This document shows, in pieces, positions 1 to 64,000 of a DNA stretch of 64,000 bases (within the stretch, counting starts at the first letter, position 1; each line of letters opens with the position of its first letter). The position numbers and the translations under genes are program-made. The stretch is from NCBI GenBank assembly GCA_973895155.1, contig OZ316894.1, positions 18,072,563 through 18,136,562 on the forward strand, given 5' to 3'. Source of the DNA: Marsupella aquatica (taxonomy: Eukaryota > Plantae > Marchantiophyta). A model generated the notes under the pieces. The model saw nothing but the letters and a program-made list of their open reading frames with translations, was not told the origin of the DNA and ran no database searches.

Positions 1-765
1 AAACCCTGACTCATTAACTGCTGATAGCAGCTTTTGGTATAATGAGAACACAATCCATGCTCGAACAAACCACTTAAGTAAGTCCAAGCACTTCATGGCG
101 AGGACTGATTTGATTTAGCACTTCATGGCGAGGACTGATTTGATTTACCACTTTTGGCCATCACAACTGTACAGTCTCACAAGAGTACTGAGATCGTCTC
201 ACAACCAAACTCTGATCATTAACTGTACAGTTGTGATGAATGAGTATCATGAAGGCTAACAGTTTTCAAGGAACTGTTAGCTTTCATAATATTCGACCAT
301 TGCAACTCTACAGTTTCACAAGAGAACTGAGACCTTCTCACAACCAAACTCTGACTCATTAACTGCTGATAGCAGCTTTTGGTATAATGAGAACGCAATC
401 CTAAACCCTAAATCACTTCATGGCAAGGATTGATTTTATTTACCACTTTTGGCCATCACAACTGTACAGTCTCACAAGAGTACTGAGATCGTCTCACAAC
501 CAAACTCTAAGCATTAATTGTACAGTTGTGATGGACGAGTATCATGAGGGCTAACAGTTTTCAAGGAACTGTTAGCCTTCATAATACTCGACCATCATAA
601 TTGTACAGTTTCACAAGAGAACTGAGACCCTCTCACAACCAAACTCTGACTCATTAACTGCTGATAGCAGCTTTTGGTATAATGAGAACGCAATCCATGC
701 TCCAACAAACCACTTCAGCAGGTCCAAGCACTTCATGGCGAGGACTGATTTGATTTACCACTTTT
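1..765. repeat. Tandem satellite, ~295-bp unit, ~2.5 copies visible (probably continues left of the window), with internal inverted repeats
   Basis: ctgactcattaactgctgatagcagcttttggtataatgagaac recurs at ~6, ~351 and ~646. actgtacagtctcacaagagtactgagatcgtctcacaaccaaactct recurs at ~168 and ~461. gcacttcatggcgaggactgatttgattta is duplicated at ~88 and ~118. Confidence 0.92.
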
Positions 766-2031
766 ATGCCTTGGCGCAATGAAGGACATACCATGTCTGC
801 TCAAATCAAATGGTTTTGAGAAAGTAAGAGAAGAAATTTCCCTGGATTCCAGATCCACATGGGAGCAGCATCGGTTTTTTCAGGTTCACTCGGGATGATT
901 CCGAGTGTGATGCAAGAAAACTGCCGCCATGCCATTCATGTGAAAATTCTTCCTTGTATGTCTCATGTGGATCTCTTGAACTTCTAACCGCCTTTCTGTG
1001 TTATACCAAATATGCCCACAAAGAAGAAATGGACACTGGAAATTTTGATACGGGTCATAACTACGGAGTGGACGAAGGTACTTCACAATCTTGTGCAATT
1101 TGAAGCGAAAAACACCTCCCTCCAGGTCAAGTTCGAAATTATCACCCCCATTAAGCAAACATATCTCAGAGTCTACACCCCAATGAAGCAAATGTCTGAG
1201 AATTGTCAGTCTGTTAATTATTAGTAGCTAGATTGTTAGTAAGAAAGTCTTCTAGTTACCTTCCCTTCAAGAAACAAAATGTGAAAAAAAAGTTTCATGT
1301 GGCGACTGAGGCCTAATCATTTCGGACCTAATTGGAAATGGGTAAATTGGGACATTTTGTTGACACAGTCACAGACAACGAATAACAGAAATAGTTCGAC
1401 TATGCCCGTGCCTGACAGGGAGGGTTAAGAGGGTGGGAAGGGCAGGTCATGGTCAGTTAATACCCAGGTCCATTGTCACGTTTCCAGATAGGTGGTGCCA
1501 CTTTTCATTCATTTCCAATTCAATTTGTCAAATTACTTTGTAGAGCACCCTGTCCTAGCTTTTTCGTGCCCCTTCATCCTTCCCATGTTCATTGAATTTG
1601 AATGGAATCTAAAACCTTGACGGGATAGCCAATGGGACCTTAAACTGAAAATCCAGAAATTGACGTGACCCCAGGAAGAATTACTTGAAATTACATACTG
1701 CTGCTGCAAAATCCTCACGGTGAATTCTCAAAACCCACGGTCCTCATGCATGATAGAACAGACCCTCCTACTACCACACTTTTTGCTCTGGGGGAACTAA
1801 TGTGACTTGTCTTTTCTCTATCCTCAGTTCCCAGCCATTACATGTTGTTCCCAGGATACAAACATATATACACGAGCTATATTTCCTTGGTGTGTTGACC
1901 AATCATTTCACTTTCACGGGAATTCTAAATCACTACATCCGTCATGTGGAATGGGCAAAATTGAGTAGATCCCCCCGAACAGATCTGTATGAGTTGAGAC
2001 ATTATATTCAACGATGCGGTGTATCAATAGA

Positions 2032-5000
2032 TTACACAGAGGGGAAACTTGCAACGGAGATCAGGCCCTGAAGGAGTTGCTGGAGTTCCTCCGAAGCAAC
2101 AATCCCCAATTGTAGCATTTCAACCAAAATTGACTCCTGTAACTCTGCAAAAGCCATCCAAAGCAAGGGTCTCAGTGCTTTCAGACATTTACGCACCGTA
2201 CTTACTATCACAACTTACAATGGCAAACGATTTGATACAAGATGCCCAGGAGATCCGAAGAGGGTAACTAAGGGCATAGTTGCGCATCAACGACTGATCC
2301 AGGCCCCATGGCACCAAAAGTAAGACTGGTAACTCTCAGATGTGGAAAAGAAGAGCAACCAAGCAGTTGTATCGATCTAATCACAAGGGAAATCCACACA
2401 GCCATATCAAGTTTAACATGTCACCCCCACATTGCTTATATTCACTTGGATATCTGGGATATGAAGCATAGCTAAACTTTCTTCCTTTATCTCTTCACAT
2501 CATGAGCTGAAGCTGGACTGGACAGTCCATTACCAAGGAAAAACAATTTCAGTAGAGGTACCTGGGGAGAAGTGGAAAAATCGAGATGCATTGCGAGCTG
2601 CGGACTTTGCACGCGCTACATCAGATGATCTCAACTGTTCAAGCAACCCTTGTACAATATTTGACGCGCTCCGGTCACTGCACAGAAACATCACGGTACA
2701 AAATTCCTCTTTATTCAATATTTACTGAGCCTCAATTTACTCAAGGAACGTTCGCTGGACATCAAACATAAGAGAATGGATCCCAGGTTTCAGTAGTTGC
2801 CTCTAGCTGACTATGAGTACTTTTTGAGAGTGTTGACAAGATTTAGATGGATAGTACAATGTACGCTGTTATGACTCACTCATCTGTCCTGGTGGAAGTG
2901 GTACAATGAAAACTGGACAGGGCCATACATTGACTGGTACAGCGAAAATTGGACGTCACTCTACTGAGATGTTCAGACGAGTGCCGCTTTGATTGACTAT
3001 ATGGCCCTCAAGACCGGTGAAATAGGAAGACACCAATGAGCACAAATTAGAGTACGATCAAGAAGACTTAAAGTAGCTACTGTCACCTTTGAAAGCCACT
3101 AAAATTGTTGCCTAGGACAACACGTGAACCAACAGATTACCTTGGACAATGCAGTAGAGAACGTTCGAGGAGATTGTATATTCGCTCTCTGATGGGGGAA
3201 TCTTTAACCATTGTTAACTGTACCAGAGAGTCTTCAAAAACAGTTAAGATAGCTGGCATTCGGGACGAAGCTCGCTCCAGGTCGTTCAATGTAGCAACTA
3301 AGTTTCCTTCTTCGAAATTGTTTCCGCCCTAACAACAAAAATCCACACCGGCCACAGTATAATTATCTGCAGCTCAAATCTAGTCATTACGACAATTCAC
3401 AATTCACATCAACTGCGCATTGGGTTTTACGACGATGCAACTATCTAAACTCAGCATAACAAGGACAATCAAAAAACCTCTGTGACAGTTGATTTGTTCA
3501 CAAAAAGCACCGCCGCCCTCCTTTCCCTCCGGAAACCCAAATAAAAAGCCCAAAAAAACTATGACATATGAAGAGAGTGGAAAAATCCAACTTTACCATT
3601 TTGAAGACTTGGATTGGTTTCTCAGTGCTGTAAATCGACAGTCCTTGCTCTTTCCGCGATTCCCCAGCGAAAAGCTCAATGCACTGCTGCAGCTGGGTGC
3701 GGACCTTCAGAATATCATCAAGGGCGATTGAAGATGATGTTGGTTGTGGATATGATACATTGTTCCAAGGTTGAGTTATGACTGCACCTGACGAGGACAT
3801 TTCCTCAGGAGGGCTTACCTCAGGTTTGTCTAAAAGACTCAGTAAAAATCCAATCTTCTTAAGTTTTGAAAAAGTCTGGGCAGTTGTCTCAAGGATCGGT
3901 ACCCGGTGGGCCGCTACATACTCGCGACTCCTTCCTCCAGCAACCACACAATGGCATAGGAAATCTGAGAAGCGAGCCACCACTTTTGCTAGGAGGGATC
4001 GGTCTTGAACATCAAGATTCCCTAAAATTTGGAAATAAAGATCTAAAATCGACTCGAGATGAGTCTTCGGGTTTTTGAAATCTGAATTTTTCGATGGTGA
4101 AATTCTTACTTCTGATCCATGAGATAACCAACGACGTTGTGGTGACGAACCCTCTAAGTTTTTGTAATTTGCGCTGCTGTCGAGTATGACATGAGGTCGA
4201 AGGGCATCAAGCAATCCAAGGCCTACAAAGAAAGCCCGTATAACTGATTGACGTGATTGGAGCTCACCTTGCCGCAAATGTGGCAGCAATTCCTGCCCAA
4301 AGCAGCCAGCACATTTCAGATCATGTGATCGAGTGATCTAGACGATTTCCTAAAGAAATTACCCTGGGTCTATCTGACCTGGTTTTAAAGTGAACAGTGG
4401 TAGAAAGAGTGCGTACCTTCAACAACAGTCTCAATGATAGGAGGTGAGGCATCACTAATAATGGATGCTGTCGCGCAAATTCTTGGCAGAATCCTGCAGA
4501 GTCAGATAAGAAAACACAGCGATCTTTATACTTCTACAGTAAAAACCTTTGACGGAAAACGAAGATATCACGTGTAAAGCACGACATGGACTATGGCCAA
4601 CAAGAGAGATTTGCCAGCAAGCACATTGCATACCATAGGCCGCATTAGACTCCTTCTCATTTCCTGTGCACATAGACCGAAGAGCATTGTGTATCACAAT
4701 GTTCAGAGAACATGTCTGCAGAGAATCCATGGGGGGTCCAACTTCAAGTCAGTGGATAGATGTCTTCCTTCAATGCAAGGTTTCTCAGTTCCTTTTCTAC
4801 ACGTCTCCTACTATCTTATGAACTTGAAATTTTGAATCCGTGGACTTTAAATTCATTCATTTATCATTTGATCTCCTTCCAGTGTCGCTTCTAAAAGAAT
4901 CTCAGGGCTAAGTTGATGATTTTCATTACCTTCTTTAATGTCCTGGCTATACTTATCATACCATCCTTTTGAAGCTCCACAACTCACCTGTCGTATGCTG

Positions 5001-8000
5001 GGGATGTCACTATGACCTTTCCTTTCTTCAATTAACAGCAATTTGTTGTCTGAAGAATGTAGCACTGCTTTCACAGAAACTGGAAAGGCAAGATATAGAC
5101 CCTCGAGAAAATCCTGTGCAACTGCCTTGGTAGCACCTTTAGGAAATGTCTTCGTGATTGTGTCAGTGACCTCATCACCTAAACTATCCTCGTAAGAATT
5201 CCTGTCACAACCAACAAATGTTTGATGATGCTAAATTGCGTCAAGCTATTTTTCGGATGTGATGAAGGGCCCAGGTCAAAGAGTTTCTCAGCTTGAAAAT
5301 TATGCACCTAAGAGGAAAATTTTGAAAGACTCAAATTGCAACACTGCAGTAGAGAAAATAGCTCAGTCAACAGATCAATATTTCTTCAGAATTTCTTTAA
5401 AAATGTTAATGGTACTTACAGCTCTTGAACAATGGCACCTGTAATATGAGAACCTTGAGAAGCTGCTAGTAACAATATTTGCAAACACCGTTTATAAGGA
5501 GAGAGAGTCTGCCGCTCAAGGCCACCTACATATTGTTGGATCCACAGATTCGAACTTGTCAGACTGACAAAATCTGTATCGTTTCCCAACTTTGTGGCAA
5601 CACAAGCCAAGACTGCAAGATTTGTTAAAACGCGTGCTGCTGCCGGATCCAACCAGGACCACACTAGCGTTGAACTTGAACTCTGCATCGAAGGAGTATA
5701 CACACACAAATAACAGTTAGCTCCACTACATCGCATAATCTCTTTAAAATGCATTAGACAGGACAACACCACGAGCACGACCTTCGAGAACATTACTGGG
5801 GAAAGACGAACAGATCTGATCAAGTAACGACATTATTCAGTTGATACAAATTCAAGCGCTAAAACAGGTGAAAGTTACTGCAAGACCCTGATCTCCTCAT
5901 TAAAATATTTCTATAAAATCCAACAAGTTGCTAGGTGAGGTTCAACCATATCACATTGGCGATCAACCAACTTTGCGCGTGGATGTTGAATGCACAAGGA
6001 AATAAACTCCATCACAGCTTCTTGTCCAAGAACTCTGTTAGTGGCATCACCAGATATATGGCTAGAGTCTCCATTTTCCCAGGAACCAGGCTTTAGAAGG
6101 CACTTAGAAGTCCCTGAATTCCATTCTGTTCCAAGCAAAAAATGGAAGACCCTTGACAGTGTATTCCATGAAGTTCGATGCAGCAAATGAGTAAGCGCAA
6201 CTGGTATGGTGCAGGTTGCGGGAGTTTCTCTTGATTCTCCTTGGAGGCGAGATATGTCAAGTAGTGACAAAAGCAGCCCTTCGGATTGAAATGCTTGATC
6301 AAAGAACCCCAGAAACTCCATAACAAGCCCATAGAGCCCACCATACTCGATCTGACTTCTTAGACATGTGGCAGCTGATGTAGGTTTCAGGGACTCTGCA
6401 GGGAAACTATCTCTGGACCTCCATTTTCTTAGAAGACGAACAAGACTTTCTGCTATCCCAGATACGGAGAGGGAGCCTGGATATGAGTTCTCATTGAGTA
6501 GACTGGATTCATCCCATAGTGAAGACAACTTTTGACGCAAGAAAAGTCTCACAAGCGCTTCGATTCTGTTCACAGAAGCAACTTCTAATTCCTTGGACGT
6601 GATGCTTTGATTGGCACTTACAATCTCTTGACCACCAGTGTCCAACGTTCCTTCCGCTGACTCCCTCAATTTCGTTGCTATCAGATTAACTAAACTTGAT
6701 ATAAAACCAGTATTCTTCGTGCAATTTAAAGATAATGTATCATTCTCAATAATAGCAAGTTTCTGTTCAAGATTTCTCAGAAGCAATGAAGCTGAAGCAA
6801 AGACTTTGGAATCTGCACCACGGCATGAATGTGAAATGTCCGTTGATCTGGTGTATATGCTGGCAGGCCTTGGATATGAAACCACCGAGGTGGGACTGCT
6901 ACACATGGAGACAGCGGTATACTCGGATAAAATTGCAATAATGGGTAAACCACATGACAAAAATCTCCAGTTAGCCAGACCGTCACCTTCTGCTTTCTCA
7001 AAAAATCTGAAAACTTTGATGGCACAATAGTTGATTCCTTCTTCCCAATCACTGATCATCATGGTTTGGAGATACTTCCGAAGCTGTAAATAATACCCAG
7101 GTCTGCCCCAAAATTTCTCCCGGTCAACAGCCTTTTCTCCCTTTCCGTTTCCGGTGAGACACCCAAATACATAGTCCACGATCTCCTCCAGCAACTTTTT
7201 GGAAGGGTAAGCTATTGGACTCGACTCAAATGATGATGAATCGGGTTGTTCCTGCCCCAGTGTCGGCCGGGGTAGAAGCGGTGGCTGATCCACTGAACTA
7301 GTTATTGTTAAATGCTCAAGAATCCTGAAACATTGGAAACAAAGAAGACATCGTTGAGCACTGCACAAGATTACTGTGCTAATGTGAGCTTCTTGCTAAA
7401 AAAATAGCTCAAAGTACGACAATAATCGTAGGTATCAACTCTTTAGCAAGGTATGGAAAGACGAGCATTACTGTCCACTTATCGTTTCCTCTGCAAGGCT
7501 TTAGGCTTCTATCTTACCTTAGTAAATTTCCACCACCCTTGTTCTCTGCTTTCACAATTGTCTGTACACAGCTCCTAAGCTTCTTCAATCTCTGCATTGC
7601 AAAGCTGCCAGACCCTAAAAACATTTCGAGCCTGCAGAGCATTTATCCAGAGGCATATGCAAAGATGATTAACACAATTAGTGAGCATATTCAACCTTGT
7701 AAGTTGAGGCTTTCCAATCCAATAAACCTGAACCTTATTGGTGACACAACCGGACTACAAGATCCAAAGTATAGTTCCATGGACTTGTAGCTCAGGTCTA
7801 TCCTCAGAGTGCCCCTTTGTCTACTCATTGTGTGACCGCACTAGGGGACCAGAGAATTAATCATACATACGATTACTTCTCTCCTATTCAATTAGAAACG
7901 CAAGTAGATGATCGTCAAAAACCACGGCAAGCAGCAAACATAAATTGCACTCACCTCATGTCCTTCTGATTATTCAGATCAGTGAGTAGAGCTGCTGCAC

Positions 8001-11000
8001 CTTCTGAGGACAAACCAAAGCTTTCACAAAGCTCCAATTTGGATTGTATAGACAGGATAGAGAGACCTGTCTCAATCAAAATTTGAACTGGTCAAGAAAC
8101 TCGAACTCTTGAATTAAACTTGTTGGGGACACTAGCATACGAAATCCCAAATTTCAGTCCAAATCGCAGTTCTTGGCATACTAAATACATTCCAATGACG
8201 TAATACTGAGTGACTTACCGGTGCTTGAATTCCAGAAGCCCAAGTGGGTTATGGGCGAGTATTCAAAAATTGATAAAGGATAACTGATTGATTTTGAAGT
8301 TCCAAGGTCTGGAATTGAGGCAGGGAACACCTAGAGCAAACTAATACCACATGTATTTGGGCTCCAAGGGTTGCAAACTTTGATACGTTTGATCGAATGC
8401 ATGTTGCAAGTCAACCCTGATTCTTATGGTAAGGAGTACACCAAAAAGGCAATTCACAGAATTGAGATCAAACAGAGTCAACACAAGCCAAATTAACTCT
8501 CCCATTGGGGATATCTAGATCTACCGACACAATCTAAGGCAGGAACTTGTAAAAACACCGAGAACGTACGATTAGTGGAATGAACTGCTACCTGCTTTGA
8601 CAAGCCTTGCATTCTTGCTCCGGACAAAACTCTTAGCCTGAAGTTCAGACAAAATTGGCCTTTTCCCACTCCCTTCCTCCAGCCATCCGACTGGAATGTC
8701 CGCATCCCACCTCCAGGTCGGATCCAAACCATCGAAACTTGGAAAAAGGAGATTTAACAGCTGCTGGAACCCCAGGTTTATAGTTTTGTCTTCTGTTTCC
8801 TCTTGGCCGAGCAAAGAAAGAACCTCCACAGCAGCATCAATCACCACCTTGTGAACGCTCACTCGCATGAGGGCCGGCTCCTTAGTATCAAATGTGATGT
8901 GAGGTAACACAAGTGTGACAATCGGTGACTGGATAAGGCCAAGCTCATTCCACGTCACATCATTGACAGTCCCTGATTCCAAAGGTTTGCACAGAGATTC
9001 TACGACAAGCTCTACTGTCGCTGCACGACTGACATGTGTGGAATCGATTATATCCTTCGCGGAGACAAAACTTGATGATGGTCCCAAAAGTAAACTCGAG
9101 GCCACCATCTCCCTATGCACGATAAAACTTGCAAGAGAGCATGCTAGAGACGTCCTTGACAGGTGCTTCTTCAAGAAATCCAAATAGGCCACCACCTACA
9201 TGCAGACCATACAAGAAATCCCTCACTTATCAGGATCGTTAATCCAAACAATCCCAGCATATTTAACGGTGCGGTTCGCGGCTGGGGATTTCCTGGAGCT
9301 CCTTCATAATATTGATGCAGTAACATTTAACATATCTGTTAAGTGGTAAAATTGGGAAGTTTACTGTTTTGCCGCTAAGAAACACGTATAAATACCAGAA
9401 TGCCCCCATTTCAATAACTATACTGCCCATATTTATGTACATACACCAAACTAGGGTCTGAACTAAAATGATTCAACGGACAGAAACAAGAAGATCACGA
9501 AACAAGAACCAAGAACTGTCCGTATGAGTAAACTTAAGCAGTATAAGAAAAGAAGGCCAAACTTGTGATTTAGTTTGCTAAGAGGGAATTCCAATGATTC
9601 CGACCTTTTCCAGGGGAAGATTGCAAAATGCCAACGTAAATTTGGGATATGAAGAATAAATTGGATCCCATAATCTATACTAACACCAACCAAAGCACAA
9701 CAATCCACCTCGGGCCCCCATGTGGGTGTGACAGGTAATAATAGTTTAAGCCTTTCAAAGGAAGCGCAACCTCTAGAGTAATAAAGTTCTCTTTAAACAC
9801 CTAGTTCTGCAGGATCCAGAAGAGATGAGCACAGGTACAACTAACCACAAGTATCGTGTTTTCTTGTTGAACAGCCGTCAGAATAGCCGGCACCAACACA
9901 CTTACTACCCTCGATGCAGTTGGCCATTTCTCCAGATTTTCAAGCCACCTACACTCATCTGTATTTCCAGATTGTGTCCAGGATGCGAATCTGTCCTGTT
10001 CCCCATCCTTAGCTACTGATGCATGGTTACCGCCAGGTGAAACCCTCAAATTGCCTGCAGGTAAGCTTGCACTGTTTGCTGAAGAAATATGAACACCAAA
10101 AGCGTTCGTATTTGGGCCCTGAGAACTGGTGATCGAAGCAACCAAGGCTTTCTTTGCAGATCCCGATACATTATCACTGCTGACTTGGTTAACCCCGCTC
10201 TTAACCGGAGGGACAACATTGACAGTTGCAATTCCAGGAGGATCCACTCGTTTACTGTCTTGTGGAGAAGTAGGCACCGAAGTGCTCAGGTCTGATGCGC
10301 TGGTCGGGAAAGCATCAAATAGACATAAAAAGCAGCGACGGGCCTGAACTCGTACAACACCGCTCTTTGCAACTAGTTTTCGGGCCAGAAAGCCTACGAC
10401 AGATTCTATGTCCGCTTCATTTGTCTGCAGATGAACAATGACTTTACGCAAACATGAAACCAGCTTTCCAATGTCCAGTGATAGCTTCCGAATTAAAGGA
10501 TATTGTCCTTCGTGCATGAACAGCAATTCACACTGGAGAATACACACAAACGATCGTCAACTCTCCGGAATTCTGTATTCATTGCAAAAGTAGCAAAAGA
10601 ATAGAAGCTTCTGAAATTAACGAATCAACAACCACGTGTCCAAACCGAGATCAAAGCTCATTGCTCCTATCCCCATCCACACTCGGTACCAACGTTCAAT
10701 ATAACTGGCTTAATTGGACTGCATGTGAGGGGGAGCAGAGGGTTACCTGCCACACCGGCGGGATGAAACTAATGACATCTGGTGCTTGGACCAATATCCT
10801 TTGCAGCCATGGCCAAGCCTGTGGCAATGTCTGCAAGGCATTACAAAGCCATGGCAACACATTGTAACTCTACCACTCTGGCATCATGATCAACAGTATT
10901 AAATTGAAGAAAATTGGGCTCTACGTCGAGAGCAAGAGCCATTGCCATAATAGTAGTGGTCCTCGACAAATGGGAACTACTAGCTTGGACGATGTTAAAA

Positions 11001-14000
11001 ATGGATCACTGAGTAAATCTCATAGAGGATTCTTAGGTGACAAAAAACACTCGGTCATCTATTTTATTGAGAACGGTTCTCTTGAGAAAAATATCTTCAC
11101 GTGCTAATGACGAAAAATGTACCCACCTGTTGCTTCGTGATTTCAGCAAAAAAATCTGGACTCCGGGATTTTCGCAGAAGATGCCCAAGTTGATAGGTTG
11201 CATCAACTCTATCCAATTCAGCAACTGCCGACTTTGGAGGCCTCCTAGTAGACCCTGTCTGGATGAGAAACATTACTTTTCCTTTCCATTCCCCACTTTG
11301 GCTAGTCGAATGGGAGCCTGGCCAAGACATGGGGGTGCCGTGGGTGTCACTGTCTGTGGACGTAGGGTCATTGCGCCTCTTCTCCATTACATCGAGGAAA
11401 GCAGATACAGCTTCCTCGGCTTTGCTATCCCGGTGCTCTGCTTCCAGCTCAAGCTTTTTTACCTCTGAAAATATCACCTTGTCGACACTGCACCCAGAGT
11501 CTACAGCATCAGCGCTGATTCACTCCCCTAATGCCACCATCTAAGAGCATAAGAATTAAGATTAAGCAGCATCATAGCCTGTCTGTGGCTTCTACCATAC
11601 TGTTAGACATAACAAACCTGGCTAAGAAATTGCATTTCTGGAGCACATAGTTAAGGCCTAACATATTTCTCAAGAGACCTTTTCCACCTACCCAATAGGC
11701 AGAAACGTCCGGGTGCATGTCAAAAGAGCCTCCATCAAAGACCTAATGGTTGGCAGATTTTCCCAGACAAACCAGCCAATTGTACCAGGATTATAAGCCG
11801 CAATGATTAGCACTACAAGGCAAGCTCGCCAATACATATCCTTTACCTGCACAAGAGTAGCGCAAAATGTTCCAGTGACCATGTGCAGTACCCAAGACAA
11901 TACAGAGAAGACTACTACAAATATTGATCAACGAGTTCTGGACGAATATGAATCTAAAGGGAAGAGCCGCAACAAGCTTGTACACAGTATCAGCAGTTTG
12001 TTCCACGTTTTACTAAAGAGCCATTCAAAAACCAGTGATGCCAGTTACTGGAAGTAAGGTCAGCGATATACTATGATATGTAATTAGAGCTAAATCTTGT
12101 AAAATGTCAAAAGACATTTCTGAATGAGAAAATAATAAATTTACCACAAGTTGGGGTACAGGTTGTTGGATGACGCCAGGTATATTGACAGATGCAAGCT
12201 TGAAGATAGCTGCTGGGAGCTGCAGAGACCAATGAATTACATTACAAAGTAGGTCGCCATCCTTGCAAGACTCCGCATAAAGGCGAACGACGATTCTTCA
12301 ACTATTAGATTGACCAATCAAAATCATTACAGGACAGCAGCTTAAAGCCTACAATCTTGACTCCATAGAGATAGTGACTCCAATATCCCTATTAAAATTC
12401 CATGTGGCCACAATTAAAGCAAACGACTGGTAATTTAGGAACTTCAGATCAGAATCATACACAACTTTCTAGGTGCACTCTAACCTGTACGCTTGCAGCT
12501 GTCAAAGCCCCATCCATGTGCTTGTTCAAAGAGGCTGCTCTCCACACAAGGCGTTCAATGAGCTTCAAGGCCTCACTTTGAGAGAGTGGATAGTTCTGCA
12601 TAGCAAAAGAAGAAGCACTGTCTTACATGTGATTTGGGAGTACTTGGTTTCCAAAACGTGATGTTAAGAAGAGGCTTGTAAGTGAAGCACATCTACCCCG
12701 CAAACTATTCTGTAGCTAGACAAATAGAAACACCCATCTTCATTTCTAATACTGACCCACAAAGATTTAAGGTCAAGAGAGATAATCGCTAGCCCATTTT
12801 GCTCGGATCCAGACCACATACTACTGTCTGACGTATCTTACTGCAGTTCCACAAGTCCTTCTCATGACCCCACCGGTTCAAGTCCGTTATTACCCAAGGG
12901 TTCTCCATCATCTTAATTATGGATTGAATCTAGCGTCTGAATACATGTAATAATTCGATTGATCGGTAGTCGGTATATTCCCATCGGCCGGCTGGTGGGA
13001 ACGAGAAACTTAGCATCTGAAGCGTCGTAATAGGAAAGCGGGGTGAAAAACGAAGGATGGACCCTACATTTCTTTCGTAGACATCCCAAAAACTCGCATA
13101 AAATATGAAGTTAAGTTCTTCAAAAAATGAGGCAAGTGCAACGCAGTACTCACAGATATTGCCATGAGTATCAAGCGTGCCAATATTTCTTCAGGAGCAG
13201 GAAGGCACGAACTCAGAAGTCGAAAGGAAACTAAATCTACCTCACTTGCGTTCTCACTAGTGCCAAGGTACACCTGCAGCGATGAAGGAAATAAATTCCA
13301 GTCAGCAGCCTTGAATTAATGTGTTAGCGAGGTTGGTGAAATGCGCCGAGAATTGAATCAATTGACAAGCTGACAGAAAATCATCCATGTGATGTATACA
13401 AACCTCAGAGTTTTCCAAGAAAAGAAGCTGTCGAACAATACGTGTAAATTCATTTTCGTCCATAGAGGGAAGGTAGACTGCCAAGACATCGGTACACCAA
13501 GCCACAGCCTCCACCTGGTTGAGACAACATCAATTTCTCTTCAGTAAAGAGAAGTGGTCTGATTTACTCTTCAGTTATTTGGCCATGGAGAACCCGCAGT
13601 AGTCTAGCAAGGCTGGAATTTACTTCCTTGTTTACAGAGTTTACATGTATCAATGACAAAAGGAATGACTTCAAAACACTGTTGAGAAAACAACTTCAGA
13701 CTCATAAGCTGCTTCTTGGTGGGTGTCCGGGCAGATGAATGTAGCACGCGACTTTACAGGGAATTCCCTAATACGCCTCAAAACACCGTTGCCAGGATCC
13801 TGGTATGCCCCCTTGTTTGTCTGGATAACTATTAGGTACCCTTCTGTCTTCTGACATGATCTTTTGGGTCGCAACAGACTGCAGGTTTGGATTAAATTAG
13901 AGACATCTACTAACTGAGAAAGCTTCATAGAGTATCAAGAATTACTTGCTGCATCTCTTAACTTCAAGAAGTATGAATGGAGAGATCTGCAAATCCAAGA

Positions 14001-17000
14001 ACCAAATAAGAAGAAACACAAACAACCTGACCTGGAAATTAGCAGTGTCCTGGCTAAATTTTTCCACTTGCAGCAACTTCTCTTTCAGTAAAGAATTGCT
14101 AGCTCCGGGCAATATGCTTGCTGAAGCTGAAGTGACAGCTGAAACAACATTCTCATCCAGTGCAAACGGCACAGCTGCATGTAGCAGCAGCTGACATGAA
14201 AGATCCACCAACTGTAACCACAAACAAGATGTCCTATAAGATGACCGGAAGTACGGTGTATAACATCCTTTCAACTTGTTGTTGAAGAACAGAATCAACG
14301 GGCAAGAAAAGCTGTGGAGAATATTTAAACTGGTGCAATGACAGGCCATGCACAAATCAGGAAAAGAGCTCATCCGGCCAACCTGTTTCAACCACGCTTC
14401 TTTCAAGACTTCATGCTGCTCGCCCATAGCTGGCCAAGGCTGCATCAGCCCGTGACACAGGGCATGAACATCTATTTCTGTACCGACTTGCTTCATCATC
14501 CTAAACATGTGAAGGAGCTCTATCAGTTCTCAAGCTAGTTGACATCCTCCATCCTCACAATGTCAAGAAGAAGTCACCGAAAAACCGTTTGTTCCAAATG
14601 AAACATATCTTCGAGGTCCGATGAAATCCAAAAGTTTCTAAGACAAGAAATATGCCAAGACTTCCGAGAGCCCAAACCATAAACTGTAGTTGGCTAGTTA
14701 AAGGAGAAGAATTGAAGAGTAAATCCAGACTGCTAATCCTTCAACTACATGTGTTAAGAACTGAACTACCCGAGTCTGCCAGATACAAATTTACTGCAGG
14801 GGTTGCAAAGAGGTGACATAATTCAGGTCTTTGTCCACTATCTCCTGAAAACTACAATCCTTAAGGTAGTGTTTTTGATCCTTAACGTGCTGTCTATCAT
14901 GGGCTTCAATAATCTTCCTGATCTTAGGATGTTCCTCCATTATAATTGTTTCATAAGGCACGCCGTGCAATCTACGTCTGGATCTACCTATGCTTGACAG
15001 GTAGTACAATCCTTGGGAATGGAATGATCTCACCCTTAACAGGAACATTTCGACAATTAAACATTTAGAACAAGTGCGGCCACAATTTTGCTGTTCAAGC
15101 TCTAAAGTCTGAAAGACACGGACGTTGGGAATGTACAAGGTACCTGCGCATCAAATCTTTAAGCTGAAGTCGATAATCATCATTTGCTGCTAGTTCCTGA
15201 CTCCAGCAATCCAGGGACCGTTAGATTATAGACGCTCTCCAGGATCTTAGCGTGCAATCTAGCACTATTATAGAAAGGGTGAACTCAATAACGCAATCCC
15301 TAAAATTCGACCAGTGCAACATCTCAGTAATGTATTTCTCAATAAATCTCTCATGCCGAGCCATGAGTAATGGGGGTCCCGTGGACTATAAATTAATTTG
15401 CTATTCTTTCTCGACAATAAGCTCCGCACCTGGAGGATGAGTGCAAGTTCATATTCTGGAGGCGGAGACTCCTGCATTGCTTTCAAGACCATCACAATGC
15501 TCTTGAGATTGTGTGGGTTTCTATTGTTGACCTCTGCCGTCACAAACGTCTGCAAAATTCAATTTGAAAGACCGTTTACTTCTAAGCAAGGAGAAATTAA
15601 ATGTCAGAAAGCCAGTGTCAAGCAGCCAAAGGGTCGTTTCCCACAGGTGACCAAGAGGTGCTGCAATGCAAGAGCAACTTAGATCTTGAGATGAAATGGA
15701 AGGAAAGGAGAATTGACCTTCAGTGCGAGAGTAGTAAACTCTGGCCTTCGCTTTACCAGTTGATTGACCATGTCTCCAAATATGTTCCCATGCAGGGATT
15801 TTGTCTGGACAGAAGAGCACAAAGAATGAGTGTGCCTGTCCTCTCACGGAACTAGAATGTACTACTCTCATAAGTAACCAAGTACAGACTCTGACGTTCT
15901 ACAAGAAAAGCATTTGACAGCTGAGATAATCTACATGTTGATAACCACATTTAATTATTCATCGATTCCCTCAGGTTTGTACGAGCACCATTTTTGCTAT
16001 TTACACATCGTGCATTGCCCTCCACAAGAATTGAGTCGCATATATTGTTTGGACTAGAATATTGAGCAAACCTGCCCAGGCGGTTGCAGGGTGGTGATTC
16101 TAAGAGCAAGGAGATTAGCAACAGTGTTGAGATCATTGTCGCTTGAGCCACGGGTATGCTGCAAGATGCGATCTAACAAAGCTTTTGCTGCTCGCAGATG
16201 CACTGGATTGTTCAAGTATCCCTCGAGCATGCTAGACGCTACAACTCTCACTTCCTCGTAGCCTGCACCTTGCATCAGCAACCTAGCAACCACAACATAA
16301 AGATCACCTACAGCATAATGACATCTATAAGAGCAGCATCTTCATGCATGCATGTCCGTCAGCAATGCCTACTCTTCTTAATATGACCGTTAATCCATTG
16401 ATGCCTTCCAAGCCTGCCATGCTGCTCAACTCTGATTTACATGGCAGCCCAGGGACTTCACCTACTCAGATCTTACATCTCATACAATGTGATGAGGCTC
16501 CTTACTTTTTTTTATGCAATTCATCGAAGCTATAGGTGTCTTATTGTTCATTGCATCCATGTGGAATAATGAGCGGGTGCAACAAGTTCCGTCAAGTGTC
16601 ACTAGCCTAGACTGTAGATCACACACTGTCTGGCTCATGGCATAAGTTCACGATTGAACTATAAGAACGAACAACAAAGAAGACAAAAGCAGAGACTAGT
16701 ATGAATTTCAAACGTCAACTAGACCCAAATTCTTAAAAAGAGACGGACTTAAAAAACCTCGCGACTTACTTTAGAAGCTGGCGAGGGTTGTCCTTTGTCG
16801 ATGCTGACCCCAGAAGTTGGTTCAGGGCATGCAGAAATTCTGTTCGCACCCTTGCCCTTATTTCCTCAGATGGATATCTGTTTTTAGTGGGTATCTGCGC
16901 AGCCAATGTGCAGTAAGATCTTACTTGGAACCTGAATAATGGCTTGGTATTCAAGGAAAATTCAAAGAACCTCCGGCTCTTGAAACAGAATCAAGAAAAA

Positions 17001-20000
17001 AACTACTTTATTCCACACTCACCACTCCCTGGGACAGGGATGTTGCTGTATCACTCTTAACTGCTTGCCCCGGTACCGATTCTCCAGTGCCTCTGCACAT
17101 GAGGCAATACGCTGGATTGTCAAAATGACTGTTCAAAATTGCTTCAATATTACCCTAAAACGATGAAAGGGGAAGAGGTGATCAATACCCTTGAATTTCA
17201 AGTCCTCTTCCAACCGTTGCATCGTCTGTATTTGCGGATAACTCCTGCAACACAGACTGGAGATTACAAACGGGATACAGAACTGACTGAGCCCAGTCAT
17301 GAGCCCTTGCAATCCTCATGCAAACGCACGCGCCATGGCATTAGTTTTCGTAAACATGAGTACAGACGAGAAATCATAATCTCCTTATGTGCAGTCCAAC
17401 TATTATAATACTGGTGTACGCACCATAACTGCATACGAATGGAACGGAAGACTCCTTCTTAAAAGGTCCTCTACCAACTTCATAAGATTGCAAATCATTA
17501 TTGATCAGATCCGTGTCTTGGGACATTTAATACTAGCCCCTGCATTTAAAAATATGTAGAAAGACCATATGCAGAAAACACTCGTGAACGTCTAATTTAT
17601 AGAGTGAACAGCAATAAATACTTTCGTTTACTACAGTCACAAAAAGTCAGCCATAACACATGCAAGTACAAGGTCCTGCACATGCACGTGGGCTGTGGGG
17701 TGAGTGCCCATCAGAATCACAAAATTTAAAGCCACAATACAATAAAAACACATACGCTTTGATACATATGTCAAGTCTACGAACTTGTTTAAGATGCTTG
17801 TATTTCAACACAATCGCAGTTCATAACCGGTAACTTGACAAAAACTCAGGAGAAGCCCCAGGTTCCTACCCCATCGACATCGGGAAAAGCTGTCAAAATA
17901 TTTGCCACGAACTCCTTACAACCATCATGCTCAATCCAAGAGCGGGACATGGTGGCATCCTCCAGGTACACCTATGCAGAGTAACGCAAAACATCTTTCA
18001 GGCTGACAACACCCCGTCCTGAAAAGTATGTGATAAGCAACGTAGAGAAATATGCTGAAAAGATACCTCGTGGCAAGATTGGGTGCCAAAATGAGTTTTA
18101 GTGTCAAAATCTCCCTGAAAATTTAAGACATGTGGGAACTTCGACGTGCTTACAGTACCGTGCTCAGGGTTCCTTTAAAGGAATGACAACCACGTCTTGC
18201 CCCCTTCCCAGTTGAGAAATCGTACAATACCATGTAGAGAAATAATAGTTCAATTCTTACTTGAACAAGTTCCAAAGGCCAATCTGATTCATTGGCAAAT
18301 GCTCGTAGTAGAAGCTTTGAGGACAGTATGGGAAGCATCATCTGCCTCTTCCCAGTCAACTGGCCAGCTGCTGCATTTCGAAGAAATCCCACGAGAACCT
18401 GCTTCCACAAATATTCAAAACTTCTGAGCAAGACTGGGCAAGACTAAACCCGCTGCATGAGTCCTAGAGTTGAGTAAATTAGCTTCCCCATGAGATTCCA
18501 TAAAGGTCTGTTTAAGCATAGCATCCAAAGAGAGGATGGTAAATCATAGGCAAAACGATCAGATAAAAAGAAAGCAATATCTCAGTCAGTGGACCAAATT
18601 TCACAAAACTGAAGGGAATGATATTGCAGAGTACAACCCTGGGCGAAATAAATGGATTACCTTAAATGTTTTGGGAAGCCCAAAAGTTTCCGGAATCTTT
18701 TTTGAGATATACAAGCAGCTCAAATAATGATATCGACTTGGATTGGATGGGCTTTTTGACAGCTCTTCACATGTTTCGGAGACGACGCTGTCTACAGTTT
18801 CTAGATCACTTTGCTGTTGTGCACTCCATACAGTCCTTATGATATCCAAATCTGCCACACAATATCATGCATGGCGAAGTAGGTCACATTGAAAGAATCT
18901 ACGGCATTAGACTTAAAAACTGATCCATGAAGGCAACTTCGAGAGGCTTTATCTATTTTTCGGTCGTACGAACTGTAATATTTGACCATTGGGAACTACA
19001 CTGGTGGTGTGGTGGAAACCAGGATCCAAAGAATCACATGTTGAATTTTAGAAATGCTAAACATGATTCTTTTCTAGTTGCAAACACAAAGTCGAAGAAG
19101 ACACGCATAGTATCTACACAGATTTCTAGAAAATGTGATTTGTTATATTACCATCATCAATGCCAAGGCTTGAAGGCTGTGTCCCTTTTTGGTCAAGGAT
19201 AATTATCATAGTAAGCAAATCTCAAAGAGCAAGCAGAGTTGGCAGTCATGAAATCATACATCTCAGTTAATCTTTATGAAGATGATATAGTTATTACATT
19301 CAAAATGTTTCTCGCACAAGATCCTTCACAAACGACTCTTTTGTCTTGAATACATGCTTATGATTTAAACAAAATCGATAATGTTAGTGTTTGACACTAT
19401 GTTCCAAAAGTACTGAACACACCATTTGCTTTTTTGTTTCCATTTTAAGTCACAAATGGTGCCTTTCTGAAAATACACAAAGACTTCAAAACATTAATTT
19501 CACATATATTTACTGAACCCTTCTCGTAACTACAATAATTGTTTCGAAGATCGAATAAATTATTCAGAACATGATATTTATTTTCTGTAAATGTTAACTA
19601 GATCCAGGAGACCTACCGGGAACATCGCTTAATTTCATGTTTATAACTAAACTGCTAGTGCTCTGATTTGAACAGATGATTGTGCGAATGGACTTTGATA
19701 TTTTAACAGGGTTCGGGGTTTAACTCCAAACATCCGGAAAAGCTCGTGGCTCCAAAAAAATTGAAATGCAACTGAAATCCTGAGGTGACTAAATTGACTC
19801 GATTTGATTAGAGGACAGCATCATAATAAATTCTGTTCCATGTCTCTGGACAAATCGTGGACAGGCGAGTCCACTGATGGGCAGAGAGGAGGATACGGGC
19901 TCCAAGGTCCTTTGCACGATCGATGTGGCTAGAAGTGAAAGTTTCGGTGCAGACTCTGTTGCAGTCAGTAACTCTGGTTCATCACCGTCCTCCTTTTTGC

Positions 20001-20793
20001 CCCTCGAATCCTCGGTCTCTCCCTCTTGAAACTGGCCGACCCTTTCCAATGGCACAGTTGAAGCCTCTGAGTCCTCAGATTTCGCAGCTCCAGCGTCAAT
20101 TTCGACTTTTGTGGAAGCTTCGACCTGTGCAACTTCCTCAACCACCAAGCGTTGCGATTCTGTAGTGTCTCCCTTCCCCTCGAATTCATCTTGCGCAGGT
20201 AACCATCCACTCTGTCCATGAGAATTCTCCTCTTCAGCAACAGGAGCATTGAGATCAAATCCCCTAGGAGTTGTATTCAAGTCGAGAAACCCCCCCGGCT
20301 CTTCTTCCTCCTCCCTATTCCGAGAGTCCGAAATCCGTCGAGACTTGGATCTTGATTCGTCACTTTCTTCAGGCGTCAAATGCCTCTAGAAAACATCATG
20401 CACCGATTAAAGGGAAGAATATCACCATCATGCCAAAATGTAACCTAAACTTCCACCAAATTGTCCTTCTTCGTGTGCTACCTTCCCCAGTAATTGAGCT
20501 TCTATGGTTTTCCAAAGTCCTGTCTCTTCTACCTCAAGCACACCAAAGAGACAATTTGTCCACGAAAATCTCAACGGGCAAGCTGCATTCCAATAGACAG
20601 GAATCCCTCGCAAACGACCTCAGCTGAATTCTCCAAATTCAAACCTTTCACGCAAACCAGACACTCCAATGCGCTCTTAAAAACCGGTTCCCTCCCCATG
20701 GAGATCACCAATGGCCGGCACAGTGGAACGCAATCAACATGACCGTGGCAGCAGTGGTGGTGCAAGCAAGCATATATACATACATACCTTCAT
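2032..20793 (-). CDS. INTS1: Integrator complex subunit 1 homologue, multi-exon. Resolved exons include 20793-20788, 20385-19897, 19662-19617, one starting at 18851, large exons within ORFs 11097-11477, 9801-10547, 8572-9195, 5911-7368 and 3498-4289, then ~3329-3141, ~2677-2562 and last exon 2144-2032
   Basis: Many minus-strand ORF pieces are bounded by GT/AG and collinear with metazoan INTS1 motifs as I recall them: YLSCLYISKKIPETF; LLLRAFANESDWPLELVQ|VYLEDATMSRSWIEHDGCKEFVANILTAF; DUF3677-like GYEEVRVVASSMLEGYLNNPVHLRAAKALL; EVNNRNPHNL; AAYNPGTIGWFVWENLPTIRSLMEALLT; YQLGHLLRKSRSPDFFAEITKQQ; C-terminal LNDLERASSRMPAIL. Start ATGAAG|gtatgt at 20793; stop TAA at 2034-2032. Not every internal exon boundary was resolved. 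Confidence 0.88.
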
Positions 20794-21103
20794 AGGTGGA
20801 TGAAGAGACTTCGAATAGCGGAAGAGCGGGCGAGCTTGCAGACGCTGTCTCTGCTCGATGGCCGCACGCAGAAGAAGAAGGAAAACAATTAAGACAAGGA
20901 AAAGAAGAAGCGAAGCGCGAGAGAGGCAGGCAGAAGTGTTTAGATTGCTCTCATGGAGAATTTACTAGAGCTCCGAAATCATGAAGCTCCCTCTTCTCGT
21001 GCCAAATCTCTCTCTTTCTCTCTCCGTGGGTCAGCAGCTTCACACCATCGGCATTTCTGTTCTGGGTCCGAGTACGCTACCCCGCTCCTCAACAATGTAC
21101 AGA

Positions 21104-21147
21104 ACTGGACTGGACTGGACTGGACTGGACTGGACTGTGGACTGTGG
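21104..21147. repeat. (ACTGG)n pentanucleotide microsatellite ~300 bp upstream of the INTS1 ATG
   Basis: actggactggactggactggactggactggactgtggactgtgg read directly. Confidence 0.9.
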
Positions 21148-23674
21148 TTCGGTGACTGGTATGCACGAGAACGGAGTACCCGGTACAAAAGATGTGATAT
21201 ACCGGTACTACTGTACTGTGGTGGACCGTGCAGTGAGTTCGGTGCAACGTGTCCGGTGTTTGCGTTTCGCCCCGCCCCCAAACCCCTCGTGTTCGGATTC
21301 TTCATGGAAACTCGACGTAGCTCATGAGGGTCACTTTGACCCTTGGGAGGTTTTATGTTCATACCAGCCCTATGCCTGTGCGTTGCACGGCGCAATGAGG
21401 GCCGGCCCATAGGGAGTCGGGCTGGGGGTTGAGAGGCAGGGTGTCAAGGAGAGGGCGTCAGGGTAAGGCATCGTGAGGGCCGGCAAGGCATTGTGAGCAT
21501 TGATGTCCGTATACATATTGCGCGGAGGGTCCACAATGAAGGCACGGGCATGGGAAGCCTCGCCAGAGAGGGCAAGTGCTAATCAAATGGATACGAAAAT
21601 CCTCTAAAATATCTAACAACCAGTTTCGATTCTGGCCGATTCTGGATTTCATAACGACGACAAAGGACAAAAAAAGGCGGGATCACTTATTATAGTTGTA
21701 GATCTTCTATATGTATAGGGTAGTGAAGGTTTGGTCTGGGGTTACTAGTCCATAACCCTATGACCAGAAACTGAGGAAATGCTGACGGACAATAGGTCGA
21801 TAATTTTTTCTGAGCTTTGTGGGAATAGTTTCAACTAGAACCCCAACCCAAACAGTCATAATCATATGTAATACCTGCTCGAAAAAAATTATCGGGTAAG
21901 ACTTTTCGGGCACAGGGTTATGGAAATGGTAGCACCTAGTAGAAAAGGTTACACACCGGATAACCTAAAATTACGTTTAAAATAATCAAAGCAATAGTCT
22001 CATTGACTCTGTTTTGAGCCTACAAAGATGAAGTACATTCAAACACCGTGTCTCATTCAATGGGTCTGTCTGCCATTTTTGGAGATTCGCCCTAAACCCA
22101 ATCCCCATTTTTGACATGTACCCCAACTTGAATTTCTCTTCACAGTCTAGTGACTTCAGTCCAGAGAGTGTGCTCTCAACAATAGGTTCATATTGTGATT
22201 ATAAAATTGGATGTGTTGGTAAGCATTTCACACAGGTATGCATTATATGAAACTTCACGTAAATCCTGGGTAAAGTAAGAAGTGAAATTCTCAATTTCAT
22301 GGGCAAAATCAATGAAGTTTAAATAACTTTTTTAAATTCTCCTCTATGGTTCTAGTTGGTTAACACCATCTTACTAGGTGATATCCTAGTCAACATGGGA
22401 AAAGGGCACTATTCCATAGTCCCAAAGGAGTAGAGGGCATGAAAAGCAGTTGGAAAGCTTGGCTACCACTCCACTCACTCTTAGGAACGTAAGGGTTTCC
22501 TGACTTAACATACTGCTCAGATCTTGGCCATGATTCTTGGAGATTAAAGGGCTAACCTGGTCAAGGGCTGGAACACTGCCCAATATCCTTTGTTTAGGGG
22601 TTTGACTAGTTTCCAAGTCTAGCAGTAGGTTTGGTGTTCATGGAATTTTGACTTCAACAAATTTGTAGGCCTCCAGCAAGCCCTCTCTCCTTGGGCACCA
22701 TATAGAGGGTTGGGTGGTGCAAAGTTTAGGAGTTTTGGGTGTACATAGAATCCCTCTAAACCACAATGTTGAATGAATGCAGTAAAGTATTGTTTAGAGG
22801 CCATTGTGGGATATAATGCCCCCAAAAGAGAGATATTTGTTTTTTCTAAGAAGTAGTGGAGAATCTTACTAAAGAGGTGATACAAATCCTGACCAGGGCA
22901 TTATGCTCCCAGAATGCCCTGAAAAACACAAAGGAAAAAATCATGAAGAGCTTTAAGTGCATTATTCTCAGGGCATCCCAGACCATAATGCCCCTGTCAA
23001 GATCTGGATGATCTCTTAAGAAGATTCTCCACTTGAAAAGTTTGAAAACTAATAAATCTCTCGGACCTTCAAGTGTGCTAACATCCTGTTTTGGAGCATT
23101 ATTTGGAGCCCCTCAAATTGGGCTACCTCTCTTACCTTTGGAGCATTATATCCCATAATGCCCTGTGAACAGGACCCTCTGAGCAGGACTGTACTGTCTA
23201 CCAGACACACTTCTATTGTGATTAGAAAAATCAAACAGTATGTTGGATTGTGTCCTATCCATTTCATTGTCCTATCTGTTCCATTCAGGCTGTCTCTTAC
23301 ATATAGGGATCAATCCGAGCGGCCAGAGTCTTACTTACAATGCGCAAATAGAAGCTAGAGTTGGGTCTAGACTTCTAGGGTGAAACCTCTAGACCTTAAC
23401 TCTAGATGAATACAAAATCAAGAAGTACAAAATTGAAAGTGAAGTGCATGACAAAAACACTTTTGGGGCAAAAATGAAAGGAAAACACCATAGATCCTTT
23501 TGCAGCAAGACTTCTTTTTTTGTCATATCTTTATTAATATTCAAAGAATGATGTTGCTTTAAGCTGTTCCCTTAGGGACCCTCCTATGTGGTTTACTCCA
23601 GAGATATACCAGGTATTTCAGATTGCCATGCAGCAGGGTGTTTGTTTTTTAGGCTCTCTTGTGCTAGCGTCAGT

Positions 23675-24160
23675 TGATTCTTTTGTTTTTTGTTCCTTGG
23701 TTATTGTGGGGGACATTTTGGCCTGTTTGTCCCCTTTGGTTTTCTTTGGGACCATTTTCCCTACCCTTTATTGGGTTGCTTTGCCATTGGGACCATGTCC
23801 GGTGTCTCTCCTTTATGGCGCTTTGATATATAAGTGCCCTGATTCTTTCATTTTTTGTTCCTTGGTTGTTGTGCGGGGACATTTTGGCCTGTTTGTCTCC
23901 TTTGGTCTCCTGTGCTGCCTTTTTCCCTTCCCTTCCCTTCCCTTCCCTTCATTGGGTTTGCTTTGGACCATGTCTGGTGTCTCTGTTTAATGGCGCTTTG
24001 ATATACAAGTGCCCTGATTCTTTCACTTCTTGTTTCTTGGTTGTTGTTGGGCGACATTTTGCCTGTTTGTCCCCTTTGGTCTTCTTTGCTGCCTTTTTCC
24101 CTTCCCTTTATTATTGGGTTCATTGGGACCACGTCTGGCGTCTCTGTTTTATGGAACCTT
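23675..24160. repeat. Tandem repeat, ~165-175-bp unit x3, member of a dispersed repeat family
   Basis: Units start tgattcttt...ttggtt(a/g)ttgt at ~23675, ~23840 and ~24015. Each contains gacatttt(g)gcctgtttgtc, ttgggacca and tggcg(c/t) blocks; the first two end tttgatata(t/c)aagtgccc. Confidence 0.9.
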
Positions 24161-24890
24161 AAGCCCCTGGTTTGCTCAGAAATCTTAGCTTAGTATTCTC
24201 TCTCTCTCGCTCTCATTCAGAATTCCCATCTTTGCCTCTTTTTCTCGATCGATGTACAGCACCTCGAAGAAGCAGGACGGACTACACTCTCGGCAGGAAC
24301 GCTGCCATCGATTCCACATCTCTGGATCCATCCAGGTTTCTGTCCTTCAATCTTTCACTACAATGGGGAGTCCTGCTTCATGGCCAGGGTGGATTCCAGG
24401 TTGCCAGGGAAGATTCAATGCTTGAAGGGTTTACAGGGATTTTAGGTTTCTGTCAATTCTCATTCTCAAGAGCTTCACAGCGAACTACTCTCATGGTGGC
24501 GGAGACGCCGTTTCTAGACTTGTAGTGTTTTTCCCTTTCAACTACGGCCTTCGCTCTCTGTGTTCTTGGAGAGCCATCCGTGGACTGCGAGTTCCAAAAT
24601 TTCAAAACTCTTCTCCCCAGTGAAGCCAAGGTTTTTTAAAATCGGAAAGGTTCGTCTCCTGTTCTACAATTCCTTGTACTGTCCATGTTGCGTAGGATAT
24701 CCTGCCTGTTCCTGACTGCTCTCACGTCTCAGCCATCCGTGCCGTTTTATGAGGCTCGTAACGTGGTCAATCTTCGAGATTGAAGTCGAGATACTCGCTC
24801 CCGTTTCCAAAAGGAACCGGACCAAGAAGGGTTTTAGCTCAATCAGGGTGCGAAACTGGGACAGACGCAGACGACGGTCTGATTTTGGTG

Positions 24891-25739
24891 ATGGAAGACG
24901 TCGAGGAGCGACGGAGGCGGTTGGCAGCAATGCGCGAGCAGGCTGATGCGCAAACCACAGACGATGATGGTACTGTCAGCTCCATTCCGTCCCTCAGTGC
25001 TCCTCTTCTGTCCAATCCATTGGAGGATTCTTCTGCCGACACTGCTGCTGAGCAAGAGGTGGCGAAGAACTCCAATTTTGATTTCTACACGGATCCTCTG
25101 GCGGGCTATTCAGGTTCCAAGCGGAGGAGGCCGGGCGTGGGGGTTCTGCCCACGCCCAGCCAAGCTCCGCTCTCAACCAATGCATCTCGCCACGGCAGTG
25201 CCGGTATTTTACCACCTCCGTCTCATATGCAGGCTGTCGGTGTGTACGGTCCTCCGGGTTCTCGTAGTTGGCAACCTATTGTGTACCATCCTCCCTATTC
25301 AAACCCTGGGATTCCCCATCCGCAGAGTCTTTCAGGTTGGCAGCATGTTGGCTACCAGACCACTTCTGCAAACCCAGGGTTGGCATATCCGCAGCCTCCT
25401 ATGCAATTTCAGCCACAATTCCCTCCTCATCAGACGAATCAGGGGTCGAATCAAACATCGGGTCGAGGACGGGGACGAGCAGGACCAGATAGGGGATTTG
25501 GTGGTAGATATAATGGCAGGCAGTCTCCCAACAGTCCTGCTGGCGACTCATGGAGGGATGGCAGGACAAGCGTAGGAAGGGGAGCACATGGGAGGGGGCA
25601 AGGAGGGGGTAGAGTTGTGTCTGCCAAGGAACAACCGGAAGTGTTTGTGACCAAGAAGATGTTAGAGACAATGTTAGAGGATCCATGGCAGGCTCTAGAG
25701 GCTCACAGAATGGAAGAAACTGGGAGTGATAGATGGTGA
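24891..25739 (+). CDS. SIC: SICKLE-like proline-rich protein (MPLKIP/TTDN1 family, lariat-debranching cofactor), 282 aa, single coding exon
   Basis: ATG at 24891 gives MEDVEERRRRLAAMR, then LSNPL, FDFYTDPLAGYSGSK, a Pro/Gly/RG-rich middle and the C-terminal MLEDPW motif, all matching the SICKLE family. Confidence 0.88.
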   Translation: MEDVEERRRRLAAMREQADAQTTDDDGTVSSIPSLSAPLLSNPLEDSSADTAAEQEVAKNSNFDFYTDPLAGYSGSKRRRPGVGVLPTPSQAPLSTNASRHGSAGILPPPSHMQAVGVYGPPGSRSWQPIVYHPPYSNPGIPHPQSLSGWQHVGYQTTSANPGLAYPQPPMQFQPQFPPHQTNQGSNQTSGRGRGRAGPDRGFGGRYNGRQSPNSPAGDSWRDGRTSVGRGAHGRGQGGGRVVSAKEQPEVFVTKKMLETMLEDPWQALEAHRMEETGSDRW

Positions 25740-27254
25740 ATATGAAAACGCTTCTACTGTGCCTTCGTCCACCGAGCAGCGTAGTTTTGCTCAGTTGCCA
25801 GCCTCTACCTGATTTAGTGAGTATTTTGACAAATTATTGCAAAGCTTGTTACACTGTGCTTGAGTTTCCATTTTATTCGTGGTTGTAGCATTATGCAATG
25901 TTACCTGCTTATGGACAGTGGGTGCTTTGTGGCCATTTGCTGGGAGCAGAGTGAGTGTGAAGAAACGAAGGAAGTAAATCTGGTGCACAAATTTCCGTCC
26001 ACAGATTGAGAATGTCCGCCGTAACTGGCCGCAAGCTTCACCAACAGTTACCTCGTAGTGCCTTTGTACTCAGGAGAAGACTGATATGATGGGAGACGGG
26101 GGATTGAGGGCGGAGGCTCTCTGAACGTATAGTGCACAATATGTAAGGAGAGGCTGTTCTCTTAGGGCATGTTCGTGCAATTCCGGTTCAAAGTTTCTGT
26201 GGAACAAACACAATTTCAAAGCCTCTATGGAACAAACACAATTGCTGGCACATACTCATTTATTTGGAACTTGTTAGTGCCTACCTTGTTGCCTCGAGTG
26301 ATAGTAATTTCTTGAAAGTCTACATATCACTCGACTGAGGCATGATGAACCGAGGGGAAGCACAGCTGGAAAGCAATGTAGGCGAATTCATTTTCGGGCC
26401 TGACATGTGAAATGGTTTTTGAGCACATTGAGAAGCAATGACGGACCCAGTTATGCGTCGATTTTTCTTTGCTTTAGATGTAAGGGACGATCCTTGCCAC
26501 ACTACACATGCATGATTACCACCATGAAATATGATCTAAGGATGCCTATCGAACTCATTTAGGACCCCAAGCTAGAGTTGGGGAAGTCTCTAAACCTTAG
26601 CTATATGGCAGGCTAATATCAAATGATGATCAGGCATACATTTTTGTGATGTGTCTATTTGCATACAAAGAATGGGCATTCTAGCTCGTATTTGACTCAC
26701 GCATTTTTGTCATGGTTTCTATTTATAATGGGCACTCAAGCTCGTATTTGACCGAAATGTGTGATGCCTTTAGTGTTTGATGCCTTTAGTGTTTGATGCC
26801 ATCCATTTGTTAGGCATTTTACTCAAAGTCAATCATCTAAGTCAACCGTGTTTCTGGAAATTAGAAACTTGCCCTAAGTATGCTCTCCCAGAAACCTCGG
26901 TTTGTGGTGGATCTGTAAGATCTCAGATTCCTTCGGATTAGGGTGAAGATTTCAACAGGATCGACTATATATCTCGGTGCTATATTTTTAGCCTACCAAT
27001 GACTTGCCAAGTCTTCCTCCATCATAATTTTTCTTCACTTTCCAGACTGGCCCACAACTGCGTCTTGTAACTTGCTTCAACAAAAATTATTTGGGAAACC
27101 CTTTGGATCATTGACCGAATTGGGCTTCATTTTAGTGACTGAATTGGGATTCATTTTAATGCTTGTTTCAAAACTGAGTTTCTCCCTCTACACACTTGAT
27201 ATTCAGACTGGGCATATACTGTGTTCAGTATATTTCATTCATTCCCACATAAAT

Positions 27255-30200
27255 CTACAACTCTCCAATCCGTAGACTTTGGAGCAAAGATAAGTACCCT
27301 TTCTGCTCTGGTGTAATGTACCTGAACAAGATTCAATAAGATGTAATCAGAGGAAATACAATTCGCTTCAAATTTTAGCTGGAAGGTAACACCCTGGTGG
27401 AAGGTTAATGTATCCAGACAGTCTATTCAGTCTCGAATCCCGAATCGCTCTTTTGAAGGGATATAGTGATACCATAAGAATTTGGATGCCAAACGCAGAG
27501 CCAAAGTAACGGAAAAGACCACCCAGTTGATGCAAAAGCAAAGCTCCCAATCACCAGGAAAACAGCACAAGGTTTCATTGGGCCGACCGATCTTGTTTCG
27601 ATCGTCGTGTCTAACAACGTTCCCGAAAACTTTTAAGATTATTATGACTTTATGACATCGACAAAGAACTCTGGCTACTTTGACAAGATTGGACGTCAGT
27701 TGGCTTAAGAGCAACAAAGCCTTGGATGATTGCTTGCTCCAACGACCACAGCAAATGATGATGGGACATAAAGAAATTTCATCCCTAGGATGAAAACGTT
27801 TTACGCAGATTCGAATCCCACGGTAAAATTATGACAGACAGTCACGACCAAGTCACTCAAAAACAAGAAACGTACCCGTGCCGAATGAGGAAATCAATGA
27901 CTACAAGTGCACAATTGGGCTTGTAACGGTCAGTTTTACTGATAATACTCATGACTTCAGAGATTGGAAGCCTAAAAAAGCTTTGAACCTCGCCATCTGC
28001 AAACATAAGCCAGCAATTGAGTCAAAAAATTGATAATTTATATTTCTTGAAAGCCCGTGAAACATACGAACTCATCATCTGCAGTAGCTCACTATCTCAG
28101 GAGTACCATAGCAGGGGAGTACACGCAACCTAGGAGTTTACAGCCACTATCCTGGGATCTAGAGTCTAAGCGGATGACAGAAGAGACAGACCTTTATTGT
28201 AGGGTTCAAAATCTCGAGGAAGCTCAAGATCATAGCAAAACAGAACATCTCTCTTAGACGTGTTGTTTTCCATGACGTACTCATAGCTGACAGCTCCAAC
28301 AGCAACAGCTCTGAAGTCATAGCTCATGTACAGGAAAATGAGAAATTTCTCTATTGAAGATCCTACGATAAATCCCGAGGTGAAAGACCTTCGATGACAC
28401 GGAGAGCGAACCATCCAGCGACTATCATCTCAAACTCACTTCCAGTGGAAATTTAAAGTCAGATTCATATTTGCACCTTACTTCTTTGCTAGATGCAACG
28501 GAACTGCAGCTTCCTCGTCACACTCCTTGATTACATTGTCTTTAGCGCTAATTCCTTCAGGCTGCGATAGAAAACCATGTACTCATGAAACTCGAAGAGT
28601 CACTGCAAATCACTGTTTCACGCAAATTCGACGTATGATTGATCTATGTACACCTTGCGTTTCCTCACTTCAGATGACAGGGCAACTCACACCACTCTTA
28701 AAAGGTTTCACGTTAGCAATGTGCCAGTAATCCAATTTTACTCAAATTTGTAAATGACCCAGTGAGTGAGGCCAACCTGTCCACCAGCAACAATGTGATC
28801 TAACATGCCCGGAAAGGTTTGTTTCGTGTCACTTCGTTTGGCAACCCAGAGGTACTTGTCTCCGTCAATACTTACGTAACCGTTAATGTGTACGCCATAG
28901 CTCTGTTACAACAAATTCCACCAAACCAGCATTTGCACAATTCTCTTCCACAGAAAAAATGAACGGTTGTAAACCAGGAAGATACAATTAACCAATCCAC
29001 AGTGGTTGTCACTCACAAGGACGAGGTCCTCAATTTTGCTCAATAGCACCCAATACTATGATTACAATTAACCAATCCACAGTCGTTGTCACTAACAAGG
29101 ACGAGGTCCTCACTTTTGCTCCAAAGAGTGTGAAAGCTGCTCTTTCCATAAGCAAGAAAGGAGACTCTCCATAGCTTAGGGTGACTGGTTGAAGCTGCAT
29201 AAAACAGCAAGGATTTTAAAACTCAGAATAACGGTTTGAATTCCTGCATCATACCAAGGCCCAGAGTAGAGGTGGAATCTAAAATATTATTGTAATTACC
29301 TCATCACGCCAACCGGAGATCAGCCCTTCACTTTTCAGTGCTTCCAAAACTCCTTGCACAGCTGCAGTGCGCTGTTGAGGAGCTGAGAGGCTGTGAACGA
29401 GTCGTACATGACCCGCCGACAAACCGCTGAGAGCTCCACCACTGTACGATTCGAGTCCCTCAACTGAGAAAACTTCTGGAAACCTCTTGAGATGTTCAGC
29501 AAAACTGCCAGGGACAACGTATTTCATCAACACCTCCCTGTAACTGATTGGGGTTTTAACAGACACTATAGGCTATTTGTCATGGCTCCAAAGCACAAGT
29601 CATAATGCTCTACCCGTAATGTATGTAGCCAAGCGTGGCCTTCCCCACCATGAAAGGAAGAAACTCGACTTTCCTTTCCTGCCAACAGCAATAGCTACAT
29701 GAGTTTGGTACTCGTCAGTTTCTCATTCAGGATGGATTTATTTTTTATGATTCAGAAACTCGGTCGACAGTTGAGAAAATTCATTTCTACTCCTTCCAAT
29801 TGATGAAGGAGTTAACTTCAATTGATTTTGTCAGAAGAGTGATTTCTCCGTATCAAGCGAATTCAATGAATTCCTCATCCAATTTCATTAAGTTCTGTTG
29901 TACCATACATACATCAAATTAACGAAGCAGAATTATACTTCGAAATCTAGGAAAATTTTCTGAAGTATGGGATGATGGCTGTCGTAGGTTGTGTTCATTG
30001 TGAAGAAAAATTTGTTCAGAAGTTATTATCGCCGGCACAGAGACTTCTTTGGCAAAAGCCTTTACAGATGTGATTTCATGCGGATACACGCGATGTGAAA
30101 ATGTGCAACAGGGGGCGTATTTCATCGATTGGTACGAGAGAAGTAGTTGGCAATATCGTTGGGCATACACACTCTTCCTTCGTTGCAGGAAGCCACTCGT

Positions 30201-30529
30201 TGCGCGTATCCTTGCAGGGCAGAGCCATAAATCTCCTCCAGCTTCGGAACCCTCACTCCAGCGCGGCTGTCCGACTGAAGGGCCGCACATCGAACGCCAT
30301 CGATCAGACGGACAGAGCTGCCAGCCCTCTTCGCGAAAGTATTCATCCCACCAAAACTGATGCCATCCTGTCCTACAGACACCGCCAAGCGCGGGTCCCC
30401 TTTCAGCCAGCATCCGGAAAATTTCCTTCGACGATTTCTACCATATCCCAGAAACAGTGCTGCACTCCGCCCGGGAGATGTACAGCCCCAGACCTGCTGG
30501 AATGCCATTGCCCCACCGAGCTTCGTCAT
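27255..30529 (-). CDS. NUDX20: Nudix hydrolase of the NUDX20/NUDX24 type (DUF4743 + Nudix), probably plastid-targeted, ~9 exons
   Basis: Spliced translation: MTKLGGAMAFQQ (transit-peptide-like) ... VASCNEGR|ERKVEFLPF...GYIH|...LISGWRDE|LQPV...MERAAFTLFGAK|SYGVHINGYV...LWVAKRSDTKQTFPGMLDHIVAGGQ|PEGISAKDNVIKECDEEAAVP|...KRDVLFCYDLELP|DGEVQSF...YKPNCALVVIDFLIRHG|YITPEQKGYLSLLQSLRIGEL*. All introns are GT-AG; last exon 27321-27255. Confidence 0.92.
28983..29121. repeat. 80-bp-period duplication spanning a Nudix exon/intron junction
   Basis: tacaattaaccaatccacagt(g/c)gttgtcact(c/a)acaaggacgaggtcctca(a/c)ttttgctc at ~28983 and ~29063. Confidence 0.9.
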
Positions 30530-30537
30530 GATTGATG

Positions 30538-30569
<32 letters not shown>

Positions 30570-30900
30570 CGCCCGTCCGTCCAGTGGTCCAGGGCGCGAG
30601 GGAAACGGTAGGCCCTTTGCAATTGCTGTACAGTAGGGAAGTCAGTAGTACAGTCTTCCTCGCGTGTATCGGGGAAAAACACTCATCGGAAACTTAAACC
30701 ACAAAACGAACTGTGGGTGAATGGGTCTCGAGAGAGAGACCGCTTAATTTCCTGCCCTACCAACGGCTACTCCTGTTGCTGCTGCTGCTGCTATTGAGGT
30801 TACAGTACCGAAACACGAATCATTCTATTCTTTCCCGGGGCCGAGATCCTCGTTCAGCTCTAATTCAATTTGCTCAGATCCTCCCCTACCGGTAGTCCCT

Positions 30901-30906
<6 letters not shown>

Positions 30907-30939
<33 letters not shown>
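30907..30939. repeat. (CT)n microsatellite; a second imperfect (CT)n tract lies at ~30538-30570 in the Nudix 5' UTR
   Basis: Direct reading. Confidence 0.95.
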
Positions 30940-30943
<4 letters not shown>

Positions 30944-33900
30944 GTGTGACTGTGTCAGCATCGTACGTGTTGTCCCCTTTGTCTTCACCCTAAGCCATCT
31001 TGCTTCAGCTGCTGCTGGCGATGTCGGCAGGCAAAGCTCCAAATCTACTGTACCAACTGAGATGCTGAACAAACTCGGAATCATGGCTGAGGCGTCACTG
31101 AAACTGGCCGTCACTCTGTTGAGTGAAGACTGAAGAGGCTTAAGATCCTTCGCTCTACAGTAGTGGCACCGCCGGGATCGATCACTTCGAAAAGCTCCGA
31201 GGATTAAAGTATGAGCGGGATCCGAATCAGACATTCGGCGCGTTGAATGCGCATCGAGACCGAGATTTTGCGCCCAGTCCACAAGACCCCTCTGTCATCG
31301 TTCGAAATGCTGATGATTGTCATATTCCTCCGAAAGTCAAAAATACTCCCTCAGAAGTTGCGCTGTTGCGAATTGCGGCAAGGTGTGCTACCGTAGACTA
31401 GAACTCCACATTCCGGACTAGTGTGGGGTTCTTAGGGTTCTGTAGCAGCCATTTTCCTTGTGTCTTGGAAAGTACTAGAGTAGGATAATTTGTTTGTATA
31501 TAATTCGTTATTCACATCTCACAGTTTGTTTCTCTCCTGAAAAAAAGGCCCAGATGGACCCAGACAGATGGACCCAGACATTGTCCCTGCCCATGTACTG
31601 CTTAAAGAAAAAGGAACTGGTCGCAGATCATAGTTGACAACTTTGACTACCTTGGGAAGAAAGTAATCAAGACATCATGGTGATCCTGAGTAACGGCATG
31701 AGGTCTTGACGGCTTTTAGGTTCAAAGGCAATAAGTCATCAAGTTACCAAAGAAACCAGTTCCATAATGTAATTGAAACTGGCTGTAAAAGGTAAAGTGA
31801 CCAATTATAGATCATATTTCAGTCAAAAGTGTAAACAATGTTATCAGTTTGAATGTTCTGAGCAAATCCATCCAAGTTTTGCCAGTCCATCTGGGTTTCA
31901 TAGACAAAGTGAAGGTCTTTATGGGCTTTAGTTTCTTCTGTCCTAGTTGGCTTGGCTTTAAGTTTTTTGTATAATTAGTTATTCACATCTCAGCGTTTCT
32001 GTCCGAGTTGGCTTGGCTTCTTTCCAAAGTATCAGTCTTTCTTTTTATTAGAGAGTCTCAAATTCATGAGTTATTCTCACCTTGCTGGGTCTCTTGTGTG
32101 TTTGGTATCACGTGCTCTTTTTATTAGGTCTATTGTGTATTGGCATCACGTGCTCTTTTATGGTCTTTGAGAGGGCCTTTAGTTCTTTTGACATTGCTGG
32201 AGACTAATGAGTTTTTTGGCTCTTTGGTCATACTAGTTTTTTTGGTTTTCTCCCCTTTATTGGGCCTCTTGTGTTTGAGATCCCATGCCCTTCTATGGTC
32301 TTTGATATATATATATATAGTAGAGGAACAAGTTTGTGTCAGATTGTACCTGACTAATCAATATCAACCATTCATATTTCCAAAAAACTAGAGGAAAACT
32401 TTCAGATGTTGTAAAATGAGTGGGGTCAATCCAAGCAGATTCTGGCGAAAGAAGACTGGAAATATATGATAATTCCCTTCACATTATTGGTTCTTCTTTT
32501 TAGGTGTCCCCCTATAATGCTAAATTCCCAATGCTCTTTGGAAAAGCTATCATCAAGTGGGAGTTTCCATCCCCAATCATGCCTTCAACCACTCTGCTAA
32601 GCACATGAATGACACCAAATTCACTAAGAGTGTTTTACTTTTGTCAGTCTCGGCTCCTCTGGTCAACTGAAAACATGTCGTTTGTAATATGTACTTCCTT
32701 ATCTCTTGAGCCTCCACTCAATAATGATCCCCACTTCGAAAGTACCATCCCTGCCTGTCAGTACCTTACAGCCCCTGAGCCCCCTCTATTTTCGTTATTC
32801 TATGTATGTTCAGTGTTTCACGTTCACGCACACAGTTCTGTTTTCTTATACAAAACAAAACAATGATGGAGGGGCCAGCTAATGTAAAGCTACAGTCTAT
32901 GGTAAGAAGATGGCTTTTGGAAGAGTCTTAGTGATAAAAAAAAGGTGACAATCGTGGCGTAGTCTGGAACTCCAGAATCCAGACTTTTGCGGTGGGTGGA
33001 GTGCCGTGCTTCCGTAGTCGAGAATCCAGATTCCAGGCTATTTTGGTCTTCTAAAAGTTGGGTCAAGTAAGGTACTCGTTTGGATATAGAGGGGCCCTCT
33101 ACCATCTTTTGGACTCTTTTTTATCATTTTTAATAAATTCAAAGGAAATCTGTGAAACCCCACAAAAAGCGACGAGTCAACCACAATAGTTGGGTAGAGT
33201 CAGCTCACAATAGTTGAACTCAAGACCTATCAATCTCTATTCATTCAAGTGAGCTACCACAAAGTCATGTCTCTATGGCCATCATCTTCTGGACTTCACA
33301 GTCAAAGGAGAGCAAGATGCCATTGGGACTCAACTGGCCCCTCTGACTGCTCACCATGGCCTTGTTCCTATCCAGGCCTTGTAAAAGCTTGGCTTGCCTT
33401 TCTAAAAATGCATCACCTCACCACACAGTACAACACAGTTGGGAGTAAAATAATGACAATTTAGAGGAGGCCTTGGAACAGCGGCAACCCAGTCTTTTAG
33501 TAGCAATAGCAAGTGTCAGGGTCATTTTCAAACAGCAGCACAACACAAACAACAAATGCAAAACACAAACAACAAATGTCAGGGAAGGAACAGGGTAGAT
33601 CGCACACAGCAATGTCAAGGAGGGAGATTTTTGGACATTGCAAGGGAGCGGAGGAAGCATTGAACGCACCTAAGGCATTCCTGATTTGAAAGCACGCGAG
33701 ACGAAGAATTTAAAGAATTTTCTTGGGAACTGGAAGGAGTATCGATTACCCAGTTGTCATGTTCTTGAGAATTTTAGTCTGTGCTGCCTCATGAATGCCA
33801 AATTTCAGAGTGAGATTAATTTTGTGTGTGTGAAAACTTCGTAGAAGAGTGTGTGTGAGTGGGTGCAAGTCTCCTCATGTCAATCTCCAAGATGGGCTGT

Positions 33901-36385
33901 CATGGAGCATCAAAGTGAAACAAAGATCTACTACAGTTTCTAAGACTATTTCTGACAATGGAAAGTACTCAAGGCAGCATAGAAATACAAAGGGTGCCTC
34001 TCAGGTCCTATACTAGTACGTTGGAAGTCGCCAACTCTTCAGTCACTCAATGACTCTGAGTGAAATCCAATCAGCTTGCCGTCCATGATGCAACATCTTT
34101 TTTATGGCGCACAACAAACACCGAACATAGCAATGCCAGTTCGGACAATGTTTTCCTCCTTTCACTTTCTTATTAAAAAGCTGGCGCCTCTTGTCTCTCC
34201 TGTGTTCAATGATCTCTCCCAGATGCCTTTCACATTCCATGTTGAACTCTTGCTCCTTCACCCTTCAGCTAAAGTCTTGGCTTAAATCTACTGCACATGC
34301 CTACCGTGAAACGTACTGTGTCAAGAGGCTCCCAGAAGAACCAATGCCAGTGGGTTATCTGAGGGGTTTGGTTGAGTCTCCATGGCATCTTGCTGGGCCT
34401 GTTAGGTCATGTGTTGAGCTACCATAATCAAATGAGCTATTTTTGGGGCCATAATTGGCCAAATCTTCACTTGAAAGTCTTCATCACTTTTGGATAAAAT
34501 TTGCTAGATTTTTTGTCCTAGTTTACTTGAGGAGAAATTCGGGAGCCTTTTTGTTTTCAATTAGCTAGTCTCTCACCTAACCACCGACTTCATTAACACA
34601 AATCTGACAATTATCCTTAAATCTAGGGAGATATGGTCAGAGATTAATGCACACAAGCTAAATAAAGAATCTGTTTAGCATATTTCCTTTCACACAAAGT
34701 GACTTTGTCCACCCTGGCAACAAAGGGAAAACCTTATTCCAGATTCCAGACTATCGTGGTTCAGTGGTAAACTTGGGCGGGTCAAGGCAGGCTGGAGACC
34801 AACAGTGTACCTTACTTATTGCAATCCTTACGGAGAGGAAACGACAGTCCAAAATCATTGAATTAATTAAGGTGGCACGCCTTTCGAGTCATAATTCGTG
34901 TCTATACTAGGTTGCTTGTGTAAACAAGTGGTTTTTGTAAACATGAAAAACCAATCTTGTTTCGTCTGGGCCTGGCAACAGAGGGGTAGGTATGGGAACG
35001 ACAAATTTGACTATTTGAGAGAGTGGATTGTGTGCAAGTAGTATAGCAACTCAACGCAACTCTACGATGCAAGTAAATATGAAGATCCCCTTATAATAAT
35101 GTAGCTTCCAAAGCTTGTTTGCCTTTGTTTTTTCCTTTCCCTTTTTATAATTGTTCAGTGCTCTATTCCTAGCTACCCGTTTTCCCTCAAACACAGATCC
35201 ATGGTCTTGTGTTCAAAAATGTATTTTTTTCAGTCCAGCAAAAAGAACATATTTGATCTTGAATAGGATGTCTTTTTAATATAACACCCAGGTGTAGTGT
35301 TTGAATATTGTTGCTGTGTTTGAGTTTAGGGTTTATAATTAAAAAATAATAATATGACAGGTCCTGAGAAATGTTACAGGGACTTGGACAAATGTTTAAC
35401 AGTTTTGATGAGTTCAATGGTTGCCTTCATTCTTGGAATGTCCAGCATGGGAGGGCTTTTTGCCCGGTTGGAAAAAAAATACATGTTATGTGTTCATGTT
35501 TGTTGTTTTGGAGCCACTGTCCGAATGGCTTGCCGAAGGGGTAAGGCAGACCACCTTGAGGCTTGTGAGGACCAATCAGATTGCAGAAGGGACTGTGGAG
35601 ATGACAATGGTGGCTGTTGCATATATTGCCTGAAATCCTCTACCTAGGTGCTCACATTTTAAAAAAAAATCACAAAAATGACACCAACAATATGCTCAGG
35701 TCTAAGCTGAATATTTCCAAAAATATTTTTGGAAAAATAGTATCAAAGAATTGTTTTAAGTCCCACATGATTTATTTTGCAAAAGATAACTTTTGAAAAG
35801 TAGCACCCAAATAGCACCCGGATAGCACCCAAAACCATTGGTTCACCTGGCTTCCTAAAGTTTAGGTAAGACTATGCTTTGGAGAAATACTTTCAGGTAT
35901 GAGGAATTCCAAAAAATTGAGAGAAAATAACTAAAGAGAGCAAAAATTAAGTACCTTAAGTACTACTTCCCTTGCAAAAGTATTTTAAACATAAAACAAA
36001 TGAATATGGGAGTGAGAAGGGCTAAATATTTCATACATAAATTATATACTTATTTTCAAACAAGATGAATTTTTTCTAGACAGTATATCTGGTGGACTGA
36101 CTTAGATAGTTGTATAGTATGTTACAATTAAAAAAGGGAAAAAATAATAGGACAGGTCCTGAGAAAGGGTTACAGGGACAAAGGGCCCCATGAAGTATAT
36201 TTGAAAAGTTAGGGGCTGGTCAAGAATATGTTTAGCTAGAGGGGCCCATCAAGGATTTTGCTGCACCATCTTCTAAAGAATTTTGCAAAGGGAAATACCC
36301 AAAACCATTAATAAAAAAAATTAAAATAGAAAGAGGGAAAAGAAAGATCTTTCCCAATATGATGAGCTTTTTGATGGTTTGCGGT

Positions 36386-36847
36386 CCCGGTTTTCACTTC
36401 GGACACGTTATCGAATTGTCGGACACGACAAATGATAACTTGTCGGCTCAAAAATGGGTAATTTATTGGATATTCCTCTATATCCCCCGGGCGGGACCTG
36501 ATGTTTCCCAAACCCTCCCGGCCCGGTCCCAAACTTTCCCGAACCCTCCCGGCCAGGGAAAAAGGGTCGGGGACGGGTGGAGGGTTGGGCCGGGGAAAAG
36601 TGGTTGGGGCCGGAGGGGTTGGGTCTGAGGATGGGTTGGGGCCGGGGGGGGGGGGAGGGTTGTGGCCAGGGAGGTGTAGGGAGGGGTAGGGGCCCGGTGA
36701 AGGGACGGGGCCGGGGAGAGGTCGGGAAGGGGTCTGGGCCAGGGAGAGGTCGGGGCCGGGAAGGAGTCGGGACCTGGATCGACCGGGGCAACATCTGTCG
36801 AATGTCGGACCCAAATGCCTCTAGTTGTCCGACATGTCCAAACAGGG
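36386..36847. mobile_element. 462-bp non-autonomous DNA transposon (MITE-like) with 8-bp TSD, short imperfect TIRs and a G-rich core
   Basis: Flanking direct repeat tttgcggt at 36378-36385 and 36848-36855. Ends are CCCGGTTT...AAACAGGG (7/8 complementary), with subterminal (t)gtcggac/gtccgaca motifs. It is a GC-rich island in AT-rich DNA. Confidence 0.7.
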
Positions 36848-39800
36848 TTTGCGGTTGATTCCCATGAAATTCTTTCTTTCCTATGAAAAGCTTAGCATGT
36901 GCTGTTCTAGACCCCTTTCGGCTTTGGGTGAGTGTTTAATTAAACTGGGGACAGCAAACATCGGTCTTGGGATTGAACAGAAGTTGGGTGAAAACGTGAC
37001 CACAAAATGACGAAAGGGTTGTTGACCTACCAAATACGGTTCAGACTGGCAGCGCCAATTTCTCCTTTGTCCACAGCTCTGCATGATTCAATCTCTGCAT
37101 GGGCAAGTTTGCCGGCAATTAAATGCACACTCAATAATAAAAGCCTCCATAGAATCAATCGATTTGCATTATGCTGCCTGCCACACTCAGAATGAGACTC
37201 CAAAAGTCCAAAGTACCGCCCCCAGTCAAAATGGACAACAATAATGCAAGAATGTCCCTCCACACCAGACTGGTGCTGTTGTTCATTAGAGTGATCTCAA
37301 AAACATCACAAACCAATCATCTGCAGCGCCCTAATTCGGCAAGCTCAGAGAATATATCATTCCCCTCAGGAATTTTCTAAACATCAGAAAAGAAGATAGT
37401 GGTACTTTAATGATATAATAAATAAAATAATGGATTACAGGATTTCTTCAAATGGAGAAAGGATGGATTACACAGGCTGACCATCAGAGGGAATGACTGA
37501 GCAAGAATACTCAGAACTCAGGGCTATGGCAGAAGAGATCATGAATGAAAAATGCTGAAGGACACGTTTGCACATATTCCTCCTCATTAATTTTGATAGT
37601 GTGGTCAAAGGCGGCTTATAGGACGTTTCTCAAATTATTTGACTCACGTGTGTATTTTGTGTGTTCAGTCAGTGGGCTTGCAAATTGAGTAGAATCATTC
37701 TCCTCTCTTTGAAATCCCAGATTTACTTTCTTCTGTCTCTTTTGGAAATGAGCCGGACTAATCTCTGGAATGTCATTAATGATTTTGTACCCGTTTCTGC
37801 TTGCTCACGCCTTTACTTTGCCCACACAAACTAAATAAATCACATTTTTTGACTGGTCACAAAAGCATTGCGATCATCAGTGAGATTCGAATCCCCCCGA
37901 CCTGTGCTACAATGCTAACTTCAGTTTGCAAATTCTAACTGCAGTTTGCAAATTTTTATTAAGATGAGCTTGACAGGAGGCATGAAGCCTTGAATTTACA
38001 GAGATTTTTAAACGGCAGCAATATGAGTTCTAAATGTCCATCCCAAACTGGGCTTACAGTAGATCTCAGAACCATGCACTTGAACACTAAGGACAGAAAG
38101 CAAGAGCAAGGCTGGGTAATGGTCTTTTCAGTCACCCTAAACCATGGACGGCTGCCTGCTGTTGAAGTAAAACTGACCAGAAGTTTAGTTTTAAGGGTAT
38201 TCAACCAATTGAGCGTGAATTGGTGAGCGGGCAAGGGGCTTGAAGGTCCTCACCTCTATCTTTGTTGAAAGGATGGACAATAAGTCTAGTGGAGAAAAAG
38301 CAAAAGAGCTCAAGAGAAGACAAACACAAAACTCACAAGAATGGGGCAATTACAAACTCCAAAACCTTAGAGCTGGGAAAATGTGAGTGTAAACAGAGAT
38401 CCAAAAGTTGTCCAAGTAAATACACAAGTCTGCTAAAAACTGACAATTTACAGTTGATCGGGGCGCCTGGAAAATCTGCTCAGGGTCCTTCCACAGTCAG
38501 CGGGTCAGTGCAAATTTTAGTTGTAAAGTGAAGCAACTGGAGTCACAATCTTTGGGGATAGAAAAAACAAACCCCTCGATCCATCAGGGTTTACTTCACA
38601 TTAATGTCTTCCAATATGGGGCTTCTTGTTAACTGAAAGCATGCTATATAATGATAACTCAGTCAAGTGGGACATGGATAACAAAGGTCTGGATTCATTT
38701 CAAATTCAAAGGTTTGCATTAAGTTCCCATTCGAAATATGATACCACGCAAATTCTTTCATTTATCAAGTCGAATTAAATAGCGTTGGGGTAATCATGTT
38801 GTGCACAAGTGAAGGAGTCATCATTCATATAAGAGATCTCCAGCATATAACTACCACGTCAGTTTTTGAACACATTGGATTCTAACAGGGAAGAGCCAAG
38901 CGTATCATTATGGAGGTAACATAAGTTTTTGATAGGGCTTGCACGCTGTGACTCTGTGAGACTAGTACTTATCAGACAATTTAACTAATGCTTCGGCGGC
39001 AGAGAATTAGTTAACGAAGGTAGGAACATTTAATGAGAATTTAGTGAATCCCTTGTTTGGCAGGAATAATATGATCGTGTTGAGTAAGAAATGGATATAA
39101 ACTATAAAGGAAGTACAAGGCAACTATAGAGTGAGTGGATTGGCCTCCATTGTACACTATCATATTATTCGCTTTTACTTGCAAGTACGGGAGTGTATAG
39201 TGAAGGCGAGTCTTGTTCATTTATGTAAACTTTTCTTTGAGAAGCTTAGATTTGTTGCGACTTAATTTACTGTACTTAGTTATGATTTATATTTCTTTGA
39301 CATTCATAAACTCTTGTCTCGTGTTTGTTATTTGAGCGATGAGCATGGACAGGAATTCCCATCCCAGGCATCAGCAGACATGGTTGCGTGGTACCCGGTG
39401 TGGTACCTTACTTGACAAGTGACTCATTAATTCAGAGTTCTTGTGTTCAAATGTTATAACCTGTTTTTGTCTTTCCTTGCCCCCCATTCTGTGTGGTTTT
39501 ATGGATTTCTCATTTTAATAAATAAAATAAAGAAAAGAAATAAAATAAAATCCCCATCCCAAACATTTTGCTTGGATACGATTGCTAAACTAAGATAGAA
39601 TCTATAATTATGAGAATTCATAATTGAAACATATGGTTCTGGCTAGTTTACAGAAAGTGTATTTTGACTAGCAATTGCATGTTTTAGAGTGAAACTGCTT
39701 GACTTTCATAGAAGACTTGGCTTGGCTTATATCTAACTACTAACACTCATGACTCACTCCTAATGTTTGTAGCCCAGCTTTGCCAGTGGCAAGCTATAAG

Positions 39801-42800
39801 AGATTGCATTTAATTTCTAACATATGGTTGTTAGAGTTCTCATCTAACAGAACAGGTAGTTTTTACTTAGCTACTAGTAAGCCTCTTGGTCAAGGGGCTC
39901 TAAAACCATAGCAGTACGTTTGTCTAATATTCCCATGTAACCATCCAAACTTCTTCAATGCTTAGATCTGTTTCCATCATCTTGTGATATTCTAGTCCAA
40001 TTCATCACGGTCATCTTCTTCTTATAATCTAATCAGTGCAAAAAGCGCTAAGAACTCACTGAATTGTATAAAAAACAAAATCTGGGAAGGAGATCAGGTG
40101 GTGACTCCTTCCCTGCCCTAGGAGGGTACATTTTGCCACAACTTATTGGGCAACGAACCCATTGATCAAATAAAATTCTTGCAAATTTAGTCATAACATC
40201 TTGTGTTACTTTCATTGTATGAGGCTTGTTCATAAAGTCCATGAGCGTGCCTTTTCGTATAGGTTTCATGAAAAGTATCCTGATCGTAATGTACCTTAAC
40301 TAGACATGGTGATGCAACTTTCCTGTGCCGAACAACAAAAACAGCAACATAAATCAATCAAATTTATGTTTCTTCGCAAATATGTTTGGCAACCAAAATC
40401 GGACCAAAAGCTTCTTTGAAACTTTTCCAGAGTGAACCACTCATGCAAAACATGTATTACGCAAAAGCTTTGAATAAACAATTCAACTTCACTATACTGT
40501 ATTAGGGGACGCTGCTTTTGCTCTTTGGTCCAACTGGATTCTTCCCTTTATTGGGTCTTTGAGATCCTGTCCGTTTGGCTCTTTTTGCTATGTAGCACTG
40601 AAAAATTAAAAACAAACTCCCCTTTAAGAGTAGATCTATTGTCTCCTGGTTCAGTGCACTTTGCTCCTTGGCACTGAACAATAAAAAGTGTTTCACTGTA
40701 AGAAGGAATTTTGTTTTGTTTCATCTTGATGTTTCGTCTACGTTTAACAGTCCGTGGAGTGTCTCACAATGGAGTACTTAGTAAACCCAACCTGCGTTTT
40801 GGTGAGTTAGGATCTTTTAAATCCTCACTAGCCATATAAAAGTGGGAAGTGTCCAAGACCTTTCCCTTTTTCACATTGCACTCATTCTTTTCCACTCATG
40901 TGGGTATTATTCATGGAGAAACCTCATAGATCCAGGTTTTGTCATGGCTAGTGGTGTTTTTAGGGAGAGGTATATGCTCCATGAGACCCCAAGACAAAAA
41001 AGTGTCACTTGATAAGACCTCTGAGATTTGGGTATGTTGATTTGAGATTTATCACTGTCAATCAACAGTCAGGATCTCCTGATCACTCAAGGTTATTATC
41101 AAATAACACTTTTCATTTGGGGGTCCCATGGGAAGTGTGTTAAGGAACCCAGAAAACCCTTTTTTGGGGGGGGCTTAATATACTTTTCTGAGTTTCATTC
41201 CTCTACATTCACACAATAATTCTATTTCTATTTGTCCACTTCAGAAATTCACAAAAAATCGCCCCAAAATGGGAAAGAAAAAAAAAAGACTCGTTGTGAG
41301 AGAGGACAATCGGAAATCCCGCATCTTTGCTTTTGCACAAGGAGACATGCACAGAGTGAATCCCACTCTAGCAGTCTAGTGTGTAGCGTTTGCAGGAGCC
41401 CAATAGTCTAATTATTTATTGGCTCCAAACGCCACCGAACTGCATACGACTACCCACTCCTCTCCACTGGGGCCAGACCCAATCTTGTCCGAGTGCTCTC
41501 GTTCCTTGTCCCAGTTAGATCGATCGAGAGAGCATCGACCAAAGCTGGCGGCAGATTATTGGAACCATAATTTCGATCCCCTGCATGTGAACTGTTACTT
41601 TTTGGCTGGTCCTGGACTCTGGAGCGTCCTAGGCTGACTTCAGTACCAGTGCGTCAGTTGATTGATGCTGGTCATGGCTCAAGAGAGACTGAGAAAAACA
41701 ACTTTATTTTACTCTCTTTTGGGGGCTACACAAAGTACTTCACTGTCACTCACACCTCACACCTAGGACGTCCTTTTTTTCTTCTAAATTTCTCTTCTTC
41801 TGACTGTCCACTCTCGAGTAGTGGAGCAGCCAGTCTTGACCTTTCTACTCTGCCATTTCAGAAAGCAACAACAACAACAAAAAGCTACAGTAATCTCGAC
41901 GGCAGTGTGAACTGTGGACTTGCTTTCCGATTCCCAAAACCAGGACAACGAAGTGAAGCTACTGTTGATTTGTTGTTCTGTTATCGTCGGATGGGCAATA
42001 AAATGGCTCTGTTAGGAAAAGGAAAAAAAGCTTAATAGTCCTGACCTGCCTTCCATCTCTTGACTGTCCGCCTTCCTCAATTTCAGGTGCTTTCTGTTCT
42101 CCTCTTCGATGACATCCCACGGATTCTTTAGTTAAACTACTTTCCTTCTCTTCTCCCCCTTTTTTTGGCCCTGTGGAATGATTTTGCATGAATGATTATT
42201 CATGATTTTGCATGAATGATTTTGCATGAATCCCACTCAGAGAAGAGAGCAGTGTGTGCAACTGGGGAAGCTCGCAGACCGAGGAGATAAGGTTATTACC
42301 TCCTCCGGTGTTGGGGCATTTGGCTTTGGTGGAGGCATCATTCAATAATGTTGCCCGTCTTTTCCCAGCTGGTTCGCAAGAAACAATGCGGGCAGCGATG
42401 ACTGGGACGAGCGAAGAGTTGATCACCCTTTGACCTCACACAGTTTCTAGTGCAGTTCTGCTGCTGCTTTGGTCTGTGCGTCACTTCAGCCAGCTCTTGC
42501 CTTTACCAAGGCAGAAAGCAAGGTATTCTGCGTACACGTACTGCACCGCACTGCCAGGCATCTTCCGAATCCCATCGTTTTGTGTCTTTGAACGGGTTGT
42601 CGTCTCCGTGTCCGTGTATCCCCGGATCTTCTCCTCTGCTTCTTTCCACCTGAGGAGACCGTATGGGGCGAAGAGAGGAGATGAGCGCGTTCTCATCAGA
42701 AGTCAAGCACGAGATTCACTCTTCAAGTTACGAGAAAAACGGCCGTCCGAATCATCGTTTCTGTTGTCTTCTATGACAGCTCGACCGATTCTTCCGTTCG

Positions 42801-43493
42801 GCCTTCAGAGTTATGCACGCGGCACCACCGTTTCACACGGACGGAAAGGAAAATTTTTGGGCATCGTTTCGCAGCAGACCATGATCGTCATCTGTACAGC
42901 CTGGCTAGCAATTTGGAGGGGAGCGTTCTCCTCCTTTTTTCGTAGAGGAGACATCAATCACCCGCTATTTTAAGCCCAGTAAATCCCTGGATTTCAGGCA
43001 TCGTGGAGGTAATATATCTCCTCCGAGGATTTCAATTACATTCCTCCCGGGAAACGCGTCCACTCAGGGTCTGGATGTATACTCTCGACAGCCGCAATTT
43101 CTTGGTCAGACTCATAAAGTGTTCCCCCAGCATTGTTTAGTATCGTTCCTCTTGCCCTCCGTGACACTACTCTTTCGTACCTTCGATTCGTGTTCGTGTA
43201 TCCTGTCTATGTGGGATTGTGGGAGACTTGTGAGGACTCTGAGGCATGAGGATTCCATTCTAGACGCTTGGCGACCGAATATGAAAGACGAGTTCAATAG
43301 TTTTTTAAGCTAGAATCGAGACGGATTCAAATGAAAGGCGAAGTCTCAAAGATTGCTTTGAAGCCCCTCTCTCCATATTGGAAGAGTCGCTGATGTGTCC
43401 CACATTCTCTCTGTTGCAGTGAGCTGCCGAGATTGGTGCTTTTCAAGCTCTGCTATCATACATCCAGTGATTGAATCGTTGACTTTTCGGTCA

Positions 43494-43555
43494 TCTTGGC
43501 TTTGTCAAGGTCCAAATGTATTGTCTTGGCTCTGTCAAGGTCCAAATGTATTGTC
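43494..43555. repeat. 30-bp tandem duplication upstream of the LRR-RLK
   Basis: tcttggct(t/c)tgtcaaggtccaaatgtattg twice. Confidence 0.9.
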
Positions 43556-43849
43556 GCGCAAGTAAAGAATGACGCCGAGGTGTGGAGAAAAACACGGGAT
43601 ATAAGGGGCAGGGCGAATGAAAATGGATGAGGAATGATGGTTGAACCAAATCCGGACAGGATATTGGTTGGATGATGAAAAAATGCAGTAGATGACATTC
43701 GTCATTGAGTCGGTGACCAATGATACGCAAGCTCATCTCATATGGCAGCAGCACCAACAACAGCAGGAGCAGCAGCTGGATGAGGAGGAACAGCAATAGG
43801 CATTGCAGCAGAGGGAATGTAGAACTTGGAGGTCCTCCACTGCAGCATT

Positions 43850-46800
43850 ATGGTGCAGGAGGTGCCTCGGTTGGCAAGGTGTAACAACAGGGCGGTCATT
43901 CACTATTTCTTCATTCTCGAGGTCACCTTTCTTCTCGTCCTCAGCTCTTGTTGTTGCATTGCTGCATTCCCAAGAAGTGGTGTTGCACTTGTCGACAGTA
44001 GTATTTCTGAAAGAAGGCTTGTGGAGAGCACCCCGAACGAGTGGAGATATAGGGAGCATAACAGCTGGAGCCCGGACACCAGTGGACGATTCGGGAGGCA
44101 GATTAGAGGAGAAGAAGACCAGGCTGTATATGCTTGGCAGGCTAAGCAACAGGAGGAGGAGGCGGATGCAGTTCAGGAGGAGGAGTATGCTTTGTTCAGG
44201 TTTACAAAAGCTCAGGGTGGGGGAGAAAGAAGGGCATTGAAGTCCAACATAGACTGCAGCAACAAGTTCTTTAGTGGCCAGCAATGCGGGTCATCAGTTT
44301 CTGCAGGAGGAGCGTCAACCCTGAGAGTGTTGCGGGCAGCTGCAGTGATTTCGCCACCGGGTGCCAACTCAGAAGCTTTAGTTCTTTTAACTTGGAGGGC
44401 GAGTCTCATTGATGGGCCCAAACGTGTGCTTGCAAATTGGAACATCTCTGTGCAGCCCAACTTCTGTCGATGGCGAGGAGTGGCTTGCCGCACCGTTTTC
44501 CAACAGCGGCACGTGGTGTCGATCAATCTCGCCGGGAGCAAGATTTCAGGCTCCATCTCCCCTGCCCTCACGGGCCTACCGTTTCTCGCCACTCTCAACG
44601 TCTCCTACAACCGCCTTTCTGGGGCGATCCCGGCAGAGCTGGCGAGCATGTCGTCCCTCCAATTCGCTGACCTTCGCTTCAATCAGTTGACTGGCAGCAT
44701 TCCTGCCTTTGGCATCACTTCATCAAGTTTACAGTCACTGAACCTCATGAAAAACAAACTGTCAGGGATTGTCCCTTCGTCTCTGGGTCGTTGCAAACAA
44801 CTCACGTCGATCAATTTGGCTCATAATGTTTTGACCGGAGGCATTCCTGCGGAGTTCGGAGCGTTGACGAATTTGCAGGAGCTAATTTTGTCTCAGAATA
44901 GAATGGTCGGTGCTCTCCCTTCATCTCTTGGCAGTTGTGCTGCTCTCGTGAATATGAGCTTGGGGTGGAACGACTTCAACGGGAGCATACCAGGCGAGTA
45001 TTCCAATCTCAGAGCCCTGCAGGGCCTCTACTTAGAAAGCAATGAATTATCTGGAACTCTTCCAGCTTGGCTATCTGATCTTCCCAATCTCTCGGAGTTA
45101 TGGTTATATGATAATAGATTTCAAGGACAGATTCCGTCTCTATTGGGGAATGCCCAGCAATTGCGATCCCTGCTTCTCTCCAACAACAGTCTCGAGGGTG
45201 CCATTCCTGCGGCCTTAGTCAAAAGCCAGGGCCTATTCGAGATTGATTTGTCAGGGAATCAGCTCAACGGTTCAATTCCAGGCGATTTTGGCGTACTCAT
45301 CAAGTTGCAGCGCCTGCATCTGCAGCATAATCAACTCACGGGCACAATTCCGACGTCTATCGAGAACTGCGTGCTGCTCACAGAGCTGGACCTCTCACAT
45401 AACCAGCTGACTGGGCCTATTCCAAGTCTTGGCACTTTTCTCGTGCTGCAGACTCTTTCCCTGGATAGCAACAGGTTGAATGGCCCGATTCCAGGGTCCT
45501 TGATCAACTGTGTGAACCTCAATGTGCTAAATCTTTCCAGCAATGCTCTCACTGGATCTCTCCCAGGGAACGTCGGTCTACTGGTAAACCTGAACACTGT
45601 TGATCTTTCTGGAAACTCCTTGGGGGATCGTGTGCCAGCGCTCGGCGGTCTCGTTAGCCTCCAATCTCTGAATTTGGCCGACAACAGCTTCAATGGATCT
45701 ATCCCTAGCGACATCGGGCAATTGACCAAGCTGAGGAGTATAAATCTTTCCGGGAACTCGTTTGGGGGGCCTCTGCCGGATTTGAGCAGTCTCGTTAGCG
45801 TTCAGTACCTGAATTTGGAAAACAATACGCTTTCTGGGCCCATTCCTGCAGTCCTAGGAAATCTATTGCAGCTTCAGGTCCTAGCACTGGGAAACAACCA
45901 ATTCGTGGGTGAAATTCCATCCCAGCTCTCTCAGTTCTTTAATCTCTCGAATTTGACTCTCGAAAACAACCGCTTAAATGGCAGCATTCCGGACTCCCTA
46001 GGGGCGCTTCGGTCACTCACGGTGTTGCATCTTCAGGGAAACATGCTGTCCGGACCAATTCCGTCGAGCTTCAACAATTTCACTATGTTGCAAGATTTCG
46101 ACATCTCAAGGAACGAGCTCACTGGAGAAATCAGTGCAACTCTGCTTACTACCCTCTCCCACCTCCAAGGCGGTTTCTCCGTGGCAGACAATCGCCTGAT
46201 TGGTCCTGTGCCTAAGGAGTTGGGGCTGCTGCCGATGGTGCAAACGATTGACCTATCTGGGAATCACTTTTCTGACAGTATCCCTGATGAGATTGGCAAC
46301 TGCACAAATTTAGTGCGTCTCAGACTGGCGGAGAATAAGATAACGGGGATGATTCCAACGACCATAGGCCAGCTCTCTGCTTTGAAGGTATTGAATCTCT
46401 CTCATAACGGTCTCAATGGCTCTATACCAGCAGCTCCAGTAGGGGCCCTGAAGGAGCTTGTCGAGCTGGATCTCACGGCCAACCACTTATCTGGAGAGAT
46501 TCCATTGTCTCTCACATATTTGTCAAACCTTGCTTTCCTCAATGTGTCGTACAATGACTTGCAAGGGCCCGTTCCAGACACTGGTGCTCTCCGAAAATTT
46601 TCTGCCTCGTCATATTTGGGGAATCCTGGTCTTTGTGGGCCAATTGTGAACAGGCTTTGCATTGGCAGTAGCAGCCCCAGCCCCTCAACCCCAGCGAATG
46701 GGCAGAGTTCTCTGACGACGGCAGCGAAGGTGGGCATAGGTGTTGGTGTCGCTTGTACTGTTGCTCTGCTTGGAGCGGTTGGGTTTATCGTGTGGTGGTT

Positions 46801-47972
46801 GGCACCATTTGGGCGAACCGATCGGAAGAGGGGAAGTATCATACAGAGGAGCGAGCTTTTTTACCCGCAACTGAGGTTTACTGTTCAAGATTTGAAGCAC
46901 GCAACGGAGGACTTTTCGGACGTCAACCTTCTTGGTACAGGCTCGCTGAGCATGGTGTACAGAGGTGTTCTTCCTGAACTAGTACTCGTTGCTGTGAAGA
47001 AGCTAAAGGTACCTAATGGCAATTCAATCTCGCCTGAGTTCCTCCAAGAGCTGGATGAGCTGGGGAAATTGAGACACCGCCATCTGGTTGCCATCTTGGG
47101 CTACTGTTTCGAGACAGAGATGAACGCCCTCGTGGTCCAATTCATGTCCAATGGCAGCTTGGAGGAGCATCTCCACAAGGGGCCAACGTGTGATCTTGAT
47201 TGGCCAACTCGTGCTAACGTTGCCACAGGCGTCGCTAAAGGTTTGACTTACTTGCATCATGATTGCGGCACACCAATTGTGCATTGTGATTTGAAGCCTT
47301 CCAATGTCCTACTTGACCAGGAGTTCGAAGGTCACTTAGAAGACTTTGGACTCTCGAGATTGATATTTGCCCACAAGCTGATGGACATGACAGACTCGTC
47401 CGTGGGTAGCTCAATTGGCTACTTTCCTCCAGGTATCATCAAACGCTGTCCATTTGCTACCATCTGACTTAGTTTTTGTTTGCTTTGTCGTTTGTTTTGT
47501 CTGGCTTCCTGTGTTTCGTGGTTTGTTTTCAGGTAGCAAACAAAGCAACGAAAAACCTGGGTAGCGTGTTCCTAAATTCTCACCAAATTTTAGCTAGAAG
47601 TCTACGCTTGAGATGGCAGCAATCAAAGTACCATTCTGACATGCCGTTCGTCTTGTTCGTCTTTCAGAATACGCCATGTCCCCTACAGTTTCTCCAAAAG
47701 GAGATGTGTACAGTTTCGGAATTCTTTTATTGGAGTTGCTCACCGGCAAGAAGCCCACTCTTGACATGTTTAAGGACGGGACGTCTATAATAAGTTGGTG
47801 CCAAGCTTCATTCCCTAATAAGATTTTGGATGTCCTGGACCCAACTCTCGTTGGATCAAAGGAAACAAACCAGAAGCAGGCGACTCTCTTCATGAAAGTT
47901 GCTCTCATGTGCACCAACAATGCTCCAGAGGAGCGCCCTACGATGAAGATGGTCCTGGACATGCTGCGGTGA
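43850..47972 (+). CDS. LRR receptor-like kinase, non-RD, FLS2/LRR-XII-like; 2 exons (43850-47432, 47668-47972), ~1295 aa, ~29 LRRs
   Basis: Hydrophobic signal region, LRR N-cap (EALVLLTWRASL...FCRWRGVAC), ~29 plant LRRs, C-cap GNPGLCG, TM helix (VGIGVGVACTVALLGAVGFIVWWL), and kinase with GTGSLSMVYRG, VAVKK, HCDLKPSN (non-RD), DFG and GYFPP|EY. A GT-AG intron sits at 47433-47667, the usual kinase position. First in-frame ATG is at 43850. Confidence 0.95.
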
Positions 47973-50109
47973 GGGTTCCCGAAAGTTTTTTCTTGATTCT
48001 TTGGCCCGAAGCAATCCTTCTCTTCGAAGCATCTACTGGCACAGTGCTTGCACTCGGCAAGAGCTGGTGTGGGCTAGAGCTCCTTACGTATGCTGAGGGC
48101 AGTGCTTCGTTCTGGCAGTGGTGCTCATCAATCTGACACGAGCTGAAAAGTGAATTTCTGAACGTTATCTACCGCCAAATGCGAACCTCGATATGTGCTT
48201 GCCCTCTTCCAATTTTGCCACTGGATGACCTAGTTTTTCGCTGAGCATGGCTGAAGGGACCTCATCATTTTGAAATGGTTCACTAAATCCGTCATGCTAC
48301 GCAACGAATGCTATGAGAGAGAGTTCAGACTTACCGAAACCTTCATTGTATTTGTAGCGTTGAGATTTATGTTTGTTATCACGATTTGCCTCCATTGTAA
48401 TGGAGGGTGAGATTTGATAGTGTTTTCGAGCTCATTGTTCTGCAGGAAATATTCTCTCCGAAAAAGAGCAGTAGCATCAATTTGTAAAATTAGATTTGTA
48501 ACTACGATAGGCAATCTCGCCTCCTAAATTGTGGAGGATACAGAAATTTGAAACAGTTTGAAGGTCAAGTGAGTTTTCCGTAATCTGCAAAAGGATCCAC
48601 CGAGGACAACAGATTCTATTCTTTGTATAGTGGGCTACCCCAGCTCTTGGCCATATAGCGGACAAAGCTATGACACAGAGAAGAAATCACGGGAAACAGA
48701 GAGGGGAAAGAGAGAGGAGGTAACCAAGCTTGCCGTCCAGTTGTGTATAGCTGGGGGTATTCATGATTGAAACCATAACCAGATGGTGATACTGTTTTGA
48801 AAAGAAAAGAAAAGTAGGAATTGTCTCGCAACTGTTCAGTCTGTATTGTCATGGATGGTCCACATATTGTATTTCTATATCTGATTTTTTGGGGTCTCAG
48901 ACTATTGTAGTAGTTTGGACCGCAAACTTTTAAACTGTAATACTTTGCTGTCATCTCAAAGACGAGTCTAAAAGTTGGTGAATACATTCCTGCGTAATCA
49001 ATCACCTCAGTTTGTTTTCCAAGAAAGAAATTCTTTCTGTCCACTTTAATTGATATTAAGCCCTGTTAACCTCTTCATCTGCATTGTGTCGCGTACTCTC
49101 TAGACTTTCCCGACCTGCAAACAAAAGAGGAGTGCTATGTCGTCGAGGTTCCATCACTGAGTGATAATCTTCGTTTGTTCGCATCAGTTCCTTCTACTGG
49201 TAATCTGTAGGCCATTCTATGGACTTTTTGAAGCATGGTAATTCTGAAAACCATGAAGGACGCGGGCATTTTCATGAGATTGTCATGAGATTTCATTTTA
49301 AAAGAAAGAGTATTTAGATGGAATTGGATTCTTGTTATCCTATTGGGAACGCATCTTCCCCGATTATCTGTCAAAGGCATGGAGTACTAGACACTAGTGT
49401 CGACTTTCAAGTTGAAGCTCCAATTAACCACCCCCAAAACTCTTATGGCTGAACACACGCCCAAATTTAGAGGCTTGACTTTCAATCTACAATTCGGTAC
49501 TCAGTGCTCTCCCACTCCCCCGATTGAAGTAGACTGCGTTAACTCTTTTGAGCGAGACCAATAAGACACGGACACAAAAAGATGATGGAAAGCTGGAGAA
49601 AAAGAAGAAGTTCGGAACTCCAGCTTTGAGAGACATGAACTTTATGTACGTGATCTCTTAGAAATTCCAATTGACATTATCAAACTACATCACTGAACCA
49701 AAAGAGCTTTTGGACCATCTGCCCTGCATGACTCAGTCATAGGTTTTTAGACAGCTCCAACAACAAAACTTGGGAAACTGGACACGATCAGAGGGAGCTG
49801 TTCAGAAAGAGTCTCCTGGGAAAAGTTGCTACATTCCATTTCGTGACAATTGACGAAATGGTTGTCTAGTGTGCAGAGCACTCCAGACATTCGACAATCT
49901 TTTCAAAAGGCCTCTGACTAGGCGGAAGTGACAACACACAACTTTGTAAGAATACTTCAAATGAGAAGATTGTTCCAGCGTACGGGAAAGTGCCCAAACA
50001 GCTCCCAATTGACCCAATTGCTAAAATTGTGTAAAGAATCTGGTGCCTTGTACTCTTACTGTACCTCGGAACGGGCCCTTAGTTGTGATTTGATAACTCA
50101 ATCAATGAA

Positions 50110-50340
50110 CTCATATATATATCAAAGTGCGAAAGGTCAAAACACCAAACTGGGAGACAGGTCCCAAAGGCAAAGCAACCCAATAAAAGGACAAAAACAC
50201 CAAACTCAGAGACAGGGTCGCAAAGGCAAAACAACCCAATAAAGGGAAGTAAACAAAAGAGGGAAGGGCCCCAAGAAGACCCTAGAGGTCCAACAAGGCA
50301 AGGAGACCCAATCAATGACACCAGACCCAATCAATGAACT
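50110..50340 (-). repeat. Dispersed repeat related to the 23.7-kb array; other degenerate members at ~32050-32320 and ~40505-40600
   Basis: Reverse-orientation shared motifs: atatatatcaaag, ggtcccaaaggcaaagcaacccaataaaagg and acccaataaaggg here correspond to cctttattgggttgctttgccattgggacc and tttgatatata in the 23.7-kb units. Confidence 0.65.
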
Positions 50341-51227
50341 CTGCCTCAGACAAATTTGTCTTTTATTAACACACCAAGCTTTTTTATAGTTTGTCCCACA
50401 TTTATACTCCTACACTGTTTACCCTAGTTACTGACACTTATTGTTTAACTCGCATAAATTGAAATTGCTCAAAATAGTCCTACTAACACTAACTCTGTGT
50501 AACAATTGTAATTGTGAGTAATTCAATTAGTGTTACCAATAACACTAATTTCTGGAAATCAACTCACATTATTTGTGGTGTGAGTATTTATATAGAAAAT
50601 GTTCCATGAAGCTCAAGTTAGGTGTAGTCATACTGTTTGGTGGTGAAAAATGTGAAATGTTATGGAAAACAGGATTTTTTGGACAGTAGCATAGGCAAAG
50701 AATACATCAAATCAAACGATCATGACTAAACCACTACACTCAGATAAATCACATTCATCAATTCTTCTGCTATGTGTTTTCATAGGAATCACTGGGTTTA
50801 GTGCTGTCAGTGTTAGTATGTTCCATAACTAGCATTATTTGAGATCCAAAACCCCTCTACTTGCATGTTGGTGTTAGTCACACTATTTCCCTTGTAACAC
50901 TAACTACAGTAAACAATGTATATCCTTTGCAAAGCAGCCAAGTGTCCACACAGAAAGAGTTGTCATGAATTGGGTCAGGTGGCTGTCTAAGAGATAACTT
51001 TCTTGTCTCGGCAATAGAGATGAGGCAGAGAAGTGAAGATGGAGCAGAGCAAAAGAAAGGAAAGGGAAGTAAACAGAAGGCGTTGGAGATTTAAGGCTAT
51101 GGGTCTCTGCAAAGTCAATTATGGTTGTCCTCGCCCACTGCTGGACTGCTGCTACCCAAACCATGCCAAATGATGTGAAGTTAAATACCACGAAATTCTG
51201 AAACTTTCAACAGCATCGACCTCGCTA

Positions 51228-51308
51228 GGAAATTGAACCTGGACCCTCTCGTCTACAGGGTAGTGCTCTACCACTTGCTCTACCACCTCCACCACTGAGC
51301 TACATGCC
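51228..51308 (-). mobile_element. tRNA-derived SINE head or tRNA pseudogene
   Basis: Reverse complement reads GGCATGTAGCTCAGTGG...GTGGTAGAGCAC...GAGGGTCCAGGTTCAATTTCC, i.e. A-box and B-box, with the D-arm segment duplicated and no intact cloverleaf. Confidence 0.65.
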
Positions 51309-51533
51309 GTTCATGCCTGCGCCATAATCTGTTCAACTGTGGCTCATTTCAGCACCCTTCCTTGAGCCACACTGGCTTCAAGAGAAATTAGGATACTTTG
51401 GCTCCATACTATATTGGAACTTTCAATAATATGGATCCCCTAAGAATTGAACCTGGGACCACCCCCTTCAACAGAAATTCATATTCTTGGCTCCATACTA
51501 TGTTGCAACTTTCAATAACATGATAACATGGTT

Positions 51534-51600
51534 GGGCTTGGAATTGAACCTAGGACCCTCCCATGTACATGCTAGTGCTCTACCTGTGAGTTACTTGCCC
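51534..51600 (-). mobile_element. Second tRNA-derived SINE-like head; a partial B-box copy lies at ~51443-51460
   Basis: Reverse complement GGGCAAGTAACTCACAGGTAGAGCACTAGCATGTACATGGGAGGGTCCTAGGTTCAATTCCAAGCCC is similar to the 51228-51308 copy. Confidence 0.6.
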
Positions 51601-51627
51601 TTTGTGCTTGCACCATGTCTAGTTCGG

Positions 51628-51985
51628 GTGTGGTTCATTTCCAACCAGTTCAACAAGATTGGTTTGCTGCACTGCGGTTCATTTCCAACCCGTTCAACAA
51701 CTATGGTATGGTGCGCTGTGGTTCATTTCCAACCCGTTGCACAACTATGGTATGGTGCACTGTGGTTTATTTCCAAACCCGTTGTACAACTATGGTATGG
51801 TACACTGTGGTTCATTTCCAACCCTTACAACAACTAATGGTATGGTGCACTGTGGTTCATCTCCAACCAGTTCAACAACTATGGTATGGTGCACTATGGT
51901 TCATTTCCAACCTGTTCAACAACTATGGTATGGTGCACTGTGGTTCATTTCCAACCTGTGCAACAACTATGGTATGGTGCACTGG
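51628..51985. repeat. Minisatellite, ~44-bp unit x~8, directly upstream of RPL4
   Basis: Consensus aactatggtatggtgcactgtggttcatttccaacctgttcaac; ctatggtatgg at ~51701, 51745, 51790, 51879, 51923 and 51967. Confidence 0.95.
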
Positions 51986-52045
51986 TAGACTGTCGAGGAT
52001 TCGTCTCGCTGAATCGTTTGGAGTGGAATTGGAGAGGAAGCAGCT

Positions 52046-52969
52046 ATGGCGTCGTGCGTCGCGGCATCAGCATCAGCAGCAACAGCAGCAGCGATGTCAT
52101 GCGGACTTGCGGCATTGCAGAGCGCGCAGACGAGTGGAAGGAGCTTCAGTGGATTGAGGTTGGTGCGTCCATCCTCTCGTAGAAGCGCCTTAGAAAATGT
52201 GTCTTGCGTCAAACACAACAACAGCGGCGAAAGGAATGTGGGCGGTGTAGCGAGGGCACGAGTGACCGCTGTGCCGGTGGTCACATTCGATGGAACCAGT
52301 GCTGGAAGCGCGGAGATTAGCCTCAAAACAGCGCGCCCTGAGACTGCTGGAGCGGTGGTGCATCGAGGAGTGATTGCGGAGCTGCAGAACAGGAGGAGAG
52401 GAACTGCATCGACCTTGACGCGTTCTGAGGTGCGTGGAGGAGGGAGGAAGCCGTTCAAGCAGAAAGGAACGGGGCAGGCCAGACGGGGTTCGCAGAGAAC
52501 GCCTCTGAGGCCGGGAGGAGGAGTGGTGTTCGGGCCGAAGCCGGTGGATTGGAGAATTAAGATTAACAAGAAGGAGAAGCAGCTTTCGATCAGTACTGCC
52601 ATGCAGAGCGCCGCTGTCGACGCTTTGGTGGTGGAAGATCTGCAGGAGAAAATCACTACTCCCAAGACGAGTACTTTCATAGCTGCTCTCAAGCGGTGGG
52701 GTGTTGATCCCGCCCAGCACTCTCTTCTTTTTGCCACCGAGGTCTCCAAGGAGCTTGAGCTATCTGCTAGGAACATTAAAACTCTGAAGATTTTGACTCC
52801 TAGGTCTCTCAATCTGTACGACATTTTGAGAGCTGACAGGGTTTTGTTTACGAGGAGCGGTTTGCAGTATCTCAACGATACATACGGAGCTGCGAGTGGG
52901 GAGTTTTTGGCAGCAGAGGGTGACGGTGAGACTATCGACGTTGAGTCCAGTCAGTCTGCTACGGAGTAA
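52046..52969 (+). CDS. RPL4: Plastid 50S ribosomal protein L4 (uL4c) with transit peptide, 307 aa, intronless
   Basis: Ala/Ser-rich transit peptide, then RRGTASTLTRSEVRGGGRKPFKQKGTGQARRGSQRTPLRPGGGVVFGPKP, SARNI and LNLYDILRAD. Confidence 0.97.
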   Translation: MASCVAASASAATAAAMSCGLAALQSAQTSGRSFSGLRLVRPSSRRSALENVSCVKHNNSGERNVGGVARARVTAVPVVTFDGTSAGSAEISLKTARPETAGAVVHRGVIAELQNRRRGTASTLTRSEVRGGGRKPFKQKGTGQARRGSQRTPLRPGGGVVFGPKPVDWRIKINKKEKQLSISTAMQSAAVDALVVEDLQEKITTPKTSTFIAALKRWGVDPAQHSLLFATEVSKELELSARNIKTLKILTPRSLNLYDILRADRVLFTRSGLQYLNDTYGAASGEFLAAEGDGETIDVESSQSATE

Positions 52970-53367
52970 GCTCAGTAGATATATTTTAGAAATTTCAAGT
53001 CTGCTAGCCCTGCTGCTTCGTTGATTATTCGAACTGCGTCTTCAATTGCTTTGTACACTTCTCCGAAGGTGAATGAGTGCAAAATTTAGGACCCCTTCTC
53101 CGCTCCGCTGTCCATGGGATTTTTAAATAAAAAATTCAGTGCTCGCTTTCTAGAAGCGGTGCGTCACAGAATTTTTTTAAACCCGAGGGTTTTGTGGGGA
53201 TTGTTCTTGTCACGTCTTTGTAAATAAGGTCTCAAACTAGATGCCAAGTGAAGTCCGTCATTTGCACGAAGCTGTAAAGGAATTATGCTGCATTACGAAG
53301 AATGGGAGTGTCACTGAGTTTGTGAGAGACCAAATCGTGTCAGCTCGTGCCTGAGGGTGGCAACAAT

Positions 53368-53427
53368 GACAGGCGACAGAATTGTGGTTACAAGACAGGC
53401 GACAGAATTGTGGTTACAAGACAGGCC
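53368..53427. repeat. 26-bp tandem duplication downstream of RPL4
   Basis: gacaggcgacagaattgtggttacaa twice, followed by gacaggc. Confidence 0.9.
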
Positions 53428-54796
53428 AGGCTGCCCAGTGTGTTAGGACGTCTGCCAGTAAAATCAAATGGTGAAAATGTCGGTGACTTTGATGTCCAAA
53501 TCGCTGTCTCCGATGTCAAAAGCCATGCTTGCCACGTCAAAATATATGATTTTCAGTAGTTTTGGAAAGGCTCCTCAGTGGTTGGTCCTAAATACGTTAA
53601 GCCGTAACATGATGTCGTGTATTCTCTGGCTTATAGTCATTCAAGGCGAATATAGGAGTCTGACATGAGGAAATATGTAATGCTTTTAAAAGAACTCTTT
53701 ACTTCGATGATGAGCAAACCTGTGTATGGAAGTTACTTTCATGTGGTGATATGGTGTCCCAGTGGGCAAGAGGCACTACCGGGAGTTGTCCACTTCAAAA
53801 TTAAATGAGATAGAACATGTAAGTTCCGAGAATCTTGGACACTAGTTGGTATACATAAGTTCCGACCCCAGGAACATCCCGAACCAAACCTTCACTAGGG
53901 ATTCGAATGCCAAAGGGAAACATGAAAATCTGTGACACCTAAGAATATTGTTGGCCGAGACTGCAAATTTTGAACGTGCCTTAATAATTGGCCGGCTGTG
54001 GCGATGGTAGAAAAGTTTCTTCAGATTGCAAGTACTCTGATGGATCCAAGAGCCTCCAGATCAACTTTTGTTCACAGGTATCATTCCCATCATTGAGGAC
54101 AGTTCTCTCTGCTTGTGGGAGAAGTTTCCTAATTGATGAAACTTTTGTACTCATTAAGGAGCTTTCCACGAACGTATCGGACGTCCCGAGTTAAGGAGTC
54201 GTCCAATTTGGGAGATGTAGCTATTTGTAGTCAGTCAATTTCAACTAGGACAACAGCAACCGCTGAGTCTCTTCCAGATACACCATTATTCTTTTCTCTG
54301 ATCAGACTCTTAGCTTTACTTCGAGAACAGTTAGCCAGCAGATTTTGGTCCCCCATTAATATCAATCTGCAATTTTGCGGGAGAGGTATTGTGGTACTCG
54401 AAGTCCACGCTGGTGTAGAAAATCAATTACCCAGGTAATTGTAAGTGAAACGAAGTGTTGGCTGAAGCGGGAAAATTCTCATGGAAATTAACGTCTATAG
54501 AAGCTGGTATCGGACAACGTGTCCAATAAATTCCAGGGATTGACAGTGAACCCATGGACCATTTCCTTGCCAAAACAGGAACCAGGAATGGAGCAGATCA
54601 AAGTCTCTGATCTGCAGGAGACCTACAATGAACTCTCCGATCTTAGTACGCCAGAAAATGACTCACCAATTGACTCCTATCTGGGTCAAAACAACTATAT
54701 CCAAATGGGTAGTGCTTTTCACTCTGGATGGTCACCATATCACAATGCCAACAAAACATCTATGATCGGGGAATGTTCCTACAGAATGTTGTGCAC

Positions 54797-56312
54797 CTAT
54801 GCTGACTCTCCTGGCAACGATCGAATGATATCAGAATCACCTGAAACAATGCAAGAGAAATAAAGGTCACTTAACAAGAAGTGTTATCCGACAATCTAGG
54901 GATCACATTTAGGTCAATCACAGACTGAACCCAACAAGAAAACAGAGAAATCCTCTCGATCAATCAGTATGATCAAGATAGCCAGAAGTGAAACCTCACC
55001 GTACGCCCACCAAACGCATCACAGAAAAGCCCTCACCCAGTTCAAAGTGACGAAGCCCACAGCTAGAAGTGACCGACAACGACATATCCCAATAATCCAG
55101 AGCCATAAGGAGAATGAGTGAAAGCCAGAGGTGGCACTCTTACCAGGATCGGTGATGCTGAGACTGCAGACTCTGTAGTACTTTCCGCAAGCGGTTCCGA
55201 GATCGACGTTGTCTGTTAGACAAGAGCAAGCGCAAACATTCATCAATAGACTAATAGCCGACCAGCCATAGTTGCTTGAGTTCAAGCACAGGCTTCTTGA
55301 TCGAAAGGAAACCAACAGGACGTCAAATTTCGAAAAAGGCATAAGGCGGTAGACGCTACTCGAAGTGTAGGGTTGGAATTTAGGGAGATGGTGGATCATG
55401 GAACGAGACTCATTTAGAAATTGCTACCCAACGAAAAGCAATCTACTCACTTCCACTGTAATGGTGGACACCAGTCTTGGAGAGCATGGCGTAATACTCA
55501 ATCTCTGACTTCCTTAGAGGGGGACAATTGTTAGCGATGATAACAAGTTTCCCTGCATAATCCAAAACAAGTCATGAGCACCGGGCATTCCTTACAAATG
55601 GATGACACTTCAGCTTGTGATCCAAAGGACGCAATCCACTGTCACCTGCTTGGAACAGAGTTCTACGCGCTTGAAGTTGAGCAAAACAGAAACAAAACGA
55701 ACTACACTCAAGAGTTTCAGGGCATTAGGCAAGACATTTAGCGTACGATTCTATACATCAGAAGGCGCCAGAGAGCACGATGGAAAAGACAAGGACAGAA
55801 AGAGGGCTCACCCTTTCCACTTCGGAGTGACTTCAAGGTGGTCTTGTAACCAAGAGTGAATTTGCCACTCTTCATCACGAGAGCTAGCCTGTTGTTTATG
55901 CTCTCCTGTGCCTTTTTCTGAAGATCGAAACGAAAATCCTTAGCATTACGAATTCGACAAAAACGAAGCTTCGAACATCCTTACAACCAGAATCTCGAAG
56001 GCCGTCAATCATGCCTCAAAAGATCAGAAAATTCGTTGCTTCGAGTTCGCCCCCATAATTTTTCAAAAGTAACCAAACTTGCTCGCACTAAACTCAGATT
56101 CGGCTCTTCCGAAAAGAGCCTCCACTCGGCAACGTCTTTGTCATCTTAACAAAACACTAGCGAAGCTTCACAAATGCCGCAATATCTTCCAATCCGAGCC
56201 ATTCTTTCAGGCTCACAAACAAAAATGACATAACGAAATCAACGCAAACAGAGAACAACGAGAAGACACGAGAAGGTGGAGGATCACATACGGTTTTCTT
56301 GGCGGCCACCAT
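54797..56312 (-). CDS. RPL30: Cytosolic 60S ribosomal protein L30 (eL30), 113 aa; exons 56312-56292, 55917-55812, 55552-55451, 55212-55144, 54840-54797
   Basis: Spliced translation MVAAKKT|[35 protein letters not shown]|[34 protein letters not shown]|[23 protein letters not shown]|[14 protein letters not shown]. All introns are GT-AG; exons total 342 nt. Confidence 0.97.
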
Positions 56313-56448
56313 CTTGACGAGAGGGAGGGCGAAGGTCGGCGATCGTCGAGATGCGAGCGAGAGTCGCGCTCCAACAAACACAACAATTACAGAGCAAAAG
56401 AGCTCTCGAGACTTCGCACCACCATAAAAAGACACGGCTGTGAACCCA

Positions 56449-56457
56449 AAACCCTAA
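56449..56457. promoter_or_regulatory. Telo-box (AAACCCTAA) ~140 bp upstream of the RPL30 ATG
   Basis: Exact motif in the position typical of plant ribosomal-protein promoters. Confidence 0.7.
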
Positions 56458-58406
56458 ACGATGGTTTCTCACCTTCGGGCGAGAAGACCGGTTTGTCCAG
56501 TCGCCCTGGCGGAGCGGAGCACGCACCCGAGTAAGGAGCCCGCTTCTCCCGGTCATTTCCGCTCTCAAGAGGTGGTTCAGCAGGTCGCCCGTGGCAGACC
56601 GTGTGAATATATCGGGCGTGTCAACTAGTGCCCTAAGCAAGTGTTCTTGGTTGGGGGTGGGGTGTTAAGTAAAAACTTGATTAAAAATAATAATTTTCAT
56701 TTTGTTATACTTTGGTGGTGCATGCGGCCTTTCTTTTGAGTCATGATATTTTTTACTAGACTACATGTTTTGTACAATGAGATAGTTCTAATTAATAAAA
56801 TCTTTTACTCAAACTATCTTGTGCACCATGACAATTTTCTCAAGTATATCTTTAGCACAAAGTCAGCTATTATGCATTGATGTCTTTTGACAAAAAGTAT
56901 CTTTTAGTAAAACACATGTTTAATTTGTGCAATGACATTTTATTTAATGACATCATTTTAGCAATCACATATTTATAATGATATCTTTTGCTTAACTATA
57001 TTTTTTACTTAACAACATCTTTTGTGCAACGTATGATATATATATTCCTGGCACTAGAGCGTGCCACGTTAACAACAACCGCAATAAACAAGATTTGTCA
57101 GTTTTGTGAATCAAATTTACAGTTTTCATTCGTGTTTTGCATCAATTTGGGTGTAAATTTTGGGACGCCATGTAGTAAAAAGAAATGTAAAAATTTAGAA
57201 ATGCAAAGAGCAAAAGGGGTAAAACTGTCACTATGGAAGTAAGATTTCCAGCCTTTTGCAATTGAAGCAAACTGCCAGCTATGGTCGAAACTTGAATTCA
57301 ATGAATTGATACAAATTCATTTGATCATACATTGATCTGGTTTCAAATGGACTTGCCCCGTATTGACTATTGACTCTCTTAGCTTGAGAATTTGGTTGCA
57401 TGTAGCAAAAAAGCTTGATTTTGACAACTGTTTGTGATAACCATGCTGTTGACTTCGATCTAAAAAGCAAAGCATTCTTGTGACATTTGAAAAAATGTCA
57501 AACTGCTCAAGCCATGGCTGAATGGGTCCACAATGATCTCGTGAGAAAATCTAATTCAAACAATGCAAGTTGTAAAATCTATCATAGTTGTCCAACACAA
57601 CATGACTACCAGCTGCCCTTCCTAATCATACTTCTCTCTTCTGAAAGCTTAAGCGCTGCCCTTTTCCATTTGGTGAATAGGTGCGTCAAGGTCATGAGGC
57701 TATTAACCTCTAATTCAAAACTTGTCAAAGTCATCAGTGAAATCTCCAGAATTTTCAATTATTTGAAAGTACATTGACAAATAGTGTGATAAATATTCTA
57801 CAAACAGGACTCAGCTACTAGAAAGTTTAGGGTTCCTTGTTGAGAAAAGCAGATTTCTCAATTGATCTAGAGAAAATAGTCTTCTCAACTCAAATTGAGT
57901 GCCCAGGGCAAATTAGTGGTCCAATATAGTGTCATCCAATGCCCAAATCAACTAACGTAAACAAAATTGTGCATTGAGTTTATTAATTAATGTTCTAAAA
58001 TTAGTGAAAAATGTCTCATACATAGATCTCAAGTGTTTTAATGTAATTAATGTTCTAAAAATAGTGAAAATATCTCATAGATCTTAAATGTTTTAATGTC
58101 TGCAAGCAGAGCATTATGGACCATATTAGCTTCTCAAAACTCAAGCTAAAATCTCTTATTTTACTGGTCATTATGAAAATATTACAAAATCACATTTGTA
58201 TGAGGTAATTTCTCTTATAGTTTCATTAAAATTTGTAAAACTATCTCATCATAACAATATCTGATACCATAACATTTTGGACCATAATAGTCTCTCATAA
58301 CTTGAGTTAAAGCTAATATTAAATACATATATTATTTCACAACTTGAGTAGCTAATATTACATACATTATTTTTACTCAAACAAGGCCTAAAACATGTAA
58401 CCATAA

Positions 58407-58570
58407 GGTCCACTAACTAATTGATATTCATGGGTTTAACTCGAGACATAACATGCCTACTGGTCCACTAACTAATTGATATTCATGGGTTTAACTCGAG
58501 ACATAACATGCCTACTGGTCCACTAATTAATTGATATTCATGGGTTTAACTCGAGACATAACATGCCTAC
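58407..58570. repeat. 55-bp tandem triplication that includes the PLATZ stop codon
   Basis: ggtccactaa(c/t)taattgatattcatgggtttaactcgagacataacatgcctac(t) starting at 58407, 58462 and 58517. Confidence 0.95.
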
Positions 58571-59323
58571 ACCAGCAGCGCGGACTGGTACGTTCTTCCT
58601 CGATCGCTTCCGAAAGCTGTGAGGTTCAGTCTGATAATCGCCGAGCGGCAGAACTGAAGTGGGCGACCCATCCGCAGCCGGTCGACTCGAACTGGGCCGC
58701 AGTTCATCATTCGTCTGAATGCAATCACCGGTCACAGGTCGCCGCTCTTCGGACGCCGAATTGTGCATGGCCGCTCCACCAGAATCGCAAGTCAGCGAAG
58801 CATCAGGAGCTTCAGGAACTTCAGAAGCATCAGGAGCTTCAGGAGCATCAGGAGGACTGTTAATGATCGCCTTGAGTTTACAAGACAGCGAGCAAAAGCG
58901 GCCCCATTCATCTCTGAGACCCCTGGTGCAGATTCTGCAGTGGCTCTTGATCGTCGGGGAGCGTTGCGGAAACTTCAGTTGAGGCCTGCTGGGAAGGAAC
59001 ACAATCAGGGATGAATTGATGGAGTAAGTCTGAATATGCTTGATGTCGAAGAGGTTGGTGATGTCGTTGACGCGAACTGCGTCTCTATGAGAAGCCTTCC
59101 GCACCTTGAGAACTTGGTGCTCCCCATGCTCGAGTCGCCTGCTTTGTAGACAAAGTGGACCCGTGGCACAGGTGATGCAGAAGTAGTCCTGGTCGCTCGT
59201 CTTCACGCGACTGTCATCCACAGTTTTCCTCTTACTGTACTGATGGATATGTTCGTGGCATTCTGTGAAGTACTTAGTCTCAACAAATCCAGGTAACCAT
59301 GTAGGTACTACAGATTGATCCAT
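58538..59323 (-). CDS. PLATZ zinc-dependent transcription factor, intronless and divergent, 261 aa
   Basis: PTWLPGFVETKYFTECHEH, FCITC, HGEHQVLKVRKASHRDAVRVNDI, IQTYSINSSLIVFLPSRP, CRICTRGLRDEWGRFCSLSCKL and C-terminal RKRSRKNVPVRA. Confidence 0.93.
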   Translation of the reverse strand: MDQSVVPTWLPGFVETKYFTECHEHIHQYSKRKTVDDSRVKTSDQDYFCITCATGPLCLQSRRLEHGEHQVLKVRKASHRDAVRVNDITNLFDIKHIQTYSINSSLIVFLPSRPQLKFPQRSPTIKSHCRICTRGLRDEWGRFCSLSCKLKAIINSPPDAPEAPDASEVPEAPDASLTCDSGGAAMHNSASEERRPVTGDCIQTNDELRPSSSRPAADGSPTSVLPLGDYQTEPHSFRKRSRKNVPVRAAGVGMLCLELNP

Positions 59324-60007
59324 GATGCAGTGATCATATCACACGCAAATAGCTCAAGTTCGTATTGCACTAGCTCATGGTCTCCAAATGAAACAATGAA
59401 ACAGTGCTCATGATCTCCAAATGCTGCATTTCATAGTCTCGAGGGTCCGCGAGGGACGAAGTTTTCGATCAAACGATCCATTCAATCGCGTGTGTGAGCA
59501 AGTAACAGATGTGGCAAATTACGAGAAGCCTTTTCCGCGATCAGCACGTTCTTACAATTCTAAAATGAAAGTGTCTTGATTTAGAACTGCCCATATCGCG
59601 TGAAAGGCTTAATTTAGGAGAGGAACATATTATTTGCGTCGTCGAGACATGGGCCTTGGAAATGAAACCGTCTCCCGTAATTCACGGAGGTTAGAAAAAA
59701 TGACTGAATTGCTCAGAGCCAGTAGCTGCAGTCCAATGGAGAACCAATTGGACTCGGACTCGTATGAAGAATCTGCAGCATGACGCCGAATCGAGTCCGT
59801 CCTGAAAACTTGCTTTCTTCGAATGTAATCAACCTGCCCACCACTCCGTCGAACCTCTACGGCGGACACACGTCGCGGCAATTGTTGTGTATTCTGGTTT
59901 GAACGTGAGGTAGATGTCATGAATTGTTTGCCTTGAAAACCGAAAGCAGACACAACTCTTACATCTAAGAGATTCTTAGATGATAGACGTACTACTTTGG
60001 AAATTTT

Positions 60008-60560
60008 GTATGTAGAGAAGCCTTGCTTTGGAATATTTTCTATGTAGAGAAGCCACAAGGGGACAATACCCAGGGATCCAAACCAGGAGGTATGTAGAGA
60101 AGCCACAAGAGGACAATACCTAGGGATCCAGACCAGGAGGAAGAGAGTATTAAACCAGAACCCAAAGTGGGCAACGGGGCTGAAGCTATCAGCAATACTC
60201 CCACCACTACACCTCACCCACACACTTATCCTCCACACCCCTTATGTGTGGAGGGAGGTATGTAGAGAAGCCACAAGGGAACAATACCCAGGGATCCAGA
60301 CCAGGAAGAAGAGAGGATTAAACCAGAACCCAAAGTGGGTAACCAGGGTTGAAGCGATCAGCAATACTCCCACCACTACACCTCACCCACACACATATCC
60401 TCCACACCCCTTATTTGTGGAGGGAGGATTGAACCTAGGACCTCTCGGTTCTAGGATGATCCCACCACTACACCCCACCCACCCACACATACTCTCCACA
60501 CCCCTTATGTGTGGAGGGAGGATTGAACTGGGACCTCTCGGTTCCAGGCTCATCCTCTGA
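60008..60560. repeat. Composite nested tandem repeat with two tRNA B-box-like (SINE-like) segments
   Basis: atgtagagaagccacaag...acaatacc.agggatcca.accagga at ~60042, 60092 and 60260. cccaccactacacc.cacccac at ~60200, 60369 and 60461. gaggattgaac(c)t(a/g)ggacctctcggttc at ~60424 and ~60518. Confidence 0.8.
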
Positions 60561-61469
60561 CCAAAGAGAGTTGGTTAGATGTCATGAATTGCTGATCATT
60601 CCAAACTGCAGATTGTATCACAACATTAGGCTCTAAAACAACTCCAGCCTCTGACTCTGTACAGTGGATGTTGCTACGTGGCTAATCTCTACGGTACTAC
60701 TTCTACCTACAGTCCTGTATTCTCTAGGAGCAAGTAGAGACTAAAGGACTCTCAATCGCAACATCCAAATCAGTCGTCGTTTATGCTGTTGGCTGGAAAG
60801 ACATCAGAATTACAATTCAGCATTTGAGTTGATGCCTAATTTATTCGTTCTGCGTTACAAAAGTACTATTCTTCGTAATGTGGAGAAAGTGAGGCTTCTT
60901 ACAGGGCGTTGATAACCCTGGTTTGGCCCTGGACATGAGCTGAGAGAAAATTGGCCGCAATAGGTTGTGTCTCACTAGCAGAGATCAACTCGGTAACCTT
61001 CCTTGGCCAAGCGTTAAGGGTTATCCACGATTAACAACCGCCACTCAAGTGGTCTACTATGAGAGAAACTATTTTCTGAAATCCTGTTTAGGGTTTAGGG
61101 TTCCTTGAGATCCAGACCTTTACACTAATGTGCAGACTCTACGGAGGGATTTTAAAGTTCACTTTCTTTTGTCCTTGAGAGATCTTAAGACGTCCTTCTA
61201 TGCACATCCAAGAAACTGCAGAGGCCAATAGGCGGTTAGAGGAGCAGCTATCTGCTCCTTAGAACGCACTCTTTAATAAATAAGACCTTTCATGGGTTTG
61301 ATTTATACATCACGTCAGCCTGTACTGACTCTCAAAACGTTGTCACCTATGTCTTAGTTTCTTATACTCGACTGTCCTCAACACAACCAGATAATTCATT
61401 GTAAATAATATACAGCCTGCCCAAAATGAGCATCAAATGGCCAACCAATCAAGTAAACAATGAACAGTT

Positions 61470-64000
61470 TCAGGAAGCCAGGGCTGCGAGTTCCTTCTCC
61501 AGTCTCTTAGCTCCTCGAAGAACTTCCAAAGCCTCCCCTTGTCGACCAGCCCTCTTTAGTTCCACTGCTTTTACCTTTTCCCGTTTTATTCTATCCTCGA
61601 GTTGTTTTCTTTCCGGTTGTGAAGCACTGGCAGACGTGCTACTTGCAGCACCTTTGCTGCTCCTTCCTGCATCTGGGACAGGATCCATTCGTTGACTTCC
61701 CCTTTGAACACCACCTCTCTCGTCTTCTACTTTGTAAGAAGTTCCGGTGCTGCTAGATGTGCTCCTTCCTCCCCTGGATTGAATTGGTTGGCTATTTTTG
61801 TCGGCAATCCTTTCCTCTCTGACTTTGTTGCCCGAGGAACTAAATGCAGTACTTCTCCCTTCTTTTGATTGAGATTCTTGGCTGTTTTGACTGACAATCA
61901 TTTCATGAAAATTGATAGGACTTATATTTGGAAGCTTGTTTGTAGAGGATTTTAGTGCTTGTGGATCGGGTTGTTGATTACTCTTGTTGAGGTTGGAAGG
62001 ACCCACACTTACTCTATTAACATTGGCTGTCCCGTGGAGTTCCCCGTCATTGAATCCAAGTCCTTTAAGTGCTGCCATGAGCTGTGGATCAAGGAGACCT
62101 TCCACCATGCCCATGTCTGAAGGGTCTTGTGCTACAGCTTTGCCAGACTGTGCATCTAGATCCTCCATTTGTTTCTCTAGAGTCTTCGCCAGCTCAAACT
62201 CTGCATCTGCCTCATCAATCTTCCCCTCTCGCCTCAAGCCCAAGGCCTTCCGTTTGTGTGCCAGGGACTCTTGTTGTAGCTTCTTTCTATCTTTCCCTTG
62301 GCGTAATTCCTGGCGTACTTGTTCTTTGTGGGTTTGAGCATGACTGGAAGCAGCTTGAGACTTATCAGGGGACACAGTTTCACTCAGTTTCTCTGGACTG
62401 GTCGACGAGGGTGTACCTCCAGTTTTGGATTGACCGTCAGGTGACTGGTGCTCCTCAGTTGACGACTGCGTACCCGTTTCCAGTTGCTTCTCCAGGAGTT
62501 TTGCTCGCCTTAACTCCTCTCGTGCTTCGCTATTCTTTCCCTCCCTCTTCAGAGCCAAAGCACTCCTCTTCAGCATCTTTATCTCTTCTTGAAGTGAAGG
62601 TGTAGCTCCCCCAGCAGTACCTGCTGCAGGTGCATGGTTGTTTGAGCTTGGACCTGCTGCTTCATTGAGTACGAAATTTGCATCGTGATCAGTTGAGACG
62701 GAATTCATATGCTTAGAAGGGACAGAAGATCTTCCCACTGAACCTTCTATATCTTGTTTACCAGATGCAGATGACGCAACAGGCCCAGCACTCGTGCTCT
62801 GTTTAAGTACAGGGTTATTTTGTTGCCTTCCTCCCGATATGGTAGATCCAGTATTCTGCAGCTGCTGCTTGTTGTCCAGTTTTTTTACATTCGCTGCTGC
62901 ATCTCCTCGCAATTGCACAGATGAGCTGTCCTTAGAAGGAGGTTCCCTAGAAGGATGTCCCAGCCCAATGCTCTGAAGAGCAGCCAACAAGCTCGAGTCA
63001 AACACATCATCTTCCTCTTCGCTGTCATCTTCCTCAAGAACATTTTCTGTAGGTGCATCCCATGTTTCACCACTAAGCAAGTCAATAGACGGTACTTGTC
63101 CTGAACCTGCCACTGGAGCATCTGGAACGGAGGGTGGATGGTCAAAGAGTGGAGGGAAGAAATCCGTTGTGCTTCCTATCTCGCCATATTCTCCTTCAAA
63201 GGAGGGGTCACGAAACTGAAAATCCTCTCTCATGGTCTCTTCGCTTTCCTTATCCGGACCATGGCTGTGGTTTATGCTTGCAGACTTCATAATTGCATGC
63301 CATATCGGATCTACAGCTGGTTCTGTAGCCATCTTTGTATAGGGTGGATTGGCTATATCAAGCTTGTGCCCACTGCTCTGGTCTTTCTTTTCTAGCCCAG
63401 CTTTTACCGCTTTTGAAGGCGCAGGGAGAGTATTCTTATCTGTTCTATCAGCAGGCTTTTCTGGCTCCCGTTTCCACCCAAAGGCCTGCAAAGCATTGAG
63501 CAACTCCGGGTCCTGCATATCTTCGTCAGTCACATCCTCATCATCAGATTCATCGCCGAAAGCACTCGGTCCAGCTGGGACAGACTGCTTCGAATGGGAA
63601 ACTGACTCCTTGTGAAGGTTCTTGCCTGCATCCGATGCTGCATTGTCAATCTCTTGCATCTCTTTTTCCAGTACCTTCCCTTGCTTTAGCTCTAATTCTG
63701 CCTCATCCACCTTTCCTTCACGCTTCAAAGCCAAAGCTCTACGCTTGTGGGCAAGAAGTTCCTTCTGAAGCTGGAACTTTCTGGCATGATCCTTCGGGGG
63801 GAGTTTCACAGCCTTATATGGCTGTACTGGTATGGGTGAACTGTGTGTTGCAATGTCTTCCTCTTTCTCGGGTTCCTTGTCTTTCACAAATGTATCCTCT
63901 TCTTGCCAACCAACTGACTTCAATGCTGCAACCAACTCCGGGTCCATGAAATCATCTGCACCAACCTCCACTTCCTCTTCCTCGTCTTCCGAAACGAATC
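61470..64000 (-). CDS. 3' portion of a FYVE4-like (At1g61690-type) protein with DM14-like repeats; the 5' end lies beyond the window
   Basis: The frame is open from the window edge to the stop at 61470. Four DM14-like repeats (LQKELLAHKRRALALKREGKVDEAELELKQGKVLE, LQEEIKMLKRSALALKREGKNSEAREEL, LQQESLAHKRKALGLRREGKIDEADAEF, LEDRIKREKVKAVELKRAGRQGEALEVLR) are separated by disordered linkers. The FYVE domain itself is not in the window. Confidence 0.8.
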   Translation of the reverse strand, partial: FVSEDEEEEVEVGADDFMDPELVAALKSVGWQEEDTFVKDKEPEKEEDIATHSSPIPVQPYKAVKLPPKDHARKFQLQKELLAHKRRALALKREGKVDEAELELKQGKVLEKEMQEIDNAASDAGKNLHKESVSHSKQSVPAGPSAFGDESDDEDVTDEDMQDPELLNALQAFGWKREPEKPADRTDKNTLPAPSKAVKAGLEKKDQSSGHKLDIANPPYTKMATEPAVDPIWHAIMKSASINHSHGPDKESEETMREDFQFRDPSFEGEYGEIGSTTDFFPPLFDHPPSVPDAPVAGSGQVPSIDLLSGETWDAPTENVLEEDDSEEEDDVFDSSLLAALQSIGLGHPSREPPSKDSSSVQLRGDAAANVKKLDNKQQLQNTGSTISGGRQQNNPVLKQSTSAGPVASSASGKQDIEGSVGRSSVPSKHMNSVSTDHDANFVLNEAAGPSSNNHAPAAGTAGGATPSLQEEIKMLKRSALALKREGKNSEAREELRRAKLLEKQLETGTQSSTEEHQSPDGQSKTGGTPSSTSPEKLSETVSPDKSQAASSHAQTHKEQVRQELRQGKDRKKLQQESLAHKRKALGLRREGKIDEADAEFELAKTLEKQMEDLDAQSGKAVAQDPSDMGMVEGLLDPQLMAALKGLGFNDGELHGTANVNRVSVGPSNLNKSNQQPDPQALKSSTNKLPNISPINFHEMIVSQNSQESQSKEGRSTAFSSSGNKVREERIADKNSQPIQSRGGRSTSSSTGTSYKVEDERGGVQRGSQRMDPVPDAGRSSKGAASSTSASASQPERKQLEDRIKREKVKAVELKRAGRQGEALEVLRGAKRLEKELAALAS

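What the first reader, a model, noticed from the sequence alone, without database searches (positions are those of the whole stretch)
43967..44371. Receptor kinase with a built-in peptide-precursor-like N-terminal domain (possible tethered ligand or pro-domain)
Seen: between the hydrophobic signal region (FFILEVTFLLVLSSCCCIAA) and the LRR N-cap (SEALVLLTW) there are ~135 in-frame residues. In order they contain ERRLV, an acidic run (QQEEEADAVQEEE), ERRALK (RRAL at 44228-44239), a Cys pair (CSNKFFSGQQC, 44255-44287) and RVLR just before the cap. Established: in typical LRR-RLKs the cap follows the signal peptide within a few residues. RRxL/RxLx is the SITE-1 PROTEASE/subtilase motif, and signal + acidic pro-region + RRxL + Cys-containing peptide is the layout of RALF-type precursors. 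Inference: the receptor may be made with its own cleavable peptide. That could be a self-ligand, an autoinhibitory cap or bait for a pathogen protease, analogous to protease-activated receptors. I know of no such plant RLK architecture.
Basis: partly seen in the sequence, partly recalled or inferred. Interest (0 to 1): 0.85.

Follow-up and report, generated by a model that had tools for sequence, protein, structure and literature searches.

The report
Plant receptor kinase with cleavable pro-segment
A FLS2-like receptor kinase gene, likely from a liverwort, encodes about 135 extra residues, predicted to be floppy, in front of its repeat domain, with a protease-site motif that its relatives keep; this is likely a pro-piece cut off during secretion rather than a built-in hormone.

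Summary
One reading frame (ATG 43850) runs from a signal peptide through 134 extra residues into the LRR cap of a 1,295-aa FLS2-like, non-RD receptor kinase. The segment is in other DNA runs and looks coding. It is kept in a close relative (P0001), in the Marchantia orthologue model and in a paralogue, with frame-keeping indels. RRxL at 44228 is the one motif cluster shared by all three full sequences, and RRAL is a proven SBT6.1/S1P site in CLEL6. The proposed peptide is less well supported: the Cys pair is complete in only 2 of 4 homologues, the stretch is 28% identical to P0001 against 63% for the LRRs, and 4 amino-acid-changing variants fall in it. RALF and CTNIP hallmarks are missing. Other LRR proteins also carry an extension with RRxL/RxLK before the cap but no Cys peptide after it. 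Best reading (0.5): a pro-receptor whose disordered pro-segment is likely removed by S1P in the Golgi. A tethered ligand stays possible (about 0.12). No cleavage or RNA data were available.

The parts
43850..43966 (+). Start codon and predicted signal peptide (aa 1-39); its end, LVLSS.C...AFPR, is shared with P0001 and the Marchantia model
   Evidence: Hydropathy up to 2.5 over aa 22-38; invariant columns. SignalP was not available.
43967..44368 (+). 134-aa extension between signal peptide and LRR cap, predicted disordered
   Evidence: No stop in frame, 4 and 7 stops in the other frames, T 20% against 37% in the gene's intron; pLDDT under 50 over aa 27-95 and 110-172; homologues
44228..44242 (+). 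RRALK, S1P/SBT6.1-type site (fits RxxL and RxLx); RRWLK in P0001, xRQLK in the paralogue, RRRLLL in Marchantia
   Evidence: site definition and the CLEL6 RRAL site from PMC13082318 and PMC7162652 passages
44255..44287 (+).
44324..44335 (+). RVLR; R-x-L kept in P0001 (RALR) and the paralogue (RALW), absent from the Marchantia model; may be a second site or a short helix
   Evidence: low-confidence helix aa 155-166
44369..44524 (+). LRR N-terminal cap (LRRNT_2)
   Evidence: Pfam PF08263 E 5.6e-08
44525..46639 (+). LRR solenoid, about 29 strands at a 23-26 residue period, no island domain
   Evidence: AlphaFold2 model, mean pLDDT 82; best PDB match FLS2 ectodomain 4mn8_A, TM 0.97 by target, rmsd 1.6, 38% identity
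46733..46801 (+). Predicted transmembrane helix (aa 962-984)
   Evidence: Sequence
46880..47432 (+). Kinase domain, exon 1, non-RD catalytic loop HCDLKPSN
   Evidence: Pfam Pkinase E 8e-26
47433..47667 (+). GT-AG intron in the kinase domain (inferred)
   Evidence: Only frame-keeping GT-AG join found in the ranges tested; P0001 is continuous across the same position
47668..47972 (+). Kinase domain, exon 2, to the stop codon (1,295 aa in all)

Best explanation
This is a FLS2-like, non-RD LRR receptor kinase that is likely made as a pro-receptor: a segment predicted to be disordered lies between signal peptide and LRR cap and is likely cut at its conserved RRxL(K) site by the Golgi subtilase S1P/SBT6.1. 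The cut would shed about 90 residues (aa 40 to 130/131) and leave a 30-45-residue stub that may be trimmed again at RVLR. By analogy with CLEL6 and pectin methylesterases, the likely purpose is passage through the secretory pathway or keeping the receptor quiet until it arrives. Shown here: architecture, coding behaviour, conservation of the site, variability of the rest. Inferred: translation, cleavage, the enzyme, the purpose, and an immune role.
For: RRxL is the only motif cluster invariant in the extension across window, P0001 and Marchantia P0003; the paralogue reads xRQLKS at the same place (hand-read). RRAL is an experimentally mapped SBT6.1 site in the variable pro-region of CLEL6, where blocking it reduced secretion (PMC7162652 passages; PMC13082318 table passage). 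PME prodomains are removed at RKxL/RRxL (PMC11494411 passage). The extension has pLDDT under 50 beside a well-folded solenoid, so the site would be reachable. Indels keep the frame: +6 and -6 nt in the paralogue, +12 nt in run X4. Three other LRR proteins carry a site just before the cap with no Cys peptide after it: L012 RRAL 19 aa before, P0075 RRLL 6 aa, P0096 RMLK 13 aa. L012 falls outside this gene's clade.
Against: No cleavage, protein or RNA data. Only four homologues, one a gappy gene model that lacks part of the cap and the TM helix and one read from 30-nt loose ends. RRxL arises in 4-16% of shuffles of each single extension. The three outside cases were picked by eye among 31 protein hits and 34 ORFs, and Marchantia Mp8g10060 has a 62-aa extension without RRxL or RxLK/RxLL. 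Residues 40-99 are 58% identical to P0001, close to the LRRs' 63%, more than a throw-away spacer needs. In the paralogue the best-kept DNA of the extension is the stretch after the site (44263-44309, 39 of 47 nt), which fits a working stub better than a discarded one.
Confidence: 0.5

Rival explanations
1. The extension is an uncleaved, disordered tail that stays on the mature receptor as a spacer or weak interaction arm; RRxL and RxL are kept for a structural reason, such as short helices that pack near the cap.
For: The model draws low-confidence helices at aa 131-139 and 155-166. Extension variants look neutral: 7 of 8 change the amino acid, P 0.45 under neutrality. Mp8g10060 has an extension with no such site.
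Against: The exact dibasic RRxL pattern, not just a helix, is what is invariant, and it recurs before other LRR caps.
Confidence: 0.24
2. Tethered ligand or autoinhibitory peptide: the cut at RRAL exposes a disulfide-looped stub that would sit in the receptor's own LRR groove and switch it on or hold it off.
For: RRxLKS and both Cys are kept in P0001. D/E-C-x-N follows the site in window, P0001 and Marchantia. The C-x9-C loop has the spacing of CTNIP4, a true LRR-kinase ligand (PMC13585564 passages). The paralogue's best-kept stretch lies after the site. None of the 12 variants hits RRALK, either Cys or RVLR.
Against: The first Cys is absent in the paralogue and Cys spacing differs in P0001 (8 against 9). 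Residues 133-158 are 28% identical to P0001 against 63% for the LRRs, and carry 4 amino-acid-changing and 0 silent variants. The CTNIP N-terminal anchor is missing. The outside cases have no peptide after the site.
Confidence: 0.12
3. Bait for microbial proteases: the exposed, variable tail would be cut by a pathogen enzyme and its loss would activate an immune receptor.
For: Immune-type receptor (non-RD kinase, FLS2-like fold) with a variable, disordered tail.
Against: The conserved site matches a host Golgi enzyme. The variant ratio does not exceed neutral expectation.
Confidence: 0.08
4. The segment is spliced out, or not translated, in the main transcript.
For: Frame-keeping GT-AG pairs exist on paper, for example 43998 to 44306. 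No transcript of this gene was read.
Against: Purine-rich, unlike the gene's own T-rich intron; an open frame of 134 codons has P about 0.001 at this composition. Frame-keeping indels. P0001, from a 5,465-nt Logan contig, is continuous across the kinase intron and still has the whole extension, which suggests a spliced transcript; the gene caller is not stated, so this is an inference.
Confidence: 0.06

Closest known systems
FLS2/EFR-type LRR receptor kinases (subfamily XII)
   Same: Signal peptide, LRRNT cap, long island-free solenoid (best PDB match FLS2, TM 0.97), one TM helix, non-RD kinase; the kinase groups with proteins named EFR- or At3g47570-like (98/95).
   Different: 134 residues between signal and cap. 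The gene forms its own clade with P0001 and Marchantia P0003 (100/100). FLS2 itself was not in the tree, and Marchantia is reported to have no apparent FLS2/EFR homologue (bioRxiv 10.1101/2022.12.28.521631 passage).
S1P/SBT6.1 substrates with variable pro-regions (CLEL6/GLV1, RALF23, pectin methylesterases)
   Same: Secretory protein with a variable pro-region and an RRxL site; RRAL is the very site cut in CLEL6.
   Different: Those are soluble peptides or enzymes. In the passages read, no receptor kinase is listed as such a substrate.
RALF precursors
   Same: Signal peptide, partly acidic region, RRxL, Cys downstream.
   Different: No YISY motif and two Cys, not four (hallmarks recalled, not from a call); no Pfam family on the N-terminal 180 aa; fused to a receptor.
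CTNIP/SCREW phytocytokines (ligands of HSL3)
   Same: C-x9-C loop starting C-S/T-N.
   Different: No L-xx-G-PVxPxG-like anchor before the first Cys (part 1 of 8 of the alignment seen); not a free small precursor; CTNIPs were reported from angiosperms.
Cleaved plant receptor ectodomains (SYMRK, CERK1) and animal pro-receptors (PARs, sortilin)
   Same: Proteolysis within the extracellular part changes the receptor (SYMRK and CERK1 from PMC11494411 passage; animal cases recalled).
   Different: SYMRK and CERK1 are cut inside folded domains, not at an RRxL in an N-terminal disordered segment; nothing here shows a PAR-like tethered agonist.

Membership tests
LRR-RK subfamily XII (FLS2/EFR-like) | Long LRR solenoid with LRRNT cap and no island, single TM helix | tested here: met
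LRR-RK subfamily XII (FLS2/EFR-like) | Non-RD kinase | tested here: met
   HCDLKPSN at 47282-47305
LRR-RK subfamily XII (FLS2/EFR-like) | Kinase falls inside the XII clade | tested here: inconclusive
   In a 27-row group (98/95) with EFR-/At3g47570-named proteins, branching outside the seed-plant ones; 51 rows, kinase exon 1 only, midpoint root, no FLS2 or EFR reference. By sequence the best PDB kinase match is BRI1, FLS2 lower.
LRR-RK subfamily XII (FLS2/EFR-like) | Cap follows the signal peptide closely | tested here: not met
   134 aa here; short in 23 of 24 and 31 of 34 controls. This is the variant trait.
LRR-RK subfamily XII (FLS2/EFR-like) | Senses a microbial ligand with a SERK co-receptor | not testable with these tools
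   Needs ligand and genetic assays
S1P/SBT6.1 substrate | RxxL/RxLx motif in a luminal, accessible region | tested here: met
   RRALK aa 127-131 in a region of pLDDT under 50; motif from PMC13082318
S1P/SBT6.1 substrate | Motif conserved in homologues | tested here: met
   RRxL in 3 of 3 full sequences; xRQLK in the paralogue, first residue not readable
S1P/SBT6.1 substrate | Cleavage that depends on the motif and the enzyme | not testable with these tools
   Bench test
RALF precursor | RRxL before the mature peptide | tested here: met
RALF precursor | YISY motif and four Cys (recalled); Pfam RALF match | tested here: not met
   No YISY, two Cys in the extension; 0 Pfam families at E up to 1
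CTNIP/SCREW peptide | Two Cys 9-11 apart, both required | tested here: inconclusive
   Met in the window; shorter in P0001; first Cys lost in the paralogue; one Cys in the Marchantia model
CTNIP/SCREW peptide | N-terminal anchor (Gln46/Arg47, GPV..SG) before the first Cys; free small precursor | tested here: not met
Protease-activated (tethered-ligand) receptor | Conserved new N-terminus after the cut (recalled) | tested here: inconclusive
   KS after RRxL in window, P0001 and paralogue, then divergent; 28% identity over aa 133-158
Protease-activated (tethered-ligand) receptor | Stub acts on its own receptor | not testable with these tools
   Needs binding or signalling assays

The most novel reading that the evidence does not exclude
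A plant protease-activated receptor: cutting at RRxL unmasks a tethered, CTNIP-shaped disulfide loop that docks in the receptor's own FLS2-like groove and switches it, with S1P-type pro-segments being a wider trait of early-branching XII-like receptors that seed plants lost.
Probability: 0.12. Interest if true: 0.9.

Novelty: new variant of a known kind. Interest (0 to 1): 0.5.

Why it matters
Plant receptor kinases are usually treated as mature once the signal peptide is removed. A receptor made with a pro-segment that S1P removes would add a Golgi checkpoint to receptor biogenesis. It would also matter for anyone expressing bryophyte XII-like ectodomains to look for their unknown ligands, because the pro-segment may have to be cut first. 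The Marchantia orthologue (OAE34022.1) makes the test direct in a model plant. Eight full-text searches listed no paper on such an architecture; I saw listings for most hits and passages of seven papers, and subscription journals are largely missing, so this does not prove it is unpublished.

Tried and rejected
No whole genome is held for this window. No RNA holder listed; all four runs laid are contigs of unrecorded library type, so they say nothing on expression. Complex prediction of aa 130-165 against aa 170-945 gave no answer (score 0.00 twice, alignment not used, controls not folded); this is no evidence either way. No free-standing relative of the extension was found: the three-sequence profile scored none of 7,996 candidates of 81-427 aa, and over 1.84 billion representatives only P0003, itself a seed, matched along the extension among 31 hits; one weak hit (P0094, E 9e-4) looked like low-complexity noise. 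Forms of 428-655 aa were not covered by the word-based searches. ESM Atlas: no usable hit for the window's extension; only LRR-cap clusters under 0.9 for the Marchantia one. PDB sequences match the cap only. The metagenome scan gave 80 loci, none above 40% identity, so no new orthologue; they served as controls. ERRLV as a site: rejected, not conserved. CTNIP membership: rejected; the one Marchantia row found in the relaxed alignment of PMC9191895 is not this gene, and the chr5 outgroup named in its text was not found there. Of its 35 supplementary files, 12 were searched, file 34 was searched alone and part 1 of 8 of file 18 was read. The one supplementary file of PMC8462819 held none of four motifs of this gene. 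Positive selection on the extension: not supported. L012 dropped out of the first tree because its kinase match was too short and was placed only in a quick tree of 20 rows, from which P0045, P0020 and P0057 were left out. Earlier scan notes: two unrelated bacterial LRR-lipoprotein notes by sequence, none by words or place. One search was one base off frame and was not used.

Full report
What is there. One open frame starts at ATG 43850 and runs to 47432; an inferred intron (47433-47667) and a second exon complete a 1,295-aa protein. Pfam finds an LRR cap, LRRs and a kinase, and nothing on the first 180 residues. AlphaFold2 on a 16-row alignment gives a confident solenoid of about 29 strands with no island, and pLDDT under 50 over most of the extension. 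The model's best match among solved structures is the FLS2 ectodomain (TM 0.97 by target, 38% identity). The kinase is non-RD. In a 51-row tree of kinase exon 1 it forms a 100/100 clade with P0001 and Marchantia polymorpha OAE34022.1 (P0003), inside a 98/95 group with EFR-like seed-plant proteins. The window is therefore probably from a liverwort; that is an inference from the closest named relative.

The observation. The 134-residue gap is unusual: 23 of 24 other LRR kinases and 31 of 34 distinct LRR ORFs have the cap right after the signal. In one search, 35 of 66 proteins had a cap match and 25 a clear hydrophobic core. In one search, 45 of 79 ORFs had a cap match, 35 were distinct and 34 had a core. 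The three long ones are L003 (an upstream-Met artefact), L039 (not a receptor-kinase-like N-terminus) and L012.

Is it coding? The DNA is confirmed by single contigs in runs X2 and X3. The segment has no stop in frame, 4 and 7 in the other frames, and 20% T against 37% in the gene's intron. A paralogue in runs X1, X2 and X4 keeps the layout with +6 nt and -6 nt differences, and run X4 has a 12-nt insertion. P0001 has the whole extension and is continuous across the kinase intron; it comes from a 5,465-nt Logan contig, which suggests a spliced transcript, but the gene caller is not stated. Frame-keeping splice pairs exist on paper with weaker acceptors than the true intron. Direct RNA proof is lacking.

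What is conserved. Against P0001: signal 61%, aa 40-99 58%, acidic run 23%, ERRALKS 6 of 7, aa 133-158 28%, cap 63%, LRRs 63%, kinase 82%. Across window, P0001 and P0003 the invariant extension residues are scattered except for FPR after the signal and R127-R128-x-L130. Read by hand from the loose ends, the paralogue has xRQLKSDEEDVK, so the site is kept and the first Cys is gone; its second Cys could not be read, and it has RALW where the window has RVLR. The Marchantia model has RRRLLL and one Cys, but it also lacks part of the cap, many LRRs and the TM helix, so its gaps are weak evidence. Of 12 variants in runs X1 and X4, 8 lie in the extension: 7 change the amino acid, 4 of them in aa 134-151, and none touches RRALK, either Cys or RVLR; the 3 in the cap are silent. 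The 7:1 ratio fits neutrality (P 0.45). Against my reading: the paralogue's best-kept DNA in the extension is 44263-44309, just after the site (39 of 47 nt), and aa 40-99 is well kept in P0001.

Beyond this clade. Three other LRR proteins show an extension with an S1P-type motif shortly before the cap: L012 (RRAL, 19 aa before; Cys pair upstream of the site), P0075 (RRLL, 6 aa) and P0096 (RMLK, 13 aa). L012 is a long branch in the wider XII-like group, outside this clade (quick tree). Marchantia Mp8g10060 has a 62-aa extension without such a motif. These cases were picked by eye and their organisms are not named, so 'recurrent in bryophytes' is a lead, not a result.

How it likely works. SBT6.1/S1P cuts RxxL/RxLx; RRAL is a mapped site in the variable pro-region of CLEL6, and masking it reduced secretion (PMC13082318 and PMC7162652, passages). 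PME prodomains are removed at RRxL-like sites (PMC11494411, passages). A conserved site in a disordered, otherwise variable segment fits that pattern. I put S1P-type removal of a pro-segment at 0.5, an uncleaved tail at 0.24, a tethered ligand or inhibitor at 0.12, protease bait at 0.08 and splicing-out at 0.06. Cleavage, enzyme and purpose are inferred.

Known systems. It works like an S1P-processed pro-protein and is built like an FLS2-type receptor. It is not a RALF (no YISY, two Cys; hallmarks recalled) and not a CTNIP, although the C-x9-C loop has CTNIP4's spacing (PMC13585564 and PMC9191895, passages and part of one supplement). Receptor cleavage is known for SYMRK and CERK1, inside folded domains. 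A review of open questions in plant proteolysis had no passage on this (PMC11371169, term search), nor did PMC8462819 (passages). Eight searches listed no paper on an RRxL pro-segment in a plant receptor kinase. Supplements of bioRxiv preprints could not be seen and might hold better Marchantia gene models.

Verdict. Real, conserved and directly testable in Marchantia; a new variant of a known receptor kind. The built-in-ligand story is possible but is not what the conservation favours. Interest 0.5.

Noticed in passing
window 43961-47756, runs X1, X2, X4: A paralogue at roughly 80% DNA identity (X2 contig of 6,415 nt) keeps the extension, has a 78-nt in-frame deletion of about one LRR near 45994-46209 and a shorter kinase intron.
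   Followed up: partly
window 44220-44330, runs X1 and X4: Both runs hold two versions of this stretch, differing at 4 sites that all change the amino acid; one change (44275) is shared with the paralogue.
   Followed up: partly
window 43400-43849: Sixteen upstream ATGs with short ORFs and a CAG-rich run near 43745-43795 precede the start codon; a 30-nt direct repeat lies at 43494-43553. May limit translation if inside the 5' UTR.
   Followed up: no
window 47942-48475: Just after the stop codon the summed contig depth rises several-fold in all four runs, suggesting a multi-copy element.
   Followed up: no
window 51451-51990: Tandem repeat-like region giving repetitive ORFs in several frames.
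   Followed up: no
window 52013-52969 (+): Intronless ORF that reads like plastid ribosomal protein L4 with a transit peptide (name recalled, not searched).
   Followed up: no
window 58538-59338 (-): Intronless ORF that reads like a PLATZ zinc-binding transcription factor (name recalled, not searched).
   Followed up: no
L012:883-1200: A separate LRR kinase with a 65-aa Ser-rich extension, a Cys pair and RRAL before its cap; same N-terminus in L013.
   Followed up: partly
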